The translations under genes and the position numbers were made by a program. 64,000 nucleotides of DNA, from positions 3,149-67,148 of the forward strand of contig DFKW01000006.1 of NCBI GenBank assembly GCA_002373935.1, in the 5' to 3' direction. The stretch's first letter is position 1; every line of letters begins with the position of its first letter. The DNA comes from Alphaproteobacteria bacterium UBA3635. Its GTDB lineage: Bacteria > Pseudomonadota > Alphaproteobacteria > Rs-D84. Below are positions 1 to 64,000 of this stretch, in pieces. A model generated the notes under the pieces. That model saw nothing but the letters and a program-made list of their open reading frames with translations. It did not search any database and was not told the origin of the DNA.

Positions 1-2633
1 AGGCAATTGAAAATACCGAAATAATTGCATCGCGTTGTGGATTTTTAGTTAATGTGCACGAAAAACCGTTGCTGCCAAAATTCGGTGACGATTTTGAAAC
101 CGAGTGCCAAATGTTGCGCGACAATACTATGCAGGGGCTGGCGGCGCGGATTGCCGAACACAATATCACCGACACCCAACCATATTATGACCAGGCGGAA
201 TTTGAATTAAATGTTATTATTGGCATGGGATTTCCGGGATATTTTTTAATCGTTGCCGATTATATTCAATGGTGTCGCAACAACGATATTTTAACCGGAC
301 CGGGGCGTGGTTCGGGTGCGGGTTCTATTGTGGCGTGGTGTTTGGGTATTACCCATGTTGATCCGTTGAAATATGGTTTGCTGTTTGAAAGATTTTTGAA
401 TCCTGACCGTATTTCTATGCCGGATTTCGATGTCGATTTTGAACCGACGGGTATTGAACGCGTGTTGGCATATATTTGCGACAAATATGGGCATGATTCT
501 GTATGTCGTATTATCACATTTGGCAGTTTACAGGCCCGTGGTGCAATTCGCGATATTGGACGTGTGTATGGAATACCCTATTCTAAATCCGACAGATTAT
601 CAAAACTGATTCCGGCGGACGCAAAAAAATTAAAAGATGCGGTTGATTCTTCACCCGAAATGCAGGCGGTATTGGCGGCGGATGCCGATATGGACAAGGT
701 TGTGCGTGTTGCCGAAGAATTAGAGGGTTCTATACGAAACCTGGGGCAACATGCATGTGGCGTTGTTATTGGCGACCGTCCAACAACGCAAATCGCACCG
801 GTGTATCGCGACCCATCAAACCCGTTACCATCCAGTCAATATGATGGACATTATCTAGAGGCAACGGGCCTGATTAAATTTGACTTTTTGGGGTTGGAAA
901 CATTGGTTGTGTTAAAGCATGCGGTTAAATTGATTCAACAAACGCGTGGTATTAATGTTGATTTAGACAAAATCCCAACCGATGATGATGTCACAATGAA
1001 GTTGTGGCAACGGGGCCTGACCGAGGGGATATTCCAATTCGATGCTCCGTTCGTTAAACAAACACTGCGAAAAATGCAACCGACCAGTTTTTTGGAAATA
1101 TCTGCATTGAACGCATTAAATCGACCGGGACCAATCGCGTTTATTCCGCAATTTATCGCCCGTATGCATGGCGAAGAAAAAATTGAATATGTTCATCCCA
1201 AGGCCGAACCAATATTAAAAGAATCGTATGGCATTATCGTGTATCAAGAACAGGTTATGTTATTGACACGGGCTCTCGCGAACTTTACCCGCGGTGAATC
1301 AGATACCGTGCGCAAGGCCATGGGTAAAAAGAAATTGGATTTATTGGCCAAATTAGAGGTCAAGTTCCTGAAGGGATGTGAAGAGCAAGGAACATTGGAC
1401 AATGCAACCGCCAAAGATTTGTGGGAAAAATTCAAAGAATTTGCAAAGTATGCGTTTAATAAATCGCACGCGATTGCGTATTCTATTGTTGCAAATCAAT
1501 GTGCGTATTTGAAAGCTCACTATACCCCGGAATTTATTGCCGCGGCAATGTCCAGTAATTTGAACGATACAGACCAATTGGCGTTGTTTGTTGACGATGC
1601 AAAATCTAATTTCGGTATTCAAATTGTTGCACCCGATATAAACGAAAGTGAATCTTTGTTCACGGTTAAAGGTGGCAAAATTATTTATGCGTTGGCGGCA
1701 ATCAAGGGTGTTGGAACGGCGGCAACGGACGCAATTATTGCCGAACGTAATGCAAATGGTAAATTCAAAAATTTAACAGATTTTGCCAAACGGTGTGCGC
1801 CAATTATAAATAAAAGAATCCTAGAGGCGTTTGCCCGCGTTGGCGTTTTGGATTCATTAGAGAAAAATCGTGCGGCGATATTTATGAACGCAGATATGAT
1901 TTTGTCTTATGCGTCAAAAAGTAAAGATAATGGCAATTTGTTGTCTTTGTTTGCAAACACAACCCAGGATGATGTTGTCGAAGACAGATTGCACAGCAAT
2001 TTGCCTAAAACAGAACCGTGGACATTTGCGCAACGACTGGATAATGAATTGTCTGCATTGGGTTTTTATATTTCGGCACATCCGTTGGATCAATATAAAA
2101 ATTTAATTGCACGTGAAAAATTAGTCACCAGCAGTTCGCTGGAAACCATCGGCGACAGAAAACCGGTGCGTATTGCCGCAAATGTTGGGTCTTTTTCACG
2201 GCGACGGACCAAAACCGGCAAAGAAATGATTACTATCGCGGCATCGGACAGTTTCGGCAATATTGATGCGGTGGCGTTTGGTGATGCGTCACTACAATTT
2301 GCAAATATTTTATCCAAAGAATCTTTGGTTTTAATTTCGGGTAAATCGTCAAATCGTGATGACCGAGTGTCGGTGTTTGTTGATTCAATAACCCCATTAT
2401 CACAATGGGTGGCGCAAATCGCAAAGAAAATCACATTGGATGTATGGAACGGCGATGTGTTGCCGGATTTAAAGAAAACTTTATCCGCCCTGGGCGGGGG
2501 TTCTACGCGGGTGGTATTAAACTTGCATGGGGCGGACAAAATTGCAACAATGGCATTGCCAGGCGGCGTCAATTTGGGCGAACATACGGCGTCTGATTTG
2601 GCGGCATTAGGGGTCAAGGTCCAGATAGAATAA
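1..2633 (+). CDS. dnaE: DNA polymerase III alpha subunit, C-terminal ~875 aa (5' end lies outside the window)
   Basis: The frame is open from base 3 and continuous with ORF 54..2633. Sequence is Pol III alpha-like (GRGSGAGS, IVYQEQVM, FNKSHAIAYS) with a C-terminal OB-fold-like region. Confidence 0.95.
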   Translation, partial: AIENTEIIASRCGFLVNVHEKPLLPKFGDDFETECQMLRDNTMQGLAARIAEHNITDTQPYYDQAEFELNVIIGMGFPGYFLIVADYIQWCRNNDILTGPGRGSGAGSIVAWCLGITHVDPLKYGLLFERFLNPDRISMPDFDVDFEPTGIERVLAYICDKYGHDSVCRIITFGSLQARGAIRDIGRVYGIPYSKSDRLSKLIPADAKKLKDAVDSSPEMQAVLAADADMDKVVRVAEELEGSIRNLGQHACGVVIGDRPTTQIAPVYRDPSNPLPSSQYDGHYLEATGLIKFDFLGLETLVVLKHAVKLIQQTRGINVDLDKIPTDDDVTMKLWQRGLTEGIFQFDAPFVKQTLRKMQPTSFLEISALNALNRPGPIAFIPQFIARMHGEEKIEYVHPKAEPILKESYGIIVYQEQVMLLTRALANFTRGESDTVRKAMGKKKLDLLAKLEVKFLKGCEEQGTLDNATAKDLWEKFKEFAKYAFNKSHAIAYSIVANQCAYLKAHYTPEFIAAAMSSNLNDTDQLALFVDDAKSNFGIQIVAPDINESESLFTVKGGKIIYALAAIKGVGTAATDAIIAERNANGKFKNLTDFAKRCAPIINKRILEAFARVGVLDSLEKNRAAIFMNADMILSYASKSKDNGNLLSLFANTTQDDVVEDRLHSNLPKTEPWTFAQRLDNELSALGFYISAHPLDQYKNLIAREKLVTSSSLETIGDRKPVRIAANVGSFSRRRTKTGKEMITIAASDSFGNIDAVAFGDASLQFANILSKESLVLISGKSSNRDDRVSVFVDSITPLSQWVAQIAKKITLDVWNGDVLPDLKKTLSALGGGSTRVVLNLHGADKIATMALPGGVNLGEHTASDLAALGVKVQIE

Positions 2634-3478
2634 TGAAACATATACCGGTTCTTATTAATGCAATTATGCGCGAATTGGGCGATATTCGCGGCCAACGTGT
2701 TTTGGATGCAACGTTTGGCGCGGGTGGATATACGCGTGCGTTTTTGGACGCCGGCGCATCGGTTGTTGCGTTTGATCGTGATCCAAATGTTGTGGCGGAT
2801 GCGGATGCGATAAAATCTGAATTTGGGTCGCGCTTTCGTTTTATTGCAAAACCGTTTTCGGCAATGCGTGAATTAAATGAAAAATTTGATGCGATTGTTT
2901 TTGATTTGGGTATTTCATCGATGCAGATTGATATTCCAACACGCGGTTTTTCTTTTCGGGCGGATGCACCATTGGATATGCGTATGTCGGGTGCGGGTCC
3001 AACGGCGGCGGATTTAATTGCAAACGCAACCGTTGCGGATTTGGCAAAAATTTTGCGCGATTATGGCGATGTGGCGCGTGCAAATGTTTTGGCGCGTGCG
3101 ATAATTAACGCAAAACCACAAACCACATTTGAATTAAAAAATCTGATTTATAATCCGCGGGATGTCGCCCCCGTATTCCAGGCGTTGCGTATTGCGGTGA
3201 ACGACGAAATGGGTGAGTTGCGACGGGCATTGTCGGTGGCACCGGAAATGTTAAATCCGGGTGGCAAATGTTTGGTGGTGACTTTCCATTCAATCGAAGA
3301 CAGAATTGTAAAAAACACTTTTCGCGATTTAACCACGGTACCCGGCAATCCACTGATACCTGTTGCCGCGGATGCACAATATAAATTAATTCGTGCGATA
3401 ACCCCTGATGAAAATGAAACAGAACAAAATCCGCGTTCACGGTCGGCACATTTGCGTGGCGTTCAAAAATCATATTGA
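2633..3478 (+). CDS. rsmH: 16S rRNA (cytosine1402-N4)-methyltransferase
   Basis: 281 aa with the MraW-type SAM motif DATFGAGGYT. The ATG overlaps the dnaE stop by 1 nt. Confidence 0.9.
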   Translation: MKHIPVLINAIMRELGDIRGQRVLDATFGAGGYTRAFLDAGASVVAFDRDPNVVADADAIKSEFGSRFRFIAKPFSAMRELNEKFDAIVFDLGISSMQIDIPTRGFSFRADAPLDMRMSGAGPTAADLIANATVADLAKILRDYGDVARANVLARAIINAKPQTTFELKNLIYNPRDVAPVFQALRIAVNDEMGELRRALSVAPEMLNPGGKCLVVTFHSIEDRIVKNTFRDLTTVPGNPLIPVAADAQYKLIRAITPDENETEQNPRSRSAHLRGVQKSY

Positions 3479-3525
3479 CCGGGGTGCGCAATTTAATGTA
3501 ATCTGAATACAAGACAAGGAAGAAA

Positions 3526-4020
3526 GTGATGAAAAAATTATTGGCATTTTTATTTAGTGCGGGCATAACATCGAATGCGTTGGCAAATCCGGCATGCGCG
3601 GTTTGCACGGTGGCAATTGGTGCGACATTAACAATTTCACGGCGTTTGGGCGTGTGCGACAATGCGGTTGCAATTTGGCTGGGTGCGTTTTTGGTGATAT
3701 TGGGTTATTGGGCAATTAAATGGTTTGATAAACGAAATTGGCACTTTTTCGGTCGCGATGTGGTTTTGATGTTGTTATCGTTTTCTATGATTGGCGGATT
3801 ATACATAAATCAATTGCATTACAGTCCGTGCTATTGGGTCTTGGACGCGTTTTTATTCTGGGCGATTATTGGTGGCGTGGTTTATGTTGTATCACAGAAA
3901 TTCTACGAGTTTATGAAACGGCGTAATAACAATCATGCGCACTTTCCTTTTGAAAAGGTTGTATTGGCGTTGGTGATGTTATTTATTGCCAGTTTCTTGG
4001 TATCAAAATTTGCAATGTAA
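3526..4020 (+). CDS. Polytopic membrane protein, unknown family
   Basis: 164 aa with a signal-like N-terminus and several hydrophobic segments. No family was recognised. Confidence 0.6.
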   Translation: MMKKLLAFLFSAGITSNALANPACAVCTVAIGATLTISRRLGVCDNAVAIWLGAFLVILGYWAIKWFDKRNWHFFGRDVVLMLLSFSMIGGLYINQLHYSPCYWVLDAFLFWAIIGGVVYVVSQKFYEFMKRRNNNHAHFPFEKVVLALVMLFIASFLVSKFAM

Positions 4021-4036
4021 ATAAAGGGATGATGAC

Positions 4037-4657
4037 ATGAAAAAAAATATGAAAAAATTGACAATGGAAGAAATGATTGAAAAGGTTGATGCCGCAAAAA
4101 AGGCAAACCCGTTGGATTTGTCGTCTGACCAGGATTTGTCGATTGCGTTGATGAATTTGATTTCATTGGAAGAACATTTCTTTTTCAGTGGTGCAAAAAC
4201 GAAAAAAACCGGATTTTACGATTTGTTAAATACGGTGCGTTCTATGCGCAAAGAATTGATGGAACGCATTGTTGATAAATCATCCGTCGAAGGTGGCGAG
4301 GTTTGGTGTATTTCAAAACATTTGCTGGCGGCGTCTATGCGTTTGATGGAGGTCGGAACCAAGGCATTGGGTGCCGGAAACAAACGCGACGCGGAACAAA
4401 TGTTTGAACGGGCATACGATTTATATTCCCTGTTTTGGGGATTAAATATGCACTTGATAGATTTGGATGGTGTGCATGAATCTGTGCCGGCGTTTTATGA
4501 TGGGGCGGTTGCGGCATGCAAGATGGATAACCCTAAAAAATCAGGTAAAACAAAAAATGCGGCGGTGACGACGACATCTGGGGCAACGGGTGACGAGTCA
4601 ACGGTAAAAAAACTTGGTAATTGGGTTAAACGCGCGGTCAATTGTTGTATCGAATAA
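4037..4657 (+). CDS. Hypothetical soluble protein, unknown family
   Basis: 206-aa ORF 16 nt after the previous gene, with a Lys-rich N-terminus and a C-terminus ending NCCIE. Confidence 0.55.
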   Translation: MKKNMKKLTMEEMIEKVDAAKKANPLDLSSDQDLSIALMNLISLEEHFFFSGAKTKKTGFYDLLNTVRSMRKELMERIVDKSSVEGGEVWCISKHLLAASMRLMEVGTKALGAGNKRDAEQMFERAYDLYSLFWGLNMHLIDLDGVHESVPAFYDGAVAACKMDNPKKSGKTKNAAVTTTSGATGDESTVKKLGNWVKRAVNCCIE

Positions 4658-4664
4658 AATACTG

Positions 4665-4694
4665 TTGATTTGGTTTTTCAAAAAATGGTATAAT
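4665..4694 (+). promoter_or_regulatory. Sigma-70-type promoter with extended -10
   Basis: TTGATT (4665-4670), 18-nt spacer, TGgTATAAT (-10 at 4689-4694). It lies directly upstream of the 796-aa gene. Confidence 0.55.
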
Positions 4695-4712
4695 AAACCC
4701 AAGAGAGAATGG

Positions 4713-7103
4713 ATGATTAAGCGTTTAAGATATGTTTTCTGTGGTTTGTTTATTGCGTCGATAACGGCGCCGGTGGCGTTTGGTGCCACGCCCGCCGCGC
4801 AACGTACGGCCGTGCCAACCGCGGCACGCGCATCGGGTGCGCCCGCCGCACAACGCACAAAATCGGCAACGACGCGCAATGCGCGTACGATTACAAAACG
4901 CGCGGTCGTCACCCCGAATCGGACGGCAACCACGGTAAATTCTATATCCAGGGCGGGTAATATTATCAGTGATGCCGGCAACGCGATTATTCATCGTGCT
5001 TTTGGCATTTCACGCAGTGCAAAACCGGTCGCAATTTCACGTACGGCCACGGGTACAAATACCGCACGTTCGGCGGCACGTGTTGGTGGTGCATCACGCG
5101 CACGCGCAACCGCGGTATTTAGCGATATTTCAAAATTGGGTGACGGGTATAATCAATGCCGCGATGCATATAATACATGTATGGATCAGTTCTGTGCCGG
5201 CGCAAACGAAACATATCGTCGTTGTTATTGCAGTAATACTTTCCATGATTTCCGCGATCGCGAGGATGCATTGGATGCGGCAACAACTTTATTGGCACAA
5301 TTTGAAAACAACAATTTGAACGCGGTTAATTTGTCGGCCGAAGAAGTAAATGCAATGTACACGGCAACGGCGGGCGAGCAAGCAATTAAAAATGACACAT
5401 CGGGCGCCGCGGAATTGTTAAGCAATATTGATGATTTGTTGTCTGGCAAGAAAAAGGCATCGGACACACAAAACAGTTTAACATCTTTGTCGGGATTGTC
5501 GGTTGATTTTTCGACCGATTTGGGCGACATTTGGGGAACAACATCGACATCATTGTTTGGCGACAATTCTGGGGCCGATTTATCAACCATGGACGGTGTG
5601 GAGTTATACAACAACGCACATAAACAATGTATGCAATTGGTTGGCGAAACATGCGATGCGGGCGCGGTTCGCAACATGGCAAAAAGTGCGTACAGCATTT
5701 TAATCACCCAGGATTGCAACGCATATCAAAAGAAAATTGATGCCAAGGCCGAACAGGTTAAATCGACGGTGCGCACGGCGGAAAAATACCTGCGCGAGGC
5801 ACGATTAGAAGAATATCGTTCACACAATTCGGCGGATGTGAATGCATGTTTGGACCGGGTCGAGGCCGCCCTGACCCAGCCAACGGCATGCGGTGCGGAT
5901 TATGTGAAATGTTTGGATTATTCGGGTGTATATATCAATTCTACATCAGGCGAGCCGATTTATTCCCCGCGTTTGTTCAAATTAAATGAATTGATTGTTT
6001 TGGACGGCACGTCTGCGGATGTGTTGGCACAAAACCCGCAATTTAATCAATTTTTGGATTCAAAACGCGTGTATGCGCGGACCGCATTGGAATCTTGTCG
6101 TGATTTGGCGGACACGGTTTGGGCGGAGTTTAAGCGCAACGCGTTGATTAAAATTTCCCAGGCCCAGGATGAAAAAATCGAAGAAGTGAAAATGTCTTGC
6201 GTTTCGACAATGAAGGATTGTTACGACACGCAAAGTGATGCGTTGAAAAGTTTTGACGACACAACGGCCCAGGCGTCCGGCGCATTGGCGGCCCGTGCAT
6301 CACGCGACATGTGCAGTGATAAAGTTTTGGCTTGCGCGGCGTTGTATGGTGACGAGGACGCTTGTCAAATTGATGCACGGACAAACAAGGTCACTGATAA
6401 AAACGGTAAAAAATGCGGATTGACATCTTTGCGTAACTTTGTTGATACGGTTGACGATGTTCGTATTGCCGAGGGTTGTGGCACGGCGGTTGAAAATTAT
6501 TTGAAACAAATTTGCACACCATCAACAGGCACCGAGGGATATCCGTGGAATTGCCGTTTGCGTGCATTTGGAAATTTGAACGCCAACCACAGTTGGTCAA
6601 GTTCTGCCCAAAATTCCGGCAAAGATTTGGTTAGTATGGTTATAAATTATGCAATCGATAATTGCGGTGTCGGAACAGATGGAAAACTTGAAACACGTTC
6701 GCAAAACGAGGTTGTTCAGCAATTAGAAACACTTCGCGAAGATTTGGGTGATTTGATTGGTGAAAAATGCGAGATGGCCGATGGTATTTGGGTCGATGCG
6801 GGCGACGATGATAACACAGGGTTGTCTGACGGAACAGTCATAGATAGTTTTTATAGTGTGAACTTTGGCAAAAGTCATACCCAGGCACAATCTGATTACG
6901 GCGTTGACACATGGGGTAAATGCATCAGAAACAGTGTCAAGGCGCGTTGCGATGCGGAAAACAAACGCACTGGAAATAACGGGTACGCAACATACGATGC
7001 ATCAACCGGACAATGCAATTTGACAATAGAATATTACAAATATCAATGCGAACAAGTGTTGGGTATTTGGACAGATGATAATAATTGTTATATAGAAAAG
7101 TAA
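4713..7103 (+). CDS. Large secreted Cys-rich protein, unknown family
   Basis: Start trimmed to MIKRLRYVFCGLFIASITAPVAFG (signal peptide). An Ala/Arg/Thr-rich low-complexity region is followed by roughly 28 Cys over ~650 aa. Confidence 0.75.
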   Translation: MIKRLRYVFCGLFIASITAPVAFGATPAAQRTAVPTAARASGAPAAQRTKSATTRNARTITKRAVVTPNRTATTVNSISRAGNIISDAGNAIIHRAFGISRSAKPVAISRTATGTNTARSAARVGGASRARATAVFSDISKLGDGYNQCRDAYNTCMDQFCAGANETYRRCYCSNTFHDFRDREDALDAATTLLAQFENNNLNAVNLSAEEVNAMYTATAGEQAIKNDTSGAAELLSNIDDLLSGKKKASDTQNSLTSLSGLSVDFSTDLGDIWGTTSTSLFGDNSGADLSTMDGVELYNNAHKQCMQLVGETCDAGAVRNMAKSAYSILITQDCNAYQKKIDAKAEQVKSTVRTAEKYLREARLEEYRSHNSADVNACLDRVEAALTQPTACGADYVKCLDYSGVYINSTSGEPIYSPRLFKLNELIVLDGTSADVLAQNPQFNQFLDSKRVYARTALESCRDLADTVWAEFKRNALIKISQAQDEKIEEVKMSCVSTMKDCYDTQSDALKSFDDTTAQASGALAARASRDMCSDKVLACAALYGDEDACQIDARTNKVTDKNGKKCGLTSLRNFVDTVDDVRIAEGCGTAVENYLKQICTPSTGTEGYPWNCRLRAFGNLNANHSWSSSAQNSGKDLVSMVINYAIDNCGVGTDGKLETRSQNEVVQQLETLREDLGDLIGEKCEMADGIWVDAGDDDNTGLSDGTVIDSFYSVNFGKSHTQAQSDYGVDTWGKCIRNSVKARCDAENKRTGNNGYATYDASTGQCNLTIEYYKYQCEQVLGIWTDDNNCYIEK

Positions 7104-7117
7104 AAGGTGTGGGTACG

Positions 7118-8089
7118 ATGAAAATTTTGTTTAAACAAATACATGTTTTTCTGTTTGGTTGTTTTGCATCGTTGCCAGCAATGGCTTATCATACTTTTTA
7201 TTCAAATTCCGCAGAAGAGTGTTATGTTGACACATCGCCAGATGATAGCGATGATTATTTTTGGTATTGTGGTCACCAAACGCAATCTTGTAGAAGCAAC
7301 GGCGAAAATAAAGATGATGGCCATACCTTTTTGTATCACGGAGATTATTTTTTGTGGCCTGATAAAAAAGCAACAAAAACAAACGAGAAAGTTGGTTTGT
7401 GGTCTGATGCTTCAGAACAAAAATACTGGTGTTGTGGTGGTACCAGTAGCAAATCAGGCAGATTTTATAAAGGTGATAATTGGATTACAAAGTTAGAAAC
7501 AATAACCGAAACATTACCGAACGGAAAGTGCACGTGGATTCGTAAAACCAATATTTGCGGACAAATAGATAACCCTGACGATAAATGTACCGCGGCAACT
7601 GGCGAATGCACAACAGGTTTTATATCGCATAACGGTAAATGTGTCGCGGCCTGCCCCGAAGGTCAGGCGTTTGCAAGTGCTACTTCGTCTGCATGTGTAG
7701 AGTGTGCATCGTCATCCACACAAGGAATTAGAAAAAACATTTGTATAAAATGCGAGGCAAACCAATTTTTTGATAAAACAACGTTATCTTGTATTGCGCG
7801 GTCCAGTAAATTGCAAGTTTCTGTTCAGGCATTTAATGATTGTTGGATGTGTGTCACACCGGGCGCAATGTATAATTGTATGAAAACAATATCAACCAGC
7901 GGGACTTTGAGTGACAATTTACAACAAGTTTGTTCTGTGGATGGTAAATCCGGCGATGCGTCTGTGTTTAGATTGCCCGAAACCGGATTTTTAAAATTTA
8001 TGCCCGCGACAACAGTGAACATTCGACAAATGCCGTCGTTGGCGGATTTCCAGGATGCCACGACTGTTTCAAAAATTCCACGCCGGTAA
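7118..8089 (+). CDS. Secreted Cys-rich protein with furin/EGF-like CxxC spacing
   Basis: Start trimmed to MKILFKQIHVFLFGCFASLPAMA (signal peptide). Repeated Cys patterns include CTAATGECTTG, CVAACPEG, CVECASS and CIKCEANQ. Confidence 0.7.
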   Translation: MKILFKQIHVFLFGCFASLPAMAYHTFYSNSAEECYVDTSPDDSDDYFWYCGHQTQSCRSNGENKDDGHTFLYHGDYFLWPDKKATKTNEKVGLWSDASEQKYWCCGGTSSKSGRFYKGDNWITKLETITETLPNGKCTWIRKTNICGQIDNPDDKCTAATGECTTGFISHNGKCVAACPEGQAFASATSSACVECASSSTQGIRKNICIKCEANQFFDKTTLSCIARSSKLQVSVQAFNDCWMCVTPGAMYNCMKTISTSGTLSDNLQQVCSVDGKSGDASVFRLPETGFLKFMPATTVNIRQMPSLADFQDATTVSKIPRR

Positions 8090-8096
8090 TACTTAT

Positions 8097-8129
8097 AAAA
8101 AAAATCCCGAATCTTTCGGGATTTTTTTT
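8097..8129. terminator. Bidirectional intrinsic terminator
   Basis: A-run, TCCCGA/TCGGGA stem (8105-8121) and T-run, between convergent genes. Confidence 0.8.
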
Positions 8130-8142
8130 ACAATATTTTTTA

Positions 8143-8601
8143 TTACAACATAATCGTGCCGTCGGGTTGTTGTTCGGTGACCGATACACGATCGCCCTGG
8201 TTCAATGCGGTTAAAATATCCATTACGATTGCACGTTGTTTGTCACTGGATAATTTCCAATACAAATTTATCAGGCGTAATGTTTCCGTTTTGCCCATTG
8301 GGTCATCTTCGCCCTGGTCCGATACGCGACGAGATTTTGTTGCCTTGGTTTCATCCGGCAAATTTCCCGGTAATCCACAAAAGAAAAACGATACAGGCGT
8401 GTCCAATGCGCGTCCGATTTGAAACAAACGCGATGCAGATATCCGGTTCGCCGCAGATTCATATTTTTGAATCTGTTGACACGATACGCCACACAAATCC
8501 CCCAAATCTTTCTGGGACAGGCCAAGCATACTGCGTCGTAATTGCATACGGTGACCAATATGATTATCAACACTGTTACGAATATATTGTTTTCCCGCCA
8601 T
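8143..8601 (-). CDS. XRE-family HTH transcriptional regulator
   Basis: 152 aa with HTH segment LRRSMLGLSQKDLGDLCGVSCQQIQKYESAANRISASRL. Confidence 0.85.
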   Translation of the reverse strand: MAGKQYIRNSVDNHIGHRMQLRRSMLGLSQKDLGDLCGVSCQQIQKYESAANRISASRLFQIGRALDTPVSFFFCGLPGNLPDETKATKSRRVSDQGEDDPMGKTETLRLINLYWKLSSDKQRAIVMDILTALNQGDRVSVTEQQPDGTIML

Positions 8602-8705
8602 AATTTCCTTCTTTGGTTAAATTTCATACTATTTATAATATTTTTTTGATTGTTTTGCAATAGAAAATACTTATAATTGTCGGGGTATTCTAAAGGAGAT
8701 TTTTC

Positions 8706-10181
8706 ATGAAAAAGCCATTAGTTTTGTGCATTATGGATGGGGTCGGAATAAATGAGTCGCGCGAACATAACGCGGTGGCAGAGGCAAATATGCCGTTTTT
8801 TAATTCTTTGTTGGAATCGTATCCACATTCAAAATTACGCGCGGATGGTGAATTTGTTGGGTTGCCGGATGGCCTCATGGGAAATTCCGAGGTTGGACAC
8901 ATAACAATTGGTTCGGGGCGCGTGGTGCGGCAATATTTACTGCGGTTCGCCCAAGAAAATTGGGACACTAATACAAAATTGCAAGATTTTATTTCATCTG
9001 TGCGCGATAAACACGGAATTGTGCATTTTGCGGGTTTGATGTCGTCGGGATGTGTGCATTCGAATATCAAAGACGAATTGACAATTATGAAATACATTTT
9101 AGACCGTGGTTTGCGCGTATGTATTCACTTTGTTGCCGATGGACGTGATGTGCCACCACAATCTGCGTTAGAATTTATTGATTTGATTGAATCTGAATTG
9201 TCACCATATTTTTCAGATAACCGTGCGTTTTGGGGGACTTTGTCGGGACGATATTACACAATGGACCGCAATCACAATATGGACCGAACCGAGGTGGCAT
9301 TTAATGCAATTGCGAACGGGCGCGCAGAATATTCTGTGCCAGATATTCGTGCGGCGTTGCGTGATGCGTATGCGCGTGGTGAAACAGACGAATTTATAAA
9401 ACCCATTGTAATACGCGCAACACCAATCACGGCAAATGATGGTTTTGTGTGGGGGAATTATCGTTCAGACCGGTCGCGGCAAATTGTTCGCGCGATGGCG
9501 CAATCGGATATCGGTGCAAAAATTTTGTGTTTTTCCCAATATGGCGAGGGCTTAAACGAGTTATGCCCCGCACTGATTGATGATGAAATACATGTAAATT
9601 CTTTGGGTGCGGTGTTGGCGGCCGCCGGGAAAACCCAGTTGCGTATTGCCGAAACAGAAAAATACAATCACGTCACATATTTCTTTGATATGGAATCAAA
9701 TGCAGAATTGGCGGGATGCAAAAAAATTTTAATTCCGTCACCAGATGTCGCAACATTTGATTTGAAACCGGAAATGTCGGCAATCGAGGTCACCGATACT
9801 TTGTTGACAGAATTACCAAATTTTGATGTGGTGATTTTGAATTGGGCAAATGGCGATATGGTGGGACATACGGGTGTGGAATCTGCGGCAATACGTGCCA
9901 TGGAATGTTTGGATGCGCAACTGGCGCGACTGGTGCCAAAGGTTTTAGAATTGGGTGGTGCAATACTTATTACCGCCGATCATGGTAATGCCGAGGAAAT
10001 GTGGGATTATAAAAATAATGTGCCCTGCACTTCGCATACAACAAATCCGGTGAACTTTATTATTGTGGGCCTGGGTGATGTGGTGGTCCGTGATGGCGGT
10101 TTGGCGGATATTGCGCCAACAATGCTGAAAATCTTGGGATTGCCAAAACCCGCGGACATGACCGGACATTCTTTGATATAA
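8706..10181 (+). CDS. gpmI: 2,3-bisphosphoglycerate-independent phosphoglycerate mutase
   Basis: 491 aa with an iPGM-like N-terminus (LCIMDGVGI) and metal-site region (ADHGNAE). Confidence 0.9.
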   Translation: MKKPLVLCIMDGVGINESREHNAVAEANMPFFNSLLESYPHSKLRADGEFVGLPDGLMGNSEVGHITIGSGRVVRQYLLRFAQENWDTNTKLQDFISSVRDKHGIVHFAGLMSSGCVHSNIKDELTIMKYILDRGLRVCIHFVADGRDVPPQSALEFIDLIESELSPYFSDNRAFWGTLSGRYYTMDRNHNMDRTEVAFNAIANGRAEYSVPDIRAALRDAYARGETDEFIKPIVIRATPITANDGFVWGNYRSDRSRQIVRAMAQSDIGAKILCFSQYGEGLNELCPALIDDEIHVNSLGAVLAAAGKTQLRIAETEKYNHVTYFFDMESNAELAGCKKILIPSPDVATFDLKPEMSAIEVTDTLLTELPNFDVVILNWANGDMVGHTGVESAAIRAMECLDAQLARLVPKVLELGGAILITADHGNAEEMWDYKNNVPCTSHTTNPVNFIIVGLGDVVVRDGGLADIAPTMLKILGLPKPADMTGHSLI

Positions 10182-10191
10182 GGGATTTGCA

Positions 10192-10716
10192 ATGATTATA
10201 AATAATGGTTTTGAAATAAGTAATGAAAAATTGCATTTTGCAACCCAGGTTATTGCCGAAATGCAAAACGAATTGCCTAAATATATTCATGATGGGCATG
10301 GACCTTTTTTGGCGGCGATTTATCATGATAAAAAACAGATTGCAAAATCTGCAAATTCTGTGGTTATGGACAATTGCAGCAATAATCATGCAGAGATGAA
10401 CGTTATCAGAGAGGTTCAAAACATTTTAAACTCTTATGATTTGTCATCGTTTGATTTAGATTTATATGTGACGGCAGAACCGTGTATGATGTGTTTGGGT
10501 GCAATTATGTGGTCTGGGGTAAAATCCGTGTTTTATGGTGTTCCATCAGATTCAGTTGAAAAAATCACCGGTTTTGACGAAGGTTTTAAACCAAACTGGT
10601 TCCGGAAATTTAATAAACGCGGAATTGCAGTATATGGTAATATAAAAACTGATTTAGGTGAAAATGTTTTGGCAGAGTATGTAAAAAGTGGCGAAATATA
10701 TAAACCTTACAGATAA
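10192..10716 (+). CDS. Cytidine/deoxycytidylate-deaminase-fold nucleoside deaminase
   Basis: HAEMN...PCMMCLGAIMWSG zinc-deaminase motifs. Substrate unknown. Confidence 0.75.
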   Translation: MIINNGFEISNEKLHFATQVIAEMQNELPKYIHDGHGPFLAAIYHDKKQIAKSANSVVMDNCSNNHAEMNVIREVQNILNSYDLSSFDLDLYVTAEPCMMCLGAIMWSGVKSVFYGVPSDSVEKITGFDEGFKPNWFRKFNKRGIAVYGNIKTDLGENVLAEYVKSGEIYKPYR

Positions 10717-10745
10717 AGAAGCCCCATCCACCAGGGCGGATTTTT

Positions 10746-11204
10746 TTATTTTATACCTTTTGATTTACGGCGGGATTTGAAAAAATCGCGTAATAATTCG
10801 GCGGACGCATCCGCGTATTCGGGCATTTGGCGGACGCATGGTTTCCACAGGTGTTTATCGGTTTCGAAAATGCGTGCGTTTGCGGTTATGCCCCCGCCCT
10901 TTGGGTCGGGTGCCGCGAAATAGATGTTTTTTATGCGCGCAAATGAAATCGCGGTCGCACACATCGCACACGGCTCCAGCGATATATAAATATCACAATC
11001 GTCCAAAAATTTTGTTCCCAGTTTACGACAGGCGTTATTTATCGCGACAATTTCGGCATGTAATGTTGGATTTTGATTTTTTTGCACACGATTTTCGCCA
11101 CGCGCAATAATTTTTCCATCACACACAATTACCGCGCCGATTGGAACATCGTCGTGATTCATCGCTTTGTTTGCCAAAATCATTGCTTGATTCATAAAAT
11201 CCAT
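10746..11204 (-). CDS. tadA: tRNA adenosine(34) deaminase
   Basis: 152 aa with HAEIVAI...PCAMCATAI motifs and TadA-like length. Confidence 0.85.
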   Translation of the reverse strand: MDFMNQAMILANKAMNHDDVPIGAVIVCDGKIIARGENRVQKNQNPTLHAEIVAINNACRKLGTKFLDDCDIYISLEPCAMCATAISFARIKNIYFAAPDPKGGGITANARIFETDKHLWKPCVRQMPEYADASAELLRDFFKSRRKSKGIK

Positions 11205-11221
11205 GTTGTATAGTTTAACAC

Positions 11222-11788
11222 ATGGATTCTAAATTGCAAATCTTTGAGGGTCGTTTTCATGGGCGAAAATTATTTCTGCCCACAGGTGCGCGTCCAACGC
11301 AAAACCGGGCACGACTTGCCGTATTTAATATGTTGCGCGAAATCGTAAATACTTGGGATAAATTTTCGGTTTGGGACGCTTTTGCGGGATCTGGGGCATT
11401 TGGTATTGAAATGATGTCGCGTTATCCAAATGCACGTGTTTATTTTTCAGATATATTGCCTGAATCTATCAAAATTGTTAACAAAAATTTAGAATTGGTA
11501 AAACCACATTTACAAGAATACCGGGTTCATCAAGCGGACGCTTTGGCTTTGTTGTGCGAAAACGGTTTTGGAAAAAATATTGATATTGCCTTTATTGATC
11601 CGCCCTATGACAATGCGAATTTAGGTATAAAATTTATGCAAGAATTTGGCAAAATCGCCAAAACTGGTGCTATTTTAATCTGGGAACAAGAGGCAGATAA
11701 ATCCGTCACCCCAGATGACGCAAATTGGGAAATTTTGCGCGACAGAAAATATGGCCGCGCACGGTTCTTGATTTTGCGTAAGTTTTAG
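11222..11788 (+). CDS. rsmD: 16S rRNA (guanine966-N2)-methyltransferase
   Basis: DAFAGSGAFGIE SAM motif and DPPY motif. Confidence 0.85.
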   Translation: MDSKLQIFEGRFHGRKLFLPTGARPTQNRARLAVFNMLREIVNTWDKFSVWDAFAGSGAFGIEMMSRYPNARVYFSDILPESIKIVNKNLELVKPHLQEYRVHQADALALLCENGFGKNIDIAFIDPPYDNANLGIKFMQEFGKIAKTGAILIWEQEADKSVTPDDANWEILRDRKYGRARFLILRKF

Positions 11789-11826
11789 TTATCATGTTTA
11801 CATATAATGAACGAAAAGGAAGTATT

Positions 11827-12312
11827 ATGAATCAACTTGTTATATCTGGAACAAACTATAGTATGCTACTTGACGTGAACTGGACGCGTGGCGATAATTT
11901 ATATCAGGTGGACTTTATATATCTGGATCCTTTTTGTAAACCAAGGGGGTTTGATAGTCAAATCTGTAATATACACGGCAATGATATACGAAATATTCAT
12001 ATAGGTGATATTGGTGAATATTTGACAGCACCACAATACAAAAAACCGACATGGAAACAAATTTTTCCCTATTGCGAACACAATATAGAATTAGCAACAC
12101 TGCTTGGCATAGGAAAACCAAATAAAGCAAGGGTTTTTGGTAATAAAATCGGTGAACAAACTATATCATTACGCGATACAGATATTGGATTTCAACGTGG
12201 TGATGATTTATTGATACAGATAGACAACGGTTATCAATACAAGCTTGTTCGCAATATAAATCAAGAATTGTTAAAGTATAAATTGCAACAACAAATGGCA
12301 AAAAGGTTATAA
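11827..12312 (+). CDS. Hypothetical protein (AT-rich gene)
   Basis: ORF 11794..12312 trimmed to MNQLVISG. No family recognised. Visibly more AT-rich than its neighbours. Confidence 0.5.
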   Translation: MNQLVISGTNYSMLLDVNWTRGDNLYQVDFIYLDPFCKPRGFDSQICNIHGNDIRNIHIGDIGEYLTAPQYKKPTWKQIFPYCEHNIELATLLGIGKPNKARVFGNKIGEQTISLRDTDIGFQRGDDLLIQIDNGYQYKLVRNINQELLKYKLQQQMAKRL

Positions 12313-12318
12313 AAATCC

Positions 12319-12347
12319 TTGCTTTTTCGTTAAATTTAGTTCATAAT
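12319..12347 (+). promoter_or_regulatory. Sigma-70-type promoter of rplY
   Basis: TTGCTT, 17-nt spacer, CATAAT, followed by an ~85-nt leader. Confidence 0.5.
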
Positions 12348-12435
12348 ACGCCCTGCACGACACCCTTGGAGGTTGTGCAAAGGTTAACAACCCCACTTCG
12401 CCGAGGCTATGTGGGGCAAGAAAAAGGACAAAAAA

Positions 12436-13053
12436 ATGGCAATTGAATTAAATGCAGAATTTCGTGAAGTTGCTGGCAAGGGGGCCGCACGTGCAATTCG
12501 TAAAAATCAAAATATCCCTGCAGTAATCTATGGTGAAAAAAAGGAACCAACCGCAATCGTGTTGAATATGCGCGATTTTGAAATGTTGTTGAAACAACCG
12601 TCTTTGCGGACAAAATTGTTCCAAATCAAAACACCAAAGGGAACAGAGGACGCTATGTTGATGGATATTCAATATCATCCGGTGTCTGATCGTGTTATTC
12701 ACGTTGATTTCAAACGCATCGATGTTAAATCGCCGGTCGCGGTCAGTGTGCCGTTGGAATTGGCAAATATGGAAACATCACGCGGTTTGAAAATGGGTGG
12801 CGTGTTGAACTTTGCGGTGCGTAAGGTTGCATTGCGTGGTTTGGTTCACGACATGCCGGAAAAAGTCGTTATTGATTTGACAGACCTGAATATCGGTGAT
12901 GTGGTTCACGGAACTGATTTGGTTTTGCCAAAAGGTATTGAATTGGGTCTGCACCAGGCAGAATTGGCGTTCGTCACAATCGGCGGTAAAATGCCAGATG
13001 AAACTGATAATAAACCTGCGGCAGCCGCAGCGGCAGCACCTGCGAAAAAATAA
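12436..13053 (+). CDS. rplY: Ribosomal protein L25 (Ctc form)
   Basis: Start at MAIELNAEFREVAGKGAARAIR. Ala-rich C-terminal tail. Confidence 0.9.
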   Translation: MAIELNAEFREVAGKGAARAIRKNQNIPAVIYGEKKEPTAIVLNMRDFEMLLKQPSLRTKLFQIKTPKGTEDAMLMDIQYHPVSDRVIHVDFKRIDVKSPVAVSVPLELANMETSRGLKMGGVLNFAVRKVALRGLVHDMPEKVVIDLTDLNIGDVVHGTDLVLPKGIELGLHQAELAFVTIGGKMPDETDNKPAAAAAAAPAKK

Positions 13054-13076
13054 TAAAAACAATATAATTTTGTTTT

Positions 13077-13105
13077 ACCGTCCATGTTTTTGGACGGTTT
13101 TTTTG
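13077..13105 (+). terminator. Intrinsic terminator
   Basis: ACCGTCCA/TGGACGGT stem plus T-run. Confidence 0.8.
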
Positions 13106-13161
13106 TTTGATTTAATTTTGTGTATATGTTATATTTCCTATTGAAATATAAAGGTTTTATT

Positions 13162-14058
13162 ATGAAGGGCTTGCGTCGATTTTTTGCTCATGTTATCGCA
13201 ACATTTATCCCATCAAAACGCGTGTCGCGTCGGGTAAAATCGTTGATTGAATATGGTGTGGTTCGCAAAATGCGTGAAAATCGCGATTTTAGAAAATCTG
13301 TGCGGGCACCGGCAAAATTCAAATACAACCTGGCGATTGTGGCAATTATGAAAAACGAAGGTCCCTATTTGGCCGAGTGGATTGAATTTCATAAATTGTT
13401 AGGGGTTGAAAAGTTTTACCTGTATGATAATGAAAGTTCTGACGATACACAAAAAATATTAAAGCCATATATCAAATCTGGGTTGGTGGATTATACTTTT
13501 TTCCCGGGCGAAAAGATGCAGTTGCCGGCGTACGAGGATTGTATTGCGCGTCACAAAAATGAAACTAAATGGCTGGCGGTGATTGATTTGGATGAATTTT
13601 TGGTGCCGGTAAAATATGAAAATATGACCGATTTTTTGGCAACTGTCCCGGAAAATGTCGCACAAATTATTATTCCGTGGGTGATTTTTGGTTCAAATGG
13701 GCACAAAAACAAACCCCAAGGATTAGTTATCGCCAATTACACTATGCGCGCGAAAAAGAACTGGTTATACAAGGCGATTGTCAATCCGCGTATGGTTATG
13801 CATATGGGATGTCACGAGCATGATGTGGCGGGCGCAACAAAAAGTGTGCGGATGTCGGTATGCCGCGTGCATCATTATCATTGTAAATCATGGCAAGAAT
13901 ATAAATTAAAAGCAATGCGTGGTGACGCGTGGGACGGTGCGGATGCCGGGGTTAAAAAATATCAAATGGATTGTTTCAAAAAACATGACCTGAACGATGT
14001 TTATGACGGGGCCGCATTGCGGTTTGCTAATCAAATCGATGGGATTTTAAACAAATAA
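13162..14058 (+). CDS. Glycosyltransferase family 92 (DUF23-like) protein
   Basis: YLAEWIEFHKLLGVEKFYLYDNESSD resembles the GT92 signature. Start trimmed to MKGLRRFF. Confidence 0.65.
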   Translation: MKGLRRFFAHVIATFIPSKRVSRRVKSLIEYGVVRKMRENRDFRKSVRAPAKFKYNLAIVAIMKNEGPYLAEWIEFHKLLGVEKFYLYDNESSDDTQKILKPYIKSGLVDYTFFPGEKMQLPAYEDCIARHKNETKWLAVIDLDEFLVPVKYENMTDFLATVPENVAQIIIPWVIFGSNGHKNKPQGLVIANYTMRAKKNWLYKAIVNPRMVMHMGCHEHDVAGATKSVRMSVCRVHHYHCKSWQEYKLKAMRGDAWDGADAGVKKYQMDCFKKHDLNDVYDGAALRFANQIDGILNK

Positions 14059-14075
14059 TTTTTTTGATTTTGCCT

Positions 14076-14103
14076 CTTGAAATTATATTTGTTGACCCTA
14101 TAT
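14076..14103 (+). promoter_or_regulatory. RpoH (sigma-32)-type heat-shock promoter of dnaK
   Basis: CTTGAAA, 13-nt spacer, CCCTATAT matches the sigma-32 consensus CTTGAA-N13/14-CCCCATNT. Confidence 0.7.
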
Positions 14104-14142
14104 CTGGGTTAGCAAATATTTTTCTTTAAGGAGGCATAAAAT

Positions 14143-16038
14143 ATGGCAAAAGTATTAGGTATCGATTTGGGAACGACAAATTCCGCAATGGCGTTTATGG
14201 ATGGAACAAATCCAAAAATCATCGAAAATTCCGAGGGTCAACGCACAACCCCGTCGGTTGTGGCACTGACACAAAACGGTGACCAATTGGTCGGTATCAC
14301 CGCAAAAAACCAGGCGGTGACAAATCCAGAAAACACTATTTATGAAATTAAACGTTTGATGGGCCTGCGTTATGACAGCCCGGCCGTCCGCGAAATCGCG
14401 GCGCGTGTTCCGTATAAAATTGTTGCCGGCGATAATGGCGACGCATGGGTTGAAATGGATGGTAAAAAATATGCTCCGTCCCAAATTTCGGCCATGATTT
14501 TGGCAAAACTGAAAAAAGATGCCGAAAATTATTTGGGCGAAACCGTGACGGATGCGGTTATTACCGTGCCGGCGTATTTCAATGATTCACAACGTCAGGC
14601 AACCAAAGATGCCGGTCGTATCGCGGGATTAAATGTGTTGCGTATTGTGAACGAACCAACCGCGGCGGCGTTGGCCTATGGTTTGGACAAAGATAAAAAC
14701 GGCACTATCGCGGTCTATGATTTGGGTGGTGGAACGTTCGATGTGTCCATTTTGGAAATCGTCGATGGCGTGTTCGAGGTTAAATCAACAAACGGTGATA
14801 CCGCATTGGGTGGGTCTGATTTCGATGCGCGCATTTTGAAATATTTGATTGATGAATTTAAAGCACAGACCGGTATTGATTTGTCCAATGATAAATTGGC
14901 GTTGCAAAGATTAAAAGAAGCCGCAGAAAAGGCAAAAATCGAATTGTCATCAAAAACATCTGCGGATATCAATTTGCCGTTCTTGACGGCCGATAGCACC
15001 GGTCCAAAACATTTCAACACAACATTGACCCGTGCAAAATTGGAATCTTTGGTTGACGATTTGATTCGCAAAACGATTGAACCGTGCGAAAAAGCGTTAA
15101 AAGATGCGGGTATTTCAAAATCTGACATCAATGAAGTGATTTTGGTTGGTGGTCAAACCCGTATGCCAAAAGTGGTCGAAACGGTTAAAGAATTCTTTGG
15201 TCGCGAACCGCACAAGGGCGTGAACCCGGACGAAGTGGTCGCCATGGGTGCCGCGATTCAAGGTGGTGTTTTAAAAGGCGATGTAAAAGATGTTTTGTTG
15301 TTGGATGTGACACCTTTGTCATTGGGTATTGAAACATTGGGTGGTGTGTTCACGCGTTTAATTGACCGCAACACAACAATTCCAACAAAAAAATCCCAGG
15401 TCTTTTCAACCGCCGAAGATAATCAATCGGCCGTGACAATTCGCGTATTCCAAGGCGAACGCGATATGGCCGCCGATAATAAATTGTTGGGTCAGTTTAA
15501 CCTGGAGGGTATCGCACCGGCACCACGTGGGATGCCACAAATCGAGGTGTCTTTTGATATTGACGCGAACGGTATCGTGCATGTGTCTGCGAAAGATAAA
15601 GGCACCGGCAAAGAACAGGCGATTTCGATTAAATCTGATGGGGGGCTGTCCGAAGACGAAATCAAACGCATGGTTGACGAGGCCGCAGCCAACGCCGACG
15701 CGGACAAGAAAAAACGCGAATTGGTCGAGGCGAAAAACCAAGGTGAAACCGCAGTATTTTCGATTGAAAAATCTTTGAAAGAACACGGTGACAAGATTTC
15801 TGCCGACGAAAAGAAAGCAATCGAAGATGCCAAGGATGCGTTGGCCGCAGAATTAAAGAAAGACGATGCGACGGTTGAATCAATCAAAGAAAAAACGGAC
15901 GCATTAACAGAAAAAGCCATGAAGTTAGGCGAAGCGGTGTATAAAGCCGCGCAAGCCGAACAACAGGCAAATGCAGGAAATTCTGAATCAGGTAATGACA
16001 ACAACACAACCGACGCAGATTTTTCTGAAAAGAAATAA
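14143..16038 (+). CDS. dnaK: Molecular chaperone DnaK (Hsp70)
   Basis: 631 aa with an unmistakable Hsp70 sequence ([17 protein letters not shown]). Confidence 0.98.
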
Positions 16039-16054
16039 TTTGTTTAGTTTGTTT

Positions 16055-16080
16055 AAAACCGCCCAATCGGGCGGTTTTTT
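16055..16080 (+). terminator. Intrinsic terminator (CCGCCCAATCGGGCGG type)
   Basis: AAAA-CCGCCC AATC GGGCGG-TTTTTT. Confidence 0.85.
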
Positions 16081-16137
16081 AATTGCTTTTTGGTTTTTTT
16101 ATGTTATAAAAAAAGAAAATAACAAGGAGTTAATTAT

Positions 16138-16734
16138 ATGGCAAATTACGAAGACGAAAATCACCAGTTTAGCACAATTCTCAGCATCGATGATAGTGGC
16201 GTATGGTTAGAAAATGACCTGTGGGGGAGATTTTTCACAAAACGGTTTGACGGTTCAATCTGTTGGGATGGTGAATGGCGTAAAAATCTGAAACCGGGCG
16301 ATGTGATTCCTGTATTACGTCAAAAACGCGGGAATACTTATGCATATATGACTGGGTTTGATTTGCATAAAGCGGAAGAAAAATTACGGGATTTTATCAA
16401 TCAAGAAAAACAAGATGCGGTTGTGACATCTGTGGTTCACCGTCACAACATCAATTCACCAAAAACTGAAATACTAGCATACAGCCCGGTATGGAAAGAA
16501 ATTTATTGTGAATCATACGGATTCGGTCAAACAGAAGTTCAACGTGGTGATATCGTCACATTTTCACGCGAACTGAACAAGAAAGGTTTGTATGAATATC
16601 ACATGCGCGAGAACAAAACAGCAGAAGAAATTAAAATGAAAGGCATTGCCCAGATATTAAAAGATTTTAACGAAGCTGAACGCGGCAGAATATTATTACT
16701 GAGCGATAGAATTAGATTGGGATTGGACAAATAA
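16138..16734 (+). CDS. Hypothetical protein
   Basis: 198-aa ORF with an AAGGAG RBS. No family recognised. Confidence 0.55.
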   Translation: MANYEDENHQFSTILSIDDSGVWLENDLWGRFFTKRFDGSICWDGEWRKNLKPGDVIPVLRQKRGNTYAYMTGFDLHKAEEKLRDFINQEKQDAVVTSVVHRHNINSPKTEILAYSPVWKEIYCESYGFGQTEVQRGDIVTFSRELNKKGLYEYHMRENKTAEEIKMKGIAQILKDFNEAERGRILLLSDRIRLGLDK

Positions 16735-16758
16735 AAATCGGGCGACATGCCCGGTTTT

Positions 16759-17841
16759 TTATTTTGTTTCACCGATATATATACCCATGTTATCCGCGGC
16801 AATCAATAACGGGTTATCATCATCAACCATAGCATTTGATATATTTAACCCGGTTATATTTGGGTCACGTTCCGGATGACCGGACGATACAACCGTATCC
16901 AGGCCAACCGTTGTTATTTCACCGTTTTGCAGTGCCGTCATCACATAAGTTTCGTTATTTTCAACTGCATCCAATGCGGCGTTCGCCATCGATATTGCCA
17001 ATATTCTGTCGTTTGGAGTTGTGCGCCCTGCCCGTTGAATATGTTCGGGAAACGCGGTTCGATTTGCAATTCCGGCGGCGGTGAGTTTACGCGAAATCAT
17101 TGTTGCGGCATCGCCCGAATGTCCACGCAGGCGGACACCTTCGGACACCATGATTATTCCGTAATCTGTTGGCGCGTTTTTAATATGCGTGACCAATTTG
17201 TCGATATCAAATTTTATTTCCGGTATTAAAATTGCCGTAGCACCACATGCCACCCCGGATGTTAATGCCAATGCGCCACTGTTGCGGCCCATGGATTGCA
17301 CAACAAACCAACGATGGTGACTGCGTGCGGTCAACATTAAATCATCGCAAAAACCGGTCAGTTGCGACACCGCCGTATCAAAACCAATCGTTCGGTCGGT
17401 TAACGGGATATCCATATCAATCGTTTTTGGAATACAAATCAGTTGCAAATCTGAATAAATGTCACGAGTATTCCACGCCAACGATATACTGCCGTTGCCA
17501 CCAATTAAAATCAGCGCGTCCAGTTTTGCCGCCGCCAAATTTTTCTTTAATTGTTTTGTGAACTGGGGCAATTTACCCGATTGCACGGCGCGTTCAAAAT
17601 TATTTGTCACGCCGACATTTCCATTACGCAGAATACTGCCCGCCACAGGCATTTGTTCGGGTGGCAATGTATCCGGGGTTATGCGTATCATGTTTGGTTC
17701 CGCGCCCACCAGGCCGTCCGTGCCATCCAATATACCGTATGTTGCCCAGCCGCGTTTCGCCGCACCAATTACAATACCATAAATCGCCGTATTTAATCCC
17801 GAACAATCGCCACCGGTCGTCATAATGCCTATTTTTTTCAT
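16759..17841 (-). CDS. pfk: 6-phosphofructokinase (ATP- or PPi-dependent not resolved)
   Basis: 360 aa with N-terminal TTGGDCSGLN, PfkA-family. Confidence 0.85.
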   Translation of the reverse strand: MKKIGIMTTGGDCSGLNTAIYGIVIGAAKRGWATYGILDGTDGLVGAEPNMIRITPDTLPPEQMPVAGSILRNGNVGVTNNFERAVQSGKLPQFTKQLKKNLAAAKLDALILIGGNGSISLAWNTRDIYSDLQLICIPKTIDMDIPLTDRTIGFDTAVSQLTGFCDDLMLTARSHHRWFVVQSMGRNSGALALTSGVACGATAILIPEIKFDIDKLVTHIKNAPTDYGIIMVSEGVRLRGHSGDAATMISRKLTAAGIANRTAFPEHIQRAGRTTPNDRILAISMANAALDAVENNETYVMTALQNGEITTVGLDTVVSSGHPERDPNITGLNISNAMVDDDNPLLIAADNMGIYIGETK

Positions 17842-17946
17842 ATTTTCTCCATTTATTTGATGCCTGTATTATACCACAAAAAGTTTGACAGCGGTATTGT
17901 TTTTGTGCTAAATTTTTGTTGTCATTTATTAAAAGGTTTAATTGTA

Positions 17947-19104
17947 ATGTCCAAACGCATGGGTCGAACAAAAAATTCTACGGACGATTTAATAGACGGC
18001 GCATTGGCGCAACAGCAAGATTGGCATGAACGGCGGCGGTCTTTTTCACGCGAATTTTTAACATCACTGAATATGTTTGCAAAACCAAACCCTGCACGGC
18101 CCGTTGTTGGTCGTCCGGCGGTAAAATCAACAAATACAAATGCAAACAATAACGCAACAAATGGCGCAACAAAAAACAAATCGGTATTGCGCGAATATTG
18201 GTTTCCTATTTTATGCGCGTTGATTGTTATTTTTGTGACAATTTGGGTTTTATTTTGTCACACAACAAATCGCGCGGTTGTGCGGCCTGTGCCAGAACCG
18301 ATTGTTCGCACGGTTAAACCCGCGCTAAATGCGCCCGCGTTTGATATTGTGCGTATTGGTGCGGATGGCAAAATTATTATTGCGGGTCGTTGGCGCCCAA
18401 ATACACGCGTATCTGTTTATACAAACAAAAAATTGGTTGCAACATTGATAACCGACGACAATGGCGAATTTGTCTATGCACCGATGCGTGCGTGGGATGC
18501 CGGGAATTACACGGTTTATTTAATGGATGTGGAAACAAAATTGAAATCAACGGATTCTGTGTTTATTTATGTGTCGGAACACGGCCCGGAAAATTCGGTA
18601 TCGTTGTTGATGACCCGTGACGGCAGTCGCGTTTTACAGGCCCCCAGCAATTTGCGCGACGGCGATTTGTCTGTTTCAAAGATTGATTATTTGGACAACG
18701 GGCGTTTGGTTATAACCGGGGATGGATTGCCGCGATTGCGTGTGTCCGCAATGTTAAATGACGAAATGTTGGGGACGGCACGCGTATCTGATTATAAACA
18801 TTTTGGGTTGGGTGCGGATGTTGGCGATTTAACCCCGGGCGATGAATATACTTTATCGGTTCGTATGCATGATGGCGACGGCAATATTATATCAACCATC
18901 ACGCATAAATTTATTATGCCAAAAATGACGGGCGACGATGACACATATTATACCGTTCGTCGTGGCGATTGTTTATGGATTATTGCACGGAACTTTATGC
19001 GGCGCGGAATTTTGTTCAGTGTGATTGCCGCACGCAACGGTATTCAAAACCCTGATTTAATTTTTCCAAAACAAAAGTTAAATATACCTGTTCAACCCAA
19101 ATAA
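17947..19104 (+). CDS. LysM peptidoglycan-binding membrane-anchored protein
   Basis: Start trimmed to MSKRMGRTKN. One TM segment and a C-terminal LysM (YYTVRRGDCLWIIARN...IFPKQKLNIP). Confidence 0.8.
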   Translation: MSKRMGRTKNSTDDLIDGALAQQQDWHERRRSFSREFLTSLNMFAKPNPARPVVGRPAVKSTNTNANNNATNGATKNKSVLREYWFPILCALIVIFVTIWVLFCHTTNRAVVRPVPEPIVRTVKPALNAPAFDIVRIGADGKIIIAGRWRPNTRVSVYTNKKLVATLITDDNGEFVYAPMRAWDAGNYTVYLMDVETKLKSTDSVFIYVSEHGPENSVSLLMTRDGSRVLQAPSNLRDGDLSVSKIDYLDNGRLVITGDGLPRLRVSAMLNDEMLGTARVSDYKHFGLGADVGDLTPGDEYTLSVRMHDGDGNIISTITHKFIMPKMTGDDDTYYTVRRGDCLWIIARNFMRRGILFSVIAARNGIQNPDLIFPKQKLNIPVQPK

Positions 19105-19120
19105 ACCAAAGGAGAGACGG

Positions 19121-19576
19121 ATGCCGATAAAAAAACACGTAATAGAAGTATATAAAAACTATAAAATTTATATCGTGTCCGGCATCCAACCCGCCATGTT
19201 CATCGCAGAAAAGGCCGACCCGTCCAAGGGCGCAACATTGGTTGATGACGATTTGGACAAATTAAAATCCAATATTGATAAAACATTGGATTATGCATTA
19301 AGCGTTCGCATAAATATTTGGGATGGGCCATTGCAAAGTCAAACAATTCAAAACCCGACAACCAAAATCAAATCTGTAAACGGATTGTTGAACGGATTTG
19401 CCATTGTTATTGAAAGCAAGTATGATTTGGATGTTGTTATCGAAATGGCGGAAAATTGCAAATTGCGCAAATCTAAAAAGCACGGGAAACATCGCAGTGC
19501 ACCATTAAATGTTTTACGGATTGTTTGTCGCAGCAACAGGATGGCCGTGCAAAATAACAAACAACACCAAAAATGA
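19121..19576 (+). CDS. Hypothetical protein
   Basis: 151-aa ORF with a GGAGAGA RBS. No family recognised. Confidence 0.5.
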   Translation: MPIKKHVIEVYKNYKIYIVSGIQPAMFIAEKADPSKGATLVDDDLDKLKSNIDKTLDYALSVRINIWDGPLQSQTIQNPTTKIKSVNGLLNGFAIVIESKYDLDVVIEMAENCKLRKSKKHGKHRSAPLNVLRIVCRSNRMAVQNNKQHQK

Positions 19577-19648
19577 TTGTTTTTGCGTTGACAATATGTT
19601 TTTCTATATTATGATGAACATATACACAACCCACAAACAAAAGGTTTT

Positions 19649-20533
19649 ATGATGAAGGGAATTTTACTGGCCGGAGGGAGTGGTTCCAGATTATATCCAT
19701 TGACAAAAACAATATCCAAACAATTATTGCCGGTGTATGACAAACCGATGATTTATTATCCTTTGTCAACATTGATGCATTTTGAAATTCGGGATATTTT
19801 GATTATATCAACACCAAACGATACACCTAATATCGAAAAATTATTGGGTAATGGGGAACAGTTGGGTATGAAAATATCATATAAAATCCAACCACAGCCC
19901 CGTGGCATTGCCCAGGCGTTTACCATTGGCGAACAATTTATCGGTGATAACAATGTGTGTCTGATATTGGGCGACAATATTTTCCATATGGATACCGAGT
20001 TTGCGGATTTTCAATCTGCGGTCAAAAAGAACCAAAACAATCGCGCAACAATTTTCGCATATCAAGTATCAGACCCAGAACGTTTCGGCGTGGTCGAATT
20101 TGATAAAAACAACCGTGCCATATCAATCGAAGAAAAACCGGCAAAACCAAAATCTAACTTTGCGTCGGTGGGTCTGTATTTTTATCCGTCGGATGTTGTG
20201 CAATATGCGCGCGATTTGAAACCGTCGGCACGCGGGGAATATGAAATCACGGATTTGAATAACATCTATCTGCGCCAGGGACGCATGTCGGTCGTGCCAA
20301 TGCATCGCGGAAATGTTTGGCTGGATGCGGGAACACCAAATTCGTTGATGGATTCGGGAAACTTTGTCCAAATGATAGAGGCACGCCAAGGTATCAAAAT
20401 TGCGTGTATCGAAGAAATCGCGTTTGCGCGTGGATTTATTGACGCCGCCCAAATGGCGCGGTTGATTGATAAAGCGCCGCGCGGTCAATATCGAACATAT
20501 TTGGAACGCGTATTGAACGAAAAAACAAGATAA
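19649..20533 (+). CDS. rfbA: Glucose-1-phosphate thymidylyltransferase
   Basis: GILLAGGSGSRLYPLT motif, 294 aa. Confidence 0.9.
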   Translation: MMKGILLAGGSGSRLYPLTKTISKQLLPVYDKPMIYYPLSTLMHFEIRDILIISTPNDTPNIEKLLGNGEQLGMKISYKIQPQPRGIAQAFTIGEQFIGDNNVCLILGDNIFHMDTEFADFQSAVKKNQNNRATIFAYQVSDPERFGVVEFDKNNRAISIEEKPAKPKSNFASVGLYFYPSDVVQYARDLKPSARGEYEITDLNNIYLRQGRMSVVPMHRGNVWLDAGTPNSLMDSGNFVQMIEARQGIKIACIEEIAFARGFIDAAQMARLIDKAPRGQYRTYLERVLNEKTR

Positions 20534-20658
20534 AATTACCGCCGTTTTGGCGGTTTTTATTTTAACCAAAGGAGATTATAAAAAATTTGACAAACGATAA
20601 ATTTCTGCAATAATTTTATTAAAACAAGGCCAATATTTTACCACCAAAGGGGGCAAAT

Positions 20659-20925
20659 ATGAACGACCAAAGAAAAAATGATTTTAACACATATTATCCC
20701 AGGACTTCGCGATTGGACGATGCGTGGGACGAATTGAAAAACCGCCTGGGGGTGTTGTTGTATCAATCAAAGCAAAACCACGATTTTGTAATGGCGGGGC
20801 AATTGGCAAAATTATTGGGCGCGATGTATAAAAACAAACCGACAAAACAATTACTGCGATCGATTGAGCAACGCATTGAAAAATTAGAAAAACAATTAAA
20901 CAGCACCCGACAAAAAACAAGATAA
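20659..20925 (+). CDS. Hypothetical small protein
   Basis: 88-aa ORF with a GGGGGC RBS-like sequence, followed by hairpin 20927-20945. Confidence 0.45.
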   Translation: MNDQRKNDFNTYYPRTSRLDDAWDELKNRLGVLLYQSKQNHDFVMAGQLAKLLGAMYKNKPTKQLLRSIEQRIEKLEKQLNSTRQKTR

Positions 20926-20952
20926 AAACCGGCATTACGCCGGTTGAATTTT

Positions 20953-20972
20953 TGGTGCGGGCGAAGGGAATC
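20953..20972 (-). repeat. 20-bp direct duplicate of the tRNA-Gly 3' end
   Basis: tggtgcgggcgaagggaatc is identical to 21052-21071. Confidence 0.9.
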
Positions 20973-21051
20973 CGTCACATAAATGTGCCGCGATAAAACC
21001 CTTTGCGCTAAATATATTTACCAATCGCGGCTCTGCGCCAGCAGAGACGGA

Positions 21052-21125
21052 TGGTGCGGGCGAAGGGAATCGAACCCTCGTCTAAAGCTTGGGAAGCTTT
21101 CGTGCTGCCATTATACCACGCCCGC
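21052..21125 (-). tRNA. tRNA-Gly (anticodon CCC)
   Basis: 74 nt. GCGGGCG/CGCCCGC acceptor stem, TTCGATT T-loop, anticodon loop TTCCCAA, encoded CCA. One mismatch in the D-stem. Confidence 0.9.
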
Positions 21126-21207
21126 AAATGTGCCCTTGTATTTTATAGTTCTATTTTTCTTTTGTCCAGGACAAAAATCTAGACAAATTTATATTTTGTT
21201 GTTTTGC

Positions 21208-21236
21208 TTGACTTTTGGACTTTCATGCACCATAAT
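21208..21236 (+). promoter_or_regulatory. Sigma-70-type promoter of the rpsP operon
   Basis: TTGACT, 17-nt spacer, CATAAT, followed by a ~135-nt hairpin-rich leader. Confidence 0.6.
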
Positions 21237-21378
21237 ATGCGGGCAATTCCCAAAGATTGCCATTTCAAACACCCTGTGTGCGGTATGCACAAGGAACATC
21301 CTCCGGCGAGTTTCGCCCTGGATGCCGGTTTTCTTTGTGAATAAAACCATATAAAAAATAATCTAAGGAGCAATAAGT

Positions 21379-21810
21379 ATGGCAACAGTTATTCGTTTGG
21401 CACGTTTCGGCGCAAAAAAACGCCCGTATTATCACATCGTTGTGACAGATTCGCGTAATGCACGCAATTCTGGCAATATTTTAGAGGTCGTTGGTAAATA
21501 TAACCCGATGTTGGCCAAAACAGACGAAAAACGCGTCGTGTTGAAAGTCGAAGAATTAAAAGCATGGTTGGCCAAGGGCGCAAAACCGTCTGACCGCGTG
21601 TATAAATTCATGGTGAACGCCGGTTTGGCAACCGCAAAACCTATCCCGACGCAAACAAAAAAGAATTTGCCGTCTGAAAAAACACAACAAAAGGCAAAAG
21701 ACAAAGCCGAAAAATTAGCCAAGTTGGCCGAAGAAAAAGCCGCAGCCGAAGCCGCAGCCAAAGAAGCCACCGAAAACACCGAAAACGCTGAAGTGGCGGA
21801 AAACGCATAA
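21379..21810 (+). CDS. rpsP: Ribosomal protein S16 with Lys/Ala/Glu-rich C-terminal extension
   Basis: MATVIRLARFGAKKRPYYHIVV. Confidence 0.95.
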   Translation: MATVIRLARFGAKKRPYYHIVVTDSRNARNSGNILEVVGKYNPMLAKTDEKRVVLKVEELKAWLAKGAKPSDRVYKFMVNAGLATAKPIPTQTKKNLPSEKTQQKAKDKAEKLAKLAEEKAAAEAAAKEATENTENAEVAENA

Positions 21811-21814
21811 TATT

Positions 21815-22054
21815 ATGGTAATGGAAAACACATCAAAATATTCGGATATTGAATTACGGCACGCATTAAGTGCCGTGTTCAAATCCGTATATTTCGTGAA
21901 CCGGCGCGCCAAGCATAAATTGAACGACAGTTATTTCTTGAATTTTTATGGATTGGTTGACTATGCACGGGCGAACAATATCGACGAAATGGATTATATT
22001 CGCAGTATTCGCGATGTGTTATTGACATATCCACAAACATATCCGGCACGATAA
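21815..22054 (+). CDS. Hypothetical small protein inside the rpsP operon
   Basis: 79-aa ORF tightly packed between rpsP and the next ORF. Confidence 0.45.
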   Translation: MVMENTSKYSDIELRHALSAVFKSVYFVNRRAKHKLNDSYFLNFYGLVDYARANNIDEMDYIRSIRDVLLTYPQTYPAR

Positions 22055-22260
22055 TGAGCAATATAAATTGTCCATATGATAATCAATACTGTTCGGACAA
22101 AGACCGGCGTTTTTCCCAATGGGCAAATATTGTGACGACATATACAATGCCACAACCAATCAACCCTGATGCATTTTCAGGATGCCCGAACGAGAAAACA
22201 TGCCCGCGGCATCCGTGCATTTTGACAAACAACAAGGTTGCAGGTCATGAACAAAGATAA
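22054..22260 (+). CDS. Hypothetical Cys-rich small protein
   Basis: 68-aa ORF with 5 Cys. Its start overlaps the previous stop and its end overlaps the rimM start. Confidence 0.4.
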   Translation: MSNINCPYDNQYCSDKDRRFSQWANIVTTYTMPQPINPDAFSGCPNEKTCPRHPCILTNNKVAGHEQR

Positions 22261-22714
22261 CAGAATTTTGGTTGGAAAAATTGTGGCCCCCCAGGGTATC
22301 CAGGGCGATGTGCGCGTTCAAACATACACCGCGAACCCAACGGATTTTGCAGAACTGCGCGTTTGGTCGGGAATTTTTGGTGTGGATGATTTCAAATTCA
22401 TCCGTGTGGTGCCAAATTCTGATGTTATTATTGCGCATGTGCGTGGGTATGAAGACCGGACGAGTGCCGAACATTTACGCGGAACACGTCTGTTTATAAA
22501 TCGCGATACATTGCCCGATGATGTGCATGATGGCGAATATTATCAAGCTGACTTGATTGGGTTCGATGTTGTACGTGGTGGTGAAAATTTGGGGACAATT
22601 GTGTGTTTTCAAAACTATGGTGCGGGCGATATAATTCAAACAGATGACGGCAATATGTATTCGTTTATTGGTGCCGTTGTTGATTTTGATAAAAAAATCA
22701 TCATGATAAAGTAG
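22247..22714 (+). CDS. rimM: 16S rRNA processing protein RimM
   Basis: VGKIVAPQGIQGDVRV N-terminus. Start trimmed to MNKDNRIL. Confidence 0.9.
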   Translation: MNKDNRILVGKIVAPQGIQGDVRVQTYTANPTDFAELRVWSGIFGVDDFKFIRVVPNSDVIIAHVRGYEDRTSAEHLRGTRLFINRDTLPDDVHDGEYYQADLIGFDVVRGGENLGTIVCFQNYGAGDIIQTDDGNMYSFIGAVVDFDKKIIMIK

Positions 22715-22727
22715 AGGTGTATCATAT

Positions 22728-22958
22728 ATGAAAAATTCAACCATGGTGGAGTTAGATGTGACACCAATATCATTTCAATGCTTTGATGCAAACGAATGCC
22801 CGGCAATTACGGTATTGAAAAACGAAATGCCGTCCGTAAAATTTGAAACATTACCGGATGGAACAACTGTTTCAAAATGCCCGGTGGCTGATTTTGCCCA
22901 GGCCCAAGAAAAAGTCCGCACGATATGTTTTGGTTGTCGCGCACGCGGGATTAGATAA
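22728..22958 (+). CDS. Hypothetical Cys-rich small protein
   Basis: 76-aa ORF between rimM and trmD. Cys pairs at CFDANEC and CFGC. Confidence 0.45.
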   Translation: MKNSTMVELDVTPISFQCFDANECPAITVLKNEMPSVKFETLPDGTTVSKCPVADFAQAQEKVRTICFGCRARGIR

Positions 22959-22975
22959 CAACAAAAAAGTAAAAA

Positions 22976-23662
22976 ATGCACTTTAACATATTGACCATTT
23001 TTCCAGATATGTTTCCGGGAACCCTGGGTGCGGGGGTGGTTGGGCGCGCATTTGATAAAAAAATATGGTCAATGGATGTTATAAATATTCGCGATTTTGC
23101 CATAAATAATTATGGCAGTGTTGACGACGAACAATTTGGTGGGGGAGCCGGTATGGTTATGCGACCGGATGTGTTGGGCGCGGCATTGGACTCGGTTAAA
23201 AACCCGGGTAAAATCATATACTTTTCGCCGCGCGGTGTGCCATTGACACAAAAATTGGTGCGCGAATTTGCGGCAGATAAAAATGCGATATATACCCTGC
23301 TCTGTGGTCGGTACGAAGGCATCGACGAACGCGTTTTGGACGAATATGACATTACCGAGGTTTCAATCGGCGATTACATTTTGTCCGGTGGCGAGGTTGC
23401 CGCGCAAGTTTTTGTTGACAGTTGCGTTCGCGTGATGGATAATGTGTTGCACGGTGGTAATGCATCCACCGAAAATGAAAGTTTCGAAATCGGGGGGTTG
23501 GAATGGCCATTATATACCCGCCCGTCAGTATGGCGTGGACGAAGCGTCCCAGAAGTCCTGCTGTCCGGTCACCATGGCAATATCGAACGGTGGCGGAAAC
23601 AACAATCGGACGACATAACACAACAAAGACGTCCGGATTTAATAAAGGAAAATAAAAAATGA
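22976..23662 (+). CDS. trmD: tRNA (guanine37-N1)-methyltransferase
   Basis: [16 protein letters not shown]-terminus, 228 aa. Confidence 0.95.
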
Positions 23663-24048
23663 GCATATTGAAAAAAATTGAAGAAAAACAAATTGCAAAA
23701 TTAAAAGGCGACAAAGTTATTCCAAACTTTAAGGCCGGTGACACGGTTCGTGTTCATGTAAAAATTAAAGATGGCGACAAATTCCGTATCCAAATGTTCG
23801 AAGGTGTCGTTATCGCACGCGATGGTGGCGATGGCAACAACGCATCGTTCACTGTGCGTCGCGAATCTTATGGTGTGGGTGTGGAACGCAAATTCCCATT
23901 ATATACACCGGCGATTGAAAAAATCGAAAAGGTTCGTATCGGTCGTGTTCGTCGTGCAAAATTGTTCTTTTTACGCAAATTGTCTGGTAAAAAGGCACGT
24001 ATTGTTGAAGATTTGGCGGCAACATCGGCCGAAAAATCTGCAAAATAA
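23659..24048 (+). CDS. rplS: Ribosomal protein L19
   Basis: [29 protein letters not shown]. Confidence 0.95.
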
Positions 24049-24155
24049 TTTGCGAAAAACACAAATAAAAAAAGCACCGCCCATGTTGCGCGGTGTTTTT
24101 TTTTATAAAATTTAATAATTTGACTTAGTGACAAGATAAATGTATCATTGTTGTT

Positions 24156-24518
24156 ATGAAACATTTATCCAGATTTTTTATTTTATTATTGGTGGTGTGT
24201 GGCGCAATGCCACAGTGCGCCGATGCATATATCGATCATAATGTTGCCGTTTTGCGCGTCCTGAACAAGGCCGCTGGCAAGGTGCAAACCGTGCGCGCAC
24301 CGGTTGGAAATACCGTTCAATACGACAAATTGACGATATTGGTTCGTGCGTGTAAGCAATCGGACCCGTTCGATGCAGAAAATCATTTCGCTTTTGTGGA
24401 AATTTTTAATTCGGCATCTGAACAAATTTATGGCGGATGGATGAACAGAAACGAGCCCGGACAAAACCCAATCGAAAGTCCGGATTGGGATATATGGCTG
24501 GGCGGATGCGAAGATTAA
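24156..24518 (+). CDS. DUF2155 domain protein (signal peptide)
   Basis: VLNKAAGKVQTVRAPVGNTVQYDKLTILVRAC resembles the alphaproteobacterial DUF2155 family. Confidence 0.7.
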   Translation: MKHLSRFFILLLVVCGAMPQCADAYIDHNVAVLRVLNKAAGKVQTVRAPVGNTVQYDKLTILVRACKQSDPFDAENHFAFVEIFNSASEQIYGGWMNRNEPGQNPIESPDWDIWLGGCED

Positions 24519-24534
24519 ATAATGGAGGGATAAC

Positions 24535-24867
24535 ATGAAAAAAATTTTGCGCAAAATTACAGATTTTTTCAAAAATAATTTCAAATTGATTATCGGTGTT
24601 GCGGTTCTGGTTTTGGCGGTTGCCGGGTTCTTTTTGATACAATCCAAAACAACTACATTGGAAAATGCCGATTTGAAAAAATGGACGGAAAGTTCCATAG
24701 AGGCAAAATTGTCCACGGTTCAAATTTTAACCGAAAATTCCCAGGATTCTGAATTGATTATGAAATGCGTTGATAAAATGTCAACTTTTAATGATTCTGG
24801 GGAATTTGCGGTGCGTGACGCGATTAAGTTGTGCAATATGGGTATTAAATTACAGGAAAACAATTAA
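24535..24867 (+). CDS. Hypothetical membrane-anchored protein
   Basis: 110 aa with one N-terminal TM segment. Confidence 0.5.
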   Translation: MKKILRKITDFFKNNFKLIIGVAVLVLAVAGFFLIQSKTTTLENADLKKWTESSIEAKLSTVQILTENSQDSELIMKCVDKMSTFNDSGEFAVRDAIKLCNMGIKLQENN

Positions 24868-24868
24868 A

Positions 24869-25999
24869 ATGATAAATGATGAAAAACTTATTCGTATAAA
24901 TATGGGCGCAATGTCAGGCGACACGGTGGCGGATGATGCCCACGCCACATTGTGTTTAGGTATTGAATCTTCGTGTGATGAAACATCGGCCGCGATTGTC
25001 GATTCAAACAGAAATATTTTATCGCATATAATTTACTCTCAAATTCCGGAACACCGAAAATACGGCGGTGTTGTGCCAGAGTTGGCGGCGCGTGCGCACA
25101 TTTTGGCGATTGACGATGTTATAAATCAAACATTGAATTTGGCGGGGAAAAGTATTTCCGATATTGATATTATCGCGGCGACGGCGGGCCCGGGATTGAT
25201 TGGCGGTGTGTTGGTCGGATGGATGGCGGCAACCGCGATTGCCCAGGCAACCCATAAGCCACTGGTTGCGGTAAATCATTTAGAGGGTCACGCATTGGTG
25301 CCACGTTTATCGGCGGCGGTGGCAAGCGGCACATGGAACAGCAATAGCGTCGAATTTCCTTATTTGCTGATGCTGGCATCGGGGGGACATTGTCAGATTT
25401 TATTGGTGCGTGGTGTTGGGCAATACGAATTGATTGGACAAACCATTGACGACAGCGCGGGCGAGGCATTTGATAAAATCGCCAAAATGTTGGGATTGGG
25501 ATATCCGGGCGGACCAATTATTGATAAACGCGCAAAATTGGGCGATGCGACACGATTCCATTTCCCGCGGCCATTATGCAATACACCGGGATGCGATTTT
25601 TCGTTTAGTGGTATAAAAACCGCGGCACGCGTGATGTTGGATAAAAACACCGAACCGGTAGATGATGCGTTTATAAATGATTTTTGTGCATCTTTCCAGG
25701 CGGCGGTTGTGGATTGCATTGTCAATCGTTTGGAACATGCGTTGGGAACGGATGCCGTAAAATCTGCGATGCCAAAAACACTGGTTGTGGCGGGCGGCGT
25801 TGCGAAAAACAGCGCGATACGCGCGGCCATGGAAAAATTGGCGGCGGAAAACGGCATGTTTTTTGCCGCCCCACCAATGAGTTTATGCACAGATAACGGC
25901 GCAATGATTGCATGGGCCGGCATTGAAAACTGGCGCGTGGGAAAAATTGTCACCGAACCTGTTGCGCCCCGCCCCAGATGGCCGTTGACCGAATTATAA
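24869..25999 (+). CDS. tsaD: tRNA N6-adenosine threonylcarbamoyltransferase
   Basis: GIESSCDETSAAIV motif. Start trimmed to the ATG just after the previous stop; the exact start is uncertain. Confidence 0.9.
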   Translation: MINDEKLIRINMGAMSGDTVADDAHATLCLGIESSCDETSAAIVDSNRNILSHIIYSQIPEHRKYGGVVPELAARAHILAIDDVINQTLNLAGKSISDIDIIAATAGPGLIGGVLVGWMAATAIAQATHKPLVAVNHLEGHALVPRLSAAVASGTWNSNSVEFPYLLMLASGGHCQILLVRGVGQYELIGQTIDDSAGEAFDKIAKMLGLGYPGGPIIDKRAKLGDATRFHFPRPLCNTPGCDFSFSGIKTAARVMLDKNTEPVDDAFINDFCASFQAAVVDCIVNRLEHALGTDAVKSAMPKTLVVAGGVAKNSAIRAAMEKLAAENGMFFAAPPMSLCTDNGAMIAWAGIENWRVGKIVTEPVAPRPRWPLTEL

Positions 26000-26008
26000 A
26001 GGTGCAAC

Positions 26009-26521
26009 ATGACCCCGGACAAAGAACTGTATTACGAACACGCAACGCGTAAATTGTTAAAGACAATCGATGCGATGAATTTGGGCAAATTGCCGTCGAT
26101 GCGTGCGAAAAATTTAATTTTGCTGTTTCGCGATTCTTTCAAATTACCAACGATTAAATACAAAACTTTTGAACATGAATTGGGAGACAGTTTGGCTTTT
26201 TTGAAATATGATTCTGATGGATTTTGTCGCGTGGCCAGTACCAATTTCGGCATTATGATGGGCGGCGCAGAACGATGGCAAATGATGTATATTGATGATG
26301 GATGGACATACGGCCCACATCATTTTTTAACACATATCCCAACCAAGACCATTTTGGATTTAACATACGACCAATATACAAATCACAATATTGAAATCCC
26401 GTATGATATTGCACATCCGATATCATATCAATTGGACACACCAAAAACCGACCCAGCCATGCGATTTGCGGCGGCCATGGGAATTGATTTAATCGGCGAA
26501 TTAAAAAAACAAAATGATTAA
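26009..26521 (+). CDS. Hypothetical protein
   Basis: 170-aa ORF. No family recognised. Confidence 0.5.
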   Translation: MTPDKELYYEHATRKLLKTIDAMNLGKLPSMRAKNLILLFRDSFKLPTIKYKTFEHELGDSLAFLKYDSDGFCRVASTNFGIMMGGAERWQMMYIDDGWTYGPHHFLTHIPTKTILDLTYDQYTNHNIEIPYDIAHPISYQLDTPKTDPAMRFAAAMGIDLIGELKKQND

Positions 26522-26524
26522 GAA

Positions 26525-27760
26525 ATGATTGAAAAACCCGAACCTTTTGTTAAACCAGATATGATTTTCAGTGTGTCTGATGCGTCGGCATTATTGAAAA
26601 ATGTGGTTGAAACCGCGTTCCCAGAAATTCGCGTGCGCGGCGAACTGTCGGGTATTACACGCGCAACATCGGGACATATTTATATGTCTATCAAAGATTC
26701 CGGCGCGGTGATAAATGCTATCATTTGGCGCAGTACGCCGGTGCCGTTCAAATTGGAAGAAGGGACAGAGGTTATAATTACCGGTAAATTTACAACCTAT
26801 CCGGCGCGCAGTAATTATCAATTGATTGTGAACAGTATTGAAATGGCGGGTGTCGGCGCAATATTAAAAATGTTAGAAATGCGCAAACAAAAATTGGCCG
26901 CCGAGGGGTTGTTTGACGCATCGCGCAAAAAACCGTTGCCTCGCCTGCCCCAACGAATTGGTGTCGTCACCAGTCCGACCGGTGCCGCGTTCCAAGATAT
27001 ACAAAACCGCTTGCGCGAACGATTTCCGGTGCATGTATTGTTATACCCGGCAACCGTCCAAGGGGAAACCGCCGCGCATGAGGTTGCCGCCGGCATTGAA
27101 TACTTTAACAAAATGAATAATGTCGATGTGATTATTGTTGCGCGTGGTGGTGGCGCATTGGAAGATTTATTGCCTTTCTCTGAAGAAATTGTTGTGCGTG
27201 CCGCCGCCGCAAGTCATATACCATTGATATCGGGTGTGGGACACGAGCCGGATTGGATGCTGATTGATTTTGCCGCCGATGTGCGCGCGCCAACGCCGAC
27301 GGGTGCCGCCGAAATGGTTGTGCCGACAAAGTTATCCCTGATTCAAGAATTAGACAATCTGTCGCATCGGTTGGACACGGTTTTCGCAACGCGTTTGGTC
27401 GGCATGCGTCAAAGGGTGGAAAATATTTCTGTGAAAAGTCCAAAACAAATTGTTATGGAGTGGACACAACGATTGGATGATGTCGGGCGCACAATTGGTT
27501 TGATTGTTTCAAACAAAATGGCCGTGGCGCGTCAAAAAATTGACACAGTTGCAAATATGCCGAATATTTTAACTAACAAAATGCACATGCTGAATCAAAG
27601 TATGCAACATGTTGGAAATATGCTGAACAGTTTGAGTTATAAAAATGTATTGCGGCGCGGATTTGCCATTGTGCGTGATGAAAACAATAAAATCATCAGT
27701 AATTCTGGTGGTGGCCGCCCGGCAACAATTGAATTTAACGATGGGGTAATAAAATTATGA
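26525..27760 (+). CDS. xseA: Exodeoxyribonuclease VII large subunit
   Basis: 411 aa with N-terminal OB-fold region FSVSDASALLKNVVETAFPEIRVRGELSG. Confidence 0.9.
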   Translation: MIEKPEPFVKPDMIFSVSDASALLKNVVETAFPEIRVRGELSGITRATSGHIYMSIKDSGAVINAIIWRSTPVPFKLEEGTEVIITGKFTTYPARSNYQLIVNSIEMAGVGAILKMLEMRKQKLAAEGLFDASRKKPLPRLPQRIGVVTSPTGAAFQDIQNRLRERFPVHVLLYPATVQGETAAHEVAAGIEYFNKMNNVDVIIVARGGGALEDLLPFSEEIVVRAAAASHIPLISGVGHEPDWMLIDFAADVRAPTPTGAAEMVVPTKLSLIQELDNLSHRLDTVFATRLVGMRQRVENISVKSPKQIVMEWTQRLDDVGRTIGLIVSNKMAVARQKIDTVANMPNILTNKMHMLNQSMQHVGNMLNSLSYKNVLRRGFAIVRDENNKIISNSGGGRPATIEFNDGVIKL

Positions 27761-28149
27761 TTTACACTGGATATTGGGCAAAAATAAAAGAATACGAACA
27801 ACAAAATTTGACCCCAGTTGGTATTTCCGGATGGTCGCCGGATGGGTATGCTGGCAAAACATACAAAAAACTGGCACCGAAATACGCGTGGTGGAAAGAG
27901 TGGCACGATAACAATTTATCTGAACAGTGGTATATAAACAAATATTTTGAAACCGTATTAAATAAACTGAATCCTCGCACGGTTGCGCAAGATCTGCAAC
28001 AAATGGGACAAAATGTTGTTTTATTGTGCTTTGAAACGCCCGATAAATTTTGCCACAGACATTTGGTTGCAACGTGGTTAAACGCATCCAAATTTGCAGA
28101 TGTTCGTGAATATATTTTAAAATCAAATCAAATGCAAATGAATCTGTAA
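27757..28149 (+). CDS. DUF488-like protein
   Basis: 130 aa with VVLLCFE..DKFCHRHLVATWL motif. ATGA overlap with the xseA stop. Confidence 0.6.
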   Translation: MIYTGYWAKIKEYEQQNLTPVGISGWSPDGYAGKTYKKLAPKYAWWKEWHDNNLSEQWYINKYFETVLNKLNPRTVAQDLQQMGQNVVLLCFETPDKFCHRHLVATWLNASKFADVREYILKSNQMQMNL

Positions 28150-28150
28150 A

Positions 28151-28174
28151 AAAACGCCCAATTGGGCGTTTTTT
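28151..28174. terminator. Intrinsic terminator (CGCCCAATTGGGCG type)
   Basis: AAAAA-CGCCC AATT GGGCG-TTTTTT. Confidence 0.85.
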
Positions 28175-28175
28175 A

Positions 28176-28210
28176 CAGTTTTCAGAGTACAGAGTGCAGA
28201 GTTCAATTAT
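28176..28210 (+). repeat. Tandem heptamer array (CAGAGTN x5)
   Basis: CAGTTTT CAGAGTA CAGAGTG CAGAGTT CAATTAT. Confidence 0.85.
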
Positions 28211-28238
28211 TGTGTCGGTCGTGGACCGACAACGTTAT

Positions 28239-28325
28239 TTATGTGTTTTGACGGCGGTCAATGCCAACCCACGGTGCAGCAATGCACACAGCAAATCCGG
28301 CGGAATTGATTAAAACAATAGACAT
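28239..28325 (-). pseudogene. Internally deleted, frameshifted remnant of the 72-aa XRE gene
   Basis: Aligns to both ends of 38794..39012 but lacks ~130 bp internally. A 28-codon stub remains behind an intact AGGAGG RBS. Confidence 0.8.
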
Positions 28326-28373
28326 CATCGAACCTCCTGTTTTTATTTATCACCGCCAGGATGGCGGATTCAC

Positions 28374-28445
28374 AACTGCCCCGTCACCCTGACGGGTGCC
28401 ACCCCTTCTTTTTGTGCTGGCGCACAGAAAAGACGGGGAATGTCC
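28374..28445. repeat. 72-nt two-hairpin module (copy 1 of 4)
   Basis: aactgcccc - variable hairpin - cacccc - invariant imperfect hairpin CCCCTTCTTTTTGTGC tggc GCACAGAAAAGACGGGG - aatgtcc. Confidence 0.85.
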
Positions 28446-28537
28446 AGAGATAAAAATCATAGTGCAACAACTGCACTCTGCCTGCGCCCCATAGCCCAAC
28501 GGGCGCCGGGGTGAACTTTGCACTCTGAACTTTGAAT

Positions 28538-28690
28538 AAAAAATACCGCGGAAAAAGCGCGGTTGGAGGCCAGAAAACTACTACAGAGTGTAGTGCCGCT
28601 TATTCAATATATTCGCGACCCTCCAACCAACTGGGTGGAGTTTTCTCTGTACAAGGTTTTTCTGGACCCACATTGGCAACACACCAATGC
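28538..28690 (-). ncRNA. Candidate structured RNA of ~150 nt (copy 1), unknown class
   Basis: Promoter TTGCAA-17-TAAAAT (28725-28697) and terminator ACCGCG/CGCGGT plus U-run (28563-28538). Helices covary with copy 2. Confidence 0.6.
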
Positions 28691-28726
28691 AGATATATTT
28701 TAACCGACAAAGTATAAATTTGCAAA

Positions 28727-30379
28727 TTATTTTATCAATGTTTTTGCGGTGGCGATGGATTCAGGTGTTATGTCGGCGCCACTGATTATGCGGGCGATTT
28801 CGTTCACACGTTCGTCACCCGTGATTTCCACAACAGATGTCGTTGTTTTGTCGCCGTCTGTTGATTTTGATATTTTATAATGACGGTCGGCAAAGCCCGC
28901 AACCTGGGCCGAGTGGGTTATAACAATTGATTGTGCATTTTGCGACAATTTATTCAAACGTGCACCAACCGCGGATGCGGTTGCGCCACTGATACCCGTA
29001 TCAATTTCATCAAACACAAATGTGTGTGCGTCCGCCCCGCCCGCCAAAACCACGCGCAGCGCCAACATAAAACGCGCCAATTCACCACCAGATGCCGATT
29101 TGTTCAATGGTGCAAATGGCATGCCGGGATTTGTTTTAATCATAAATACAACATCGTCCACACCGTTGGCGGTTGGGTTTGCGTTTGTAATTTCAACCAT
29201 AAAATCCGCAGACCCCAATTTCAAATCCGGCAATTCTGACAAAATACGTGTTCTGATTGCCGCAGATGCATCCGCCCGCATTTTGGATAATTTGTGTGCG
29301 GCATCATTGAATTGTTTTTTTGCGCCCGTCAATTCGTGTTGTAATTTTTGCAATTCGGCATCGGAATTATCGATTGCATTTAATGCCATTTCCATATCGC
29401 GTAATTTATTCGGTAATTCGTCCGGCAAAACACGATGTTTGCGTGCCAAACTGCGAATTGCAAACAGACGTTCCTCGACATCATCAATTGTGCCAATGTC
29501 CGGTGCGTCCGGTTTAATAGATTCCGCCACATCTGCAATATTTTGTGCAACATTATACAATGTATCGATTTGTTCCGCATACGGGTTTTCGCCATCGCCG
29601 TGCAACCGTTCCAAAATATGCGCAACATCGCAAACAAGTGAATCCAACGAATTCCCGTTCGGATTCAACGCATTTTGTGCATCGTTCAAAATTGCGGTAT
29701 TTTTTTCCGCGTTCATCATATTTGCACGAATTGTCGCCAATTCGGCTTCTTCGCCGGGTTTGACATTTAACGCACGCAATTCGGCAACATTGTGTTCCAA
29801 AAATTCGTGTTCAGATGCCGCGCGACTAACCAATTCTTGCAATTCAGATAACCGGGTTTCGATTGTGTGCATTGTGTTGTATGATTCACGGACAGATTTT
29901 TGCACATCTGTGAACCCTGCAATATTTAATGCGGCAAATGCGTCCAATGTTGGACGATGTGTTGCCGGGTTTAACAATGTATGATTTGCAAACTGACCAT
30001 GGATTTCAACCAATGCATCGCCAACCATTTTCAACACACGCACCGACACGGGTGTATCGTTTATCCATGCGCGACTTTTCCCGTCCGACGACAAAGTGCG
30101 ACGCAACACAACGGTATCATCCACATCCAGTCCATTTTCCATCAATATATTTTTAACATTATCAGACACAGATGTAAATTCCGCCGTGGACGCGCCCACA
30201 TCGCACCCGGCACGCACCAGGCCGGCATCACTGCGCGCACCCAATGCCAAAGACAATGCATCCATTAAAATACTTTTGCCCGCACCCGTTTCACCGGTTA
30301 AAACATTTAATCCACCACCGAATTCCAAATTCAGTTTTTCAATTAAAACTATATTAGAAATATTTAATGATGTCAGCAT
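28727..30379 (-). CDS. recN: DNA repair protein RecN
   Basis: 550 aa with N-terminal LTGETGAGKSILMDAL and an SMC-like coiled coil. Confidence 0.95.
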   Translation of the reverse strand: MLTSLNISNIVLIEKLNLEFGGGLNVLTGETGAGKSILMDALSLALGARSDAGLVRAGCDVGASTAEFTSVSDNVKNILMENGLDVDDTVVLRRTLSSDGKSRAWINDTPVSVRVLKMVGDALVEIHGQFANHTLLNPATHRPTLDAFAALNIAGFTDVQKSVRESYNTMHTIETRLSELQELVSRAASEHEFLEHNVAELRALNVKPGEEAELATIRANMMNAEKNTAILNDAQNALNPNGNSLDSLVCDVAHILERLHGDGENPYAEQIDTLYNVAQNIADVAESIKPDAPDIGTIDDVEERLFAIRSLARKHRVLPDELPNKLRDMEMALNAIDNSDAELQKLQHELTGAKKQFNDAAHKLSKMRADASAAIRTRILSELPDLKLGSADFMVEITNANPTANGVDDVVFMIKTNPGMPFAPLNKSASGGELARFMLALRVVLAGGADAHTFVFDEIDTGISGATASAVGARLNKLSQNAQSIVITHSAQVAGFADRHYKISKSTDGDKTTTSVVEITGDERVNEIARIISGADITPESIATAKTLIK

Positions 30380-30418
30380 GCCCGAATTATATTATATTTT
30401 TCCCAGATTTCAATTTTT

Positions 30419-30862
30419 TTATAACCGTTCTAAATGCCAATCGTGCAACCATAAAATATAACATGATATTTTATAATCAGCATAAATCTGCGCCAATAAT
30501 TTTTGATATTCGCGTAACTGTGCGATATATTTTGGACGATATTTTTGCGGGTCAATATCTGTTTTATAATCCAATATACGCACGGTTTTCGTTGCATCAT
30601 CCACAACCAATCGGTCAATGCGACGCGATATAAAACGACCATCGACAATGCCGGCAATGGGAACCTCGGCCCCAGAATTTTCACCGAAAAAAGATTGTAA
30701 TTCGGGACCGCCCGCCATAATTTTTTCAATCAATTCCGCATCGCCAATGGGATGTGGCGTAATCCGCACAAATTGCAATTTGGCATGCGTTGCAAAACCG
30801 TTGCGGGTTGCAAATTTTTCGGTGTCTTGGGTTTTTATAAACTCGTGTAATTTGGTTGTCAT
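30419..30862 (-). CDS. addA: AddA C-terminal RecB-family nuclease domain as a separate ORF
   Basis: 147 aa from MTTKLHEF, with RIDRLVVDD...ILDYKTD nuclease motifs. ATGA overlap with the upstream helicase ORF. Confidence 0.7.
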   Translation of the reverse strand: MTTKLHEFIKTQDTEKFATRNGFATHAKLQFVRITPHPIGDAELIEKIMAGGPELQSFFGENSGAEVPIAGIVDGRFISRRIDRLVVDDATKTVRILDYKTDIDPQKYRPKYIAQLREYQKLLAQIYADYKISCYILWLHDWHLERL

Positions 30863-33477
30863 GCGTGAACCTCGATATATTCTGATGCGTCGGGTATGGC
30901 ATAGATTTTTGAAAACACGCGCCACAGGTTTGCATACCACGACAACTCGTTCGCGTTTTTATACGGCGTAAAACCATAGATATACAATTCGTCGCGCGCA
31001 CGCGTCATTGCAACATACAATAATCTGAAATATTCGGCAATTTGCAAATCGCGCCGGGCGCATGTGGCGGTTTGCACAGATTCTGTTTTGGTTGTCCCCG
31101 ACGCACACCAAATCCATGGCGTGGGGTATTCGGGCGTGGTATCAACCGGCAAAGGCACAATATTTTCCGCATCCGGGGTACGCACCGTATCAATCAAAAA
31201 TACAACCGGGGATTCCAGTCCCTTGCTGCCATGGACAGTCACAATACGAACGCCCATTGCCGCATCCATATCACGTTTTATTTCCGCACCACCCGTGATA
31301 AACCATTTCAAAAACTCGCGCAATGTTCCGGTTTGCGTGCGTTCGTATGACAAACATATTGTCATAAACTCTTCCATCGGGTCGATAATTTGTTCGCCCA
31401 ATGCCGCAATCATTTTTTCACGATTGTCATCGCGTGATAAAACATATGTAAAAAATGAATATGGTGCCATTTTCGTCGATGCCGCCACAATTTCAGACAA
31501 CGCCTTAAATGCGATCGGGTTATATTCCGATAAAACGGCATAAATTGTGGTTGTCGCGCCATCGTCACGGGCATTTTTCTGATTTTTTTCATGACACAGG
31601 TTATAAATGTCGGATTCAGAAAAACGAAACAGCGGACTTTTTAACACACAACACAAAGAATAATCGTCGGTCACATCCAAACAAAACCGTGTCAAATTCA
31701 GTAAATCACGAATTGCGGCAAATGTCGGCAAAACAATACGGTCACTGCCCGCGACGGGGATGCCCATTTTTTTTAATTCCAGCACCAATGGCGCCATAAA
31801 CGGATGACGATTTTGCACCAAAACCATTATGTCCGCCGGCATATATTTGCCCAATGCCAGCACAGATTGTATTTTTTGTGCGATTTGTTTGACATAATCC
31901 GCCACGGTTGCATCCGTTTCGCCCCGTGCAACCAAACGATGCAAATAAACCAAACCGGGGTTTTTATCATGCGTTGCACGAAAACAGATGTGTGGCTGAT
32001 TTACAAATGCACTAATATTTTTAACCGTATCATCGTCAAAAAATGTATCCACCGCATGCAATATAGACGGCAACGAACGAAAGTTTTGCGCCAACGGAAT
32101 ATCACGAATTGTGCGATAATTGTTTTCAATTTGACGCGCAATATCATCACGCGAACGAATAAACGCAACCGGGTCGGCACCTTGGAATCCATAGATTGAT
32201 TGTTTTGTATCACCCACCACAAACAACGAACGCGGTAAATCAGACACATCACCATTGTCAAAAAAATCACCGGTCAGCATACGGATTATATCCCACTGGG
32301 CGGGGGATGTATCTTGGGCCTCGTCCACCAAAATGTGCGACAATGTCACATCCATTTGTGATAAAACCCATCCCATTGTTTTTGGGTCTGAAAATAATTT
32401 TCGCGTATATAAAATTAAATCAGAAAAATCCAACAAATTTCGCGCACGTTTTGTTTCCATATACCCACGCGCAAATGCCGCCGATAAATCAAACAGTGCG
32501 ATTGTGTCATCATATATTTTTTTATTTTCATTATACTCGTTTATTGCAAATACTCGCGATTGTTCCGCAACAAAATCAGGATTATTTGATACCGCAACAA
32601 TTTTGCCACCCGTTTTTGTTAAATATGCGGTTTTATATTCATCAAAATCAATTTCATTGTTTATATATTTTTGTGTTAAATCCGCAATCGTTTGCAGATA
32701 TTTTTTAGGTCCCCGGCTTGATTGCAACGCCCCCGCCATATCCAACAATTTTTGCAAGCGAGACACATCAATTTTAACATCCGGTGCATTTTTGATTTTT
32801 AAAAAATCTGCAATCGTTTCAGTAAAATATTCACGATATTTCGTGTGATTTGTCACCATAAAAAAATCTTGATACCCACGTTCCAGCATCCGCAACAAAT
32901 CATCGATTGCATATTCAGAAACACGTTCCACAATGCGCGAAAACGCGTTTTGTGTTGCCGCGTTTTTATCCGCCCGCAACATGTTATTAAAAACATCCCA
33001 CAACAATGCACGACCATCGGCATCAGATACCAATTTCCACGCCGGCGATATGCCCGCCTCGATCGGGAAACGACGTAAAATTTCCTCGCAAAAACCGTGG
33101 ATGGTTTTAACCTTTAACATATTAGGATTATCGATATATGTAAAAAATATTTCACGCGCATGCGCAATATCCGCATCAGACACCACCCGGTTTTGCGTGA
33201 CGCCATCCAATAATTCGCGCATATCATCATCGGACGCAGACGCCCATTGTTTCAATTTTTTTAATATACGGTTGCGCATTTCGCCCGCACCCGCATTTGT
33301 ATATGTCAAACACAAAATTCCGGTTTTTAACACATCGTGCGTACGAAACAAAATTCGCAACAAGCGCCCGGTTAAAACACTGGTTTTGCCGGTACCGGCG
33401 TTCGCCTGGACCCAGACATTTTCGGTCGGATTTGCGGCACAATCTTGTTCGGGTGAAAGTGTGGTCTTTTTTTCCAT
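30859..33477 (-). CDS. addA: AddA-type UvrD/Rep superfamily-1 helicase part
   Basis: 872 aa with Walker A ANAGTGKTSVL and UvrD-like motifs. Confidence 0.85.
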   Translation of the reverse strand: MEKKTTLSPEQDCAANPTENVWVQANAGTGKTSVLTGRLLRILFRTHDVLKTGILCLTYTNAGAGEMRNRILKKLKQWASASDDDMRELLDGVTQNRVVSDADIAHAREIFFTYIDNPNMLKVKTIHGFCEEILRRFPIEAGISPAWKLVSDADGRALLWDVFNNMLRADKNAATQNAFSRIVERVSEYAIDDLLRMLERGYQDFFMVTNHTKYREYFTETIADFLKIKNAPDVKIDVSRLQKLLDMAGALQSSRGPKKYLQTIADLTQKYINNEIDFDEYKTAYLTKTGGKIVAVSNNPDFVAEQSRVFAINEYNENKKIYDDTIALFDLSAAFARGYMETKRARNLLDFSDLILYTRKLFSDPKTMGWVLSQMDVTLSHILVDEAQDTSPAQWDIIRMLTGDFFDNGDVSDLPRSLFVVGDTKQSIYGFQGADPVAFIRSRDDIARQIENNYRTIRDIPLAQNFRSLPSILHAVDTFFDDDTVKNISAFVNQPHICFRATHDKNPGLVYLHRLVARGETDATVADYVKQIAQKIQSVLALGKYMPADIMVLVQNRHPFMAPLVLELKKMGIPVAGSDRIVLPTFAAIRDLLNLTRFCLDVTDDYSLCCVLKSPLFRFSESDIYNLCHEKNQKNARDDGATTTIYAVLSEYNPIAFKALSEIVAASTKMAPYSFFTYVLSRDDNREKMIAALGEQIIDPMEEFMTICLSYERTQTGTLREFLKWFITGGAEIKRDMDAAMGVRIVTVHGSKGLESPVVFLIDTVRTPDAENIVPLPVDTTPEYPTPWIWCASGTTKTESVQTATCARRDLQIAEYFRLLYVAMTRARDELYIYGFTPYKNANELSWYANLWRVFSKIYAIPDASEYIEVHA

Positions 33478-33567
33478 TTTGTTTAATTTATCGTCTTGCT
33501 TTCTGTGTTTTATTTTAGTATAAATTCAAATGCACTGCAAGGGTATAAACACACGGGGAGAAAAAAA

Positions 33568-35481
33568 ATGCCAGCCACGCAAATTTTATTGATTGTTTTG
33601 GGTTTTGTATCAACATTATTATTGATTGCATTGATTGTGTCTTTTTCAATTTCACGCAAATCTCAACACGTTATGGAATCTTTGTTAACCATTTTAACAC
33701 ATCCGGAACGCGTTCAAATTCGCGACGCGGCGCGCGTGTTAAACACCGTTTTGGCCGACGAAATTGCAAAAATTCACGCGGGTTTTCAAACACTGCAAGA
33801 AACATTACAAACCCAAATTGCCACCGCCGAAGATTTGCAACAACGACTGAGCAGTCAAAACGACGCATTGGTGAATACCGCGGATGACGCAACGAAAAAG
33901 GTTGCCAATATGTCGCAACGATTGGAAAATACTGTCGATGGATTGCAAAACATTGTTGATTCCGAAAATTGGAATTCGGTTGCGGTGTCTGCGGATAATT
34001 TTTCGACAAATATCGGTGAAATGTTGGCAAAAATCGACACAACAACATCTGATGTGAATACCCGGATTGATAATATACAAAATCAAATTACAAACTGGAT
34101 TGATGCGGGCGAAAAATTAAACGGTGAATTAAACACAAATTTCGAAAACAACACCAATCAAATGAAATCTTTGACCGATAACACAAATACTATGCGTGAT
34201 ACATTGGCCGATTTGAATAAATCTGTGGCGGACGGGTTCGACAATATAAAAACATCTGCCGCCGGATACGAGGATGTGTTGCGCACAAACGACAAATTCA
34301 TGAACGACCATTTGGTTAAATTAGACGCATACAGCAAAAATGCAAAAAAACAACTGGTGGCACAGGCAAACACATTGACCAATACCGCCAATGTCGTCGC
34401 CAGCCAGGTGCAATTGGCGGAATCATCAATCGACAAACAAACGCGCAAATTGACCGATGCGGTTGATGCATTGATGACATCTGCAACAACGACCGAGGCA
34501 TCTGTGCGCGGTGTATCAAATGAACTGTCGGGACTGACCAATCATTTCAATGGCGAAATCAAAGATTTTGCAACATCTGTGGTGTCCGAGATAAAAACCG
34601 TATCGGGCGTTGCAAATGTCACATTGGAAAACACAAAAACCGCCGCAAATGCGTTTTCGGAATCGGTCAAAACAATGGCGACGGGCGTGCGCGAAACACT
34701 GATTGAGATGAACACGGCACACACCCAACTGTCGGGTCAATCGCAAAATTTAATTAAATTGTCGGCGGACACAACCGCACAATTGCAACCGCTGTCTGAA
34801 TTGATTGAAAAGTATTATGCCGCCCTGCCCGATTTGTCACAATTATCAATTCAAACGAACGATAACCTGAACAAAATTGTGGCAAATATGGAAAAGAACA
34901 TTGCGCTGATAAAACAGGCGGTCGCAGATTCAACAACATCTGTTTCCGAATCCACAACAAAACTGGAAGATTTGGCCGGCGGGGCGCGTCAACAAATGAT
35001 TGATTTGATGTCTGATTATGCGCGCGCCGTGAACACATTGCAAACATTAAACAAACAAATGATGGTCGCACGCGCATCGGCACCAATGGATGCAATTAAA
35101 TCGGCCCCGATTGCCGCCGCCGCGGCCAGTGGTTCGGATTTTTTGGCAAATGTGGACTTCGGTAAACTGTATGAATTATCAATGGATTTAACCCAGGCAA
35201 TCGGTGCAGACATCCCCGATGTCGTGTGGAAAAAATATCATGCGGGCGATAAAACAATATTTTCAAAATGGCTGTCAAAAATGATGAGTGCGGCTGAAAA
35301 AAAGCAGATTCGTGATTTGTTAAAGAACGATACTATTTTCCGGTCCCAGGCATCACAGTTCGTGCGCGGTTTTGATAAAATTTTGGACGGCGCGGCGCAA
35401 ACCGATACACCGGATGCGGTAAAGTCAAAATTGTTAAAAACAGATTTGGGAAATATTTACACCCACCTGAAAGGAAAATAA
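33568..35481 (+). CDS. Membrane-anchored long coiled-coil protein, unknown family
   Basis: Start trimmed to MPATQILLIVLGFV (TM), RBS GGGGAG. About 600 aa rich in Asn/Thr/Gln/Leu with heptad character. Confidence 0.65.
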   Translation: MPATQILLIVLGFVSTLLLIALIVSFSISRKSQHVMESLLTILTHPERVQIRDAARVLNTVLADEIAKIHAGFQTLQETLQTQIATAEDLQQRLSSQNDALVNTADDATKKVANMSQRLENTVDGLQNIVDSENWNSVAVSADNFSTNIGEMLAKIDTTTSDVNTRIDNIQNQITNWIDAGEKLNGELNTNFENNTNQMKSLTDNTNTMRDTLADLNKSVADGFDNIKTSAAGYEDVLRTNDKFMNDHLVKLDAYSKNAKKQLVAQANTLTNTANVVASQVQLAESSIDKQTRKLTDAVDALMTSATTTEASVRGVSNELSGLTNHFNGEIKDFATSVVSEIKTVSGVANVTLENTKTAANAFSESVKTMATGVRETLIEMNTAHTQLSGQSQNLIKLSADTTAQLQPLSELIEKYYAALPDLSQLSIQTNDNLNKIVANMEKNIALIKQAVADSTTSVSESTTKLEDLAGGARQQMIDLMSDYARAVNTLQTLNKQMMVARASAPMDAIKSAPIAAAAASGSDFLANVDFGKLYELSMDLTQAIGADIPDVVWKKYHAGDKTIFSKWLSKMMSAAEKKQIRDLLKNDTIFRSQASQFVRGFDKILDGAAQTDTPDAVKSKLLKTDLGNIYTHLKGK

Positions 35482-35508
35482 AAAAACCGCCCAATCGGGC
35501 GTTTTTTT

Positions 35509-37587
35509 TTATTCTGCCAGGTTTCCAACCGACATCGTTATTCGGCGAATACCCGATGCCACAGATTTTTCTTTATTTATTTTGGCCCGGATAATTTCGC
35601 CGGTGTGATAAACATGCGTTCCACCACACAGTTCGCACGACACATCGCCCGCGGTAATCACACGCACGACATCACCATATTTTTCACCAAACAATGCCAT
35701 CGCACCACGCGCACGCGCCGCGTCAATCGACATTTCTTCGTGTTTAACATCCATATTTGCGGCAATCCAATCGTTCACCAATTTTTCAACAGCCGCTTTC
35801 TCGTCATCCGTCATTGCGCGCCCAAACGAAAAATCAAACCGCACAGAATCCGGTGCAACACGCGAACCACGTTGTTCCACATCCGTGTTCAAAACGCGCC
35901 GCAAAGCCGCCTGTAATAAATGTGTTGCCGTATGTGCGCGTGTGGTCTGATTGCGCACAATTGCGTTCACCACGGGCGTCACGATGTCGCCAACATTGAT
36001 TGTTTTTTGCACAGTACCTTTGTGAATAACAATGTTGTTGGCACGTGCGGCCTCGGTCACGGTGACCGCCGTATCCGCACCGATACGCAATTCACCGGTG
36101 TCGCCAACCTGGCCCCCTTGGGTGCCATAGAAATTTGTTTTATCTAATGCGATTTCAACATTGTCCCCGGGCACGGCCGAATCCACAAACTCACCATCAC
36201 GCAAAATCGCCAAAACCGTTGATTTCATATCCGCCACCGGTGCGTATTTTGTTGTATCATCGGTTGCCGGTAATTCGCCACGCGATTCCCATAAAATTTT
36301 TGTTCCACGCGTGTCGGCGCGACTGCGTTCTTTTTGTTCGCGCATCGCAGCGTTGAATCCATCAACATCCACAGACATACCACGGTCACGCAAAATCATT
36401 TGTGTTAAATCCAGTGGAAATCCATATGTGTCAAACAATTTGAACGCAACCGCGCCCGGCAAAGTTTTATTTTGCACATTTGGCAATTCAGATTCCAATA
36501 ATTTCATACCGCTTTGCAGCATGTCGCGAAACGCGTTTTCTTCGTTTTTAATTATTTCGACAACATGTTTTTCTTCGCGCGCCAATTCCGGATACGCCGC
36601 GCCCATTTCACGCACCAATGCGGGATACAGCGCACTGAGCAACGGGCCGTTATGTCCCAATAATTGTCCATGACGCATCGCACGGCGCAAAATACGACGG
36701 ATAACATACCCACGGTCGGTATTACTTGGTATCACGCCATCAGCGATGGCAAATCCCACCGCACGCAAATGGTCGGCAATAATTTTGAAAGACGGAGTAT
36801 TTTCCGCGTTGCGTGCCACATGCACGACATCCGATGTTGCGTCCATTAAATGTTGGAATAAATCGGTATCATAATTGTCGCGCACATTTTGTAATACCGC
36901 CGCCCACCGTTCCAAACCGGCACCGGTATCAACATTACATTTTGGCAAGTTTGTTAAATTCCCATTTGCATCGCGATTGTATTGCATAAATACATCGTTC
37001 CATATTTCGACATAGCGACCGCCATCTTCGTTTGTCGAACCCGGCAAACCGCCTGGCAAATCCGCCCCCATGTCATAGTGCATTTCGGTACATGGTCCAC
37101 ACGGGCCCGTATCCCCAGCCGACCACCAGTTATCTTTATCCAAACGGATTGCATCCTTGCCGGCAATCTTTTTCCAGAGTTTCGTTGCCTCGTCATCCGA
37201 TATATGTGTTGTGACAACAATACGATTTGGGTCCAATTTCAAAACATTGGTCAATAAATCCCATGACATTTTGATTGCTTCTTCTTTGAAGTAATCGCCA
37301 AACGACCAATTCCCCAGCATTTCAAAGAAAGTATGATGACGACCGTCAAAGCCAACCTCGTCCAAATCATTATGTTTGCCACCGGCGCGGATACATTTTT
37401 GCACATCGGCAACACGCGGATATGCAGGTACCGCGTTTCCCAAAAATATATTTTTCCACGGCACCATACCGGCAACCGTGAACAATAATGTCGGGTCATC
37501 CGGTATCAATGACGCAGACGGCACGATTTTATGTCCGTGTTGTTCAAAATAATTCAAAAACAATTTTCTGATTTCGTCGTAATTCAT
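35509..37587 (-). CDS. alaS: Alanine--tRNA ligase (short form, no C-Ala domain)
   Basis: 692 aa with catalytic and editing domains (HTATHLL, CGGTHV). It ends shortly after the editing domain. Confidence 0.9.
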   Translation of the reverse strand: MNYDEIRKLFLNYFEQHGHKIVPSASLIPDDPTLLFTVAGMVPWKNIFLGNAVPAYPRVADVQKCIRAGGKHNDLDEVGFDGRHHTFFEMLGNWSFGDYFKEEAIKMSWDLLTNVLKLDPNRIVVTTHISDDEATKLWKKIAGKDAIRLDKDNWWSAGDTGPCGPCTEMHYDMGADLPGGLPGSTNEDGGRYVEIWNDVFMQYNRDANGNLTNLPKCNVDTGAGLERWAAVLQNVRDNYDTDLFQHLMDATSDVVHVARNAENTPSFKIIADHLRAVGFAIADGVIPSNTDRGYVIRRILRRAMRHGQLLGHNGPLLSALYPALVREMGAAYPELAREEKHVVEIIKNEENAFRDMLQSGMKLLESELPNVQNKTLPGAVAFKLFDTYGFPLDLTQMILRDRGMSVDVDGFNAAMREQKERSRADTRGTKILWESRGELPATDDTTKYAPVADMKSTVLAILRDGEFVDSAVPGDNVEIALDKTNFYGTQGGQVGDTGELRIGADTAVTVTEAARANNIVIHKGTVQKTINVGDIVTPVVNAIVRNQTTRAHTATHLLQAALRRVLNTDVEQRGSRVAPDSVRFDFSFGRAMTDDEKAAVEKLVNDWIAANMDVKHEEMSIDAARARGAMALFGEKYGDVVRVITAGDVSCELCGGTHVYHTGEIIRAKINKEKSVASGIRRITMSVGNLAE

Positions 37588-37724
37588 AATTTATATCCTG
37601 TTTTTCGATTCCATAGCGCATTTTATAAACAAAGGTGGACATTTTCAATCATATTTTGAATTTTTTTATAAAACATACACCCAAATTTATGATATAATAA
37701 TTACGATTATCGTGAGGAACAAAT

Positions 37725-38240
37725 ATGAAGCCGACAATGATTTTTTCATTAGCAATGTTGACATTGGTTGCACTGATGGCGTCTTTTGATGTGCATTTGG
37801 GCAATATTGCGCCAACAATAAATGTTCCCGAAAAAATGTTGGGTGATGTTTTATACATATGTCCGGCGGCATCCAGTGGTTGGGATGCGGCGGCGGAAAT
37901 TTTGCGAACCATACAAACACCAATAACTATCGCGGTGTTTTTTGCGCTGACCATGTTATTGTTCACATGGGGTTGGGCATTGTATCAAAATTTATTAAAG
38001 GACAAATTTAACCGCAACATGTTTTTGAAACCGTGGGGATTTACCAAGTTGCTGTTTTGGGCGGTTGTGATATTGATGTTGGCAACAAATACACCGAATC
38101 ATTATCGTGTTGTGCATGTTCGTGGTGTTGTTGGAAATTTTGTTTTGTGCGAAAATAACACACCAAACCGGCCCGAGTGGCACGATGTTTTGGACGGTCG
38201 CTGGCCCAAGGCGGCATTATATAAAAATGTGACAAAATAA
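37725..38240 (+). CDS. Hypothetical membrane protein
   Basis: 171 aa with a signal/TM N-terminus and further hydrophobic segments. Confidence 0.55.
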   Translation: MKPTMIFSLAMLTLVALMASFDVHLGNIAPTINVPEKMLGDVLYICPAASSGWDAAAEILRTIQTPITIAVFFALTMLLFTWGWALYQNLLKDKFNRNMFLKPWGFTKLLFWAVVILMLATNTPNHYRVVHVRGVVGNFVLCENNTPNRPEWHDVLDGRWPKAALYKNVTK

Positions 38241-38303
38241 TCACTTATTTGTATATGTTAAATTGTGTGTGTCACAGAATCGCGGGAATTTTTCAATTTG
38301 CCC

Positions 38304-38332
38304 TTGACTTGAAATGCGGGATTCTCTATGAT
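38304..38332 (+). promoter_or_regulatory. Sigma-70-type promoter of hup
   Basis: TTGACT, 17-nt spacer, TATGAT, followed by a ~140-nt leader. Confidence 0.65.
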
Positions 38333-38478
38333 TCGGATGAACAGAACGAGCAATGTCCCTGGAATTAGCCGACCGCACGGATTGCGTAAAACAAAAACGG
38401 CGGAAAATGGGGCATGATTTCAGAGGCATTGCTCGGTGGACTGTTGTTTATAAATAAAACCTATGAAAGGAGAAACAT

Positions 38479-38751
38479 ATGAACAAACAACAATTGATTG
38501 AAGCAATCGCAAACGAAGTCGAAGTTACAAAAGCAACTGCTGCTTCTTGCTTGGATGCATTTATCAACACTGTTACCAAAGTTTTGAAAAAGAAAGGCGA
38601 AGTTCGCTTGGTTGGTTTTGGTACATTTACATCTGCAAAACGCAAAGCAACAACTGGCCGCAACCCACAAACTGGTGCTGCGATTAAGATTCCTGCGTCT
38701 GTTCAACCAAAATTCAAACCTGGTAAAGCTTTGAAAGATGCTTTGAACTAA
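38479..38751 (+). CDS. hup: Nucleoid protein HU
   Basis: 90 aa: MNKQQLIEAIA...GFGTF...RKATTGRNPQTG. Confidence 0.95.
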   Translation: MNKQQLIEAIANEVEVTKATAASCLDAFINTVTKVLKKKGEVRLVGFGTFTSAKRKATTGRNPQTGAAIKIPASVQPKFKPGKALKDALN

Positions 38752-38793
38752 AGAGCAATCGAAATCAAAAAAAACGCCCAATCGGGCGTTTTT

Positions 38794-39012
38794 TTATTTA
38801 TGTGTTTTGACGGCGGTCAATGCCAATCCACGATGCAGCAACGCGCAGAGCAAATCCGGCGGAATTGGTAATCGCCCAATTTCATACAGGTACAAATCGT
38901 GCGACGATATTTTCAAAATTTCCGCCACGGTGGCTTTATTCATATGCAATGATTTACGCGCCCGGCGCAGTTGTTGTCCATAGGCACGCGCATCAATTAA
39001 AACAATAGACAT
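38794..39012 (-). CDS. Small XRE-family HTH protein (72 aa)
   Basis: LRRARKSLHMNKATVAEILKISSHDLYLYEIGR HTH. RBS GGAGGAG. Terminator at 38775-38788. Confidence 0.75.
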   Translation of the reverse strand: MSIVLIDARAYGQQLRRARKSLHMNKATVAEILKISSHDLYLYEIGRLPIPPDLLCALLHRGLALTAVKTHK

Positions 39013-39222
39013 TTCTCTCCTCCATTTTTATTTATCACCGCCAGGATGGCGGATTCACAACTGCCCCGTCACCCTGACGGGTGCCACCCCTTCTTTTTGT
39101 GCTGGCGCACAGAAAAGACGGGGAATGTCCAGAGATAAAAATCATAGTGCAACAACTGCACTCTGCCTGCGCCCCATAGCCCAACGGGCGACGGGGTGAA
39201 CTTTGCACTCTGAACTTTGAAT
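39013..39222 (-). promoter_or_regulatory. Multi-hairpin 5' leader of the XRE gene, containing heptamer blocks and the 72-nt module (39059-39130)
   Basis: Successive hairpins: CCCC..GCCC gtt GGGC..GGGG, AGTGCA/TGCACT, the module hairpins, and CCGCCA/TGGCGG. About 165 nt is identical to 28341-28505. Confidence 0.6.
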
Positions 39223-39375
39223 AAAAAATACCGCGGGAAAAGCGCGGTTGGAGGCAAGAAAAACTACCATAGAGTGTAGCGTCGCTTATTCGAATATTCA
39301 CGACCCTCCAACCAACTGGGTGGAGTTTTCTCTATGCAAGGGTTTTCTTGTCCCACATTGGCAACACACCAATGC
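39223..39375 (-). ncRNA. Candidate structured RNA of ~150 nt (copy 2), unknown class; possibly a cis-acting attenuator
   Basis: Lies between promoter 39410-39382 and terminator 39248-39223. Three helices are supported by compensatory or wobble changes against copy 1. Confidence 0.6.
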
Positions 39376-39381
39376 AGACAT

Positions 39382-39410
39382 ATTTTAACCGATAAAATAT
39401 GATTTTGCAA
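39382..39410 (-). promoter_or_regulatory. Sigma-70-type promoter of the candidate RNA
   Basis: TTGCAA (39410-39405), 17-nt spacer, TAAAAT (39387-39382). Confidence 0.65.
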
Positions 39411-39464
39411 ATTATTATTAATAATTCATTATATGAAAAAAACCGCCCGATTGGGCGGTTTTGG

Positions 39465-40448
39465 TTAAAACCATTTCCATGGTTGAAATACACTTAACAG
39501 ACTCATCGCGGTACGGCGGTCGGCGTATGTATGACCACAACGCGGACACACCAAGAACGGCGCGATTACGGCCTTGTACTTTTTGTATATCAACGACCAG
39601 ATGTATAATCCCGCCGCCCATGCCGCAATCACCAATCCCCACGCGACATAGTTAAAATAACTGTTCACGGTGCGGGTCAAAATTTGCACCACGCCCAGGT
39701 CGGATTTTTCCAAATCGTTATAGATTTTGACACCAACGGGCCAACTGGACGGACGCCATGGATACACGTGTTTGATTCCATAATCGGTCAATAATGTTGT
39801 CCCCAGCCCGCCGGATGCCTTGTCCAATTCTTTTTTGATTGCGGCATCGATGATTTTATCAACCTCTATCTGGGTCAGTTTTGTCAATTCGCTTTGCACT
39901 TTGTCCAATTGTTTGTTCACCATGGCGGCGGTATCGTCCACACGTGCGATACCCTTGTTTGCCTGGGCAATGCCAGAGTCGGCTTTGTCAACGACTTTGT
40001 CCACGGCATCGGTTTTAACACCAAACATATTCGCCAGACCCGTCAATTTTTTAACACTGCCCGTGGTTTGGGATGCCTTGGCCGTGGTATCTTTTGCTTT
40101 GGCCGTGGTGTCCGTCACTTTATCAACCGCACCCTGGGCCAATTTAACCTTGTCAATTGCCATTGCAACCGGTTTTTCCAGGTTGATTGCATCCTTGATC
40201 CCCGACAGCAGGCGCGCGTATTGTTCCTGGATATTTCTTTGCAGGTCAAAGAACATCGACACGACCATTGATTTTTTTATCGGACCCGCGTAATGATGTT
40301 TTACATATAATGGAAAACTGAATACAAATGCCAACCAAATAACCGATACAATCGCAAATGTGCGTTTTGCACCCTTTATCACAGACGGTTTTTTTGCAAC
40401 GGTTTTTGCACCGTGCATATCGATAACTTCAACTTCTTTTTTTGCCAT
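39465..40448 (-). CDS. Membrane protein with central coiled-coil/repeat region, unknown family
   Basis: 327 aa with TM segments near both ends, a Lys/Asp/Thr/Ala-rich centre and C-terminal CPRCGH. Confidence 0.65.
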   Translation of the reverse strand: MAKKEVEVIDMHGAKTVAKKPSVIKGAKRTFAIVSVIWLAFVFSFPLYVKHHYAGPIKKSMVVSMFFDLQRNIQEQYARLLSGIKDAINLEKPVAMAIDKVKLAQGAVDKVTDTTAKAKDTTAKASQTTGSVKKLTGLANMFGVKTDAVDKVVDKADSGIAQANKGIARVDDTAAMVNKQLDKVQSELTKLTQIEVDKIIDAAIKKELDKASGGLGTTLLTDYGIKHVYPWRPSSWPVGVKIYNDLEKSDLGVVQILTRTVNSYFNYVAWGLVIAAWAAGLYIWSLIYKKYKAVIAPFLVCPRCGHTYADRRTAMSLLSVFQPWKWF

Positions 40449-40506
40449 AATAAAATCTCCTTTATGGAGATTTTATTAAATTATGACATTTGGATTCAAG
40501 AAGTTT

Positions 40507-40818
40507 TTATTTCGTTTGTTCATAAAACCGTTCTATCAATTCTTGGTTCAAATCAAAAACAAGTTGTTTGGTTTTATCGGCACGATTTATTTCGACAATA
40601 TTTTTTACCGTTGCATAAAAAGTTTCCGCATCCGATTTGTTGTTTTGAAACGCATGAACCTCACGCGTGGCAATGGCATCGTAATTGTTTGTGTTGCCTT
40701 GGCGCAGGCATGCCAAAGTATAAACTAACGCGGTTTTGTTCGCGGTGTTTTTAGACACCGCCAAATAAATCTTTTCATCCATATTTAATGTTAAATTTGG
40801 TTTAATTATTTGTGTCAT
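40507..40818 (-). CDS. Hypothetical protein
   Basis: 103 aa from MTQIIKPNL. ATGA overlap with the tgt stop. Confidence 0.5.
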   Translation of the reverse strand: MTQIIKPNLTLNMDEKIYLAVSKNTANKTALVYTLACLRQGNTNNYDAIATREVHAFQNNKSDAETFYATVKNIVEINRADKTKQLVFDLNQELIERFYEQTK

Positions 40819-41942
40819 TTTGTTTCTCCTGTATATTTTTTTATAAATTCTGATTTGAATTCGGCAAAGCGGCCCTGCTCTATACTGTTGCGGATGTCGC
40901 GCATTAAATCCTGGTAAAACCATAAATTGTGTTGGGTCAATAATGTCGCGCCCAAAACTTCATTACATTTAATCAGGTGATGCAAATACGCACGCGATAA
41001 CTTGCACGCCGGGCAACCGCATTTACCGTCCAATGGTGACGGGTCATCCCGGAAGCGCGCATTACGCATATTCATTGTGCCGTGACGGGTGAAGGCCTGG
41101 GCCGTGCGGCCGGCGCGTGTTGGCATAACACAATCAAACATATCGACACCGCGTTCAACCGCACCCAATATATCCAGTGGCGTTCCAACACCCATTAAAT
41201 AACGCGGTTTATCGGTTGGCAAATGCGGTGTTGTTGTTGCAATCATATTGAACATTACTTCTTGACTTTCACCCACCGCGAGTCCCCCAATCGCATATCC
41301 GTCAAAACCAATTTCGGTAAGTTCGCGCGCCGATTTTTCACGCAAGTCCGGGAAATCGGCACCTTGGACAATGCCGAAAATGCCATAACCGTCGCGGTCG
41401 ATAAAGACATCTTTACTGCGGCGCGCCCATTCGGTCACCATATCGACATTTTTTTCCGCACGCGCACGCGTTGTGGGCAATTTCAAACACTCGTCCAATA
41501 CCATTGTAATATTAGAATCCAGTTGATGTTGAATATGAACAGAATCTTCGGGGCGCATAAAATGTTTCACACCGCCGTCAATGTGTGATGTGAATTCAAC
41601 ACCATCGGCGCGCATTTTAACCAGGTTAGACAGCGACATAACCTGGAATCCACCGGAATCTGTTAAAATTGGTCCCGTCCAACCACTGAACCGGTGCAGT
41701 CCACCCATTTGTTCCACCAAATCACCACCCGGACGCATCATTAAATGATATGTATTGCCCAAAATTACCTGGGTTCCGGTGGCGGCAACCTGGTCCATGG
41801 TAAGTGCCTTGACCGTGGCGGCGGTTCCCACCGCCATAAATGCGGGCGTTTCAAAATCGCCATGCGCCGTATGCACGCGTCCACGACGCGCGGTGCCATC
41901 TGTTTTAATCAAATCAAATTTTAACGACATGTTTCCATCCAC
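40815..41942 (-). CDS. tgt: Queuine tRNA-ribosyltransferase
   Basis: LKFDLIKTDGTARRGRVHTAHGDFETPAFMAVGT. The start may be 41930 (MSLKF). Confidence 0.95.
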   Translation of the reverse strand: MDGNMSLKFDLIKTDGTARRGRVHTAHGDFETPAFMAVGTAATVKALTMDQVAATGTQVILGNTYHLMMRPGGDLVEQMGGLHRFSGWTGPILTDSGGFQVMSLSNLVKMRADGVEFTSHIDGGVKHFMRPEDSVHIQHQLDSNITMVLDECLKLPTTRARAEKNVDMVTEWARRSKDVFIDRDGYGIFGIVQGADFPDLREKSARELTEIGFDGYAIGGLAVGESQEVMFNMIATTTPHLPTDKPRYLMGVGTPLDILGAVERGVDMFDCVMPTRAGRTAQAFTRHGTMNMRNARFRDDPSPLDGKCGCPACKLSRAYLHHLIKCNEVLGATLLTQHNLWFYQDLMRDIRNSIEQGRFAEFKSEFIKKYTGETK

Positions 41943-42343
41943 CTTTCAATAAAAAAATGTTGATATGGCGCTTTTATACCATAGTATGCGCGCATAATCC
42001 CAACCGCAAAAATTAAAAGTCGTTTCACATTAAGCGGGATACCTGGGGCATCAATAAATTGTTCAAAAAATGTAGCTTTATAATCCAAAAAATATTTATT
42101 CTTGTGTGTTTCACGTGTATAACTATCTTGTTTCCAAAATATGTCCCTGATATTATTTTGTGAGTTTTTAGAAATATTGTTTTCTATCCATTGAATATCA
42201 GATTCATAAAATCCATCAAAGCCAAAATCAAGTCCACATTTGTACGCATGCGAGGATAAGATGTTGCCGATACGTCGTTCTATGTTTGGACAATCAACGC
42301 GACCATGTATTGAATCAATTGGATATTTTTTATCTTTTATCAT
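41921..42343 (-). CDS. Hypothetical protein (AT-rich)
   Basis: 140-aa ORF. No family recognised. Confidence 0.5.
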   Translation of the reverse strand: MIKDKKYPIDSIHGRVDCPNIERRIGNILSSHAYKCGLDFGFDGFYESDIQWIENNISKNSQNNIRDIFWKQDSYTRETHKNKYFLDYKATFFEQFIDAPGIPLNVKRLLIFAVGIMRAYYGIKAPYQHFFIERWMETCR

Positions 42344-42351
42344 GTGCGTCC

Positions 42352-43623
42352 TTATTTAAAATTATCAATCCAAATTTTATGCAAATCAATATCGCCGTAT
42401 TCGGCACCAAATGTCATAATTGACATCGGCCCCGCAAAAAATCCATTTGAACATTTTATTACTTCGTCGGCAGTAATAGATTTATCAAAATCTTGAACTG
42501 TTTTTAAATCATACAATTTACCAAAATCCGTATAATGACCAATTAAAACATCACAACGGCGCGTTGCAGATTCCAAGAAATCCGCATCAACCAATTTATG
42601 AATATTATAAAATCGCGACACAATCGGTTGTGTTATTTTATCGGTGTTATACACCCGATATGCCGTTTTTGCAATTAATGCAACCGCGCGTTCCAGATTT
42701 TCCGGGCTGGTTTCGGTATCTATGCCGTGCACGCCCCAATATTCATTACCGTATCCCGCCATACCAATACCATATATCAAACCGTTTTGTTGGCGGACAA
42801 CCTCACCCAGTTCTTGGATTAAATATTTATGAAATTTGGATTCTGCCAAATTATCACGAATGTTTTCATAAGTATCCGGACGAATATAGGGAAATAAAAT
42901 ATTTAACCATACGTTTTTCAAACCGGGGTCTGGTAAAAATTTATCACATGGTGTATATTTTAATTCCGTATTTTTTGTCACATCGTGTGTTGGTAAAAAA
43001 GCAAATAATTTTTCCAAATTTTGCAACAATGTATCCGGGTTATCTATACGTCCAGATATGCCAATCACACAATTTTTGGCCGACAAACGCTGGTGCAACC
43101 AATTTATCATTTGTGTGCGCGTAAATGATTTAATATTTTCATTTGTTCCCAATGTCCGGAACGCGGAAAAACCCAACAAATTCGTATGGATAAAATCACT
43201 AAATCTGCGTTTGTTATTGCCTTGGCCACGACGCAATTCATCCAATATAACATTACGTTCGATTTCTATTTTATCTTGGTCAAACAAAGAATTTTCTAAT
43301 ACATCTGCAAAAACAGTCAGCAATTTATCCATATTTTCGGCAATAATGCGACCATAAATTTGTAAAGACATATTTGATGTTGATGCATTGAATGTTCCAC
43401 CCATATTTTCAACATAATCTTTTAATTCTTTGCGGGTTGGAAATTTTTTTGTTCCTTTCATCAACATATGTTCGCAAAAATGTGTAATACCATAGACGTC
43501 AGGCGTTTCGTCGCGCGAACCGGTTGCAAAACGAATTTTGACACTAACCGTTTCCAAATCCATCGGGTCCAAAATCACGGTCACACCATTTGATAATTTA
43601 TGTAATGTTGGATTAAATTGCAT
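42352..43623 (-). CDS. M16-family (pitrilysin/insulinase-like) zinc peptidase
   Basis: HFCEH inverted zinc motif. Start trimmed to MQFNPTLHKL; it overlaps the queA 3' end. Confidence 0.8.
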   Translation of the reverse strand: MQFNPTLHKLSNGVTVILDPMDLETVSVKIRFATGSRDETPDVYGITHFCEHMLMKGTKKFPTRKELKDYVENMGGTFNASTSNMSLQIYGRIIAENMDKLLTVFADVLENSLFDQDKIEIERNVILDELRRGQGNNKRRFSDFIHTNLLGFSAFRTLGTNENIKSFTRTQMINWLHQRLSAKNCVIGISGRIDNPDTLLQNLEKLFAFLPTHDVTKNTELKYTPCDKFLPDPGLKNVWLNILFPYIRPDTYENIRDNLAESKFHKYLIQELGEVVRQQNGLIYGIGMAGYGNEYWGVHGIDTETSPENLERAVALIAKTAYRVYNTDKITQPIVSRFYNIHKLVDADFLESATRRCDVLIGHYTDFGKLYDLKTVQDFDKSITADEVIKCSNGFFAGPMSIMTFGAEYGDIDLHKIWIDNFK

Positions 43624-44677
43624 TTTTATCATCCTTTTTGAACAACAAACAACAATCGCCATAACTGAAAAATCTGTATTTTTCGGCGACGGCATGGGCA
43701 TATGCAGATTTCATCTCGGAAAGCCCCGCGAACGCCGATACCAACATAAATAATGTCGATTTTGGCAGATGAAAATTTGTCAGCAAAACATCCACCGCAC
43801 CAAATTTATACCCCGGTGTGATAAAGATATTTGTATTATCACAGATTGGAACAACACGCGTACCCGTGCCGGATTCACGCGCACGTATTGCCGCACTTTC
43901 CAATGTTCGCATTGATGTTGTGCCAACCGCAATTACGCGCGCGGCATTGTTTATAATGTCCGCCTGAATGGGCGTGATACAGCACCACTCAGAGTGCATT
44001 TTGTGTTCATCTAAGTTTTCTGTTTTTACCGGCATCCATGTGCCCGCGCCGACATGCAAAGTGATTTTTACAATTTTCGCACCACGGTTTTCAATTTCAC
44101 GCATCAGTTCGTCTGTAAAGTGCAATCCCGCCGTTGGTGCCGCCATTGACCCCAGTGGTTCGGCATACACCGTTTGATATCTGTCGCGGTCGGCAGGCTC
44201 GTTATCGCGTTTCATATATGGTGGCAATGGCATTTTCCCCACATTATTCAGCACATCAAAAACATTATCGCAGTCAAAATGCAACAACAGGCCGCTTTCG
44301 TCATCTTTATCCAGCACCCGAATTTTTGTGCCGTCGTCCATGGTAAGTGTATCGCCAATGTTTATTTTATTAAACTTTTTGCACAATCCCCACCAATCGT
44401 GGTCATTGACCGATGTGTGTAAAGTGATTTCTTGGTCGCCCGCCACCCGTCCCTGCACAGCAGGGCCGCGGGCATTAAAACGTGCCGGAATCACGCGGGA
44501 ATTATTAAAAACAACCACATCGCCCGGACGCAGATATTCCAAAAAATCCCGGATATGTTTGTCAGCAACCCCGCCACCATCAACAACCAACATGCGTGAG
44601 GCATCGCGGCGTTCAAGAGGGTGTGACGCAATCAATTCGGCGGGCAATTCAAAATCAAAATCCGATGTATGCAGCAT
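43613..44677 (-). CDS. queA: S-adenosylmethionine:tRNA ribosyltransferase-isomerase
   Basis: Start trimmed to MLHTSDFDFELPAELIASHP. Confidence 0.92.
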   Translation of the reverse strand: MLHTSDFDFELPAELIASHPLERRDASRMLVVDGGGVADKHIRDFLEYLRPGDVVVFNNSRVIPARFNARGPAVQGRVAGDQEITLHTSVNDHDWWGLCKKFNKINIGDTLTMDDGTKIRVLDKDDESGLLLHFDCDNVFDVLNNVGKMPLPPYMKRDNEPADRDRYQTVYAEPLGSMAAPTAGLHFTDELMREIENRGAKIVKITLHVGAGTWMPVKTENLDEHKMHSEWCCITPIQADIINNAARVIAVGTTSMRTLESAAIRARESGTGTRVVPICDNTNIFITPGYKFGAVDVLLTNFHLPKSTLFMLVSAFAGLSEMKSAYAHAVAEKYRFFSYGDCCLLFKKDDKNAI

Positions 44678-45579
44678 TATTTTTTGAACTCCAACCCCTG
44701 GTCGGTGTAGTTTTCCGCCATTTCTTCCCAATTTTCCTCTGTACGCACAAATAAATGCAGGCGCGCGTTTACGCCCCATTGATTTTGGATATCGTGACGG
44801 GCCTCGGTTCCAATTTTCTTTAATTGTTCACCACCGCGGCCGATGACTATTTTTTTATGCGCGTCAGACGCCACAACAATTTTTTGATATATATCTAAAA
44901 CACCATCTGCATCCACATCAACTTTCTCGGTCACGACATTGATATGATACGGTAATTCGGCGTGAATATATTTATAAATCTTTTCACGGGTCAATTCCGC
45001 CAAATACAGGTTGTCCGGCACATCCACCGCGTCCGCCGCATCAAACAAATATGGGGACGCCGGCATCGCCGCCGCCAATGCGTTTAACATTTCATTTATT
45101 CCGTCATTTTTTAGTGCGGAAATCATAAATATTTCATTGAAATTGGCCAAAGATGTCAATTCTGCAACCATTGGCAATAATTTCGATTTTGATATCGCGT
45201 CAACCTTGTTTAATGCAACAAACAGGTTTTTATGGTTCTTGATTTTTTCAATCAATCCACGGATTGTGTCGGTCACACCGTGTGTCGCATCAACCAACAA
45301 TAACACCGCGTCCGCATCGCCAAATGCATCCATCGCGGCACCAACCATCGCCCGGTCCAGGCGGCGTTTTGCTTTGAATACGCCCGGGGTATCAACAAAA
45401 ATCAATTGACGGTCCCCCACCATTTTCACCGCGCGCAGATTTGTTCGCGTGGTTTGAACCTTGTGCGATACGATTGAAACCTTGCGCCCCATAATTTGGT
45501 TTATCAGGGTGCTTTTCCCGGCGTTTGTCGGGCCCAAAATTGCAATAAATCCAGAATATGTATTTGTCATGAGATACAC
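44677..45579 (-). CDS. era: GTPase Era
   Basis: GFIAILGPTNAGKSTLIN G1 motif and a C-terminal KH domain. Confidence 0.93.
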   Translation of the reverse strand: MYLMTNTYSGFIAILGPTNAGKSTLINQIMGRKVSIVSHKVQTTRTNLRAVKMVGDRQLIFVDTPGVFKAKRRLDRAMVGAAMDAFGDADAVLLLVDATHGVTDTIRGLIEKIKNHKNLFVALNKVDAISKSKLLPMVAELTSLANFNEIFMISALKNDGINEMLNALAAAMPASPYLFDAADAVDVPDNLYLAELTREKIYKYIHAELPYHINVVTEKVDVDADGVLDIYQKIVVASDAHKKIVIGRGGEQLKKIGTEARHDIQNQWGVNARLHLFVRTEENWEEMAENYTDQGLEFKK

Positions 45580-45677
45580 AATAGCACACCAATTTCAAAA
45601 GGCAATAAAAAACCTTGCAAAAATAATATATTATGGCAAAATTTGCCCGAGAGAGAGCAACACAAAGGACAAACATA

Positions 45678-46208
45678 ATGTCGAACTCTTTCACATTTGA
45701 TGACAAGTGGAATATCCGCTTTATGCAACAGGCGCAAATAATTTCTACGTGGTCCAAAGACCCCAGTACGCGCGTTGGCTGTATCATCGTGTCCCCTGAC
45801 CGCTTTGTTTTATCCGAAGGTTATAACGGTTTTCCACACGGCATTGCCGATACATACGAGAGATTACATGACCGCGCATTAAAATATCCGCGCGTTGTGC
45901 ATGCGGAAACAAATGCAATTGTTAATGCGGGTCGAAATGGCGCAAAAATCGATGGCGGTATTTTGTTTGTGACCGCGCCCCCTTGCCCAACATGCGCAAA
46001 AATGATTGTCCAGGCCGGTATTCGTGAAATTTTATATATTGATTTAGACAAAACAAAAAAGATTCCGGGTTGGCGCGATGAATTAAATATTTCTTTTGAT
46101 ATGTTCGATGAGGTTGGCATCCCGAACATGGCAATCCCAAGAAAACACCTGTTCACCAAGGCCCAGTTGGACGCAATTAGAAACAAACAAATGATGAACA
46201 CAAAATAA
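45678..46208 (+). CDS. dCMP deaminase (ComEB-like)
   Basis: Start at MSNSFTFDDKW with RBS AAAGGA. VHAETNAI...PCPTCAKMIVQAGI motifs. Confidence 0.85.
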   Translation: MSNSFTFDDKWNIRFMQQAQIISTWSKDPSTRVGCIIVSPDRFVLSEGYNGFPHGIADTYERLHDRALKYPRVVHAETNAIVNAGRNGAKIDGGILFVTAPPCPTCAKMIVQAGIREILYIDLDKTKKIPGWRDELNISFDMFDEVGIPNMAIPRKHLFTKAQLDAIRNKQMMNTK

Positions 46209-46239
46209 AAACACCCCGGGGTTCCGGGGATTTTTTTTA

Positions 46240-46959
46240 TTATTTATCTAATTTTTTTGTCCATTGGTTATCGGGGTAATTTTTACGCAACATATCGGCA
46301 TAACCGCGGCTTTGCTCTGGCAGGCCGATTGCCGTATAACATTGGGTTAAACGATACAGTGCCTCGGGTACCATGACGGTTTCGGATGCGGTCTGCACAA
46401 CCGATTGCAATTTTGTAATTGCCGATGTCCAATTTTCGCGTTTCATATCGGTACGCGCAGAATACATAACCTTGCCCGCGATATAGTTTTTCAAGATATT
46501 GATTTTGTTTTCGGCATTTTTCGCATATTCAGATGAAGGGAATCTTTCGCGCAGTTGTTCAAATTGCTGTAATGCAAATACGGACATACCCGGTTCACGA
46601 CGAACATCGCTGACCTGGCGATAATAGCACATTCCGCGCAGATATAAAATATATGGCGCGTCCCGGTGACCGGGGTGAAAACGCATAAATCTGTCGGTTG
46701 CAATCAATGCCCCCGAAAAATCGTCATCCATATACCGTGAATATGCCGCCATAACCAGCGCATCGGGTGCATACGGGTCGGTCGAGTGTTCAGATTCCGC
46801 GGTCATGAATAAATCCGCGGCCGTCTCGTAATCGCCATCGTTAAAATTTTCATACGCATCCGCATAGATTTCCGCCATTGACCGTTCGGGCGCAACATCC
46901 GCACCACCACAACCCGCCAACAATACCGTCGCGACAGTTAAAAATACAAATTTTTTCAT
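46240..46959 (-). CDS. bamD: Outer membrane protein assembly factor BamD
   Basis: Lipobox LLAGC and a TPR-like YfiO sequence. Confidence 0.85.
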   Translation of the reverse strand: MKKFVFLTVATVLLAGCGGADVAPERSMAEIYADAYENFNDGDYETAADLFMTAESEHSTDPYAPDALVMAAYSRYMDDDFSGALIATDRFMRFHPGHRDAPYILYLRGMCYYRQVSDVRREPGMSVFALQQFEQLRERFPSSEYAKNAENKINILKNYIAGKVMYSARTDMKRENWTSAITKLQSVVQTASETVMVPEALYRLTQCYTAIGLPEQSRGYADMLRKNYPDNQWTKKLDK

Positions 46960-47034
46960 ACTTGAATTCCTTTACGCAATCACAGTATAATATATTTGTT
47001 CAAAATAAAAGAAGTTTTTTATAAAGGAATTTCG

Positions 47035-48495
47035 ATGAAATTGGGGCGGAATATTTTCGGCGTCGGTGCAATGACCGGCATCAGTCGTATTTTCGGATTT
47101 GTACGCGATATGCTGATTGCGCGCGTATTGGGTGCGGGACGATTGTCTGATATTTTCTTGGCGGCGTTCAAATTACCGAACCTGTTTCGCGACCTGCTGG
47201 GCGAAGGGGCCCTGTCCGCGATATTTATACCGATGTTTGCCGATTCCCGGCGCGACAAAAATTTCGCCAACAATGTGTTTTCTTGGTTGGTTGTAGTGTT
47301 ATTGGCTATAACGATTATATTTGAAATATTTATGCCGGCATTTATCACGATTTTGGCACCGGGCTTTGCATCAGACCCCGGAAAATTGGAAATGACAACC
47401 GTTATTTCGCGCATAATGTTTTGGTATGTTATTTTTATCTGTGCGGCGGCATTTTTATCGGCGGTGTTAAATGCGTTCTCGCGTTTTATATTGGCGGCAT
47501 TTATGCCGGTGATGTTAAACATAATGTTGATATGCGCATTACTGATGTCGGCATTTTATGCACCGACAACGGTTTTATACATTATGGCAATAACCGTTGT
47601 GGCATCGGGCGTTATCCAGTGCGCCGTATTATGGGGACGCATTCGGGCGGGTAATTTCGGGCTGCGTTTAATAATACCAAAATGGAACGATAAAATTAAA
47701 TCTATGCTGAAACGATTTGGGGTCAGTATTATCGGCAGTGGTTTTTATCAAATCACCATTATCGTCGGCACCTTGGTCGCCAGTTTTCAGTCCGGCGCGG
47801 TATCGTGGCTGTATTACGCGGACAGAATTGTTCAATTACCGTTTGCGATGATTGGTTTGGCGGTCGGCACGGTATTGATGTCATCTATATCAAACGCAAT
47901 TGCCGAAAAGAATATGCGCAGTGTTTATATCCAGCAAAACGCGTCTATGCGGCGGTCGTTGATGTTGATTATACCGTGCATGGCGGGATTATTCGTGTTG
48001 GCGGAACCGATTATTAAAAATCTGTTTCAATACGGCGCATGGACGGCACAATCAACCCACGCGGTGGCGGTGGCAATTATGATTCAGTGCCTGGTGTTGC
48101 CCGCCATGTTGACTAGTCAGATTTACAGTAAAACCCTCTATGCGTCCCAGGATGTCAAAACACCCGTTAAAACCAGTATCACATCATTGGCGGTGGCGAC
48201 GGTGTTGTATGTCGCGCTGTTTTACCATTTGGGCTATTTGGCGATTCCGGTTGGGGTTGTTGTGTCGGGATATGTTAAAAATATACTGCTTGCGCGCGCA
48301 TGCCGCCGTCGCAATTTAATCAAAATCGACGGTCGCACAATTCGCGCCACAATCGGATTTACCGTGTGGTCTGGTGCGCTGGGCGCGGCGTTGTGGTTTG
48401 CACCGGTGGATGGGTTGATTTCGTTATGTGTTGCGATTGGTGTGTTTGGGGTGCTGTATTTGCCGGTGGCATATTTGATTGATAAACGCGCATAA
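47035..48495 (+). CDS. murJ: Lipid II flippase MurJ
   Basis: Start trimmed to MKLGRNIF. GISRIFGFVRDMLIARVLGAG. Polytopic. Confidence 0.9.
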   Translation: MKLGRNIFGVGAMTGISRIFGFVRDMLIARVLGAGRLSDIFLAAFKLPNLFRDLLGEGALSAIFIPMFADSRRDKNFANNVFSWLVVVLLAITIIFEIFMPAFITILAPGFASDPGKLEMTTVISRIMFWYVIFICAAAFLSAVLNAFSRFILAAFMPVMLNIMLICALLMSAFYAPTTVLYIMAITVVASGVIQCAVLWGRIRAGNFGLRLIIPKWNDKIKSMLKRFGVSIIGSGFYQITIIVGTLVASFQSGAVSWLYYADRIVQLPFAMIGLAVGTVLMSSISNAIAEKNMRSVYIQQNASMRRSLMLIIPCMAGLFVLAEPIIKNLFQYGAWTAQSTHAVAVAIMIQCLVLPAMLTSQIYSKTLYASQDVKTPVKTSITSLAVATVLYVALFYHLGYLAIPVGVVVSGYVKNILLARACRRRNLIKIDGRTIRATIGFTVWSGALGAALWFAPVDGLISLCVAIGVFGVLYLPVAYLIDKRA

Positions 48496-48599
48496 AAAAG
48501 TTGAAACGACACTAAATTTATGATAAAATAACTCTCGAGAATGTAGGGAGTTTCCAAAAATTTTACTCCCTTTAACATACGCTAAAAGGAGAAACAAAA

Positions 48600-49478
48600 A
48601 TGAAAAAATTAGTGTCTTTATCGGCTTTGGTCGCGGTATTGGCGGGTTGCGCCATGGGCGGCAACGATGCCAGTATGTACGGTTCGGAATCTTTGGCCGA
48701 AGAAGATTTGGCGGCGGCAGAATTGAACGATTCGTATTTGATGGCGGCGGCACCGAAATATTACATCGGTAACGCGTACAAGGTTGACGATGTTCAATAC
48801 ATCCCGTCCGAGGATTTAACATATAATCAAACCGGTATCGCGGGAATTATTCCGGCGGAATTAAACGGTCAAAAGACAACTAATGGCGAGGTTTTTGACG
48901 CATCGCAAATGGTCGCAACCAGCAAGACATTACCATTGCCGACAATCGCACGTGTCACTAATTTAAGCAACGGTGAATCGGTTGTTGTTCGTGTAAATAA
49001 TCGTGGTCCATTTGTGAACACTCGTATTATGGATTTGTCACCGGCGGCGGCACAAAAGATTGGTATGAATTCCCAAGCAAAAGTCCAGGTCCAGGTTTTA
49101 ACCGAACAATCTATGGCGGTTAAAAATGCAACAATTGGCGTGACAACACCGGACGCAACGGTCACCGACACATCGGTCACCGTCACACCGGTTGCCGAAC
49201 CCGTCCCACAACCACAACCGGCACCGGTTGCGACAACGGGCGATTACACAATTCAGTTGGCGGCATTTTATGCCCAAGACAGTGCGGACGCCATGGCGCA
49301 ACGCATGAAAACATACGGTGACGCGGTCGTTGTTAACGAGGGCGGCATGTATAAAGTTCGCATTGTGAATTTGGATGCCACACGCGCACGCAGTGTTATA
49401 AACGCCCTGCGCACGAACGAAGGGATGGCACCAGGATTGTTGAAAAACGGTCGCTGGGTCAATGCCGACAGCATTTAA
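48600..49478 (+). CDS. rlpA: Septal ring lytic transglycosylase RlpA with SPOR domain
   Basis: Lipobox LAGC, DPBB region (TTNGEVFD...VRVNNRGPF) and a C-terminal SPOR domain. Confidence 0.88.
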   Translation: MKKLVSLSALVAVLAGCAMGGNDASMYGSESLAEEDLAAAELNDSYLMAAAPKYYIGNAYKVDDVQYIPSEDLTYNQTGIAGIIPAELNGQKTTNGEVFDASQMVATSKTLPLPTIARVTNLSNGESVVVRVNNRGPFVNTRIMDLSPAAAQKIGMNSQAKVQVQVLTEQSMAVKNATIGVTTPDATVTDTSVTVTPVAEPVPQPQPAPVATTGDYTIQLAAFYAQDSADAMAQRMKTYGDAVVVNEGGMYKVRIVNLDATRARSVINALRTNEGMAPGLLKNGRWVNADSI

Positions 49479-49525
49479 TATAATTGTTTCTTCTAAAAAA
49501 ATCCGCCCGTTTGGGCGGTTTTTTT

Positions 49526-49560
49526 CAGTGTTCAAAGTGCAGAGTTCAGAGTGCAGTTGA
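49526..49560 (+). repeat. Tandem heptamer array (x5)
   Basis: CAGTGTT CAAAGTG CAGAGTT CAGAGTG CAGTTGA, immediately after the rlpA terminator (49503-49525). Confidence 0.85.
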
Positions 49561-49580
49561 TGAATAATTATTATTTCGGA

Positions 49581-49686
49581 CATTTCCCGTCGCCAATTTT
49601 TACCGAAGCAACGCGAGGATTAAAAATTGAGCATCGCGCCGAATTCCGCCACATAAAAAACACCACGATTTCTCGTGGTGTTTTTT
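49581..49686 (+). ncRNA. Candidate short RNA (~105 nt) ending at a bidirectional terminator
   Basis: Possible promoter TTCAGA-18-TATTAT (49545-49574), internal hairpin CGCGA/TCGCG, and terminator CACCACGA/TCGTGGTG plus T-run (49661-49686). Confidence 0.3.
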
Positions 49687-49786
49687 GATTTTATCTGGCA
49701 AGGCCTTTTTCTGATTGGGAGTTGGTTTCGGGGCCACCAAATAAAATCAAAACTCTAAGTTCCTTTTCCCCAGTGGAGAGGAACTT

Positions 49787-51247
49787 TTACTCCACCACCG
49801 GACCGGCGGTAAAAGTCCCGGTGCCTGCATTGGTATAAAATCTATCGTTGACCAAATCATACATTCCCAACACACCGTCGCTGTTGCGTTTTACAGGAAT
49901 CATATTGCGAACCAAAATGTCATTTTCGTAAATGCTAAATTCGTATACTTGCACTTTATTATTGGTGCTCTCTATCGACGGTCGCCATCTCTGAAAGATA
50001 TAAAAAGGTCGATTATCTGTATCTGGAATCGTTGCATTATTAGTCAATTTCACATCACCGTTCACAGAAAATTCTGTTGCAGATAACGATAATTTGTTTT
50101 TTTCTAGCATATTAACATTCTCTGCATGAAGCCACGTTCCAGCTGGGTCGAATTTGATTTCGGCAGTACTATCGTCCAAAGAATTTATAACAAGTAAAGC
50201 ATCACTAGAAACGCCTGTTGTTCCACGTCCTGAACCAACAATATTTACATTACCCGCACCAGAGTCAACTTTCGCGACAATTTCTATACGTGTTTTTGAT
50301 GTTGGAGAATAATTCGTGTTTATGTAAGCGTTCCCATCAGAACGCAAATATTCCAACTCTGTATAACCCTCGGGCAGGCAATGCGCACTGCTGCAAATCT
50401 CGTACCAATGCGGAACGCCACTCGCATCTTCGACCAACAGGCATTTCTTGCCGGCGGGGCATTTTTCATTGTCGTCAGCAATGTCGTTTGGGCGGGTTTG
50501 TTTGCCCGATTGCAAAGTCGCGATACTCGCCGCCTGAGATATCGTGTTTGACACGACCGTATTCACCGTCGCAACCGCCGCCGCCAACCGTGAGTTCAAA
50601 TCACTAAACTGTGTTTCCACATATTTTGTCGTGGCAATTTTGATTTCTGCAATCGGTCCGGCAATAAACGAACCCGAACCGGCATTGGTATAGAACTGCC
50701 CACCAACCGTATCATACATCCCAATCGCAGAATCACTGTTCCGTTTCGCAGGGATAAAGTTTCCGATTACGCGCCCAGCAGAATCTTTTGCAACAAAATT
50801 ATAAACCTTCTCTTTTGACGGATAGTTGCCACCAACAACCGCGAACAAACCAAAACCAGTATTATTGTGATAGCTGCCTAATGAGTGTTCGTTTTCCAAA
50901 TTTTCGTTAACATATAGCTTTGATTTGCTACCACTAATTACTAATTTTGCATTATAAATTGTGTTTAATGTTACAGTTGTTCTGCCACGGCTCATATTCC
51001 ACCAATATAAGTCACTATCTATACCCATTTGTGCATCAGAACCCCAACCATTCATTTGATACGCGCCAAATAAGCCTGAATACGATAAACGTATTTCAAA
51101 TGATGAGCCGTCTGTACCAAAAATCCCTGTATCAATATATTGGGTTCCTGTACTTTCGATGTATTCCAACTCCGTATACCCCGCCGGCAGCGCCCACGAT
51201 GGAATTGTGAATAATAACCCCAACATCGCACATAAAAGTTTTTTCAT
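49787..51247 (-). CDS. Secreted protein with two lectin/tail-fibre-like repeat domains
   Basis: Start trimmed to MKKLLCAMLGLLFTIPSWA (signal peptide). Internal duplication: LPAGYTELEYIESTGTQYIDTG...FYTNAGSGSFIAGP versus LPEGYTELEYLRSDGNAYINT...FYTNAGTGTFTAGP. Confidence 0.75.
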   Translation of the reverse strand: MKKLLCAMLGLLFTIPSWALPAGYTELEYIESTGTQYIDTGIFGTDGSSFEIRLSYSGLFGAYQMNGWGSDAQMGIDSDLYWWNMSRGRTTVTLNTIYNAKLVISGSKSKLYVNENLENEHSLGSYHNNTGFGLFAVVGGNYPSKEKVYNFVAKDSAGRVIGNFIPAKRNSDSAIGMYDTVGGQFYTNAGSGSFIAGPIAEIKIATTKYVETQFSDLNSRLAAAVATVNTVVSNTISQAASIATLQSGKQTRPNDIADDNEKCPAGKKCLLVEDASGVPHWYEICSSAHCLPEGYTELEYLRSDGNAYINTNYSPTSKTRIEIVAKVDSGAGNVNIVGSGRGTTGVSSDALLVINSLDDSTAEIKFDPAGTWLHAENVNMLEKNKLSLSATEFSVNGDVKLTNNATIPDTDNRPFYIFQRWRPSIESTNNKVQVYEFSIYENDILVRNMIPVKRNSDGVLGMYDLVNDRFYTNAGTGTFTAGPVVE

Positions 51248-51650
51248 TTCTTTCTCCCCGTTCTTTTGGTTCTGCGTTTTTTTGTGAAAAATTTTCACAA
51301 AAAAAGCGCCATCAACAGGAAGATGCGCGGCAGGGGTGTTAGAAAAATCAGTACAACAATGACCCCATATGCATTACTGCATACGGCACCCACGCCAAAC
51401 CGTAAACGGGTCGATAGCGGGTTTTTTATACAGGGGTAAAATTCACATTTCTATATGGTGAAAAAAATTTTTCCTAAAAATTCCAACACCGAAATAAAAA
51501 TGTCGGTGCAAAATATGACGGCAACAAACACAGCCCCGCCGAATCGAATCGGGCGAGCATGGGAGAGTTACGATGCAAATCTTGCACCGGTTGTACTGGA
51601 CTTTTCTAAGGTCCTTGTCCGAAATCAACTCCCTGGTGATTTCTGATGTC

Positions 51651-51680
51651 ATTATAGAAAATGGAATTTATTTATTGCAA
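51651..51680 (-). promoter_or_regulatory. Near-consensus sigma-70 promoter reading toward the lectin-like gene
   Basis: TTGCAA (51680-51675), 18-nt spacer, TATAAT (51656-51651), about 400 nt upstream of the start codon. Confidence 0.6.
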
Positions 51681-51691
51681 GAATATTTTTG

Positions 51692-51862
51692 AACTGCCCC
51701 ACCGGCTACGCCGGTCCCCCCCCTTCTTTTTGTGCTGGCGCACAGAAAAGACGGGGAATATCCAGAGTCGGAGGTGCAATAAAATTTTTGAACTGCCCCG
51801 TCCCGCTTTCGCGGTCCACCCCTTCTTTTTGTGCTGGCGCACAGAAAAGACGGGGAATATCC
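51692..51862. repeat. Two tandem copies of the 72-nt two-hairpin module (51692-51763, 51791-51862; 99-nt period)
   Basis: Same consensus as 28374-28445 and 39059-39130. The first hairpin differs in each copy but stays paired. Confidence 0.9.
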
Positions 51863-51883
51863 GATAATAAATAATTATTTTCT

Positions 51884-51918
51884 ATAACTGAACTCTGCAC
51901 TCTGAAAACTGAAAACTA
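51884..51918 (-). repeat. Tandem heptamer array (x5)
   Basis: Read on the minus strand: TAGTTTT CAGTTTT CAGAGTG CAGAGTT CAGTTAT. It abuts the ligA terminator (51921-51935). Confidence 0.85.
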
Positions 51919-51936
51919 AAAATAATCCCGACGGGA

Positions 51937-53952
<2,016 letters not shown>

Positions 53953-54047
53953 TTAATGATGTGACGCGCGCACGCAATAAAAAACTTGCAAAATATTACG
54001 AAAAATGCTTACAATTAAATCATAAATCTTACAAAAGGAAAGAAAAC

Positions 54048-54494
54048 ATGGCAGGCAGTATAAATAAAGTTATCTTGGTCGGTAATGTCGGACAAGAGCC
54101 GCAAATCCGTCAAATGAACAATGGACAAAAGGTCGCAAGTTTTTCTCTTGCTACATCTGACCGGTGGCGCGACAGAACATCGGGCGAACAAAAAGAACAA
54201 ACCGAATGGCATCGTGTCGTCGTGTTTCAACCGGGACTGGTTGATGTCGTCGAACGCATGGTACAAAAAGGAACAAAATTATATATCGAGGGCGCGTTAC
54301 GCACACGCAAATGGCAAAATCAGGCCGGTGCGGACCAATACACAACCGAGGTCACATTGAATCCTTTTGGTGGGCAAATGGTCATTTTAAGTGGTGCCAA
54401 GTCCGTTGATGGTTCAATGCCTGATGCGGCGCCGGCGCAAAAGCACGAAGAAATTTCTGTGGGCGATTTGGCGGGCGATGAAATTCCGTTCTAG
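54048..54494 (+). CDS. ssb: Single-stranded DNA-binding protein
   Basis: Start at MAGSINKVILVGNVG. C-terminal acidic tip DEIPF. Confidence 0.93.
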   Translation: MAGSINKVILVGNVGQEPQIRQMNNGQKVASFSLATSDRWRDRTSGEQKEQTEWHRVVVFQPGLVDVVERMVQKGTKLYIEGALRTRKWQNQAGADQYTTEVTLNPFGGQMVILSGAKSVDGSMPDAAPAQKHEEISVGDLAGDEIPF

Positions 54495-54558
54495 GGTAAA
54501 AAATAAATGTTCCCTGCCCCATGGGATAAATGGGGCTTTTTTAATTTGGTGAAAAAAA

Positions 54559-54915
54559 ATGAAACAGTTGACCGATAAAGATATTGCAGATATGGCTGGT
54601 GCCGATTTCATGCCGGATGCGGCGGGGGTGACGGCTGTGCGACGGGAATTACATTTATCGCGGCGCATACCCCATGACGCGCCGGTGGCGGAACATATTG
54701 TACTGGATTTTCACAACCACACCGAAGAAGATGCATGGCATATGATTATGACCGCGGCGCAATCAGGCGCGCGAACGGCGACCGTTATCACGGGTGCCAG
54801 TGGCATATTAAAAATCAAATTCCAAAACTGGGTGCGGGACAGTTTGTTGACCCCTTATGTCATCGAATGCGTGCCATTAAACAACGGCAGTTTTCATGTC
54901 AAATTTAGAAAGTAA
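54559..54915 (+). CDS. Smr domain protein
   Basis: 118 aa: LDFHNHTEEDAWHMI...VITGASG. Confidence 0.7.
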   Translation: MKQLTDKDIADMAGADFMPDAAGVTAVRRELHLSRRIPHDAPVAEHIVLDFHNHTEEDAWHMIMTAAQSGARTATVITGASGILKIKFQNWVRDSLLTPYVIECVPLNNGSFHVKFRK

Positions 54916-54969
54916 TTGTTTGCATTGTTGTTTCATATTTACTATGATTGATTTCAAAGGAAAATAATT

Positions 54970-56403
54970 ATGTCATTGAAAGTTTATAATGTTTTAACCA
55001 GAACTAAACAAGATTTCGTGCCGTTGACCCCGGGGGTTGTTAAAATGTACGCGTGTGGGATTACTGTGTCGGGGGATGCGCATGTGGGACATGCATATCA
55101 ATCGGTGGTGTTTGATGTGATAACACGGTATCTGCGCTATTTGGGGTATGATGTGAAATATGTGCGGAACTATACCGATGTGGACGATAAAATTATCGCA
55201 AATGCGGCACGCGCCGGTATTGACCCAATCGCCTTTGCCGAAAAATACATGCATCAGACCGATGCCGAAATGGACGCGTTGGGAAATGCGCACCCAACAA
55301 TTATGGCGCGCGCAACCGAGTGCATTGATGATATAATCAATTTTGTGCAACGGCTGATTGATTCAAATCATGCGTATGTGTCCCCGTTTGGCGATGTGTA
55401 TTTCAAATTGGACAGTTTCCCGTTCTATGGCAAATTGTCGCATATTAAAACCGATAAAAATGATTCTGGGGTGCGCAAAGATACCGAACCGGGAAAACAA
55501 AATGATTTGGATTTCGCGTTGTGGAAATCGGCAAAGCCCGGCGAAATTGCGTGGAAATCGCCGTGGGGCATGGGACGGCCGGGATGGCATATTGAATGCA
55601 GCGCGATGAATTTGAAATACCTTGGCGAACAAATTGATATTCATGGCGGTGGGCGCGATTTGATTTTTCCACATCATGAAAATGAAATTACGCAATCTGA
55701 ATCTTTGACCGGAAAACAGTTCGCAAAATACTGGATTCATTGTGGATTGGTGAAAATCAATGGCCAGAAAATGAGTAAATCTTTGGGCAACGGTATTTTA
55801 TTAAAAGATGTTTTGGCAAAATACGATGCGGATACAATCCGGTTTGCGTTGTTGCGCAATACATACGCCGCAGATATTGATATCACAGATAACCTGATGC
55901 CGGAATCGCGGCGACATGTTTATAAAATGTATTCAACCCTGGCGGCGTTACGCGGGCGCGATTTTTCGGGGGCGGATGTCGCAAAAACTGACGAAAAAAT
56001 TGCGGAAATTCGGGACGCATTTGAACATGCAATGGATGATAACTTTAATACGTTAGAGGTTATCGCGGCGGCGTTTGGTTGGTTTAATTTTATCAATACT
56101 GAAATGGCGAAAAAATCCACAGAATATGATTTGGCGCGCATTGCCGATAAAATCCGCGAATTATTCGGTGTGTTAAATATATTGCAACATGACCCGGTGG
56201 AATACATCGATAATATCAAATCTGGTGTATTAAAACAAAATGGTTTAAGTGCGGCCGATATTGACGCGTATATATCTGAACGCGCGGTGGCAAAGCAAAA
56301 CAAAGATTGGGCGATGGCGGATAAAATCCGTGCGGAATTGCTGGCAAAAAATATTGTGCTGCACGACGGGCCGGATGGCACAACGTGGGATGTGAATTTA
56401 TAA
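54970..56403 (+). CDS. cysS: Cysteine--tRNA ligase
   Basis: HVGHA (HIGH-type) and KMSKS motifs. Confidence 0.95.
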   Translation: MSLKVYNVLTRTKQDFVPLTPGVVKMYACGITVSGDAHVGHAYQSVVFDVITRYLRYLGYDVKYVRNYTDVDDKIIANAARAGIDPIAFAEKYMHQTDAEMDALGNAHPTIMARATECIDDIINFVQRLIDSNHAYVSPFGDVYFKLDSFPFYGKLSHIKTDKNDSGVRKDTEPGKQNDLDFALWKSAKPGEIAWKSPWGMGRPGWHIECSAMNLKYLGEQIDIHGGGRDLIFPHHENEITQSESLTGKQFAKYWIHCGLVKINGQKMSKSLGNGILLKDVLAKYDADTIRFALLRNTYAADIDITDNLMPESRRHVYKMYSTLAALRGRDFSGADVAKTDEKIAEIRDAFEHAMDDNFNTLEVIAAAFGWFNFINTEMAKKSTEYDLARIADKIRELFGVLNILQHDPVEYIDNIKSGVLKQNGLSAADIDAYISERAVAKQNKDWAMADKIRAELLAKNIVLHDGPDGTTWDVNL

Positions 56404-56419
56404 TGCGGGGCATGACAAT

Positions 56420-57346
56420 ATGAAAAAAACAAAAACCGTGTATGACCATATTAGATCAAACAATATCAAAACCGCGATTTTGGTGATGATGTTTCCAATA
56501 TCTTTTATCGCGTTGGTGTTTTTGTTTTGCTGGATTATTATGCCGGCGGGGGATGCGTTGAACACCACAATCCAGGTTGCAATTCCGACATTTATCGTGT
56601 GCATGGTGTGGATGGTTATATCGTGGGCGTTTGGTGATTCTATGATGATGTCGGCGGCGGGTGCACAACAGATTAGTGATGATGATGCGGCGCACAAAAA
56701 AATATTTCGTTTGGTTGAAAATGTTGCGTTGGCGGCGGGGTTGCCAACACCACGGGTTTATATTATTCCCGACGACGGATTAAACGCGTTTGCCACGGGG
56801 CGCACGCCCGCAGACGCGTCGGTTGCGTTGACGCGCGGAATTATCAACAAATTAAACGATGATGAATTACAGGGTGTTATTGCGCACGAAATGTCACACA
56901 TTGGAAATCGCGATATACGATTGGATATGTTGCTGATTACGGGTGTTGGGGTCACGGTGTTTGCGGCGGACATTTTATCACGCATGGTGATATATGGTGG
57001 TAATTCGCGTGACGATAATGGTAAAAATAATACGGCGATGGTGATGCTGATGGTGTGGTTGGCGTTCACGGTGTTTAATGTTATTGTATCACCGTTATTG
57101 CAACTGGCGGTATCGCGCAAGCGCGAATTTGCGGCGGACGCATGTGGCGCACAAATCACGCGCAACCCACGGGCATTGGCATCGGCACTGCGCAAGATTT
57201 CGGGGCATGCGGATGTAAAATCATTGGCAAACTCGCGGTCTATGGCGATTGCGTGTATTGCCGAGCCGCGCAAAGCATTTATGTCTGATTTGTTTTCAAC
57301 CCATCCATCCACAGACGAACGGATTCGGCGGTTGGAATCAATGTGA
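56420..57346 (+). CDS. htpX: M48-family zinc protease HtpX
   Basis: HEMSHIGNRD motif and TM segments. Confidence 0.9.
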   Translation: MKKTKTVYDHIRSNNIKTAILVMMFPISFIALVFLFCWIIMPAGDALNTTIQVAIPTFIVCMVWMVISWAFGDSMMMSAAGAQQISDDDAAHKKIFRLVENVALAAGLPTPRVYIIPDDGLNAFATGRTPADASVALTRGIINKLNDDELQGVIAHEMSHIGNRDIRLDMLLITGVGVTVFAADILSRMVIYGGNSRDDNGKNNTAMVMLMVWLAFTVFNVIVSPLLQLAVSRKREFAADACGAQITRNPRALASALRKISGHADVKSLANSRSMAIACIAEPRKAFMSDLFSTHPSTDERIRRLESM

Positions 57347-57360
57347 TAATAATTTACCGA

Positions 57361-57389
57361 TTGATTTTTTATTAAATTTGTGATATAAT
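57361..57389 (+). promoter_or_regulatory. Consensus extended -10 sigma-70 promoter
   Basis: TTGATT, 17-nt spacer ending in TGa, TATAAT. Confidence 0.6.
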
Positions 57390-57399
57390 GATTTCATCA

Positions 57400-57427
57400 A
57401 CCGGGCGGAATCCGCCCGGTTTTTTTT
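57400..57427 (+). terminator. Intrinsic terminator T1
   Basis: ACCGGGCGG aat CCGCCCGGT plus 7 T, beginning only ~5 nt after the predicted transcription start. Confidence 0.8.
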
Positions 57428-57469
57428 ATTTTGCCCCACAATGCCAGGGCATTGTGGGGGGATGCCCCC

Positions 57470-57495
57470 CGCCCCTGTGGTGTGGGGCGTTTTTT
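57470..57495 (+). terminator. Intrinsic terminator/attenuator T3
   Basis: CGCCCC/GGGGCG stem plus T-run. It is preceded by an 11-bp hairpin (57434-57459) whose G-run can alternatively pair with C-run 57465-57470. Confidence 0.65.
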
Positions 57496-57515
57496 ATGAA
57501 AAAAAAGGAGTTTTT

Positions 57516-58394
57516 ATGAAAAAAGTATCATACATTGGAAACGGCAAAATCCGAGAGTTTTATTTCAATTTCCCATATTATGAAAATTCTAATATTGTTG
57601 TCACCATGAATGGCGCGGCGGCAACAGGGATAGAAGTTATTGGAAATCAGGGCGGATTGGATGCCGATTTTCCATTTATTGGTGGTCGCGTGGTATTTGA
57701 TACCGCGCCGCGCGATACAGACACAATTACCATTGCGCGCGTGCTGCCTTTGTCCCGGGTGGTGGACTATCAACAAATGGTGCGGATTGACCCGCATACA
57801 TTAAATATGGACATAAATTATATCAAAGAAATCATTGATGATTTATCAGACGAGATTCACGAAATGGCGGAACATTCCAAACCAGACGAGATTCGCGAAA
57901 TGTTGGAAAAAATTGATGCGTTAAACGCCCGCATTGATACATTGGGAAACATCAGCGACATCCGTGATAATATTGCGACGAACACCGACGATATCGCAAC
58001 AAATACGGGCGATATTGCAACAAACCGGGATGACATTGCCGCATTAGACACACGCACAGACGGCATAATTGATTATGTTGTGGCGTCCCAATCCCCCACG
58101 GCAGAAAACAATTACACATGGTATCGTAAATACAAATCCGGCTGGGTTGAACAAGGGGGAATATATGTGGGGACCTCACAATCGACAAACATTGCATTAC
58201 CGTTTCAAATGACGAACAGTAATTATACCATACTATCTTTGGGTGATAATAACAGTGGTATCGCAGGTTCTTATACCATGGTTGATGGGAACTCCCAAAC
58301 ACAAAATGGATTTAAATTGATAGTCAATTTTGCAGGCACACAACCCACAACCAAGAAAGCCAGATGGTATGTTTGTGGTTTTGCACAATCGTAA
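57516..58394 (+). CDS. Phage tail-fibre-like protein (orphan)
   Basis: Start at MKKVSYIGNG with RBS AGGAG. Heptad-like IATNTxD repeats and a gp53-like C-terminal domain ending RWYVCGFA. Confidence 0.7.
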   Translation: MKKVSYIGNGKIREFYFNFPYYENSNIVVTMNGAAATGIEVIGNQGGLDADFPFIGGRVVFDTAPRDTDTITIARVLPLSRVVDYQQMVRIDPHTLNMDINYIKEIIDDLSDEIHEMAEHSKPDEIREMLEKIDALNARIDTLGNISDIRDNIATNTDDIATNTGDIATNRDDIAALDTRTDGIIDYVVASQSPTAENNYTWYRKYKSGWVEQGGIYVGTSQSTNIALPFQMTNSNYTILSLGDNNSGIAGSYTMVDGNSQTQNGFKLIVNFAGTQPTTKKARWYVCGFAQS

Positions 58395-58484
58395 AGTGTA
58401 TTTTTACAAAAACATAAACAACATGAAATGTTTTATACTATGTGATTTTATATAAACAGACCGACAAAGGTCGGTCTGTTAAAT

Positions 58485-59519
58485 TTATTTTTTACAAAAT
58501 AATTTACGAACGGTGTAAATAATTCCAAAAATAAAATAATATATGATTGAAAAAATTTCACTGAACCAATAAAAAAATCGTTTGATTGGCATTTTGAAAG
58601 CACGCCAATGAACAGCCAAATGTTTTAACGGAGCATCTTGTGGTGATTTTGGAATTTCGAAATCTTTATCACAATATCGTTGATAATTGTGCATAAAAAC
58701 ATCGTGCGTTATTATCCCTCTAGTTTTATATTCGTCTGCCAATGCCCTGTTATGCTTGTCAGATGAGATATCAGCTTCATTGAAACCGACAAATACAAAA
58801 TTGTTAGTCAACACATGTTTTGATAAATCTATAATTTCATCACTTAAATCTGTCCAATCATACATTTTAACATTTTTAATGTGTCGCCGAACCCATGAAA
58901 GACAAAAATATTGTTCTGGCGTGTATCTAAAGGTGCAATCTGTATAAGACACTAAATTTGGATATTTATATTTAAAATTTGCCAAATCGGACGCAGGCAT
59001 TAAATCTGTATCCACAAAATAATCAATTAAATCCGTGGTTAAACCAAAAAACCAAAAATCTGATGGATGAAATGGTATTGGTAAACCATTATAACTGGAA
59101 CACTCTCGCGAACATACAGTTGGTATAATCACGCGATGTGTAAAAAAAGAATATTTTTTATCGCGTTTTGGAAACGTATCAAAATATTTTAAAAAACCTT
59201 GACCTGTTAAAAAGAAATCTGTGCGTAATTTTAATGCATATTTTCGTGTCGCTTTTTTTAAGCCGCCCTGGGTTGATACCAGTTGACGATTAACATTGTT
59301 ATTTATGTTCCAAACAAAACTTTGTTTTTTTCCACCAGGATCTTTATTTAACACCAATTTATCATAATCTAAACCGGTAACATCGGTACCATCCCAGGTT
59401 GATAAAATTATTTCCGCCCCCGGCAAATGTTTGCGGATGGATTTTAAACATTTTGGAGTTAAATTTTTATCAACCGCCCCCTGGACAACGACAGAAATAT
59501 CTTGTGGATTTATTTTCAT
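58485..59519 (-). CDS. WavE-like lipopolysaccharide/glycan biosynthesis protein
   Basis: Start trimmed to MKINPQDISVVVQG (ATGA overlap with the upstream gene). ILSTWDG motif. Confidence 0.5.
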   Translation of the reverse strand: MKINPQDISVVVQGAVDKNLTPKCLKSIRKHLPGAEIILSTWDGTDVTGLDYDKLVLNKDPGGKKQSFVWNINNNVNRQLVSTQGGLKKATRKYALKLRTDFFLTGQGFLKYFDTFPKRDKKYSFFTHRVIIPTVCSRECSSYNGLPIPFHPSDFWFFGLTTDLIDYFVDTDLMPASDLANFKYKYPNLVSYTDCTFRYTPEQYFCLSWVRRHIKNVKMYDWTDLSDEIIDLSKHVLTNNFVFVGFNEADISSDKHNRALADEYKTRGIITHDVFMHNYQRYCDKDFEIPKSPQDAPLKHLAVHWRAFKMPIKRFFYWFSEIFSIIYYFIFGIIYTVRKLFCKK

Positions 59520-60340
59520 TTTTTTCCCCTTAGCCAATAAAAGTGCAGTATTTTGTATATTTTTGAATGGTGTTTTTTCTGGATTGTGACAGGATATTGT
59601 TTTACATTTTCCCAATCAGAACTATATGCAAAACAAATTTCTACAGGAATTATACCAGCATTAATTTCATTAGAAGTATAAACGGATACAATATTCAAAA
59701 AATGTTTTTCCGCATATGCCTTGCTGATATTGCAATTTACTTGAATATATTTATCAATTACATTAGGTTTGCCGAAAAACAAAATATCAGAAACGCGTGA
59801 AATAATAAGACGAACATTTGTATTTGCATCACCATATAATCCGGCAAAAAATCTGCATTTGTTCAAATCAAGATTCATTAATTTGGCCTCAGACAGTGTT
59901 TTTTGTATCTCTAACGGATTGAACAAAGCGACATCCGGACGTGTCACAATAACAATATCATATTTTGTTCCTGTTTCTGTTTCATATTTTTTTCTTAAAT
60001 TATTAACTTCATTCATACTGTGAAACATATATCGCATTCCATTCAAACTGCCGGATTTATTATCAACCTTAGATTTTATAATTATTTCTGATTTTAATTT
60101 TTGGTGTTCTATTTTAATAGCTTTTGGATGATAAAAATCGTTAATCAATTGCTTATGATAATCGGTCAACACACCCTCTATATCATGTTTGTTGTCCCAA
60201 CTTTTTGTATGCGAATCCAGTTCATCCCACGTATGCATAAAAACATCGCAATCATATTTATCCAACAGGTTCGCCTTTAAATACGGTGCACAATATTCAA
60301 ATGTTCGTAAATGTCCAAATAATAACACGGCTATTTTCAT
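59516..60340 (-). CDS. Glycan-cluster protein of unknown family
   Basis: Start trimmed to MKIAVLLFGHLRTF with a GAGG RBS. AT-rich. Confidence 0.5.
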   Translation of the reverse strand: MKIAVLLFGHLRTFEYCAPYLKANLLDKYDCDVFMHTWDELDSHTKSWDNKHDIEGVLTDYHKQLINDFYHPKAIKIEHQKLKSEIIIKSKVDNKSGSLNGMRYMFHSMNEVNNLRKKYETETGTKYDIVIVTRPDVALFNPLEIQKTLSEAKLMNLDLNKCRFFAGLYGDANTNVRLIISRVSDILFFGKPNVIDKYIQVNCNISKAYAEKHFLNIVSVYTSNEINAGIIPVEICFAYSSDWENVKQYPVTIQKKHHSKIYKILHFYWLRGKK

Positions 60341-60341
60341 A

Positions 60342-61712
60342 TTAAACCTCGGCATTATTCATGATAAAATCTTTGATTTTTGTTGAAGAAATGGTTTTTG
60401 TATATGGAAAATAAATCACATCTACACCAATTTTTTTTAATTCTTGTTCGTATTTTTTCCACCGTGGGTTGCCACACCAATCATCACCGGAAAATAATTT
60501 ATCATAATGATATCTTTCCCAGGCGGCAACTTTGTCTAAATCATCTTGGACAACAACCTGGTCAACATATTTAATTTGTCGTAATATTTCCATACGTTCA
60601 TCCAGTGTTGCCAAAGGCGATTTATTTTTTGTCGCCTGTATCAACTCGTCTGTCGTCACACCAACAATCAAATAGTCGCAGTTTTCTTTGGCGCGTTTTA
60701 ATAAATTCAAATGACCAATATGAAAAACATCAAATGCCCCGGCAGTATAACCGATAATCATTTTTTTATTATTATTTTGTAATGAGTGTGAATAAGACCA
60801 TTCGCTAAACATATGATGAGCATCCCCAACATCATGTGGCAATCGCCAAATATTTCCATATTGGCGTTCTAAATATTCATATACATGATTTGGCGCATAA
60901 AAATAATCATCACAAAAATATATTTTTCGTAATGGGAATATAACATCTTTACTATATACACGCATAAATTTTGATGGTATTTGTTCTATGCCAAAAATTA
61001 TACTGTTACCATCTGTTGCATTATAGTTTTTTGTATATTTCCGAATTATTTTAGATATTTTTTGTTTTATTTTTATATCATGTATTTCACAATCTTCATT
61101 TTCAACATCTAATGCTAAAATTTCATTTTTCATATTTTGTTTTTGTTCTTGATATTCATTCCAAATATCAAAAATTTTATTATGATTATTTATATCTATA
61201 TAATCATAAACAAATAAATCAATATTAATTTTGGGATTGTGTTTATTTATAAATTTTTTCATTTGGTATGCCATTCCATCATATTTTCTGATGCCATAAC
61301 AATCAATAATTGCAAAATCTTCGTTTTGCTTAAGAAACTCTTCTAATTTTTTACAATCTACGCGCATCATACCACAATCTGCATCGTCATCCCATGGAAT
61401 AAAACCACCATGTCGTATTGCACCAAGCAAACTGCCACCCTGTAACCAAAACTGGATATTGTTTTTAATGCATATACTTTTTAAATCTTTTAATAAATTT
61501 AGTGTGGGTATTTGTATATCTGTTATATCTTTTCTTGTTGGGGACATCATATACAATAACGCTCGTTCTGATATGTCGGCTCTTTGTATTATGTAATCCA
61601 TTTTGTTTAATAAATTTTTATATTGCAAAAACTCTTCTTCGTATAATTTACGAAAATATTTTTTTGCTTTTCCACACATAATGTGAGATAAAAATCTATA
61701 AAATTGTTTCAT
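60342..61712 (-). CDS. LicD-family phosphotransferase fused to a cytidylyltransferase (TagD-like) domain
   Basis: N-terminal PWDDDADCGMM LicD motif. C-terminal GYTAGAFDVFHIGHLNLL (HxGH) domain. Confidence 0.7.
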   Translation of the reverse strand: MKQFYRFLSHIMCGKAKKYFRKLYEEEFLQYKNLLNKMDYIIQRADISERALLYMMSPTRKDITDIQIPTLNLLKDLKSICIKNNIQFWLQGGSLLGAIRHGGFIPWDDDADCGMMRVDCKKLEEFLKQNEDFAIIDCYGIRKYDGMAYQMKKFINKHNPKINIDLFVYDYIDINNHNKIFDIWNEYQEQKQNMKNEILALDVENEDCEIHDIKIKQKISKIIRKYTKNYNATDGNSIIFGIEQIPSKFMRVYSKDVIFPLRKIYFCDDYFYAPNHVYEYLERQYGNIWRLPHDVGDAHHMFSEWSYSHSLQNNNKKMIIGYTAGAFDVFHIGHLNLLKRAKENCDYLIVGVTTDELIQATKNKSPLATLDERMEILRQIKYVDQVVVQDDLDKVAAWERYHYDKLFSGDDWCGNPRWKKYEQELKKIGVDVIYFPYTKTISSTKIKDFIMNNAEV

Positions 61713-61716
61713 TTCC

Positions 61717-62055
61717 TTATCTTTGGTTTATTTCGCCGATGTATTTATCATTATTTGCGCCGGGAATTTTTACAACAACGTTGGTTGTGCCATTTTCCAG
61801 GCATTCAAAATCTGTCGCCTCGCCCGGTTCCATTACAATTATGTCGCCCGCGCCATATTCAATATTATTCATTTTTACACGACCAGATATGATAACCGTG
61901 TATTCTGTCGCGATTTTATGATAATGTTTTTCTTCGTAATCACCACGCGCGTATGTTTTAACGGCAACCTCGACATCATTTGTTTTTAACAATGACGGAT
62001 TAAAGTTTCCGATAAACCATCCCTTGGTCATGTCGTTTAATTTTGCAACTTTCAT
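61717..62055 (-). CDS. Cupin domain protein
   Basis: 112 aa: EEKHYHKIATEYTVIISGRV...GDIIVMEPGE. Confidence 0.6.
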   Translation of the reverse strand: MKVAKLNDMTKGWFIGNFNPSLLKTNDVEVAVKTYARGDYEEKHYHKIATEYTVIISGRVKMNNIEYGAGDIIVMEPGEATDFECLENGTTNVVVKIPGANNDKYIGEINQR

Positions 62056-62072
62056 AAAAATTCCTTTTTATC

Positions 62073-62708
62073 TTAGCGTCCTGCGCGTTCGATTTCAGCG
62101 ATTCTGGATTTTATGTTGTTGTATGTCACATCGTCGACCGTGCCAACACGGAACAAATGACCGCCAGACGCAATCGCCGCCGCAATACCGTTTTTATTAT
62201 CTTCACAAATTAAACATTCATCGGGTTGCAACCCCATGCGCTTCATCGCGGTTTGATATATTTCCGGGTCAGGTTTGGATTTTTTAACATCTTGGTTAGA
62301 CAATATAAATTCAAAATACTGCATCAAATTTGCACGACCAATCATTAATTCAATCGTGCTACGTATAGAATTTGAACCAACCGCCATGCGATACCCATCG
62401 GCCTTTAAGTGCGACAAAGCATATTCATGAATTGGGCGTGGTTTGCATAATTGTTTTGCAATTTCGACCGTGTATTCTTGTTTCTTTTGATTTATGATGT
62501 CATGCAACGATGCCGGCAGACCTTTGTCCGCTGTCAACTTATTCAATTTCACCCGTGTCGGCAGACCATCATATGTTGTTAAATGTTCTTGTCGGGTGAT
62601 TGTGTATCCATATTCCGCCAACGCACGATTTAACGCATCGTAATGCCATTCTTTGGCATCAATCAAAACGCCGTCCATATCAAATAAAATTGCCTTAATT
62701 TTTGTCAT
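62073..62708 (-). CDS. HAD-superfamily hydrolase (phosphatase/phosphomutase-like)
   Basis: ILFDMDGVLID motif I, 211 aa. Confidence 0.8.
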   Translation of the reverse strand: MTKIKAILFDMDGVLIDAKEWHYDALNRALAEYGYTITRQEHLTTYDGLPTRVKLNKLTADKGLPASLHDIINQKKQEYTVEIAKQLCKPRPIHEYALSHLKADGYRMAVGSNSIRSTIELMIGRANLMQYFEFILSNQDVKKSKPDPEIYQTAMKRMGLQPDECLICEDNKNGIAAAIASGGHLFRVGTVDDVTYNNIKSRIAEIERAGR

Positions 62709-63324
62709 AAAAATACCCTTTTGCTGTCAATGGTTTATCCGTGCAGAGCATTAAATTGTTTGATTCAAATGCCCCAAGTTTTTTTACATTCTCCCACTGA
62801 AATGATGTATCGCGTTTGTGCAAATCAGATGACACAATACACACACTTTTATTTTTGTTGATTAAATTCTGAATATCAGAACCAGCCCACCAATCGGAAT
62901 AAAAACTGTCCAACCAAACGCCCGATGCACGGTCCAGCAAAACAGGTGTCGGTAATATATCACTGAACCCGGTGAATACATTTAGCCCCGCATCCATTTG
63001 AACAACCATATCGGGTATCGACATATCAAATGTGAAATAATTTGTATGATTATATTTTGCCAATAATTCTTGTATCCGGGCCGCCTGGCCATCGGCCTTG
63101 ATATTCAATGCCAACGGCAGATTCCGCCCATCCATTATTTGCAAAACTTCCTCGAATGTTATTTCATCGCCATGTGGCATATCGTGAGAAATCACAATTT
63201 TTCCACAAATATCACGCAAATCTGTTTCGGTGCCAAAACCGGCATCAAAACTGTGCACAAATGCGGCGCGCGTATTGCGTTCGTTTGGTGTTTTCCACAA
63301 ACCACGGTGAGATAAAATTATCAT
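62695..63324 (-). CDS. Glycerophosphodiester phosphodiesterase-like protein
   Basis: N-terminal ILSHRG and GTETDLR motifs. Confidence 0.6.
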   Translation of the reverse strand: MIILSHRGLWKTPNERNTRAAFVHSFDAGFGTETDLRDICGKIVISHDMPHGDEITFEEVLQIMDGRNLPLALNIKADGQAARIQELLAKYNHTNYFTFDMSIPDMVVQMDAGLNVFTGFSDILPTPVLLDRASGVWLDSFYSDWWAGSDIQNLINKNKSVCIVSSDLHKRDTSFQWENVKKLGAFESNNLMLCTDKPLTAKGYFYDKN

Positions 63325-64000
63325 TTTTGCTTACCTTTTAAAAATTGCGATACAGGATGCGCCAAGAAAAATTCTAAATCACTGGGGATGCCCAAACCAT
63401 ACATGCCGTCATATTCACGACCAATCGGATAGATTCCAATCTTGCGACCCGCACGAATTAAATAGTTATATGCCGGACATGTATAAAACTCACCGTTCAC
63501 ACGAACATCTTCGGCAATCATTTTTTCAGCCGCCCAAACCAAATCGGAACCGCGTTTAAAGTTAAATATTCCGACAGTTGCATCCGGAGATATAACTTTC
63601 TTTTCTGCGGTTTCTGTGACCAATCCGTTTTCATCTGTTTTTGCGTATGACCATTTTGGAGAATCAGATTTCATTGTCATAATCATGCCATCCAAATTAC
63701 GCGAATTCATCGCGTCCAAATATTCGTTGATGTCAAAATCAATAAATTGGTCAGAATTCGCATTCATCAACGGTTCATCATTATTAAAAAACTTTTTCGC
63801 CAACAACGCGGTACATACCTGGCCCTGGGTAATGCCGTTGATACCAATAACCTCGACATTTTTGGCATACGATTTTAATTTTGGAATCAAATCGTATTGT
63901 TCAATGTGTGCCTGTTGACAAACATAAATAAACCGATGTTCGCATTTTGGCGTCAAATTATCGGTCACAACCTTTATCATTGGGACGCCGTGAACCGGAA
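63321..64000 (-). CDS. Sugar-phosphate nucleotidyltransferase-like protein (5' end outside the window)
   Basis: The frame stays open to the window edge (…PVHGVPMIKVV). Confidence 0.6.
   Translation of the reverse strand, partial: PVHGVPMIKVVTDNLTPKCEHRFIYVCQQAHIEQYDLIPKLKSYAKNVEVIGINGITQGQVCTALLAKKFFNNDEPLMNANSDQFIDFDINEYLDAMNSRNLDGMIMTMKSDSPKWSYAKTDENGLVTETAEKKVISPDATVGIFNFKRGSDLVWAAEKMIAEDVRVNGEFYTCPAYNYLIRAGRKIGIYPIGREYDGMYGLGIPSDLEFFLAHPVSQFLKGKQK

Follow-up and report, generated by a model that had tools for sequence, protein, structure and literature searches.

Repeats of the REP/BIME type are known from Enterobacteria and REPINs from Pseudomonas, mobilised by RAYT, a Y1 transposase (PF01797). 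The palindrome of a REP or REPIN is about 20–40 nt long, imperfect and has a conserved GTAG-like 5' tetranucleotide, and BIMEs carry IHF and gyrase sites. In Neisseria, NIMEs consist of RS units bracketed by 20-bp dRS3 repeats; they lie beside surface-protein genes, are thought to promote recombination and are linked to a filamentous prophage integrase.

The two-hairpin module analyzed here lies in a window of 64 kb, the whole stretch of DNA that was studied, and was compared with related loci (L-numbers; ~280 kb in total). The source organism is an uncultured alphaproteobacterium sampled in ruminant gut metagenomes. The comparison indicates that the module belongs to a family of short, structured and movable repeats, not described before, in the intergenic regions of uncultured rumen/gut Alphaproteobacteria. 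The element is of a familiar kind in an unusual form and is not a new RNA gene. Like REPs, BIMEs and REPINs, its copies are extragenic, multi-copy, GC-rich imperfect palindromes that occur singly, in tandem or in inverted pairs, form mosaics with short motifs, lie in intergenic regions near terminators and are conserved above the neutral level. Arrangements of the BIME type were found in the tandem pair at 51.7 kb of the window, in head-to-head pairs of L- and S-type modules (L001, L017 and L019) and in mosaics with heptads and C, X and H units. However, the unit is larger (55–115 nt), has two hairpins and contains replaceable palindrome slots; its conserved ends are AAYTRCCCC and AATRTCC or ACGGTGCRAGAAC rather than GTAG; the heptad arrays described below have no counterpart in REPs or BIMEs; and no RAYT was found in the sequence examined.

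With NIMEs, the common features are units bracketed by a smaller repeat and a concentration beside surface-protein genes, but the bracket is here a degenerate 7-nt array, there is no sequence similarity and no link to a filamentous-prophage integrase. With MITEs (Correia, RUP, ERIC/IRU) and the pneumococcal BOX elements, the family shares a length of 150–250 nt, apparently inverted ends, a structured centre, presence or absence at a given site, a modular build with a variable number of internal units and a position that may adjoin promoters. In contrast to these, imperfect heptad arrays take the place of defined terminal inverted repeats, a target-site duplication was not observed, and there is no known parent IS. 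Finally, a segment bounded by inverted repeats and present in both orientations at one orthologous locus, near the promoters of surface-protein genes, recalls invertons such as fimS and the Bacteroides capsule promoters; here, however, the promoter lies outside the module cluster according to a consensus scan, no adjacent invertase was found, and the inversion was seen only once.

Module copies and element anatomy in the window

A preliminary description of the window had reported four copies of the module. The 33-nt core of hairpin 2, TTCTTTTTGTGCTGGCGCACAGAAAAGACGGGG, indeed matches exactly at four sites (28406, 39091, 51724 and 51823, all on the plus strand), while 100 shuffles gave 0 matches and the chance expectation is zero. 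A covariance model built from eight copies and run unfiltered returned the four window copies at 90–97 bits and otherwise only noise, and a motif scan added a truncated relic, GGACATTTCCCGTC, at 49578. The copy number is modest (four in 64 kb). The L-type modules at 28374–28445 (plus strand; 96.9 bits; hairpin 1 CCCGTCA/TGACGGG) and 39059–39130 (plus strand) are identical, and both lie in a duplicated block of ~0.5 kb, with identities of 99% over 28340–28577, 91% over 28609–28731 and 93% between 28235–28308 and 38794–38867. Since the two share one duplication, they count as one independent copy, which leaves three independent full copies in the window.

The tandem pair consists of L-type module 'a' at 51692–51763, whose hairpin 1, ACCGGC/GCCGGT, lies at 51701–51715 and is followed by a C8 tract at 51716–51723, and L-type module 'b' at 51791–51862, with hairpin 1 CCGC/GCGG at 51803–51814. 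Both are on the plus strand and repeat with a period of 99 nt from start to start, and the positions, sequences, C8 tract and spacing given earlier all proved correct. A linker of 27 nt (51764–51790) separates them; read on the minus strand it consists of CAAAAATTTTATTGCAC and CTCCGACTCT, i.e., the same leader plus TTGCAC junction as follows module 'a', without the −10 element.

The genes neighbouring the window modules are all on the minus strand. In this direction, ligA is followed at 51.7 kb by its terminator, a heptad array (CAGTTTT CAGAGTG CAGAGTT; 51911–51891), an AT-rich leader (51890–51863; CAGTTATAGAAAATAATTATTTATTATC), module 'b', the 27-nt linker, module 'a', a promoter, a conserved leader of ~175 nt and the gene of a 503-aa secreted protein. 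The heptad array forms the outer boundary of the repeat cluster, and leaders homologous to CAGTTATAGAAAATAATTATTTATTATC occur in L001, L003, L005, L017 and L019. A consensus scan identified the strong promoter announced in the preliminary description as a sigma70-type TTGCAA-18-TATAAT sequence on the minus strand (51680–51651), directly downstream of module 'a'; the minus-strand 3' end of the module, GGGGCAGTTCAAAAATATTC, directly abuts its −35 hexamer. Homologous promoters are present in L017, L019 and L001. At the opposite end of this region, an inverted heptad array (49526–49553, plus strand) lies right after the terminator of an rlpA-like gene and is followed on the plus strand by the leader CAGTTGATGAATAATTATTATTTC and the truncated relic (49554–49591), whose module is itself on the minus strand. 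Together with the array at 51891–51911 it brackets a segment of 2.4 kb.

At 39 kb, the module is located between a terminator (~39230–39248) belonging to a leader and the ribosome binding site (RBS) of a gene for a 72-aa HTH protein (38794–39012), and the arrangement at 28 kb is the same, ahead of a copy of the HTH gene with an internal deletion of 126 nt. The module is part of a mosaic of ~190 nt (39030–39222, minus strand; also at 28345–28537) composed of heptads, a C unit, a palindrome, the L module and an H hairpin. In the 28-kb copy, the heptad array (CAAAGTT CAGAGTG CAAAGTT; 28514–28534, minus strand; duplicated at 39199–39219, minus strand) lies right after the leader terminator and is interrupted by the C unit CTGCGCCCCATAGCCCAACGGGCGCCGGGGT (28481–28513, plus strand; also at 39166–39198 and in L006 and L017). 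The palindrome AGTGCAACAACTGCACT (28461–28477) has the same motif as the core of a minimal heptad-bounded element in L002 (5527–5557), and the H hairpin CCGCCAGGATGGCGG (28353–28367) adjoins the 5' end of the module; the S-type modules of L002, L003 and L019 have analogous hairpins beside them. A further array (28176–28203, plus strand) follows the terminator of a DUF488 gene and is inverted relative to the one at 28514–28534. An 88-aa open reading frame spans the mosaic; it is spurious, and no homologues of its product were found.

A regex scan for arrays of three to five CARAGTK heptads found 14 in distinct sequence, a count that omits a fifteenth hit in L008, the window's own locus. A GC-rich hairpin precedes every array at a distance of no more than ~10 bases and is in most cases a terminator with its T run. 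A full element begins with such a hairpin (usually a terminator), followed by the array of three to five units, an AT-rich leader and one or two modules, and ends with an inverted leader, an inverted heptad array and a second hairpin. The junction after the array reads CA(G/A)TTG(T/A)(T/G)G(C/A)A, then ~15 AT-rich nucleotides and GGAYATTCCCCGTC, the reverse complement of the module 3' end. Complete elements, with a second leader and an inverted array beyond the other end of the module, are found in L001, L003, L005 and L019, and L002 5492–5578 is a minimal form of array, palindrome (GTGCAACTTTGTTGCAC) and inverted array. The other mosaic units are the C unit (CTGCGCCCCATAGCCCAACGGGCG.CGGGGT), the X unit (TCATCAACCACAGTCGCGGCT.TGCGACAGCAGAGACGG), the H hairpin at the module head and TGTCATCCTGAGCGAAGTCGAAA repeats. 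Inverted arrays and AT-rich leaders bracket the element in L001, L002, L003, L005, L017 and L019, the two sides being only ~70% alike, so that they are weak both as classical terminal inverted repeats and as RecA substrates; three of the five arrays in the window have no inverted partner nearby.

Hairpin slots and subfamilies of the module

Folding of whole modules gave z-scores of −3.0 to −4.5 on either strand, with two hairpins on both. Hairpin 2, previously put at about 16 bp with one bulge and one mismatch, has 15 pairs, a single T/C mismatch and a bulged A; one of its plus-strand pairs is a G-U wobble, to which an A-C mismatch corresponds on the minus strand. The GGGG run at the 3' end of the module has two alternative partners, in CCCCGTC/GACGGGG or at the base of hairpin 2. 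The scaffold reads AAYTRCCCC ... CCACCCCTTCTTT ... AAGA(A/C)GGGG, followed by AATRTCC or ACGGTGCRAGAAC.

As read from the aligned copies, this scaffold carries two slots that take arbitrary perfect palindromes, namely hairpin 1 and the top of hairpin 2. The hairpin-1 slot holds a stem in 19 of 19 copies, with at least 11 unrelated stem sequences and, over the 19 inserts, 116 Watson–Crick pairs and 3 G-U pairs. The covariation ascribed to hairpin 1 in the preliminary description stands only in that pairing is kept: stems are mostly swapped wholesale for unrelated perfect ones rather than changed stepwise, and only two comparisons (AACCGC/GCGGTT vs AACCAC/GTGGTT and TTGCAAC/GTTGCAA vs TTGCGAC/GTCGCAA) look truly compensatory. 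Almost purely Watson–Crick stems suggest that palindromes in the DNA, and not a structured RNA, are the target of selection or mutation.

The invariance of hairpin 2 holds for the window copies and for loci retrieved by a pattern that requires it. L-type copies found without that pattern have the top TTGC-TAC-GCAA, ATCC-TGC-GGCTA or TCGC-TAA-CGCGA, and other copies have just a plain 9-bp hairpin, CCCCTTCTT/AAGAAGGGG. Hairpin 2 looked invariant because the window carries a single subfamily, and the subfamilies in which its top is replaced or absent limit the invariance to this one.

Identical inserts were also found in different scaffolds: ACCGGCTACGCCGGT is common to module 'a' and to the copy at 12227 in L017, whose hairpin-2 tops differ, and TTGCGACTTTGTCGCAA to one S1 module of RUG13827 and one S2 module of L017, which suggests that copies exchange sequence. 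Some new stems are the reverse complement of adjoining conserved sequence, as in the 28.4-kb copy (CCCGTCA/TGACGGG), L005 (CCACCC...GGGTGG) and L001 (GGACATTCCCC...GGGGAATGTCC), which would match the expectation for fold-back or template-switch synthesis at a quasi-palindrome.

In total, the family comprises at least 19 non-identical copies from at least five genomes, in the subtypes L, S1 (ACAACTACCCC..CCACCCCTTCTTTCATAAAGAAGGGGAATGTCC), S2 (AATTACCCC..CCACCCCTTCTTT(GTGA/CATA/GGGA)AAGAAGGGGACGGTGCRAGAAC) and CTCC, the last with a compensatory CTCC/GGAG change at the base of hairpin 2. Truncated copies occur in L003 (1240–1305, before rpmE) and in the window (49578), and a palindromised copy in L001 (3026–3088), where one of the head-to-head pairs is also located.

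Distribution and site polymorphism among related loci

Scanning one genome per species for the exact pattern gave four module loci, in the two rumen MAGs RUG13827 and RUG13375, and a metagenome scan gave two more. Look-ups of exact proteins or homologues added L008 and L018 from the scaffold of the window itself, L017 from a second scaffold of that assembly, the orthologous loci L011–L015 of relatives whose LigA is 85–92% identical to that of the window, and the paralog loci L016, L019 and L020. The covariance model detected six copies in L017 (22 kb), none in L011–L014 (63.7 kb), none in L015 or L016 and none in L007 (20 kb) at E ≤ 0.1. The window copies are thus not the product of one recent duplication, since copies independent of them are present in at least four other genomes and on a second scaffold of their own assembly.

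Comparison of the related loci shows gain or loss of module copies, their inversion, tandem duplication and truncation, and recombination from one locus to another. The HTH locus is filled in the window, where the ~190-nt mosaic at 39030–39222 parts the leader terminator from the RBS, and is empty in L009 (recN, leader, HTH gene; orthologous site) and L007 (the same leader and HTH cassette in a different gene context; equivalent site), in both of which the RBS follows the terminator after 15–30 nt. When the filled 39-kb site is set against the empty sites of L009 and L007, the one filled/empty comparison with readable junctions, no target-site duplication is visible, only A/T runs. Likewise, the L017 locus is packed with repeats, its intergenic regions measuring 1029 and 940 nt vs 205 and 102 nt in its empty ortholog L020. 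In L011, L012, L013 and L015, whose LigA proteins fall within the same 85–92% range, a convergent rlpA-like gene lies 64 nt after ligA, whereas in the window this gap holds the 2.4-kb segment between inverted heptad arrays (49526–51911), in which the truncated relic and the tandem module pair accompany the 503-aa gene with its leader and promoter.

L003 and L005 represent the same spacer between suhB and the PBP1A gene. In a BLAST comparison, the flanks align on the minus strand at 90.6–92% identity, while the central ~150 nt with the module align on the plus strand at 97.5% and are accordingly inverted, with breakpoints at the inner edges of the heptad arrays. This is a single case, observed between different genomes rather than within one population. 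The module scaffold is hence 97.5% conserved between genomes vs 90–92% for the flanking coding DNA.

Most module copies adjoin paralogs of the 503-aa secreted-protein gene, a family with mosaic identity patterns, and most are situated upstream of promoters or downstream of terminators. The strand reading from GGAYATT to CAGTT is co-directional with the downstream gene in ~9 of 10 fixed loci. The sequence GGGGCAGTTCAA(A/T)AAT.TT.TTGCA(A/C) joins the module end to the −35 hexamer at three unrelated genes, i.e., the 503-aa gene of the window, P0123 in L017 and rpmE in L003, and the same link (GGGGCAGTTCAAWAAT.TT.TTGCAM) recurs as the tandem linker. In L019 and L001, the same promoter, with an A-rich upstream part, stands behind a heptad array and a hairpin, and the module is inverted and further away, so that the window and L017 on the one hand and L019 and L001 on the other differ in module orientation at the same promoter. 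No comparable promoter follows the modules at 28 and 39 kb.

Proposed origin of the element and alternative explanations

We consider the module to be one unit in a non-autonomous family of mosaic repeats that exists at the DNA level and is akin to REP/BIMEs, NIMEs or MITEs, a reading that rests on sequence comparison and to which we assign a probability of about 0.58. The suggestion of a REP/BIME-like or MITE-like element in the preliminary description was right in kind, given a multi-copy, extragenic and mosaic element with insertion and inversion polymorphism, truncated and chimeric copies and no Rfam family, but for a REP/RAYT system or a transposase-derived MITE in the strict sense, a RAYT, a transposase and a target-site duplication were looked for and not found. 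A search of the whole window against Rfam 15 at the gathering threshold returned only tRNA-Gly, and at E ≤ 10 the regions 28.1–28.8 kb and 51.25–51.96 kb and L019 gave noise and nothing credible. Neither the ~64-kb window nor ~280 kb of related loci yielded a transposase or RAYT gene, and Pfam searches of the ORFs closest to the modules, together with some twelve more on their flanks, turned up no transposase, RAYT or recombinase. The Pfam tables of L007–L020 list no mobilising gene except a resolvase, which is Hin-like, and an integrase in L016, a region without modules. No toxin gene was present among the window ORFs scanned, which agrees with the earlier remark that no RAYT, transposase or toxin gene is nearby, and no IS was seen in any compared locus. 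A literature search for an equivalent element found no specific description.

Such a repeat family would settle between terminators and the promoters that follow them. Its copies may spread and rearrange through a candidate transposase or recombinase that acts in trans and would recognise either heptad arrays or hairpins, or else by short-homology and template-switch recombination at palindromes, and new hairpins would arise through fold-back copying of adjoining sequence. Effects on the host would probably be secondary, such as altered spacing or sequence upstream of promoters, hairpins added to 5' UTRs and recombination substrates around the paralogous secreted-protein genes. The conservation of the scaffold above that of flanking coding DNA, together with its co-directionality, could nevertheless reflect a selected function and not selfish spread; the link to promoters at three unrelated genes, though not universal (L019, L001), likewise speaks against a purely selfish element.

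If the mosaic-repeat reading is true, the family adds another lineage-specific bacterial intergenic repeat and helps to annotate MAGs of a poorly known gut/rumen clade, where such repeats break assemblies, produce spurious ORFs and mimic structured RNAs. The scaffold with its two slots would then preserve, in compact natural form, the traces of mutation by template switching or hairpins. What likewise goes beyond the routine are the degenerate heptad brackets beside terminators, the concentration near members of a large, mosaic secreted-protein family and the one inversion. With its palindrome slots, heptad brackets, linkage to secreted-protein genes and documented inversion, the family is a candidate driver of surface-protein variation.

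A first alternative is a recombination switch in which the heptad arrays would be candidate sites of a site-specific recombinase and the bracketed segment, be it a cluster of modules or even an entire gene cassette for a secreted protein, would be flipped or exchanged, resulting in phase or antigenic variation of the surface-protein family. The clean inversion between heptad arrays in L003 vs L005, the 2.4-kb cassette at 49526–51911 within inverted arrays that relatives lack, the mosaic paralogs beside most module loci and the element of arrays and palindrome alone in L002 (5492–5578) all fit this model. We nevertheless regard it as unlikely: the inversion is one only, no promoter could be discerned inside the inverted segment, three of the five window arrays stand without an inverted partner nearby, and none of the module loci has a recombinase gene in its neighbourhood, the region of the Hin-like L016 resolvase being module-free. 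It is also distinctly doubtful that the arrays are sites of a candidate site-specific system that inverts, excises and exchanges segments including secreted-protein cassettes, with the modules as accessory or enhancer sites. Were such a system real, it would represent a new machinery for phase or antigenic variation in host-associated Alphaproteobacteria, and the two hypervariable palindrome slots would be footprints of hairpin intermediates of recombination.

A cis-acting RNA, corresponding to the repeated RNA domain considered earlier, appears distinctly unlikely. The module would be transcribed on the minus strand of the window, within 5' UTRs or by read-through, and its predicted fold would stabilise the mRNA or bind a protein, hairpin 1 needing pairing alone and hairpin 2 being recognised by sequence. 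Unless the mosaic brings its own promoter, the 39-kb module must indeed lie in the 5' UTR of the HTH gene, and the strongly conserved scaffold, the maintained pairing of hairpin 1, the two possible partners of the 3' GGGG run and the usual agreement in direction between module and genes would suit an RNA. However, the better hairpin, with G-U replacing A-C, forms on the plus strand, antisense to all neighbouring genes, both orientations occur at the same promoter (window and L017 vs L019 and L001), most copies sit upstream of promoters or downstream of terminators, copies can be truncated or chimeric, and Rfam gave no match. In particular, the near absence of wobble pairs, the two orientations at one promoter and the sites outside likely transcripts lean towards a DNA-level element over a functional RNA.

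By analogy with the protein-binding sites of BIMEs, the scaffold may instead be a putative binding site for a nucleoid protein, gyrase or a regulator, held at a fixed distance upstream of strong promoters. The connection of the module end with the −35 hexamer at three unrelated genes and in the tandem linker, and the conserved irregularities of hairpin 2, are in line with this, but the position of the module in L019 and L001, the modules at 28 and 39 kb that no comparable promoter follows and the replaceable top of hairpin 2 make such a promoter-architecture element very unlikely. The related idea that the element donates the −35 hexamer was weakened by the same two loci, whose arrangement rules out a simple attribution of the promoter to the module.

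Inspection by eye led us to drop three further classes, namely riboswitches or ribozymes, attC sites of integrons and sigma54 promoters, because copies lie 10–12 kb apart and show neither a GTTRRRY core nor TGGCAC-N5-TTGC, and a viral origin was dismissed after pattern scans of viral contigs returned no module match.

The GC skew of the window tracks gene orientation and therefore gives no verdict on a replication-strand bias; its sign flips near 28–32 kb.

Leader and family of the secreted protein

The gene of the 503-aa secreted protein (window 49787-51247, minus strand) encodes no Pfam domain and is part of a paralog family of very large size, with 998 matches at E <= 1e-20 in gut and rumen Alphaproteobacteria MAGs. 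Identity within the family is mosaic (for example, 78% across 59% of the length, or 76-84% across 17-18%), and a single contig can hold up to five paralogs. A family member adjoins most loci of the 72-nt two-hairpin module.

Directly 3' of the strong promoter, a conserved leader of ~175 nt is found in four sequences, namely the window (51470-51645, minus strand), L017 on another scaffold of the same assembly (9192-9375), and the compared loci L019 (5404-5570) and L001 (2735-2915, minus strand), and it is always followed by a paralog of the 503-aa protein. All four preserve a long-range helix, in which CCGGTGCAA(A/G)A pairs with TTTTGCACCG; a hairpin further downstream, CACCGA..TCGGTG, shares part of its sequence with this helix. 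Such an arrangement suggests that the leader, for which no Rfam match was found, is a putative attenuator or riboswitch-like element.

HTH gene and its leader

The 72-aa HTH gene is preceded by a different leader of ~150 nt, again with no match in Rfam, located at 28545-28730 and 39230-39416 in the window (both minus strand) and at L009 230-420 and L007 9780-9975, two loci where the ~190-nt mosaic is absent (empty sites). The leader carries its own promoter, TTGCAA-17-TAAAAT, as well as an intrinsic terminator, and the cassette of leader and HTH gene was found in three different gene contexts. Since only 15-30 nt separate the terminator from the RBS of the HTH gene at the empty sites, expression of this gene probably depends on regulated read-through. 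The second copy of the gene (28235-28332, minus strand) is probably a pseudogene; it has a 126-nt internal deletion that leaves a 29-aa ORF, and two heptad arrays in inverted orientation flank it, one at 28176-28203, the other at 28514-28534.

Terminators and repeat units of the mosaics

Bidirectional terminators of near-identical sequence, AAAAAAACCGCCCAATCGGGCGTTTTTTT, occur at eight sites between 11642 and 49524 of the window (among them 28141-28175, 35474-35508, 38761-38795, and 49490-49524), two of which are directly followed by heptad arrays. As this terminator is present at filled loci and the empty orthologs show unrelated terminators in its place, it may travel together with the repeat. 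The same intergenic mosaics that contain the modules also include a further unit, TGTCATCCTGAGCGAAGTCGAAA, and its inverse CGCTCAGGATGACA (L002 2190-2260; L004 2920-2990; L006 255-300 and 520-545; L017 12440-12660).

Recombinase genes and GC skew

The paralog locus L016 represents a related genome without modules. A Hin-like serine recombinase gene (Resolvase and HTH_7; 312-959, minus strand) adjoins a 518-aa ORF there, and paralog P0127 has a XerC/D-like integrase gene as its neighbour (12082-12993, minus strand).

Across the window (1-64000), the GC skew goes from +0.16 to -0.07, with the flip in sign near 28-32 kb, and the prevailing gene orientation switches along with it. The flip may mark a replication terminus or simply be an effect of gene orientation.
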